Source: Ascoidea asiatica JCM 7603
Lineage: Eukaryota; Fungi; Ascomycota
DNA length: 30,062 bases
Assembly (NCBI GenBank): GCA_001600695.1
Contig: BCKQ01000014.1
Span: 359,555-389,616, forward strand
Direction of reading: 5' to 3'
In this document: piece by piece, positions 1-30,062 of the stretch
Numbering within the stretch: the first letter of the stretch is position 1
Layout: every line of letters starts with the position of its first letter
Translations under genes and position numbers: made by a program
Notes under the pieces: model-generated
Told to the model about the DNA's origin: nothing
Database searches by the model: none
The model's input: the letters and a program-made list of their open reading frames with translations, nothing else

Positions 1-1053
1 AAATTATCGAGTTTTATATTTACTATTTTACATATTTTAATACATAATATTTATTATTAATCTATTTATAATATTGACATTATTTTTCATTAACCTTGAT
101 ATTTTTTAAACTAAAACAACTTAATTTGTTCCATTATGTCTCAAGAATCCCAACAGTTTCTGCAGTGGCCATATTAGATTTACGGTTGATAATAATCAAG
201 TTAAACCTTGGCATACCGCTTTTGCAATTTTTGAGATCCCCGTTAATTAAAGTTGCCAATATGTGATAAGTTTTAGTTTTTCGTTAAATGTGTTTTGAAA
301 TACGAATTAGGAAATTGATGAGAAAATTTGAAAAAAATATTTTGTTGAATAAAATTTTAAAACAGATCGTGTATCACTTTGGAAACTGTTTGTCCAAAAC
401 ATTCTTTGATGTTATAAATATATCATGTGTTACGTAACTGATTATGTATACCTGGGCCATGACGGGTTTTCTACTAGTTATGTAATCAGCACAAAGCGTT
501 GATAATAAGTAGTGGCATAAAGGTAGAGCGCATATAGTCCAGCAACAAATATACATACTTAAGGAAGTTATTTCAATCACCCGCTGTCAACTTTCGACTT
601 TTGCCATTTTAGTAAGAACGTAGACCAAAAAAACAATAACGCCACGCCTTAGCCATGGGGGTCGCAGGCAAGAAAATTTTGAATGTGGCACCTTTAAAGT
701 GGCCAGAAAACGAAGGTTTTTAATTACTTTTTTAACTGGATTTTTAAAAGTTTTCTTATTAAAAAGATTAAAACTGATAGAGCCTAGGACAGATTGGTCG
801 ACAGAAATGTCCGACATTTTTTAGCTTTTTTAATCAAAATTTGAAAAGGGTCTTTTTAATAGAAGTATAAAAAATATTAGACGACTTAATTATATTACAA
901 CTTCATAAAACAAATAACATGTTATTATAATTAAATCATTTAGTATACTACTTAACTAGTTAATAAAAATAAAAAAATTAAAGTCCCACTACAAAAAACA
1001 AATATAATATCAAAAGTTTTGAATACAATAAAAAAATAAAATAAAAAGGAAAA

Positions 1054-1166
1054 GTCAATTGATTAAATGAAATAAAATAAAAAAAGAAAGTCAATTGATT
1101 AAATAAAAGAAAAATACTTAGGTGTTGAATAGAAAAATCAAAATAAAATAAGATGGTCAATTGATT
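1054..1166. repeat. Three copies of GTCAATTGATT (palindromic TCAATTGA core) in an A-rich tract
   Basis: Copies at 1054, 1090 and 1156, downstream of the minus-strand gene ending at ~1213. Confidence 0.7.
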
Positions 1167-1212
1167 GAACATTTAAAAAGTAAAGAATATAATATAAAGA
1201 AGTCCTTTAAGG

Positions 1213-3480
1213 TTAAGTTACCAATTCAAAATCAGAGTTATTTTCTGAATCATCATCATCACTTATACTAATAATTTCAGTGTTTTCAGGTATAGAAATT
1301 TTATCTTTTTTTGTTTTCTTATATTTTTATTTTTCTTACTATTTTCATTTAATTCTTTATTAGTTTTTGGTTAATTATTCTTTTTTTTTTGGGTGGATTA
1401 ATGTCTAATTGTTGGAAAAATTCATCTCCAACATTTTTAGTGGATCTCCTAGTTCTAACAGCTATTGATTCAGTAAAAGTTCTTGAAGATGAATCAGCAA
1501 GTTTTCTTTAATTTGAATTTTTTTTACTATCATTATTATCAGGAGTACTTAAATAATATTCAAGTGGCTTAAACATAAATGGTGGTTGAGGATTACCAGT
1601 TGTAAGTGATGGTTCGTTCAATGGGAAAAAAGGAGTTGAATCTTTGGTTGAATGTTTGGTTGAATATGTTGATGAATGTGTTGATGAATGTGTTTTAGAA
1701 TTTCTGGAATTAGAATTAGAAGTTGAAGTAGTAGTGGAATTAGAATTTAGTTTATTATGAAGTTTTGAAAAGCTGGTTGATTTACTTAATAATATAATTT
1801 TACTAATACCCTTTGAATTTTCATTTAAATTTATAGGTTTAGTTGAATTTGAACTTTGAATTGGATTTTTAATTGGATTTTTAGTTGGATTTTTAATTGA
1901 ATCTTTAATAGGTTTTTGAATTGGTCTTTGAATTGTATTTTTAATTGTATTTTTAATTGGTTTTTGAATTGTATTTTTAATTGTATTTTTAATTGTATTT
2001 TTAATTGGATTTTCATTTTTAGTTTCATTTGAATTTTGATTTGAATTATGATTTGAATCTAAATTTTGAATTTCATTTGATTTTTTAATGGAATCGTTAA
2101 TTGAATTTTTAATTGAATCTTTAATATCTTTAATTGAACCAAAATTTAAATTTTTATGTTGAATTGAATTTTTTATTGATCCTTTAATTATATTCAAGTT
2201 TGAATCTTTGTTTTAAAATGAATTTTTAATTGAATTTAAAGTATTATCATCTGAATAATCTACAAAAAGAGAAGAATCTTTGAAAAAATAATTATGATCC
2301 AATGGTTTATGTGATTTATTTTTCTTTTCTTTCTTTTTCCCCTTTTTGTTATCATTTTTTTCAGTGAATTTATTTGAATTATCTTCGATGTAAAGAATTT
2401 GGTTGATTAACATAATTACCATTTTTTGAATTGAATTCTTCTAAAACATAATTTGTTTTATTGGATGTGTTTAAAAAATCATCATATTTTTCATCTTTTT
2501 GAATTGAAAAATTAGAAAACACATTACGATTAACAAAAAAAGTTTGATTATAGTCTAATAGTTTAATTGGATCACAAATATTTTGCTGAGAATTGAATAG
2601 ATTTATTCTATAAGGAATTTGATTTAAATAATTTTTAAAATCATCATCTAGGGAAGATAATAGATCCATTTTAATTTTACTTGCAGCAAAAATTGGTTGT
2701 AATTTTTTTCTCATTTTTGTTTGTAATTGTAAACTTGTAAACTTAAATTTTTCAGCTGCATCTAAAGCCTTTTCAAGAGAATCTTTATTTGAAGAAATAT
2801 CTACAAGTTTTTCAAAAAATACTCTGGATAATCCAAAGTATTTTACATTAATTTCCATATAGCATTTTTGTTCTATTTTAATATTTGTCATCCCTTTTCC
2901 TTTTTTTTTTTCCAATATATAAAGTAATACCTTTGGAATTAATTGATGAGGAGGTAAAATTTCTTTTTTATGATTATTAATAACTGTACTAATTTTATAC
3001 TCTTTTCTTTCAATTGCTTTTGTAGCTCTGTTTGATAATTTTGAATAATTAAAATTTTCAATATCTTCATATTGAGAAAGGGTGATAGGACAATCATTAG
3101 ATAATAAATTTACCAAATCCAAAGTTGTAGAAGAAGATTCAACTTTTAAAGCAAGATTGAGAACATGAGTCCATAATTCTCTTTCACTTTCATATTGAAT
3201 AATATTACTTGTCTTGGATTTATTCACTAAATTTTTTTCAACAACTTTAATAAAAGCATTATCTGAGCTTTTAAGAAACACTATAACAAGAAAGCAAAAT
3301 CATATTTGAAAAAGGTAGTCTTAAGAATCAATTGGATATTTATTATACCCCGTATTATAATTTTTCATTTTCATCTCTGCTATTGAAGTTATTATTGAAT
3401 TTTTATCGTTGACACTTTTGTTATCAATAAATAAGTGAGCAACCTTTTCATGAGCATTGAAAATTCTTCGAGTTTCATTC
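1213..3480 (-). pseudogene. Frameshifted gene for an unknown ~700 aa protein: globular N-terminal part, K/N/S/T-rich low-complexity C-terminal half
   Basis: ORFs 2379-3281, 2213-2422 and 1508-2197 plus a tail (..PPKKKRII..EIISISDDDSENNSDFELVT*) are collinear and join through frame changes near A/T homopolymers. A probable intron (GTATAA..TTATAG) lies near 3281-3347. It could be an intact gene with sequencing indels. Confidence 0.55.
1850..2010 (-). repeat. 12-bp coding tandem repeat (K-N-T/P-I units)
   Basis: Arrays of TTTTAATTGTAT/TTTTAATTGGAT that translate as KNTI/KNPI/QKPI in ORF 1508-2197. Confidence 0.85.
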
Positions 3481-3850
3481 AAATAAGAAAATGATTAAAG
3501 TTAACTTTCATATAAAAATATCACCTATATATTAGGACCTCTTAAAATGCACATATCAACCCGAATGTCCAAAAATTCAAGAAAAGATGTCTTTGGCAAA
3601 AGGCGTCTGAATCCCTACACTCTAAATTATCTTTAGCAATTTGGTGACCAAAAAAAGTAAAAAACGGAGTAGTAACGCTTTTTTGAAATTTCTCTGCACT
3701 TATATAACACTCGCCAACTTGATTAACATTAACATAGGCACTCATTAAAATAAATTTAGCAATTTTTCAATTTTGCTGTTTCTTATATGATTTATTTAAA
3801 CAATTTTCTGGTGAATGGTCTACTCTCAAAGGAAGGGTGGGTAATGGATA

Positions 3851-5452
3851 TTATTTTATTGATAAACTGGATGATAAAGAAGCAGAAAATTGTTCGTTTT
3901 TATAGCTAGATACAATTAGTTGTTTTGATGTAAGCGCATCAACTTTATTATTATAGTTAGTATCTTCGTGATTTTTATTATATTTATTATTATCTTCATT
4001 ATTATTATCTTCCTTATAGTCTTCTTCGTTATCCAATTAAGTATTATCATCTTCATTATCCGCTTCAATATTATTAACACCAAGTAAAACTTCTTTAATA
4101 CGTACAACGTCTTTATGATCTTCATCGGTAACAAGTTTGATATTACTATTTTGATTGTTAACATTATTATTTCTATTTGGTAAATAAACTTTGTTATTTG
4201 TATTTAATAAATTCATATTTTTATTATTAGTATTTAATAAATTAGCATTATTATTAGCAGTAAATAATAAATTAACAGTAAATTTTAAATTAACATTATT
4301 AATATTAGTAAATATTCAACTAACATTATTATTATTATTATTTGATTGAATGTTATTATCAATATTATTATTATTATTACTATTATTATTATTACTTCAT
4401 TTACAATATTACTTTTGGACTGATTATGACTTTTATTATTATATGAGTGATTAATACATTCATTATTATTAGATTCATCATTATCTTCATCCGAAGTAGA
4501 TGCGAGAATTTAGTTGTCAGCATACACCTTCTCTATTAAAATCTCTCCGTTATCCTCATCTGACCTCCCGAAAATACCGTCATGTCCCATACTCCAATTA
4601 CAAGCAGAGGAAGACAGGCTATTGGCACGTTCAGATTTAGGCCTTTGATTTTCTGGGCTAATATCAATTCCATCTTCAAGGTTTCCAAGAACCTCCTGGA
4701 AGATAAGACCCAACTTTTCAGCGAGGAACTTACGTCCTGGATGATTAGTAGTATTTTTTGCAGCAACATAACCTAGATTACTTCTTGTTTCATTAGAAGC
4801 AAGAGTACCGCCCATCCACTTACCTTTTTGTTTTACGGGCACATTTTGTATTTCACTGGAAGGTTTAATTTGCTAATCATCAAACTCAGGCAGTATTACA
4901 GCAGCAATATCACCAGTAGCTTAAGGAGTATAGATCTCATTTCCAATTTTAAAATTTTGTAGTTGATTTTTGCCAAATTCCTCTTTTGTTATTTCATCCT
5001 CTTTATTCATTTCATAGGAAAGTACCCTTGAAAATTCCCTGAATATTTCTTTATCAATTATTTGTGTTTTTCTTTTTTTTGTTTTTCTCTGAAAATTAAA
5101 ATATCTGCTATATTTCCAGGATTACAGTTTCGAATTATTTAAATCCTGACTCTGCAGTTATATTCGTTGAACCGTTTACATCCGAATATAGATTTTATTG
5201 AGAATCCTAATGTAAATAAGATCTCAAACCTGATAGAGAATCGGGATCACAATAAGAATGTTCATTGAAATTCAGGTCACAACTTTTTTTGAAAGGATAT
5301 AGTCTATCATATTTCTCTGTCTTCTTTAAATTATTTTTTTCTTCGTCTCCTTTTCTCTACCTCATCTTCAAAGATTTTTCTAGTTTTCGTGCTTGAATAT
5401 CTTTTTTAAGACAAGACATTAAAATCGATGGAATTCCGTTATTTGATTTCAT
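3851..5452 (-). pseudogene. Decayed gene of unknown function with Asn/Asp-rich C-terminus
   Basis: ATG at 5452 (MKSNNGIPSILMSCLKKD..). Reading frames continue through stops and frameshifts into ORF 4510-4842, then into AAT-rich low-complexity sequence ending at ORF 3851-4036. Confidence 0.5.
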
Positions 5453-6099
5453 TGTGTTTTGACCTTAACATCTAATGTCAATTATTTTAATCTTGTTATT
5501 CTGTTCGTTTATAATTGTTTTATTTTTTTTAATATTTAAATTTTTCACTCGTCAATCGTATCAGTACTTGATTTTTAATTACTTTAATTTATAAATTTTT
5601 TATTTCTTCAATTACTTAAAATTGAATTCTAGAATTGAAAATTTTCGTAATTTAACTAAAAAAGACCTAAAATCTTTAATTTCTATCAAAACGTTTAATG
5701 ATTATCAATTTATGTTTAAGATATTTTTCGATATTGGGGAGGTTTACCTATGTCATTGCAGTATAAACATAATTTATATAGTTCGGCAAGGCTTTGATTC
5801 CATCAGTCAACCAAATTAAGAAAGCAGAAGGCTTTAGTCAAAACAAACTAATTTCTATTAATTCTTATAATTCCTTGAGAAATAGTTGCTTGAGTTGGGA
5901 ATGAAAGTTTCTAACTTCACGTTTTATTAGTAAAAAACTCTAAGTTATTTTACTTGTTCTATTATCCTTTAATGAAAACAAGTTGGAGCTGATGATTCTT
6001 AAATTCTAGAAACAGATTATAAAAATCCTTGTACGGGAAACTTTGTGCCTTATAAAGTTAACTACGAAACTTACAAAAATCGTTTTTTTTTGGATTCTT

Positions 6100-7450
6100 C
6101 AATGAGGTGAGCAACTTGATTACAGTACTAATCTATAAAAATCGATTAATCAGTGCAAAGAAAAAAAATCAGGCCTCAAGTATTAATACGGTTCGACTGT
6201 CATATGTCAACTCCGTACTAAGGACTTGCTAGATTTGCGATTGTATAAGCATGTTTTAAAACACTTTATATAAGAATAGTTCTTGCATTTCGGCACAGTA
6301 ATGAAAATAATAAATCAAATAAAATAGGGACACTAAATTCCGGAAAATTAAACTGTGAGTCTGAGAATGTGACCACGGAATACTTGTTAGGACCGATGTG
6401 AAAACAGATATCTTGGATATACATGGAACTACTGAAACCCCACTCCTGATTTTTACTTTCCGAAGAAACCATTTTTTCAAATTCCGCAATCAGGGCAAAT
6501 CTCTAACAAGTTTTTTTAATTCCCCCATATTAGAGTCTTCATAAAATACTTGAAACAATAAATCTCACAACTCTGTGAACAGTTTTCTTGCAAAGGGAAT
6601 ATATGTGGTATCATAAAACCTCTTATTCCGGGAATCGAATTATCATAACTCTCTTTTTGATCCCAGTTTGAACACACCCTTATTAACTAAAACCTGAAGT
6701 TTCATTAGAGCTTCAAATAATTCTTCCCCGAAACTATTTTTTTATACAATAGGAAAACCCCTTCTAATCCAAAAGCAATATCTTTATAATCTGAAACCAA
6801 AATCCTGGGAGCTAAGCTTTTTGCCATGCAAGTTAGATAGAAAATTATGCAGTCTGACTTTTTTGGGAGGTAGTGTAGCATTGCGTTGTTGTATATGTTA
6901 ACTATCTCTTATCCTGATTTTGAAATTTTCTTGCTTGTTCTACCCTATAACATCCGGAGCTGAGATAATTTGTTTCAGTTAAATAACTGATTTTAGTCAT
7001 GAAGGGCAGAGCTATTGTAGAAACTAAATTTGGATAAAAAAGTTAAGAAACGTTGGTTTCTAATACCAGTAAATTGAAGAAAACCTCAACTATTTGAAGA
7101 GATGTGATTTTCTTTTGACAATATTTTTACATAAATTGATTTAACCTCTTTAACCAGTACAAACAAAAATCTGCAGTATTGAAACATTTCAACAAGTACT
7201 GCTTCTTCCTAATATTTGATATTTGTGATAAAATTCCATTAAGAATGAATAATATAAGTTTTAATCTTATGTAAAACTCCACATTAAATAATCGTGACGG
7301 AGCAGGACCTTGTGTATTTTTTAGAAATATAGGGACCGAATATAGCAAATCCAAGTACAAGTTAGAATCCGGGGTATGAGAAAACTGCGATACATTATTT
7401 CCTATTTACGGAACATTTCAGAAGCAGAATTATAGTAAAATTTTACAAGC
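6100..7450 (-). pseudogene. Decayed gene; C-terminal part weakly resembles a TET/JBP-type 2OG-Fe(II) dioxygenase
   Basis: Stitched frames give ..LLYKxNSFGEELFEALMKL..WGFSSSMYIQDICFHIGPNKYSVVTFSDSQFNFPEFSVPILFDLLFSLLCRNARTIL. HIG is one base from HID, and FxFPExxV..LLxxNA matches the pattern recalled for this family. The family assignment is speculative. Confidence 0.3.
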
Positions 7451-7798
7451 ACTAAAATCACACCAGAGTAAAATGACCTATATTCGCAATATGCTCGGCT
7501 TCCGGAAGCTTGCACATCCACAGAAGGCCCGAAAAATTCAGTGCGATAAATACATCGACCCAGATATACTACCCATTAGTATTTTATATACTGTTTGTTG
7601 TTTAAGCGTAATGTAAAATACACCTAGGGTGAAATTTCCCGAAACAATGGAACGCTTCGAAAAAATTCGGCACCAGAAACGGGCAATCGGTATAAACAGA
7701 AATTATAAATTATATTACCCAAAGATATCTAATTTCCAGATCGTATTTCTCAAAAATCTTTTTGCACACATCAGGTAAAGATCTTGAAAATCTTAACA

Positions 7799-9583
7799 AT
7801 GATGACTAAAGAGACATCAATCTCTTCCGACAAAGAGTTAGAGGTACTCATTGAATAAGAAGCTGTTGGAGAAACCGCAAAAGACCAACTGAATGCTTTT
7901 TTTAATCTGCCCCACTTTCAGGGATTGCCGATTTAGAAAACATCCCTTGCGTATTTTCGTCAGAAAAAATAAGTATTCCGAAAGTTCTGTGTCTTGCAGT
8001 TCGTTGAGAAAAAACAAGGCTTGAGATATTGTTCAGGCATTGGAAAGAGCCGCTGTTAAATATGATAAGACACATGAAAAGGAAACTACAAAAATGCACA
8101 ACAAAATAAAAAAAAGTTTGTTGCGGATTATATATTTCACAGGCTAAATAAGAATAAATTGAGAAACAAGGATATATTACGAAACGTTTTGCCTTTCCGT
8201 GAGGAAGAATTATTAAAAGAGAAAGGATGGTAAAAGTGTATACAAAATAGATAGTAACAAATATTTTAAATATTTTGCAATTGTAAAATTATTTACCGAT
8301 TAGAACCAAAGATAAGCAGAAATCCCTTCTTGACGGAAATAGCCTAATAGACCAGGTTGTTTAGATACCTATAGAACAAAAAAAAGTCGTTCGTTTTCGC
8401 GGGGAGGTGTAGTTTTACAGGGAAAAATCCCACGATGGCTCTAAGCTGAAGAATTACTATTCATAAGCTACGGTTAGTGATTGCCTCTGCCGTATTGAAT
8501 TTCACGTATACGTTGACCAGTGGCTACAATAACGTTCCCTCAAACATCTACTTAACTTTACCCAGGTTATCCCTGAATAATATTTCCACGCAGCACACTC
8601 GAACAAACAACCTTATGAAGAGAACCCATTGATTTCAGCCAACAAGCCAATATTGAACTTAATGATTTACACCAAGTTTTGTATGATATCCTATTCACAT
8701 TATCACTAATTGCTTATTCATATCTCTTCCTGCTACCAAATGTGAGGGCTGCGAGATTACTAACCTTTTTCCTTTTCCTGTTGGATAAATGGACCCCAAT
8801 CTCCTAGGAAACATTCCCAAGTATGTGAGCCCAGAGATACAAAACGAAGCCAACCTCAATATGGTAAAATTCAGTACCCTCGGTTAGCGGATTTCCAAAA
8901 TAGGAGATTTCTTCTACAGAAAAATACAGGACCAATAAATAGAGTCAAAGAGATAGCTGTGACCCAAATGATTCTGCTTGTCCCTGGACAATTCGTGGCC
9001 GCTTCCGGTAAAACTGTTAAAACAAACAATTTTTTTGTAAAATAAACTTTTCTTCCTTGTTATCGAAGGGTGCAAATTGACACGTCAATTCAGTCTGTTA
9101 ACGAAACCAAACAGCGTCCAAGAGGGAGCCAAATGGACAACCCGAGAAGTTAGGTACCTTTTTAGGATACAAACTATTGAAGGACAGGCTAGGTCAACAT
9201 TTCAAAAAAATTGGGAATACCTGCTGAATAGAACTGGGTTAGCTACCACTCCAGCGGACCGACACGCAGTAGTTATCAAAGTTTTCAGTTCTCATCTTCG
9301 AACTAGATTAGCAAATAGCCGTCGCTAACCATGGTTTGCCTTTATTGCTGTTGGATTACAAGAGTTTTTAGGAGCAAACTGGATGAGCCCTATCTTCCAA
9401 CCACCCGGATTCGCCCTTGTGGTGCCCTGCAGGAGAGTACTCCACTGGACCCGTATTGTATTTCTCTCCATAGGATTCGATATGTTCATATATTGTTACC
9501 TGTACTTGCACGTGGGTGCGTTCCTTAACATATACTTGCAGAAACAAACCTTTTTCTGCAAAATATCACATAATCTCACATAG
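7799..9583 (+). pseudogene. Decayed spliced gene, unknown; possible cupin/JmjC-like C-terminal region
   Basis: Long frames with scattered stops from ATG 7799. Phase-consistent introns at 8230-8303 and 9008-9068 (GTAAAA..AG). ORFs 9077-9328 and 9383-9583 are the same frame separated by one stop. Motif IFQPPGFALVVPCRRVLH. Confidence 0.45.
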
Positions 9584-9589
9584 ACTGGC

Positions 9590-9645
9590 TGTATGTTACA
9601 GAAGGTTATCTACATTGCAATAGAGTTGCATAACCTTAGATAACC
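9590..9645 (+). repeat. Partial copy (E) of the GGTTA-box site family
   Basis: GTTACAGAAGGTTATCTAC..AGAGTTGCATAACCTTAGATAACC resembles the 3' end of copies B and C (GGTTA-n5-GGT..GAGGTTGCATAACC). It lies immediately after the stop at 9583. Confidence 0.4.
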
Positions 9646-9939
9646 ATCCATAGGATTGGATGCCCTTCCATAACGTTCTAAAACCTTTCATTAATTGAAT
9701 CCTTTAGTAGTTAATGGGTTATTGAAAATCCTTGGTTCTCGATCCGGCGATGGGAGCTTCTACTAATATTCTAGTAATTGTTTGAGTAGTTACTGTGAAA
9801 AGTACTAGTTGGTTTTAGTACGCTAAATGTAGTGACATCTGACCGCCATACAAATTGCAAACTTTAGTTAATCTTTGCAAAAAATATTTCAATTGTCCTG
9901 TAGATTAGGGGTATTGAAACGTATAACTTTTATTCTTGT

Positions 9940-10450
9940 AGGTATGGTAGAGAAAAAGGGAATGTGGGGGATACTCGGAATCAATTAAATTCCAGCGCTC
10001 TTCAATTAAATATTAACTCTTTAATGGAAGTATTGAAATTAAGTTTAAGTGGTTCCGAACTTAATATAGATGATAATATAACAGAATTAAATAATAATGA
10101 ATTCTTAACTCAAAAATTTATAATCGGCTTTTCACAAACAGCTTGGGAATTATGGAATTGACTAATCATACTCAAAAATCTCAGAATAAAGCTTTTCTTT
10201 TCATTCCACGCAAGGTGTATTAACTGTAGAAACTCCAGCAATTAAATGATCAAAAATAAACTAGAAGTTAAAAAATCTGATACAAATTGAAAAAATCAAT
10301 TGAACGAAAGAGCAATCAAAGACATGATACCCAGCGAACACTTTAATATTTAAACATCTAATTTGTTGAATATTATTGACTTAAGTTTATCATTCCTTAC
10401 TATTGTAGTTACAGATTCAAATCCAAATAAAATTGGTATCAATAATTGTG
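9940..10450 (+). pseudogene. Decayed gene fragment, unknown
   Basis: ORF 9964-10161 follows a TTCTTGTAG acceptor-like site and continues in broken frames. Confidence 0.3.
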
Positions 10451-11159
10451 AATCATCTACGAATTAATATATTGTTTCACCATTTACATCTAAATATCTT
10501 AAAATATTAATTAATTGCTGAATTCTGTATGAGAATCAGCTTCACTTTTTAAAGCCTTATTTTGTTTTTTTAAATCTTTTAATTGAAAATTACCAATTTT
10601 TTAAAATATAGTTAATAACTAAGAACAAAGTGAAAACCTGACCCCAAGAAAATCAAATTCTCGACGCACTAAAAACTAAACAAAAGGCATCATCAAGGAT
10701 CTAGGTAACCACCACGGCGTGAAATTAACACACTGTTTTCTAATGGGTGCTTGGATTTTACTGCAGAATTTTCAAAGTACGTGTCACTTAAAGTATTTTA
10801 AAAGCCAGAAATAGCAGTGAAGCTAGTATAAATTTTTAAAAAACTTGTGCAGGTAGTTACTTCATATAAAATTATCCGCGAATTTTAGTTACAAAAATTA
10901 TTCTGGATATATTTATTGATTACCATAAAAAGAGAATTTCCCTTTAAAGGACACGTAGAAAAAACGTGTTGCGAAAAACAAAAACCTTTAAAGAGAATTT
11001 AAAGGCCATATTTTGTATCGAATATTTAGTTTTTCATCCAGATATCTTTAAATTTATACTAACCTTTAAATATTGAGACACAAAAAAAAAATTTTAGTAC
11101 AAAGCGGCAAGAAAATTAATCCGACAGGAAAAATAGAAAGAAAAACAAACACTAAAACA

Positions 11160-12295
11160 AAAGCAAAAACAAGCACTGCAGATTAAATAAAAAACTAAAT
11201 AATGTTATCAATTTGTCTAGACACATCTGTGCTGGCTGTTCTTATTCTATTCCGAATTTGATCAAACTCGTAAAAGTTTTCTCAATAACTGAACTGACTA
11301 TAGCCATATATAGCATTTTTGAATTTGGTTTTTAGCTTCAGAAATATACTCAGGTTCCAATTCATTAATAAAATTTGTTACGACATTCGCCATAACATCC
11401 GGTGAAACAATCATTTGTGTTTTGTCTGGGTTGTTAAGCATCGTGTTCGTTCGCCATAAAATAGTCGCCCATTTTCAGCCAATTATCTTCGACATTAAAT
11501 TACAGTGTTTGGATTTTCCACAATTTCCTTTACAGTTTCAATTTCATCAATGTGATCATAATCGTGTTTGTGCAATAAATAATTATAAAACCATTCACTA
11601 ATAGAAAATGAACCGAAAGCACTGAGATGATTAAAAATATTTTTAATATCTCCAATCATTTCATTGAGGGCTTTTAGAATTCCTGTTCGTTGGTCTTGTT
11701 TGACACTAGCCAAACCTGTAAGGCGATTGAACTCTTGAAAGAAATTTACACTGAAAAAGGCTATTTCTGGATTCAAAACTGAAAATGTTAAGCAAACAGT
11801 TAATATTTTGAATTAAATAGACGTAGTCTTGAACCGAGGGTTCAAACTTCTTTAAAACCAGTAAAGCTTATCATTAGACGTTTGAAATTGTCAGTTTCAA
11901 TGCTGAGCGGAATTTCTGCAATGATATGTTCAAATTGTTAAATATTATTTTGGTTTACAATAGAAGAAAGAATATAATTTTAATTTTTGATACCAATTTA
12001 TAATTAAGGTTCTAATATTAAAACAAAACACAAGGAATATTTACCTGATCTAGCTAACAAACCTTGGAATATTTTCTTGTTTTTTTATCTTTAAAAGAAG
12101 AAATTGCTGTAGCACATAACAATAATTGATTTAATTGACCCGTTACAGATCCAAGGAGAGCGTTAAAGTTCTCATGAAGCTTTGAAGCTAAATCTTCTTA
12201 TATGGGTAAACTAGTTTGAGACCTATATCTGTTTTTTAAATTTTTCTCATAATCCTCAATGAAAAATTTTCTCTTTGTATTGAATTCTCATTCAT
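11160..12295 (-). pseudogene. Decayed three-exon gene, unknown helical protein starting MNENSIQREKFF
   Basis: AAAATG at 12295. Introns at ~11916-12044 (GTAAAT..GCAG) and ~11779-11822 (GT..TTAAC..TTCAG). ORF 11495-11776 continues after a frameshift as ..KWATILWRTNTMLNNPDKTQMIVSPDVMANVVTNFINELEPEY.. Confidence 0.55.
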
Positions 12296-13265
12296 TTTAC
12301 AAATTTACAATTTCGAATTTTATAATATTTTACATACTATGTATCAATCATGTAACTCGCACTAATCGATGATCTAAAAAAAAAGTAAATAAAGTAAATA
12401 AAAAAAAAAGAGGAAATCGATACATTTTATGGTAATTCTGGATTCCTACGGGCCCGGAGAGCTATCGAGAATTGTCGCGAAATCCGAAACCTCCGAGAAT
12501 TCGGGCTTAGAATCACGCCGGGAATCAAGTTTACCTTGTAAAAAGGGTTGGAAGCTTCATTAGCAATTAATTGAAATTCACATTTCAGTTTAACATAGCA
12601 CAACCATCCAGCTGCTATCCACTCGGCTAGACAACCAAACTGAAAAGCCGGGAATAATATTTAATCGCGACGCACGGCACAATCCCGGACTCGGAATACA
12701 TTCTCCGGGGACTAGATCCATTTGTCTCCTGTTTACTCCGAGGCAATTAAGTACCCCCTGTGCGGCTTATACCTTGTCTCATATAAAAGTAGCCTTATCC
12801 AATTGAACCATCAAGAAGGCGTCGCTACTTGGTTCCGATTGGCATTTGGGATTTAAGTTCTATCCGTATAAACGCTAAATACTCTTTATTAATCTTGTAC
12901 CAAGTGGCTAAGCTTCAATATACTTTTAAAGGTTCTACGATTGTGGCTGGCAACAATGTCAAGGTCTTTTCTATATTGAACGCTATACCGGACGTATGCA
13001 CCCACGATCTATGCCACGTGACTGGAATATGTCCTGATATCCGAATATTTGTGATCCAATACACAGACTCATGCAAGGTCATGGCTTTTGAAGTATTCTC
13101 CGTGCAACTTAATGGAATAATATGCAACTATCTGTGTATTTATTCCTAATTATGCATCTCTATGCATAATTGTACATAACGTATACATATTTTGGTATAA
13201 TACATGACTCTATTACGTCTACTATAGAAAGATGTCGTTGAGAGCTACACCGCCTATGGTGTTAA
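12275..13265 (-). repeat. ~1 kb repeat, copy 1 (inverted relative to 28174-29163)
   Basis: Manual alignment: 12615-12878 vs revcomp 28563-28826 is 264 nt, gap-free, with about 76 mismatches. A 31-nt perfect block lies at 12520-12550 = revcomp 28892-28922. Confidence 0.93.
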
Positions 13266-13479
13266 AGTACCAATATATGCCCCACCAGAAATAGATTTTT
13301 ATTATTTCCAACAGTATGCAGTATTATTAAGATTGAGTACCTACTCAAAATTTCATAACTTTTTGCAAAAATAGCTAACCTTATTCAATAAAAAAAGGGT
13401 CCATGCCAAATCCTATGTATTGAAAACTTTGAAGATATTGAAGTATTACTCAATAATTATAAAAATTCAGAAGCATTCA

Positions 13480-15010
13480 ATGCTAGACGAATCCGATAGT
13501 TTTTGCATTGGTATATTTAATTTTCACACTCAAATAAGTAAAACAAACACTACGAATGACGCCCTTTATAGGCCCATCAAGTCGGACAATAAGAAAAGGC
13601 GGATTGCAAAGCCAATCGCGTGAACTTAGAGTCCTGGTTTAATTCAAATAATACAAGTAGATTAACCTTTAAAACTGCATACCGTGTTAGAAAAACTAAA
13701 AAATTGCGTGCCGTTAATTGCCCTGAAGAGGTCAAACTATTTGTCTTTGACTGAAATGTTGTAGTTGTCCAAGCTGCTAGGCATAACCACACTTTATCTG
13801 CGAGTGACAGTTATAAACAGTTAGCTCATATTGGGGATATTGTTCCTAGGCAATTTGCCCACACTTACTCAGAGGTTGCCAATGGACAAGCCTTACCAAA
13901 TATTGCTGGCAGCCTGTATGCTAGCATGGGATTTCCGTAGATGCTAACCACACCGTGCGCAATACTACCAATACTGTGCACCATCCAATGTTCTTGAACC
14001 AGTGGCGTTAAATGTTTCTGAAGATGCTCAAAATTCATGCGCTCTACTACAGGAACGATAAGCTAAGGCGTAGTAGAAAAATGTATGCTTTTTTGGGTTA
14101 CCTTACTTTGTTGGTGCCTCAGTTGAAGCACCACTATGGTTCATGGAGTGAAGCCATGGTACTAACATTCACAAATATATTTTAGTTACACTGGCTTTCA
14201 TATGAGCATTTCTACTGCGCATATTGTTATGAAAACCGAAAGTCCTGCCATTGCAGTTACTACGAGCCGCTATAGGGCTCCCTTGCTGCCGAGCTATATA
14301 ATTGTGGATAACTGTGCACCCGAAATGCTAGGAACCGGAAACCTTAATAATACAATTGCAACTTTTGTTTGCCAATGGCACGTGTTTCAGTACTGGCAAA
14401 GGAAAAAATTACCGTATGCGGTAGGTACCATTTATATTAACTTAAGAAGTGCTATGTACGCTCAAACATTGAATGAAGCTTATGCCTATATTGATGTAGC
14501 TTCTTTCGTTGGCACATCGATTGGATGAGGAGCTATAGTTAACTATACTCAAAGGCAAAGAACTGAAATTGGGCTTTCGTACACGCCAAACAGCAGGTTC
14601 AGTCCAACGATACTGCAATCCACTTCCACACAAATATGAGAAGGTTTACACTCAAAGATTAAAAGTACCAGAGGTGCAGCCATGAAGAACACCAATTTGG
14701 TTGTTACTATCGTAAGTAAAATAAAACTCTTGTACCAAATAATTTTTCGGAAGCAGCTTCGCGCTGCCAATGCCGAACAGTACAAACAACTTTAGGCAAT
14801 TGCGGAGCTTCCCGATATCTCCCTTTTTCTGTTTGTTTTCCAAAAGTTTAATCGGATCTGAAGTACTGAAGCCTTAGGCGAACATTCATGCAATTCCGGA
14901 ATATCAGTTTGTTGCTAGTGCAACAGGTGGTTGGTGTTGGGCCCGGTTTTTTAAGAATTTTCGTTAACCATGCACACACATATTTTATGCAAAGTCTCTT
15001 GTTGCAAATT
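13480..15010 (+). mobile_element. Mutator/MULE (MuDR-like) DDE transposase pseudogene with FAR1/WRKY-like zinc finger and SWIM domain
   Basis: Motifs in order: KKLRAVNCP..VVVVQAARHNH (13700-13790); LWFME*SHGTNIHKYILVTL (degenerate DxTHGTN, ~14134-14195); YIIVDNCAPE..FVCQWHVFQYWQRK (second D and CxxH); WAFVH..HTNM/EGLHSKIK (catalytic E, 14640); WCx..F....PCTHIFYA (SWIM, ~14930-14990). Multiple stops and frameshifts. Confidence 0.88.
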
Positions 15011-15573
15011 TTGCTATCAATTTTGTTGGGTTTTTTGAATTATTGGATCGCCGTGGGATGAACCCGTATAGCCTGATAAATAGATACGACAGCAGCGTGT
15101 ATTTGCAACCAATGAGCTATCGCGTTAGGATACGGTTACGCTTGATTTCCGCGCAACATTAGAAGGTTTTTGCCAAACTTTCGAAAATTCGGTAAGCCGC
15201 CAACAATGAACTGTAGTTTAGCTTTGCTGCAGTAAATCCAGGAAGTAAAGCAAAGACACGATAATTTATAATGGCTATATATTGTTTATGTTTCGCACCT
15301 TTTTTTTCGTCAAATTTTACTTTATATATATGCTCCAAAATAATAGTGTGCCAAAAATAAATTCTATTCCAAGGATTATCAATATAGGAATAAAAAGATT
15401 TGTAAAGGCTCATCCCAATTCTATTAAAATATTTGAAGAAATAAATCTTAAATATAGAGCATTGCCTAATATTACATTTGATATAAATCAATTGTACAAG
15501 AATAAAAATCAATAATATAAAAAAAGGAGATTCCTTATGTATGCTCGACCATACTTCCACTGAGTAGTTAAGA

Positions 15574-15783
15574 GCAAATGGCCTCCAAATATTTAGTATG
15601 TAAAATCAAAGAAAAAATTGCCGTTCTGAAAAACCAAAAAGTAACGCCATTTCTGTCGACGGTCATTTTTGGTCCATCCGAGAGGCCGTCATTTGGCGTT
15701 TCCGTGCTTTTCAGATATACGGGGGACCGTCAATCGCTGTTTGCGTACAATTTTTGACATTATATAAGAAGGGCAAATGGCCT
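15574..15783. mobile_element. Degenerate foldback MITE-like element (~188 bp) between 11-bp direct repeats GCAAATGGCCT
   Basis: Direct repeats at 15574-15584 and 15773-15783. The interior is an imperfect palindrome: left-arm ATTGCCGTTC, TCTGAAAAAC, AACGCCA, GACGGTC match right-arm revcomp ATTGACGGTC, TCTGAAAAGC, AACGCCA, GACGGCC. Confidence 0.5.
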
Positions 15784-15837
15784 TGTTAGGTTTTCCGGTT
15801 GTGACATTTAGCGTCACCTTTGTTTTTAATCCTGCAT

Positions 15838-16738
15838 TTAATATAATACGAATTTGGAATGGTTAGTCATTTGATACCGGTAGTTGGACCCTTCGTCGGG
15901 GAATTGAATGATGAGTGCAGTTTCGGCAAATACCATCTCCCCATAGAAAACTATACAGCCTCTTGTCCCATAGATATTTGACCAATCTAGCATGGTTGGA
16001 CATGATTCAGGTGGTTCATTTGCGGAAAGTCTGATGTATATTAAGACAATTCTTATTTACAATGCAATTTTTATCCGTATAAATATATATAATCCCCGTA
16101 GATTTTGAGGCCCTTGCCCTATTTCCCCAAGCCAACCAAGGCGCACAGATAAATGTTGGTAGACAGTACCCAACTTTATACCAATATGAGAACGATCTGT
16201 AATATCATATTTTTCGTTGAAGCAATAATGTACTAAATGCTTGTTGTTAAAAATGAAGAGTTCATATTGAAGTATCTATTTAGAGTAATGAAAAGATTAT
16301 ATATTTATTAAATAAGATTATTAACTACGTAGTAACTACAACGTTTTTGTAAACAGTAAATAAATGGGGTTGAGTTTAATTTAATACTAGGCCTTGTCAT
16401 TACCGCAATAGCATACCTTTTTTGTTCCGTGTGATTCTACATTATTTGCCTTTGCCAAAACACTTCCCTAACATTTTGAAGGAGCACTATTCCGTATTAG
16501 TCTCTTACTTATTTCCTATTGCCGAATATGATTTTATAATATTGATCTAAAATCGTTTTCATATAACTAGCAGATGGATTTTATTTTGGGCCAAGAGAGC
16601 AGTTCAACCACAATTTTAGAATCTTTTGTGGTGGATCTAAATATCCTAAGAGTTTCGTAGTAACACTTTTACTAGGTTTTTTGGGTATTGTTTTCAAAAG
16701 AATTGTGGAACTGCAAAGTCAGAAGAAAATCTAAACAT
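15838..16738 (-). pseudogene. Decayed spliced gene, unknown, divergent from the recombinase-helicase gene
   Basis: A putative GTATGC..AAATAG intron (~16277-16416) is followed by ~145 codons with a single internal stop (ILQYELFIFNNKHLVHYCF..LGWLGEIG..LDWSNIYGTRGCIVFYGE..). Confidence 0.4.
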
Positions 16739-16934
16739 GTTAAAAAAAGACTACAGCATTTAACCTCTAATATATTCTCAAATAACTACATTAATCAGCA
16801 AACAAAATCCTTTGGCAACTGCTTGTCAAACATGTTTACAAAACCGCGCTGAATCGTTTTTCAGTAATGAATTTTATTATTAATTCCCGGAAATATTTTT
16901 TAGCAAGATACTTAGTATCTGAACAGCTTTATAT

Positions 16935-17075
16935 TTCACAAAAACCTGTCTTAACCGCAACCTGAAAACAATTTTTTTTGCGGTTATCATAAGTGGCTTA
17001 ACTATGTAAAACCTTTCTTGACTGGCCAAATTTTAATCTTTCATGTCAAAAATCCGGTAACAACTGTTTCCGTTT
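16935..17075 (+). repeat. GGTTA-box site, copy A
   Basis: TAACCGCAA (16952) - 17 nt - TTGCGGTTA (16978); degenerate third box ATCCGGTAA at +100 (17052). Confidence 0.75.
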
Positions 17076-17515
17076 TGGGGCCGCAGTTTTTTGGGTCGTC
17101 CCGATGTTACTAAGGTTCCGGTCCATTTATTTGCCGGTTAGTCTCAATGTACGTCACGTGGCTTGGATATGTGTTTTTGTGTAAAAGGTGAGTTTTAACA
17201 GATTGCTATTTACATTAGTAGGTGCCTCTCTGATAATTCCTTTCTCTTGATTCACAGCCTCAGATTTTATTTTTCTACTGAAGTAGCAGAAACTATTGCT
17301 ATTCCGTGTGTGGTAAGCAGTTCATTACACGGTTTTTGGAAGCGGATGTCTGCTATATTTCGCTTTGTTTACATCGTATTACTTTCTATGTCTATTGATT
17401 CTTTCCGAACCTTAGTTAGTAATCCGTTATTCTCGTTGATTTCTTTAACTAAAATGCTGGAATTCTGTCAAGATTATTTCCCGCCTTCATTATCTAATTT
17501 AGTTTAGTTATTTCA

Positions 17516-20500
17516 ATGAATAATTTTAATCTTTACTTCAAACCGACCGGTAACTAGCTTGTCGATTAGGTCAAAAAAAACTGATTAATTCTCGAACAGC
17601 AAATGTTTTGAAGAATGTTATATCTCTTTAAAAAGTAAAAAAGAAACGCCAAATATATGCACTTCTAGAGAAGGCTGCCAAAGTTTAGAATGGGTTGTAG
17701 TTATTCTATCAAACATTAGCACCTTTACAATTGCTTAAAGAGCCCATTGAAGGGGTTAACTAGGATAATAACTCAATTTTTTTGTGTTCTCATTGTCATT
17801 ATGTCCACCGCTCAAAAGCAAAAGTCTTCAGTCCTATTTCCAATAGTTATGAGACTAAAAACTCTTCACCAGTACAAGCGGGTTCGTACTCGCTCAGGGT
17901 AAATGGCTGCAAAAAAATTGTTTCTTGTTTTTAAGGAAGAAGACTCTAGAAACACATCGTTAAATGATGCCTCATGTTTTTCGGAACGGTAGCTTTAGAC
18001 TACAGATTAAATGATACTCATTTGCATCCATGTGGCTACTCTCTTTTGAGGTCTTTTAGAAAAAGTGGAGAAGCTAATGATGTTAATGAGATTAATTATG
18101 ACTACACTAACCTAAAACTTAACATGAATAAGATTTTCGGCATGGTACTTGTCCAACTGTTTGGTTATCCGAAAATATTCTCAAAAGCACCGAAGGATTG
18201 TTACATTTGTGCTTCCAGTGCTGAAAGTCATTCTATTTATGCTGGGTATGCTACGAAATTTATAGTTTCTCCTTGTTTGGCTTGCAAAATGACAGCAAAT
18301 ACCTCAATTAATACAAAAAACCTAAGGCAAATTATTTTTCAAAGATATAACGTGCCCATTGCAGCTCTCCATAATGCAATTTCTGGTTTAATTTAAAGGT
18401 TCTTTACTACTCCCTATTCCCTTTCAAATTCCAATGCTTTAACCGCCTCTTTTGCAAGCTCGTGGGAAAGCAAACTCAACCAAACCTCCAACTCCTCAGC
18501 AAGATCCCATTATTTTGACGCTATCACTTTTCTTGTTAAGCTTTGCTTTTGTCATAAATTTTTACTTAACAATTTAGACCCACAAGGCCTTCCTTGAGTA
18601 CAAAATTAGATTTGGACCATCGTATTTTGACCACAAAAACATTATTTAATCAATTATTTAGATTGAAAAACAACAATTTTAAGATATCAAACTGTGTTAC
18701 CAAAGTTTCGTGGGATATTTTAGACCAATATGGTAAGAAAGTATCCATTAGTAGCCATGTAATAACAATGGATTAAGTTAAAAGCATTCCTGAGTTTTAT
18801 CGAAAAAATATAAGCAGAGAATTAGAAGTATTTCATTAGACTTGGGCGTTAATATCAAATCTGTTCATTATTGTTGTAACTTATGGCAGCCCTCTATAAT
18901 TCGTAATAGTTCCGATGCCAATGCGGTTACAAATATTTTTTCACAAAAGGTAGTTCTCGATAGATTTTTAGAATCTGAAACATATATGACATTACAGATG
19001 AAACACAGATTGGAAATCCCAAACTTGATTAGAAACCTGCAACGGTCGTTATTCAGAATTTCATCTCCATTACTGGGAATGTTGAAGTTTGGAGTGTGTC
19101 CGCCTTACAGAATGTCAGAATTATCTACAATTAAATTGACGAATTTGAACTCTGGAGATGGACCTAGGAATATTTTTGTCCGTGGCGACCAGAAGATTCA
19201 GTTGAATATTAAGTATACAAAAAATACAAGCAGCAACCAATCTGTATTAGAATGTTAGTAAGTTCTTGCCAGTCTCATTATCCAAATTTTTTTTGCCATT
19301 TTCTTTTTCAGGTAATTCCGTTACTGAACATTTTGCAGGATACACTGGAAAGCTTTCATTTGGTTAATATTTTTTAAACACATCCACTTCTGCCACTGGT
19401 TTACCCAATAGCGAGGTTATCTCAAAGATTGCTTCTTTATTGCCGAGGCAGCGCCTATAGGGGTGTCAGACATACAGATAATTGAAAATATGGCTGTGGA
19501 AGGTAGAGTTCGAAATGATAACACACATGATGCTGTTCAATTACAACCGCAGCTCCATGAATCGACTGATGGCGAAGCATCCTCAGCTGATGATATTGTG
19601 TTAATTATTTCCACCACGGCTCGTTACTTATCGACATGTCTAATGTAGCACCTCCTGAAACAGGCTCGGAAAAAGCACCATATTTATCTAATGAATTAGA
19701 AGCATGTTCTCAACATGCTAAGATATATCTTTTCTGTAATGTACATGGTCAAATACCTTCAAAAAAGTTGTCCCATGGCTTACACAATATATATAAAACG
19801 TCATTAAGAAAGCCTCTCACTCCCAGAATATGTCGTCAAGCACTCTGCCTTTTTTCGAGACTTCTTTTGTCTTCCTTAATAAAATCAGATATACTTTCTA
19901 TGCAACTTGCCCTAGCGGCGGCATATCATAATTCAAACGCAGCTGATTTTAACTACTCTATGTCATCTGCAGCTGAGAGAGATAGTGGGTTCTCCAACAA
20001 TCACTTGTATCAACATTTGAGCAATAGTTGGCACAAAATCTTGAACTTAAACTCCAACGCTGTTAAGGCGAAAATTTCTTAATCCACTATGCGCGCCATA
20101 GCTAGATTAGATATTAATCAGGCTACGGCATCCATTTACGGTTCTAAATTTCCCACTCCGATGTTTTTCCTGAAATCTCAATTACTCAAAGCTGCTTGAC
20201 AAATTTGTCATTCGTTACTGTGATGTCCACGGGGGTTGGAAAATATATGATATACATCAATCCACTATTATTAGAAAAATAATTGAATGAGTTTTGTAAA
20301 ATAATTTTGTTGTTCCATTCTATGTTTTTCTCAGTGTTACATTACTAAGCCTTCAAAAAGTAGGGATTAAATAGCTGTCGTGTAATAAGAATAACACTGA
20401 AAACGATCTACTGCGTTGCGACAGGATAGTTGTCTCTGTGGAAGCTCTTTATCTTACCCAGTTTTAAAACTTATTTTTCTCACTTAAAGAGGCCTTCTCT

Positions 20501-21926
20501 TGAACGCCTCTTAGAAGAGTGGTTTTTGATCAGATTCATATTCTTTCTACTCAAGGGAGCTTTAGGGAAACCATTGATCTTATACATACAATTTCCTCAC
20601 CCTCGTTGCTTCATCAAGCAGTTGGATAAACAGCAACTTTACCAGCTAATAATGTAGATAAGGCGAACCCGACCTTGCATATCAACATGGATATCTTCTA
20701 TTCTAAAAATCTAATTAATAACAATATTTTATTCGCTTATTTGCAAACGAGAAACCTATCGATTAATAACATGGTAAGGGGTTTCAATTTCCATAAAGAC
20801 GCCACAGCAATCATTTATGTAAAAACATTGCAGGATGTAGAAGATGCACACTCGAAGTTGATAGGATGTGGTGATGTTTCGTTAAAATCCACTGGAAGAT
20901 ACTCGCTGTATTATAAAGTGAAACGCCTAAACATTGTTGGTCTAACGATAACGCGATTATGACTGCTGCTGAAGGATTTTTTCATGGAGTTGATTATCCC
21001 AAGGTTAAATATTTGGTGCTTTGTAACTTAGTTGGGAATTTCATAGATTTTATTCAAGGGTCTGGAAGGGTAGGGCGATGTAAGAATTTCCATGGCCATT
21101 CATTGCTATTAAATAATACCTGCTACCGATTTGAGCAGGAGCACAATATAGATGTTATTCTGGTTAAAGGGTGCAATGAAATATTGAACAATACAAAAAG
21201 TATCTTTTCTCTGTTGGGGGGGGGGTTATTTGGCTCCGAAACCTTTAAATACAGAGTCTAGCTTGCGGGATTGTGCGTTAGGTAAAAGGTATTTTGGAAC
21301 GAACTTCCCAGTAGGATAACTGAAGTTGGTAATAATAATAAGATCTCCGTTCCATTAAACAACAAAAGTCGAGTTAACGAAAAGCATATTTCATCTAAAT
21401 AAATACAGGTAGTGGATGTGAGTGCTTTTTACAATAGTATGACGCACATGTTCGGTCCGTAAAATGACGGGTTTATGGGTTTGATATCCCAGAGCCGCGT
21501 CAAAACTTGAACTGATTTTATCAACAACATCACTCAACTAACTTATACAAAGACTTTGAATTTTGTCTCCATCACATGGATAATTCTTTACGTGGTTCAG
21601 CATGCAGTGAAGAAGAGAAATGTTGTTCATCCTGTTTGTTTTCGCAGAACTTCATATCGTTTCAGTCCGACTCCAATAATAAATTTCCTTTAAAAACACA
21701 TCACTTTGACCATTCCGAAAAATATTGTAGAAGTGGGAGACAGATTACGGATATGGTAATTGTTTTGAAACTTTTTATTGAACACTGGAATTCTAGCTTA
21801 ATGGAAAAGCAAGATGGGTATTTTGATATTCTAAAGATTGATATCAAATATACATGTATGTTTGAAGTAGCTACTGAACTAGTCGAAAATCAATCTAATA
21901 GTCAATCCATCCAATTTTATTCTTAG
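17516..21926 (+). pseudogene. Telomere-linked helicase (TLH)-like gene: N-terminal Zn finger, tyrosine-recombinase-like domain, RecQ-family helicase, Cys-rich C-terminus
   Basis: ATG 17516 with a putative intron 17550-17599; PIEGV..FLCSHCHYVHRS (DUF3505-like). Recombinase-like region: PPYRMSELSTIKLTN..RNIFV..YTK..KFLP, TPRICRQ, AYHNSNAADFNY, SNSWHKIL. Helicase motifs: I VMSTGVGK (~20220), Ia FVVP, II RVVFDQIH (20528), IV AIIYVKT, V GVDYPKV, VI QGSGRVGR. CCSSC cluster at ~21620. Many stops and frameshifts. Confidence 0.88.
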
Positions 21927-22961
21927 TCTGATTGCTAAGACTTCTATTTTTTCAAATTTCAAAACAGATGTTACTGACTAATTTGTCTCACAATTGTATG
22001 ACAGCAAGTGCGATGTGCATAAGCTATTGATTGAAGAACCCCGGAAACTTAAAAGCTATCAAGGAGATCACGAGCATAGACCATTGCTGTTAGCAGATGT
22101 AATTGTAGCTGTTTCTTTATTTTTGATTTCTATATACTTTAGGGATTTAAATTAGTTAAAGAAAAGTTTAAAAAATAATCCTATTAGCCCCTCTTATAGG
22201 TGTTGTTCATTTTTTCCTTTTGGCAAATATTATTTACCGTACTCAAGCATACTCAGTCATCAGCAAAACATTTGTAGCTTTAATTAAATATGACCTTTAA
22301 TCGATAATTAGCCGACATAATATCTTCTAGCTTTTAAAAAAGTATTTTCCTAATATTTTTTTAACAATACGAATCCATCATTGCTGAATCTGTATTATTT
22401 TTTTTTTCGATTTTTCTGGCCCATTTCCTATTATTTGCATAACGTAATATTTACAAAGCAAAAACGGGGGTTCAAACGTCGTTTGCCCCCTCGAGAGTTA
22501 ATGAATTAGACTACCAACGGACATTTATAGTAAACTATGCTGAATGGGAATCAAAATACATTGATATGTAATATTGTTGACACTCCTGTATACCGTATAT
22601 GGCACATGCACAACCGCTTCTAATAAATACAATCAGTTGAATAAAGAGATGACATGATTACCCGAAATATTTACCAATGTAATGTAAAGCAGGTTACATT
22701 CAAGATAGTTTATGATAATGTGAAATAGCTTAATTCCAGAAGTGGAGGAAAAAATTACTATCTTGAGTAGTAAACTAAAATTAGATAGCTAAAGTAGGTA
22801 AACCAAATCAGTAACGCACATGATTTTATCGGAAAACAAATAAAAACCGTGAATTTCATAAAACGATAAGTTAAATGCAAACAAAAAAAAAGTTTCAATA
22901 TTTTCATTTGTAAGGAACATCTCAGTAATCTCTGTTCTTATTTGCATTTTGCTTACTAACG

Positions 22962-23130
22962 TACACATAGACCACTCTTAACCGCAATTAAAAAATGGCT
23001 AATTTTTCGATTTCGACCGGTGCCTTAAACATGTGAAACCATTTCAAACCGGAAAAATTTGTTCATTTTCAGGAAATACTGAGGTTAGAACAGGTCTTTC
23101 CGGACAAGCGAGGTGCATAACCTGCATGAT
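22962..23130 (+). repeat. GGTTA-box site, copy B
   Basis: TAACCGCAA (22979); degenerate box TTTCGATTT at +26 followed by GTGCCTTAAACATGTGAAACC, matching copy A; CTGAGGTTAGAACAGGT at +100; GAGGTGCATAACC end. Confidence 0.75.
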
Positions 23131-23829
23131 ATTTCTTGTGAGTGTATTTCTATATCACGGTATATACAGTCAAACGTACTATTGATAATCAGCTTTACGG
23201 CTAATATTTCTATCTGACAACACAAAATTTAGAATCATTGAATTGAAAGTTTATTTATTTGACCACTAAAGGTATATGTTGTTTATTATGTTAATTCCTG
23301 TTTAATTTTTCACTGTTGGTTAAGCTGAAATTTGGGTCCTTGCACATGATAGAAAATTGGCTGTTCCTTACAATTCCAATAAGCAGTCCTCAGTTAAAAG
23401 TGTGAAAAGTAAATATCGAATAAGATAAAGTTCAGCGTCAGGATAGGGGAGAACATAAAACCATTTTGATAGGGGATTCTCCAAACTAAGTAATTTTTAC
23501 ATTAAACAGCACCCGTCCTTACACTGCGACATCAGCTGCATTATAACAAAACATGCATCCTTCGTTTAATTGAGCTTCTTGTAAAAAGTGAGTCCAACTG
23601 TCATTTCGCACTACTATCATAGTCCACACGGCTAGCAAAATCTGGCATGACGGGTAACCTCCCTTGTGGTGTTTTCTTTTTTATCTTCTCTTTTAGTAAT
23701 GTTTTTTGTTACCGTCCCTTGTTTCAAATTTTGTCTATTCTTCCGAAGTTTCCATTTATACACGTCTTCTTCTCTTGTTTTGTAGTTTATTATAAAACAA
23801 TCATCATTTATTTAGAGCCTAGTGTAAAA

Positions 23830-25073
23830 ATGATAATAAATAATCTATTTGAATTTAAATATTGCTTACTTTCGAAAAGATTATTGTGTCAAACACATTG
23901 ATTCTCAAAATATTTATAATGGTGCTGTAAATTGTTCCTGGATTGCAGGTCAATCAAAGCAAACTAAAACTGGAAGTGACATAACCGTGTATAAACAGCA
24001 TATCAATTTTCCTGAAAAATATGCACTTATTATTAATTCAGGCGAAAGACCCTCTGATGAACAAGACCCACTAAGTGATGAGTCTGACAGTACTGTAAAT
24101 ATTGAACCATACTACGTCCAGTACAACGAAGTTGAAGAAGTTACGATACACATAAATTTTGCCAGAAATGCAAGCGAAACTTTGTTAGATCTAGTTTCTC
24201 AGATGGAGATCTTTTGTACTTCTGATTTTAATAGGTCAGCCCACTTGTCCCAAGCAAGCACTTTTCTAACCAGAGTAAGAATGTTATTGCAAGAAATACA
24301 GAGAGAAAACATTGCGATATAAAATGTTCTTATCAACTCCAACTGTCTCACTATTTTCGGACAGATCTCTAATTATATCTGACTAATTTGATAAGGAGTA
24401 TGTAAATTACTTAAATAAATATCGTATTTGTGGCTTGCATTTTTACTATCCTCTCCATGAAACATTTTGGTGGGACTGGATCACTCCTATGGCTTTGTTG
24501 TTTAGGGGGGAAATGCCAGACACAATCAACCATTAAAGGACTACCTTTAGAATTTTTTTCCAGTTTGAAAAAATAATTAATTGTCAGTTTTAAGAAAACT
24601 AAGCTTTCAATTCCCTTCTATAACCATGTAATCCCCCATTTAGGACAATGCCATTCAAATTTCAGGTAATATCCGTCATCTATGGATATAATGCTATCAA
24701 GGCTTATTGTGACGATCCGCTGAATTTGTGAGCTAAATTTACCTCCTGGGCCAAAAGAGCTAATTCTATTACTGTCAATAATAATGAGTTCTTGGAAGAA
24801 ATGAATACCAGGACTGAGTATTTAGCATCTCTTGTGAAAAATACTATTGGTAACTCCAAAATTTATATTACAGACGATAGTTATGACAATATGATTCTGG
24901 CTGGTGCCGCTGAAGTTCCTAGGTATTGCATCAAACACAAGGGGACCCTTTAGCATACTGCCAGGAAAAGGGGAAATAATAACCAAATTCAATGGAAATT
25001 TGCTTCCGCCCCCGCATTTGCCATGGAGAAGCTCCTAGGATTTTTTTCAATGAAAACAGTTTTTCTAATTTAA
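23830..25073 (+). pseudogene. Decayed ~410-codon gene, unknown function
   Basis: AAAATG at 23830. ORF 23849-24322 continues past stops and a frameshift as ..YRICGLHFYYPLHETFWWDWITPMALLFRG..FTSWAKRANS..KLLGFFSMKTVFLI*. Confidence 0.6.
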
Positions 25074-26037
25074 AATCAGCCAGAATGAAACTAAATAGCA
25101 TGTTTCGTAATATTCCTAAACCTTTATTGGTGGTTTCATAGAGAGTACATAAAAAAACACGTATATTATTTTTATTCAGTAACAGGTTAAAAAGATATAG
25201 ATATATAGATATATATATCTATTTTCAATTTTATACAGCATAATGATCTTCCGTTTTCTCAAATCATCTAACTGAACACTCGCACTACATTTATTTACCG
25301 AAAATTAAGATAAAAACTTACTTAAATTCAATACACGAAACACATCGGTGCTATTACGAATTTTCAGTAAGTTCATGTTTGGCTTCCAGTCTAGTTAACT
25401 TTTCGTAAAAAAGTCATTTGCTGTTTACTTGTTTATGTTTTTAACATAGCTCTATCGGCTGAGTTTTGTTTACTAAAGTAGCACACACGTCCTAGCTGCA
25501 TCCTTTATTTTCCAATATAAATTCAATCCATGTAAACGAATTATTTTATTATCAGTGGTCTTTCTTTAAACTAGCAACAGTATTCTGTTCTAACAAAATA
25601 CAATAAATGCTGGGAAAGTTACTTCAAACCTCCCGTGTTTGTGGTTAAAATTCCCCATATTATATTATACTTCAAATATATAGTAAATGAGCAGTGTGGC
25701 AGATTCGTACAACGGGAACTTTAATTGTTACAGATTTAGGTGTTAATGTGCCTTCTGGGCCACATATATTTACATATCCGTTACTTTGGAGTTTGTTGTA
25801 TCAACTTATTCTACTTGGTATATACTACTAATATTTCCTAAACTTGGTATCAGTGTTCTATATATGACCGTTATGAATGTATAGCTTACTATATCCCGAA
25901 TTCTCAATTTTGTAAGCAGTATCCTTACTTGGTGCCTACTACATAACAATACATTAACATTATATATTTATTCCCCTGTTGTGCTAAACCTGATTTGTTT
26001 TTATTATCAGGATTATAATTTCAGCAGTTTGGATAGT

Positions 26038-26205
26038 GTTGCATAAACCAGTCTTAAACGCAACTTCAAATCTCCAAATTTTGCGGTTATGAAGGGTCTG
26101 TTATCAATGTATGAGTCTTTGTATTACGATAAATTCTCGACCCAAAGGCCAGGATTGCGGTTATAAAAGGTTTTTCATACACAGAGGTTGCATAACCCTC
26201 ATGCA
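26038..26205 (+). repeat. GGTTA-box site, copy C
   Basis: TAAACGCAA (26055) - 17 nt - TTGCGGTTA (26081); TTGCGGTTATAAAAGGT at +100 (26155); GAGGTTGCATAACC end. Confidence 0.8.
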
Positions 26206-26249
26206 CATTCAGTTTTTAAGAGTTTCTAGTTGTGGCATTTTGGAGGTCA

Positions 26250-26833
26250 CACCGGTAGTAAACAGGTCTGAAAGCCAAAAATATCTCACGTTTATGGAAA
26301 CAGGCCATATAATTGGTGAAAGTCCGTAACCTAAATTTGAAAATTTTACATTTTCTAAAAGTTATTTCCATTTCTGCGATACTTTATCAGTCAACAGTGA
26401 GCGAAATTTTACAGCCTCTTTTTTGGTAAAAAATTAAAGATGTTCCGTAAATTTTGTCCGAAGCATTAAAAATATCTTATGTTTAATTACTTAACCAGAA
26501 GGTTCCAGAATAATGAATAATGAAAAAACTCTAAACAAAAAACTGATGGTACTTACCTTATATATTTACATTTTCTTTTATCTAAGAACCCCAGTGTCCA
26601 GACTCTCATTTCGGAGGTACTATACTGTTCCAAATTTGGTAATCAATTATTTCTCGTACCTCCGCATCCCTTTCTTGCTCCCGATTTTGTCTAATTCGCA
26701 ACCAGTTGTGATAAAGTGGTGTTGGACAATGGTTACTGCCGACCATAGAAGTTTGCAACTCGTATATAGAAGCCAGTGGTGTCAGTCTCAGCACTTGATT
26801 AGTGGCTGTTACCTCATTGCCTGCCACACGCAT
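26250..26833 (-). pseudogene. Possible small spliced gene remnant between sites C and D
   Basis: ORF 26606-26833 is followed by a canonical AG|GTAAGT donor at ~26557; no recognisable domain. Confidence 0.25.
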
Positions 26834-26844
26834 TATCGTCAGCC

Positions 26845-26994
26845 ACTTTGTGCCTACAAAAACCCGTCCCGACCACTTATTTCACCGGTAAAAAAGCGTT
26901 TTTCTGGAGACTAACGGAAATGCATACTTAACAGACCTTACATAACCGTTTTTTTCAAAAAAATTTAATTGCGGTTATCAGGGGTATATGCACT
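26845..26994 (-). repeat. GGTTA-box site, copy D (inverted)
   Basis: On +, TAACCGTTT (26943) - 17 nt - TTGCGGTTA (26969). The revcomp CGGTTATGTAAGGTCTGTTAAGTATGCAT matches copy C CGGTTATGAAGGGTCTGTTATCAATGTAT. A degenerate third box lies at about +99. Confidence 0.75.
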
Positions 26995-27099
26995 GTGCAG
27001 TTAATCATCGAAAATCATAGAATCCCACGAAAATACTGTGTAGATTAACAGCACATGTTATGGGCGTTTGTGACTTTCCTATATTTATTTATTTCGGAT

Positions 27100-28170
27100 C
27101 ATGTGTTTTGTTGGGCAATACTACTCAGATACGGAGAATTGGATATATATCAAGAGAATATCCCACAAAAGGTAAAATATTAATAATTGTTTGTTTTCGT
27201 AAAATTTCTTTGGCCTTGTTATGTTTATAGTTAACCTATATTATGTTCCCTGAAAATAAATAAACCCAATAACTTTAATGGTTATTGATATTCTTACAGC
27301 AGTTCCTGCTAATTCAGCAAATGCCTCAAGTAAGCCAACATCATCAATTGCAGACCCAATATTGCACAAACTGAAGATTCAGTGAAAGTTATAACTAATA
27401 GTACTGTCTCCCTAAAATCAAAAATATCAAAAATAAAACTCGAAATCTTAACCTTCAGCAACCACTTGGTTCAAATTCAAATACCAAATAAAAATTAGAA
27501 CCAAATATGAATAAAAATATCAATAAAACCGTTTTCCAAAATATTAATCTTCGTTATTTCCATATGAATCGCTTTACTTAAATAATAAATTCTCTAATTC
27601 CAAAAAAGATATCTCAAATAAAACAAAAAAGAAAAAAAACAGTCACAATGGAAATTTAATTTCATCTTCATTAAATCATCCTGTATCATTAACTAATAAG
27701 AATCTACAACCTTCTACTACTAATATGTCAAATTCCACCACACAAGAAAACCCTACAACGGTTCCTGGAAATCGAAACATACTGTCTTCTAATAGTGAAG
27801 GGATTATCCCCCTTTTCTCCCTATGTAAACTTAAAAAAATGTTAGGAACACAGAATAGTAGTGATACATCTTTTGCTTTCACAATCAGATTGAATGTCAA
27901 TAACCAGTAATCTGTTGGAAAATCTGTTAATGTTCCTGCGAATCTTAATGAATCTGATATTATTGATGTTTCTGATAAAGAAGTTCCTTTGGATCACTTA
28001 ACAATTAATCTTACCTTCCAGAAGGTGCCAGTAGCCCCATCCAAGGGGGGATGAGATTATGAAGTTACTATCCCCGTTTTCACTTTCTACAAAGAAACAA
28101 TTATTTAGGAAAAACATTCATGACGGGCTTTGGAAATAAAAGATAGCTATATATGCGAGATTATAAATTG
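27100..28170 (+). pseudogene. Decayed spliced gene, S/N-rich with a small beta-rich C-terminal region
   Basis: Putative intron AG|GTAAAA (~27172) to TTACAG (~27299). ORF 27725-27910 continues in frame past stops (SVGKSVNVPANLNESDIIDV..TINLTFQKVPV..DYEVTIPVF). Confidence 0.4.
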
Positions 28171-28173
28171 TTA

Positions 28174-29163
28174 TTAACACCATAGGTTTTGAAGCTTCAA
28201 AAGACACGTATCGATATTAGACGTAACAGAGTCATGGACTAAACAAAAATGTGTATACATTATGTACTACTGTGCATAGAGTTGCATAATTACACAAAAA
28301 TATACATACCCTTGAAACAGCTGCGCTAACTTGCTTGAAGAATAGATTAATTCGCATTACCTTTCATATGTCTAAGCAGAGGCACTCGGATACTGGAAAT
28401 CATGTGATATTATAGTCACAAGGCATAGGACATGTGTGCCTACGTCAGGTACAGTATACAAACTAGAAAAGAAGTAGGGATTTGAGCCATAGTCATATAA
28501 CCTTTAATAGCATATTAGAGCTAAACCACTCGGTATGAGGATAATAAAAGAGGACTTAGTATTTACCGTCTACCCGGATGGATGTTAAATCCGAAAGGCC
28601 AATCGGATCCAGGCCGGGATGTCTTCTGGAAGGATGATATTCCTAAGCCTAGATTCATGTGAGATAACGTTTAAGTCTCACTGCGTGTACCGAATTGTCT
28701 CGGAGTAAACAAGAGACTAGTTGAGCTAGTCCCTTGAGAACCTACTCCGAGGGTGAGTTTCGGGAGTGCTTCGGTATTGTCGATTAATCCTGGCATTCTA
28801 GTTCGGTTGTCTACCCGATTGGAAAGCGAGCGGATTGGTTTTAAAATGGAAAATTGAAACGTGCACTAGAATTGATTTCTAATCAAGTTTTCAACCCTTT
28901 TTACAAGGTAAACTTGATTCCCACCCTGATTCTACGAAGGAATCCTGGGATTTTTGGGAATTCCCGAGAATTCTCGATAGTTCTGCAGGACCTCGTAGGA
29001 ATCCTGAATTATTATAAAAGGAATCGATTTCCTCTTATTTTTTATATAATTTATTTAGTTTCCTTTTCACCTCATTAGCAAGAGTTAATTGATTAATACA
29101 TAGATTGTAAGGACGTAAAATTTATATACTCGCTTTTGTAAAGTGAATGAAAATTCACAACAA
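28174..29163 (+). repeat. ~1 kb repeat, copy 2 (inverted relative to 12275-13265)
   Basis: Same alignment as copy 1; shared blocks run from TTAACACCATAGG to GTAAAxTGAATGAxAATTCA. Confidence 0.93.
28935..29145 (+). promoter_or_regulatory. Putative Pol II core promoter at the end of the 1 kb repeat
   Basis: ~10-bp periodic GAATTCYCG-like boxes, TATAAAAG at ~29012, a pyrimidine tract, then AAA(G/A)TG AAT GAR AAT TCA. The same layout precedes ATG 12295 in copy 1. Confidence 0.4.
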
Positions 29164-29909
29164 GTTTGAGTCCTGGGAACGTTTTTCCTGCTTCCACTTG
29201 TATCCTATTTGTCCGATTATCTGTTCCTGCCACCCGTTGAACATTGTTTGCCTAAGCGGCCTTGTGTTAGCGTCACTACTAATGCCATTATTTATCTAAA
29301 GCCTTGCTTACATGGATAATAATAGTTGATGGGATCCCAGTCAATAATAACAATTGCGAGACAACCAGTGATGACCGGAAACTCTTAACTTTAACCAAAA
29401 TAGAAAAGTACATCACCTGGCATGACAACCTTGCTTCAAAAATGATAATATCTGAGATTTGATAAGTAATTAAAAGGTTCTAGGTAACACCGCAATCACC
29501 GGGGTATTTCGGTGACAAACCCACACATTCTAAAAACGTAATAATAGGTTCGAGACCTTTAACATTTTTTTTAGGTTACTTGATGTATAGCGGTTTTTGG
29601 CAGTATGTACAACAATTGAAAATAGTATGAACAACAGCAAAATGTATTTATGCTCTCTGTTATTCTGATAAAACGTTTAGTGCTGTATACTAAAAAAAAT
29701 ATAACTACAGATATTGACTTAAAAAAAATTTTAATGTTTATTAAAAATAATTGGTTATGATAAAAAAAATAAAACTAAAATTGAAATAAAACACAGATAT
29801 TTGGGGCATATTTATATAAAAAACAATCTAGTATATAGTAATAAATAGTAATAAAAATTAATAAATAGTAATAAATAAAAAAATAAGTAGAAAAAAATAG
29901 AACATTAAG

Positions 29910-30062
29910 TTAATTTAGCATAATAAGATCATCAAAATCAGATTCTGATGAAACTTCAATTACTAAATGAAATTTAGGAGATATCTTTTCACACTTTGGT
30001 TTGGAAATATTACGTTAATTACCTTTAATTTTGTTCCATAATTCAATTTTGGATAAAACAAT
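29910..30062 (-). pseudogene. 3' end of a gene entering from the right edge
   Basis: VLSKIELWNKIKGN*RNISKPKCEKISPKFHLVIEVSSESDFDDLIMLN*, followed by a T-rich 3' region. Confidence 0.35.

Follow-up and report, generated by a model that had tools for sequence, protein, structure and literature searches.

The stretch analysed here (the window) comprises 30,062 nt of the genome of the yeast Ascoidea asiatica, and has as its main feature a heavily broken gene of the TLH family, the motifs of which lie in different frames amid many stop codons and frameshifts. The features marked in it are as follows:

12275..13311, + strand: R1 copy, a dispersed 1-kb repeat of the solo-LTR type, with family ends TGTTG..CAACA
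16937..17063, + strand: box A, a dyad of CTTAACCGCAA-N17-TTGCGGTTA lying about 570 nt 5' of the ATG, which also resembles the R2 core; candidate left end of this TLH copy, unproven
17516..21926, + strand: degenerate TLH-family gene with a zinc finger, a TLH domain of predicted tyrosine recombinase (YR) fold and a RecQ-type SF2 helicase; pseudogene, single copy
17785..17826, + strand: CxxC..H zinc-finger-like motif (CSHCHYVH), identified by eye without a profile match, at the site of the N-terminal C2H2/OrsD region of the relatives
19100..19225, + strand: YR box I, with R 19109, ExL, an RNIF strand and the hairpin K 19220, aligning with the family's GQPARxxELL..RNIF..YHK
19256..19620, + strand: about 370 nt that the relatives lack, following the K hairpin and preceding the next strand; an insertion or intron(s), unresolved
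19636..20082, + strand: C-terminal half of the YR catalytic domain, with R 19834, H 19927 and Y 19954; S..WH..L follows, matching the relatives
20205..21078, + strand: RecQ-type helicase motifs I, II (DQIH, dead), III, V and VI, in three frames
21573..21686, + strand: Cys-rich segment resembling the RecQ Zn-binding region; weak profile match (iE 0.46)
22490..23522, + strand: diverged copy of the dispersed 1.08-kb repeat R2, with box B mid-repeat; at least five other copies exist
26043..26228, + strand: box C, R2-core-like
26879..26989, - strand: box D, R2-core-like, inverted
28130..29163, - strand: second R1 copy, in opposite orientation to the first by chance

All five residues that the original prediction had read as a recombinase active site are present in catalytic order: R 19109 (PPYRMSEL), K 19220 (YTK), R 19834 (TPRICRQ) and, nine residues apart, H 19927 and Y 19954. 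The RecQ motifs that it placed 3' of these are likewise there in degenerate form, running from STGVGK (20226-20243) through DQIH (20528-20539), a dead motif in which the Walker B glutamate is replaced by glutamine, and TAT (20630) to GVDYP and QGSGRVGR (20962-21078). The sequence is genuine: two samples each provide a 16-kb contig that agrees with positions 24200-28613 without a single difference, and the runs of these samples contain 99-100% of the sampled words of the gene, though the assembly may itself derive from either of them.

The gene was searched as separate pieces, not as a joined or spliced protein. Taken singly, these found no relatives by word search, full phmmer, metagenome peptide scan or comparison with PDB sequences, and nothing in Pfam beyond a weak Helicase_C match. 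A profile built from 14 intact relatives matches six segments of the window in collinear order, with a chain score of 20.1; none of 60 codon shuffles scored above 1.55, and nothing elsewhere in the window above 0.2. The individual matches are weak (iE 1e-4 to 1); hhalign of the pieces against the family gave E values of 7e-5 and 0.011. All five residues fall on conserved columns of the family, and the TLH profile detects the locus, whereas the general RecQ model (TIGR00614) misses it. Judged from its sequence, the gene is a far diverged, dead member of the TLH family in a budding yeast.

Despite the earlier label 'TLH-like', the gene is not something separate, belonging instead to the published TLH family with its 'TLH domain'. 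TLH proteins of Magnaporthe, Fusarium, Botrytis, S. pombe, Ustilago and Monosiga combine C2H2 fingers, a TLH domain of approximately 250 aa and RecQ, and are terminal, with a proximal CCTAACC (10.1101/2024.02.27.582403; PMC1635262). The identification of the family as TLH rests on architecture, position, database names (NCBI's 'Telomere-associated helicase' occurs in the cluster of one relative) and the shared boundary motif, with no alignment to the M. oryzae or S. pombe proteins. Searches of the genome at the DNA and protein levels, with the profile and with PF12013 turned up no second copy, the last of these, a domain that relatives do carry, having no match anywhere in the assembly. As the window copy is both single and dead, all the evidence for mobility comes from relatives.

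These were gathered with a DNA pattern fixing the first arginine and the ExL, and the sample is skewed towards ascomycetes; hence the invariance of R130 in the alignment (A1) is partly built in. Of the other catalytic residues, K165 is found in 65/65, R253 in 64/64 and Y299 in 59/59 of the rows reaching the respective column. Conservation of R, K, R, H and Y in intact homologues, on which the original prediction depended, was upheld: the order R-K-R-H-Y, with H-x8-Y, persists down to around 21% identity, and unfiltered homologues retain the catalytic residues in 117-120 of 120 cases. The histidine of box II (H-x-x-R) in classical lambda-Int/Xer recombinases is absent, the column being A, Q or S. 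A helicase lies downstream of the TLH domain in 38 of the 45 loci with enough DNA.

The fold that had been inferred from these motifs was also recovered by AlphaFold and Foldseek, in a model of the TLH domain (65 relatives) built on an intact relative, L130 (pLDDT 85). The best 28 matches by VIA-align were all YR or TopIB proteins, headed by Xer (Z 10.9, rmsd 3.2, 166 residues aligned), with TopIB lower, at Z 6-7.6, than Xer and Cre; the best 50 Foldseek matches in the PDB were again all YR or TopIB, the lowest E value being 4.7e-3 and none reaching 0.001. Named viral matches were mostly integrases, and an Atlas search led to XerC/integrase clusters. The region upstream of the catalytic domain resembles the N-terminal core-binding domain of YRs in 8 of its 22 top matches, weakly (Z 3.5-4.9), and gave no match with Foldseek. 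Sequence profiles of the TLH domain found no YR in the PDB or Pfam; the link is seen by structure only, and residues were equated by the order of motifs and by secondary structure, without a printed superposition. The predicted model shows the TLH domain of relatives to have a tyrosine recombinase fold; cleavage through a 3'-phosphotyrosine is inferred, without biochemistry.

The relatives also share a fixed left end, 200-600 nt upstream of the ORF, with the boundary (C)CT^A[A/T]CC in at least six independent families. Homology between copies ends at CTA[ATC]CC in 12 of 34 loci, ten of them within 1 nt, against a background of 3.7%; this set spans about five families, and further cases are L062/L083/L171, L176 and L177. 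The other 22 have no strict motif at the BLAST breakpoint, and include divergent pairs, RIP-like decay and one clade starting T^CCCCCA. The left ends join unrelated DNA or truncated older copies, giving nested head-to-tail arrays. Of the 11 sites at which the empty target could be read, 10 have CT (approximately eight of nine independent ones). In several families palindromes lie just after the left end, the motif of which resembles C-strand telomere and lies in the opposite orientation to the terminal TTAGGG array. No fixed right end exists; beyond the right side lie telomere repeats, present as arrays in L062, L079, L095, L112 and L176. On contigs over 100 kb, all ten copies face the nearer end, nine of them within around 16 kb, while L071, L097 and L087 are interstitial. 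Published data agree in that M. oryzae TLH regions begin CCTAACC against unique DNA, with the following repeat unit beginning CT (PMC1635262), and TLH copies number 14 in one B. cinerea strain and none in two others (10.1101/2022.03.07.483234).

It had been remarked that the window holds no telomeric array. This is literally true, but lends no support to a non-telomeric location: the window is the end of its contig (C14), and the gene is oriented towards that end, 8 kb away. Since the contig breaks in a high-copy repeat, the distance to the telomere is unknown. The ends of this copy have not been established, box A being only a candidate. The 1-kb inverted pair at 12275 and 28130 was rejected as its ends, since this repeat is dispersed in at least 40 copies and shows TG..CA termini together with a 5-bp duplication. 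Nor were the four inverted boxes accepted as YR sites, because box B sits in the middle of the 1.08-kb repeat, the copy of which at 22490..23522 is probably a separate element, and other copies have no TLH gene alongside where checked; none was found near the box sites on contig C10. A lone pattern match in a viral contig was attributed to chance.

We consider it probable, if some way from secure, that the window contains a dead copy of a TLH element and that intact TLH elements are one-ended DNA transposons which cap chromosome ends, with the chemistry inferred and transposition unobserved. The original prediction of a mobilising enzyme is supported, with corrections: the fixed left ends, CT targets, nested arrays and strain presence or absence among relatives speak for it, but the element would be one-ended and not that of a two-ended integrase. 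A single polypeptide, comprising zinc fingers, the core-binding-like and catalytic YR domains and the RecQ helicase, would run it. The YR may nick the top strand at CT^A[A/T]CCC and remain attached as a 3'-phosphotyrosine, while the 3'-5' RecQ motor would travel along the bottom strand, peeling the top strand off as far as the chromosome end, such that the element could do without a right end. The 5'-OH thereby released would then attack a target nicked by the YR at N-CT^, the distal part of which would be lost, with host synthesis and telomerase completing the new tip. Re-insertion immediately downstream of its own left end could give rise to the published 'helicase-associated repeats'.

The same end and target data could also be explained by a mobile YR element using a circle or other double-stranded intermediate, in which the YR joins the left end to a telomere repeat or another copy, a single crossover at CT replaces the chromosome end, and the helicase replicates or branch-migrates the intermediate. 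This is unlikely, though the leading alternative, and it draws on the C-strand telomere-like left end and on the core-binding-like domain, as found in true recombinases. Starships move through a circle or other double-stranded intermediate, as has been proposed for Cryptons too. Starship circles have been reported (10.64898/2026.09.21.753150). Against it, simple direct-repeat excision does not fit a motif that is inverted relative to the TTAGGG array, and junctions of right end to left end with telomere DNA are not seen as a rule. The overlap would be just 2 bp, where YRs usually have 6-8 bp.

A host enzyme of telomere maintenance, with RecQ joined to a TopIB-like or resolvase-like nicking-closing domain and functionally like Sgs1-Top3, seems a slightly poorer account. 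TLH would then have spread passively by subtelomeric ectopic recombination, CTAACC being a binding site for a telomere protein or a fragile site. R-K-R-H-Y without the box II histidine is the pattern of TopIB and protelomerases too, the TopIB matches score Z 6-7.6, and in S. pombe telomere crisis brings induction of the TLH genes, according to work cited in PMC1635262. Yet Xer and Cre outscore TopIB, this yeast has just one copy, a dead one, and ectopic recombination requires homology, so that base-precise joins to unrelated DNA at CT, arrays of self-insertion and strains with none against 14 copies remain unexplained.

Very doubtful is a protelomerase-like resolvase making or fusing hairpin ends at the palindromes that adjoin the left end in several families: a piece of the window has a language-model similarity of 0.91 to ResT/TelK clusters, but TelA and TelK reach only Z 4.0-4.1, at noise level, and relatives end in telomerase-type repeats, not hairpins. 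That a degraded helicase region outside the TLH family merely contains these residues by chance is scarcely tenable and already largely refuted, since weak profile matches and empty single-sequence searches are outweighed by the six collinear matches, the conserved columns and detection by the TLH profile where TIGR00614 fails.

The proposal of one-ended elements extends to the family at large, and on balance we lean towards TLH genes encoding the enzymes of a class of eukaryotic DNA transposon not described before, a one-ended 'peel-and-paste' YR-plus-RecQ system that caps ends, deletes distal DNA and builds fungal subtelomeres and tandem repeats. The gene family is known; the YR fold, the fixed end with its CT target and the mechanism appear to be new. 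In print the TLH genes are host helicases, one domain of which has no known function, and neither of the two papers cited here refers to a recombinase or regards TLH as a transposon (10.1101/2024.02.27.582403; PMC1635262). No literature linking TLH or RecQ to a recombinase was found, but subscription papers were mostly not covered and an earlier report is not excluded. The proposal offers a testable function for the TLH domain, a question standing since 2009. If correct, more than two decades of work on TLH genes as telomere helicases has dealt with transposon enzymes, and a widespread subtelomeric family, including S. pombe tlh1/2, the standard heterochromatin reporter, is recast as selfish elements. 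This would account for sharp subtelomere boundaries, helicase-associated repeats, copy differences between strains and terminal gene loss in plant-pathogenic fungi.

Such elements would form a further type of YR transposon in eukaryotes, alongside Cryptons, Starships and DIRS; the separation from these that the original prediction drew is sustained, the defining features tested being absent from TLH. Cryptons and Starships are likewise eukaryotic DNA elements with a YR-fold enzyme, its catalytic domain preceded by a core-binding domain, as may be the case in TLH; however, PF11917, PF16787 and PF00589 have no matches in 65 TLH domains, PF16787 being absent at the window locus as well. Cryptons (NDC10_II-like YR, often with GCR1_C) have short direct repeats at both ends and no helicase, and Starships a DUF3435 captain and two ends with direct repeats, whereas TLH has one fixed end, a fused RecQ and a right side at the telomere. 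DIRS/Ngaro elements carry reverse transcriptase and RNase H with their YR; five intact TLH ORFs contain no reverse transcriptase domain. Helitrons (RepHel) use an HUH nuclease, with a 5'-phosphotyrosine, and a Pif1 helicase, one strand being peeled from a fixed 5' end to a 3' terminator, while AcademH combines a DDE transposase and terminal inverted repeats with a RecQ-like protein encoded separately. Both, like TLH, pair a nicking or transposase enzyme with a helicase, but TLH differs in its YR fold and lack of a right end.

The bacterial one-ended telomeric transposons (PAST and Streptomyces Tn7-like/TnsBC; 10.1101/2024.11.13.623437), of which TLH would be a eukaryotic counterpart, likewise have one specific end, with the telomere as the other boundary and the tip replaced. 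They employ a TnsB-type transposase and a separate protelomerase or terminal protein, in contrast to the single YR-RecQ protein of TLH. The Y' elements of S. cerevisiae resemble TLH in being subtelomeric, helicase-coding, arranged in tandem arrays and variable in presence (PMC1635262).

Direct searches with pieces of the window gene, each used on its own without a joined read-through or spliced model, found no relatives. In a language-model search, both pieces lay beside ascomycete clusters without names (0.95-0.96), the nearest named clusters being ResT/TelK, phage integrase, NDC10_II and DUF3435. Relatives were sought with a degenerate DNA pattern for QPARxxEL..RN[V/I][F/Y], taken from the window motif and from fungal TLH-type proteins, and used as a lead only. 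This retrieved 120 metagenome loci, the majority of them true relatives; the first 80 contained 14 intact ORFs, 1250-1720 aa long. In the five intact ORFs analysed, Pfam identified PF12013, followed by a Pfam-free middle, DEAD and Helicase_C. TLH (telomere-linked helicase) proteins have been described as comprising C2H2 fingers, a 'TLH domain' of 250 residues whose role is unexplained, and RecQ motifs (10.1101/2024.02.27.582403). The relatives share this layout, and they and the window gene are assigned to the TLH family on architecture, position, database names and a common boundary motif. Searching with the TLH middle domain added 414 proteins. One TLH protein is deposited as a plant 'RecQ helicase L2' (P0049, Tanacetum); its TLH domain is 61% identical to fungal copies, and it is probably fungal contamination.

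The original prediction gave this domain a tyrosine recombinase (YR) fold, and this was borne out by an AlphaFold model of the relatives (65 sequences; pLDDT 85, pTM 0.87) and its matches to solved structures. Compared with 48,161 solved chains, the best 28 matches were all YR, topoisomerase IB (TopIB) or Ndc10, headed by an archaeal Xer (Z 10.9, rmsd 3.2, 166 residues), with unrelated matches beginning at 4.8. The top 50 Foldseek matches were likewise all YR/TopIB, none reaching E 0.001, and viral and Atlas structure libraries gave the same outcome. As modelled, then, the TLH domain is a YR fold, preceded by 300 residues with a weak resemblance to YR core-binding domains, which make up 8 of their top 22 matches (Z below 5). 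Sequence profiles of the domain detected no YR relationship, which may be why the fold was missed earlier. The spacing R130-K165-R253-H290-Y299 is consistent with the YR/TopIB superfamily; the box II histidine of classical YRs is absent from the domain. The expected invariance of the catalytic residues was met by K, the second R and Y, present in all covering sequences down to 21% identity, whilst that of the first R is built in, being fixed by the search pattern. Retention in 117-120 of 120 unfiltered homologues (51-85% identical) is a weak test alone.

Where copies with differing flanks were compared, homology starts sharply at (C)CTA[A/T/C]CC, 200-600 nt upstream of the ORF. An automatic breakpoint test found this motif in 12 of 34 loci, against a 3.7% background, ten within one base; these represent about five independent families, with L062/L083/L171, L176 and L177 additional. 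Upstream of this left end, the DNA is either unrelated or belongs to an older TLH copy truncated at varying positions (L083, L159, L171, L172), L171 having three copies in a row. The empty target, where readable, continues with CT (in L171, GACTC-CT-CTGG becomes GACTC-CT-ATCCC). CT is present at 10 of 11 readable target sites (about 8 of 9 if only independent ones are counted), and the one site without it was read from a 75% identical copy; the array upstream of L176 is built from left ends that have inserted again into their own sequence at CT. In M. oryzae, CCTAACC starts TLH regions against chromosome-unique DNA, the repeat that follows opens with CT, and the right ends are cut back to varying extents (PMC1635262). 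These boundaries fit as independent agreement with a fixed left end.

Two particular clades were also observed. One (L057, L113, L117, L153, L168, L174) has a GPELGS motif and an ORF that ends immediately ahead of the H..Y box, where an intron is the probable cause; the left end in L057/L153 is T^CCCCCA instead of CT^A[A/T]CC. The other, which is very divergent (L075, L091, L118; 21-23% identity), retains R-K-R-H-Y, and no CTA[A/T]CC end was seen in its available DNA.

Enzymes of the YR/TopIB superfamily stay on the 3' side of the nick, freeing a 5'-OH. The mechanism we favour, with some reserve and by inference as to its chemistry, is that the YR would nick the left end at CT^A[A/T]CCC, and a 3'-5' RecQ motor on the uncut strand would release the element's top strand; since the motor would travel to the chromosome end, no right end would be required. 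Joining of the released strand to a nicked CT target would give the 2-bp overlap that is observed, with the distal target lost and a new telomere formed. Helitrons follow a similar logic, and bacterial one-ended telomeric transposons work alike (10.1101/2024.11.13.623437), in both cases with different enzymes. A double-stranded or circular route for TLH movement is a doubtful alternative. Our literature search, which did not cover subscription papers, found none tying TLH to a recombinase.

All ten relatives on contigs longer than 100 kb face the nearer contig end, which for nine of them is no more than about 16 kb away; several relatives adjoin telomere arrays, some copies are interstitial, and in B. 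cinerea the copy number is 14 in one strain but zero in two further strains. That TLH is a host telomere enzyme, passively spread, seems unlikely to us. At the L062 end, array units change from TGTAGGG to TTTAGGG toward the tip. We give very little credence to TLH being a hairpin resolvase. By the membership tests applied, TLH is not a protelomerase, and its proposed separateness was upheld, since by these tests it is not a Crypton, Starship or DIRS element either.

The window copy itself, at 17516-21926 (+), is a decayed gene spread over many frames, and the only copy in the genome (20.3 Mb, 71 contigs). Public assemblies of two samples, either of which may be the source, hold 99-100% of its sampled words, hence the frame breaks cannot be put down to misassembly. 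When the 14 intact relatives were made into a profile, it matched six window segments in order, with a collinear chain score of 20.1, where shuffles gave no more than 1.55; a chance match can hardly be entertained. The catalytic residues originally proposed were found exactly where predicted (R 19109, K 19220, R 19834, H 19927, Y 19954) and, in profile alignments, fall on the family's conserved columns, with helicase motifs I-VI downstream (Walker B, DQIH). The window lies at the very end of contig C14, which breaks off inside a repeat whose depth is 6-10 times normal, and the gene is oriented toward this end, 8 kb off. The claim of a non-telomeric site stands only in that no telomere was seen in the window; an internal position is not shown. 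The copy is an inert relic, and the main value lies in the family-level result.

The following features surround it:
12275-13311 and 28130-29163: 1-kb inverted pair of dispersed solo-LTR-type repeats (R1)
16953, 22980, 26056 and 26944: dyad boxes (A-D), real and rare in the genome
22490-23522: dispersed 1.08-kb repeat (R2), also at L045-L049 (C10, C35, C20, C3)

The inverted pair was rejected as paired element ends, R1 being a dispersed family of at least 40 copies, 71-78% alike, with TGTTG..CAACA ends; two or more of the copies show a 5-bp duplication. Box B lies in the middle of R2, a separate repeat; boxes A, C and D match only its core, all from one common start point. Within the 3.5 kb preceding the window gene ATG, CTTAACC occurs only in box A, whose distance from the ATG would suit a left end; that it is the left end of this copy is unproven. 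R2 has sharp TGTGAG..CCTTACA ends, AT-rich arms and a central 150-bp dyad, and some of its left flanks (GCTCGC) resemble its own 3' end. Some copies may have a 4-bp duplication. A solo LTR and a non-autonomous YR element are both possible readings of R2.

Read by eye, an ORF piece at 14166-14525 (+) carries the D..C-x-W-H motif that typifies MULE transposases; Pfam is blank. The left edge of the window (500-1650) is duplicated at around 80-90% on C10 (L039 8700-10000; L037 6780-7040), and also near R2 copies. Elsewhere, the host genome has two divergent eIF4A-like paralogues (L016, L017), neither sequence being in the public protein collection, and two decayed NDC10_II (Crypton-type YR) loci (C47:16410-17006 and C7:852687-853280; L051, L052).
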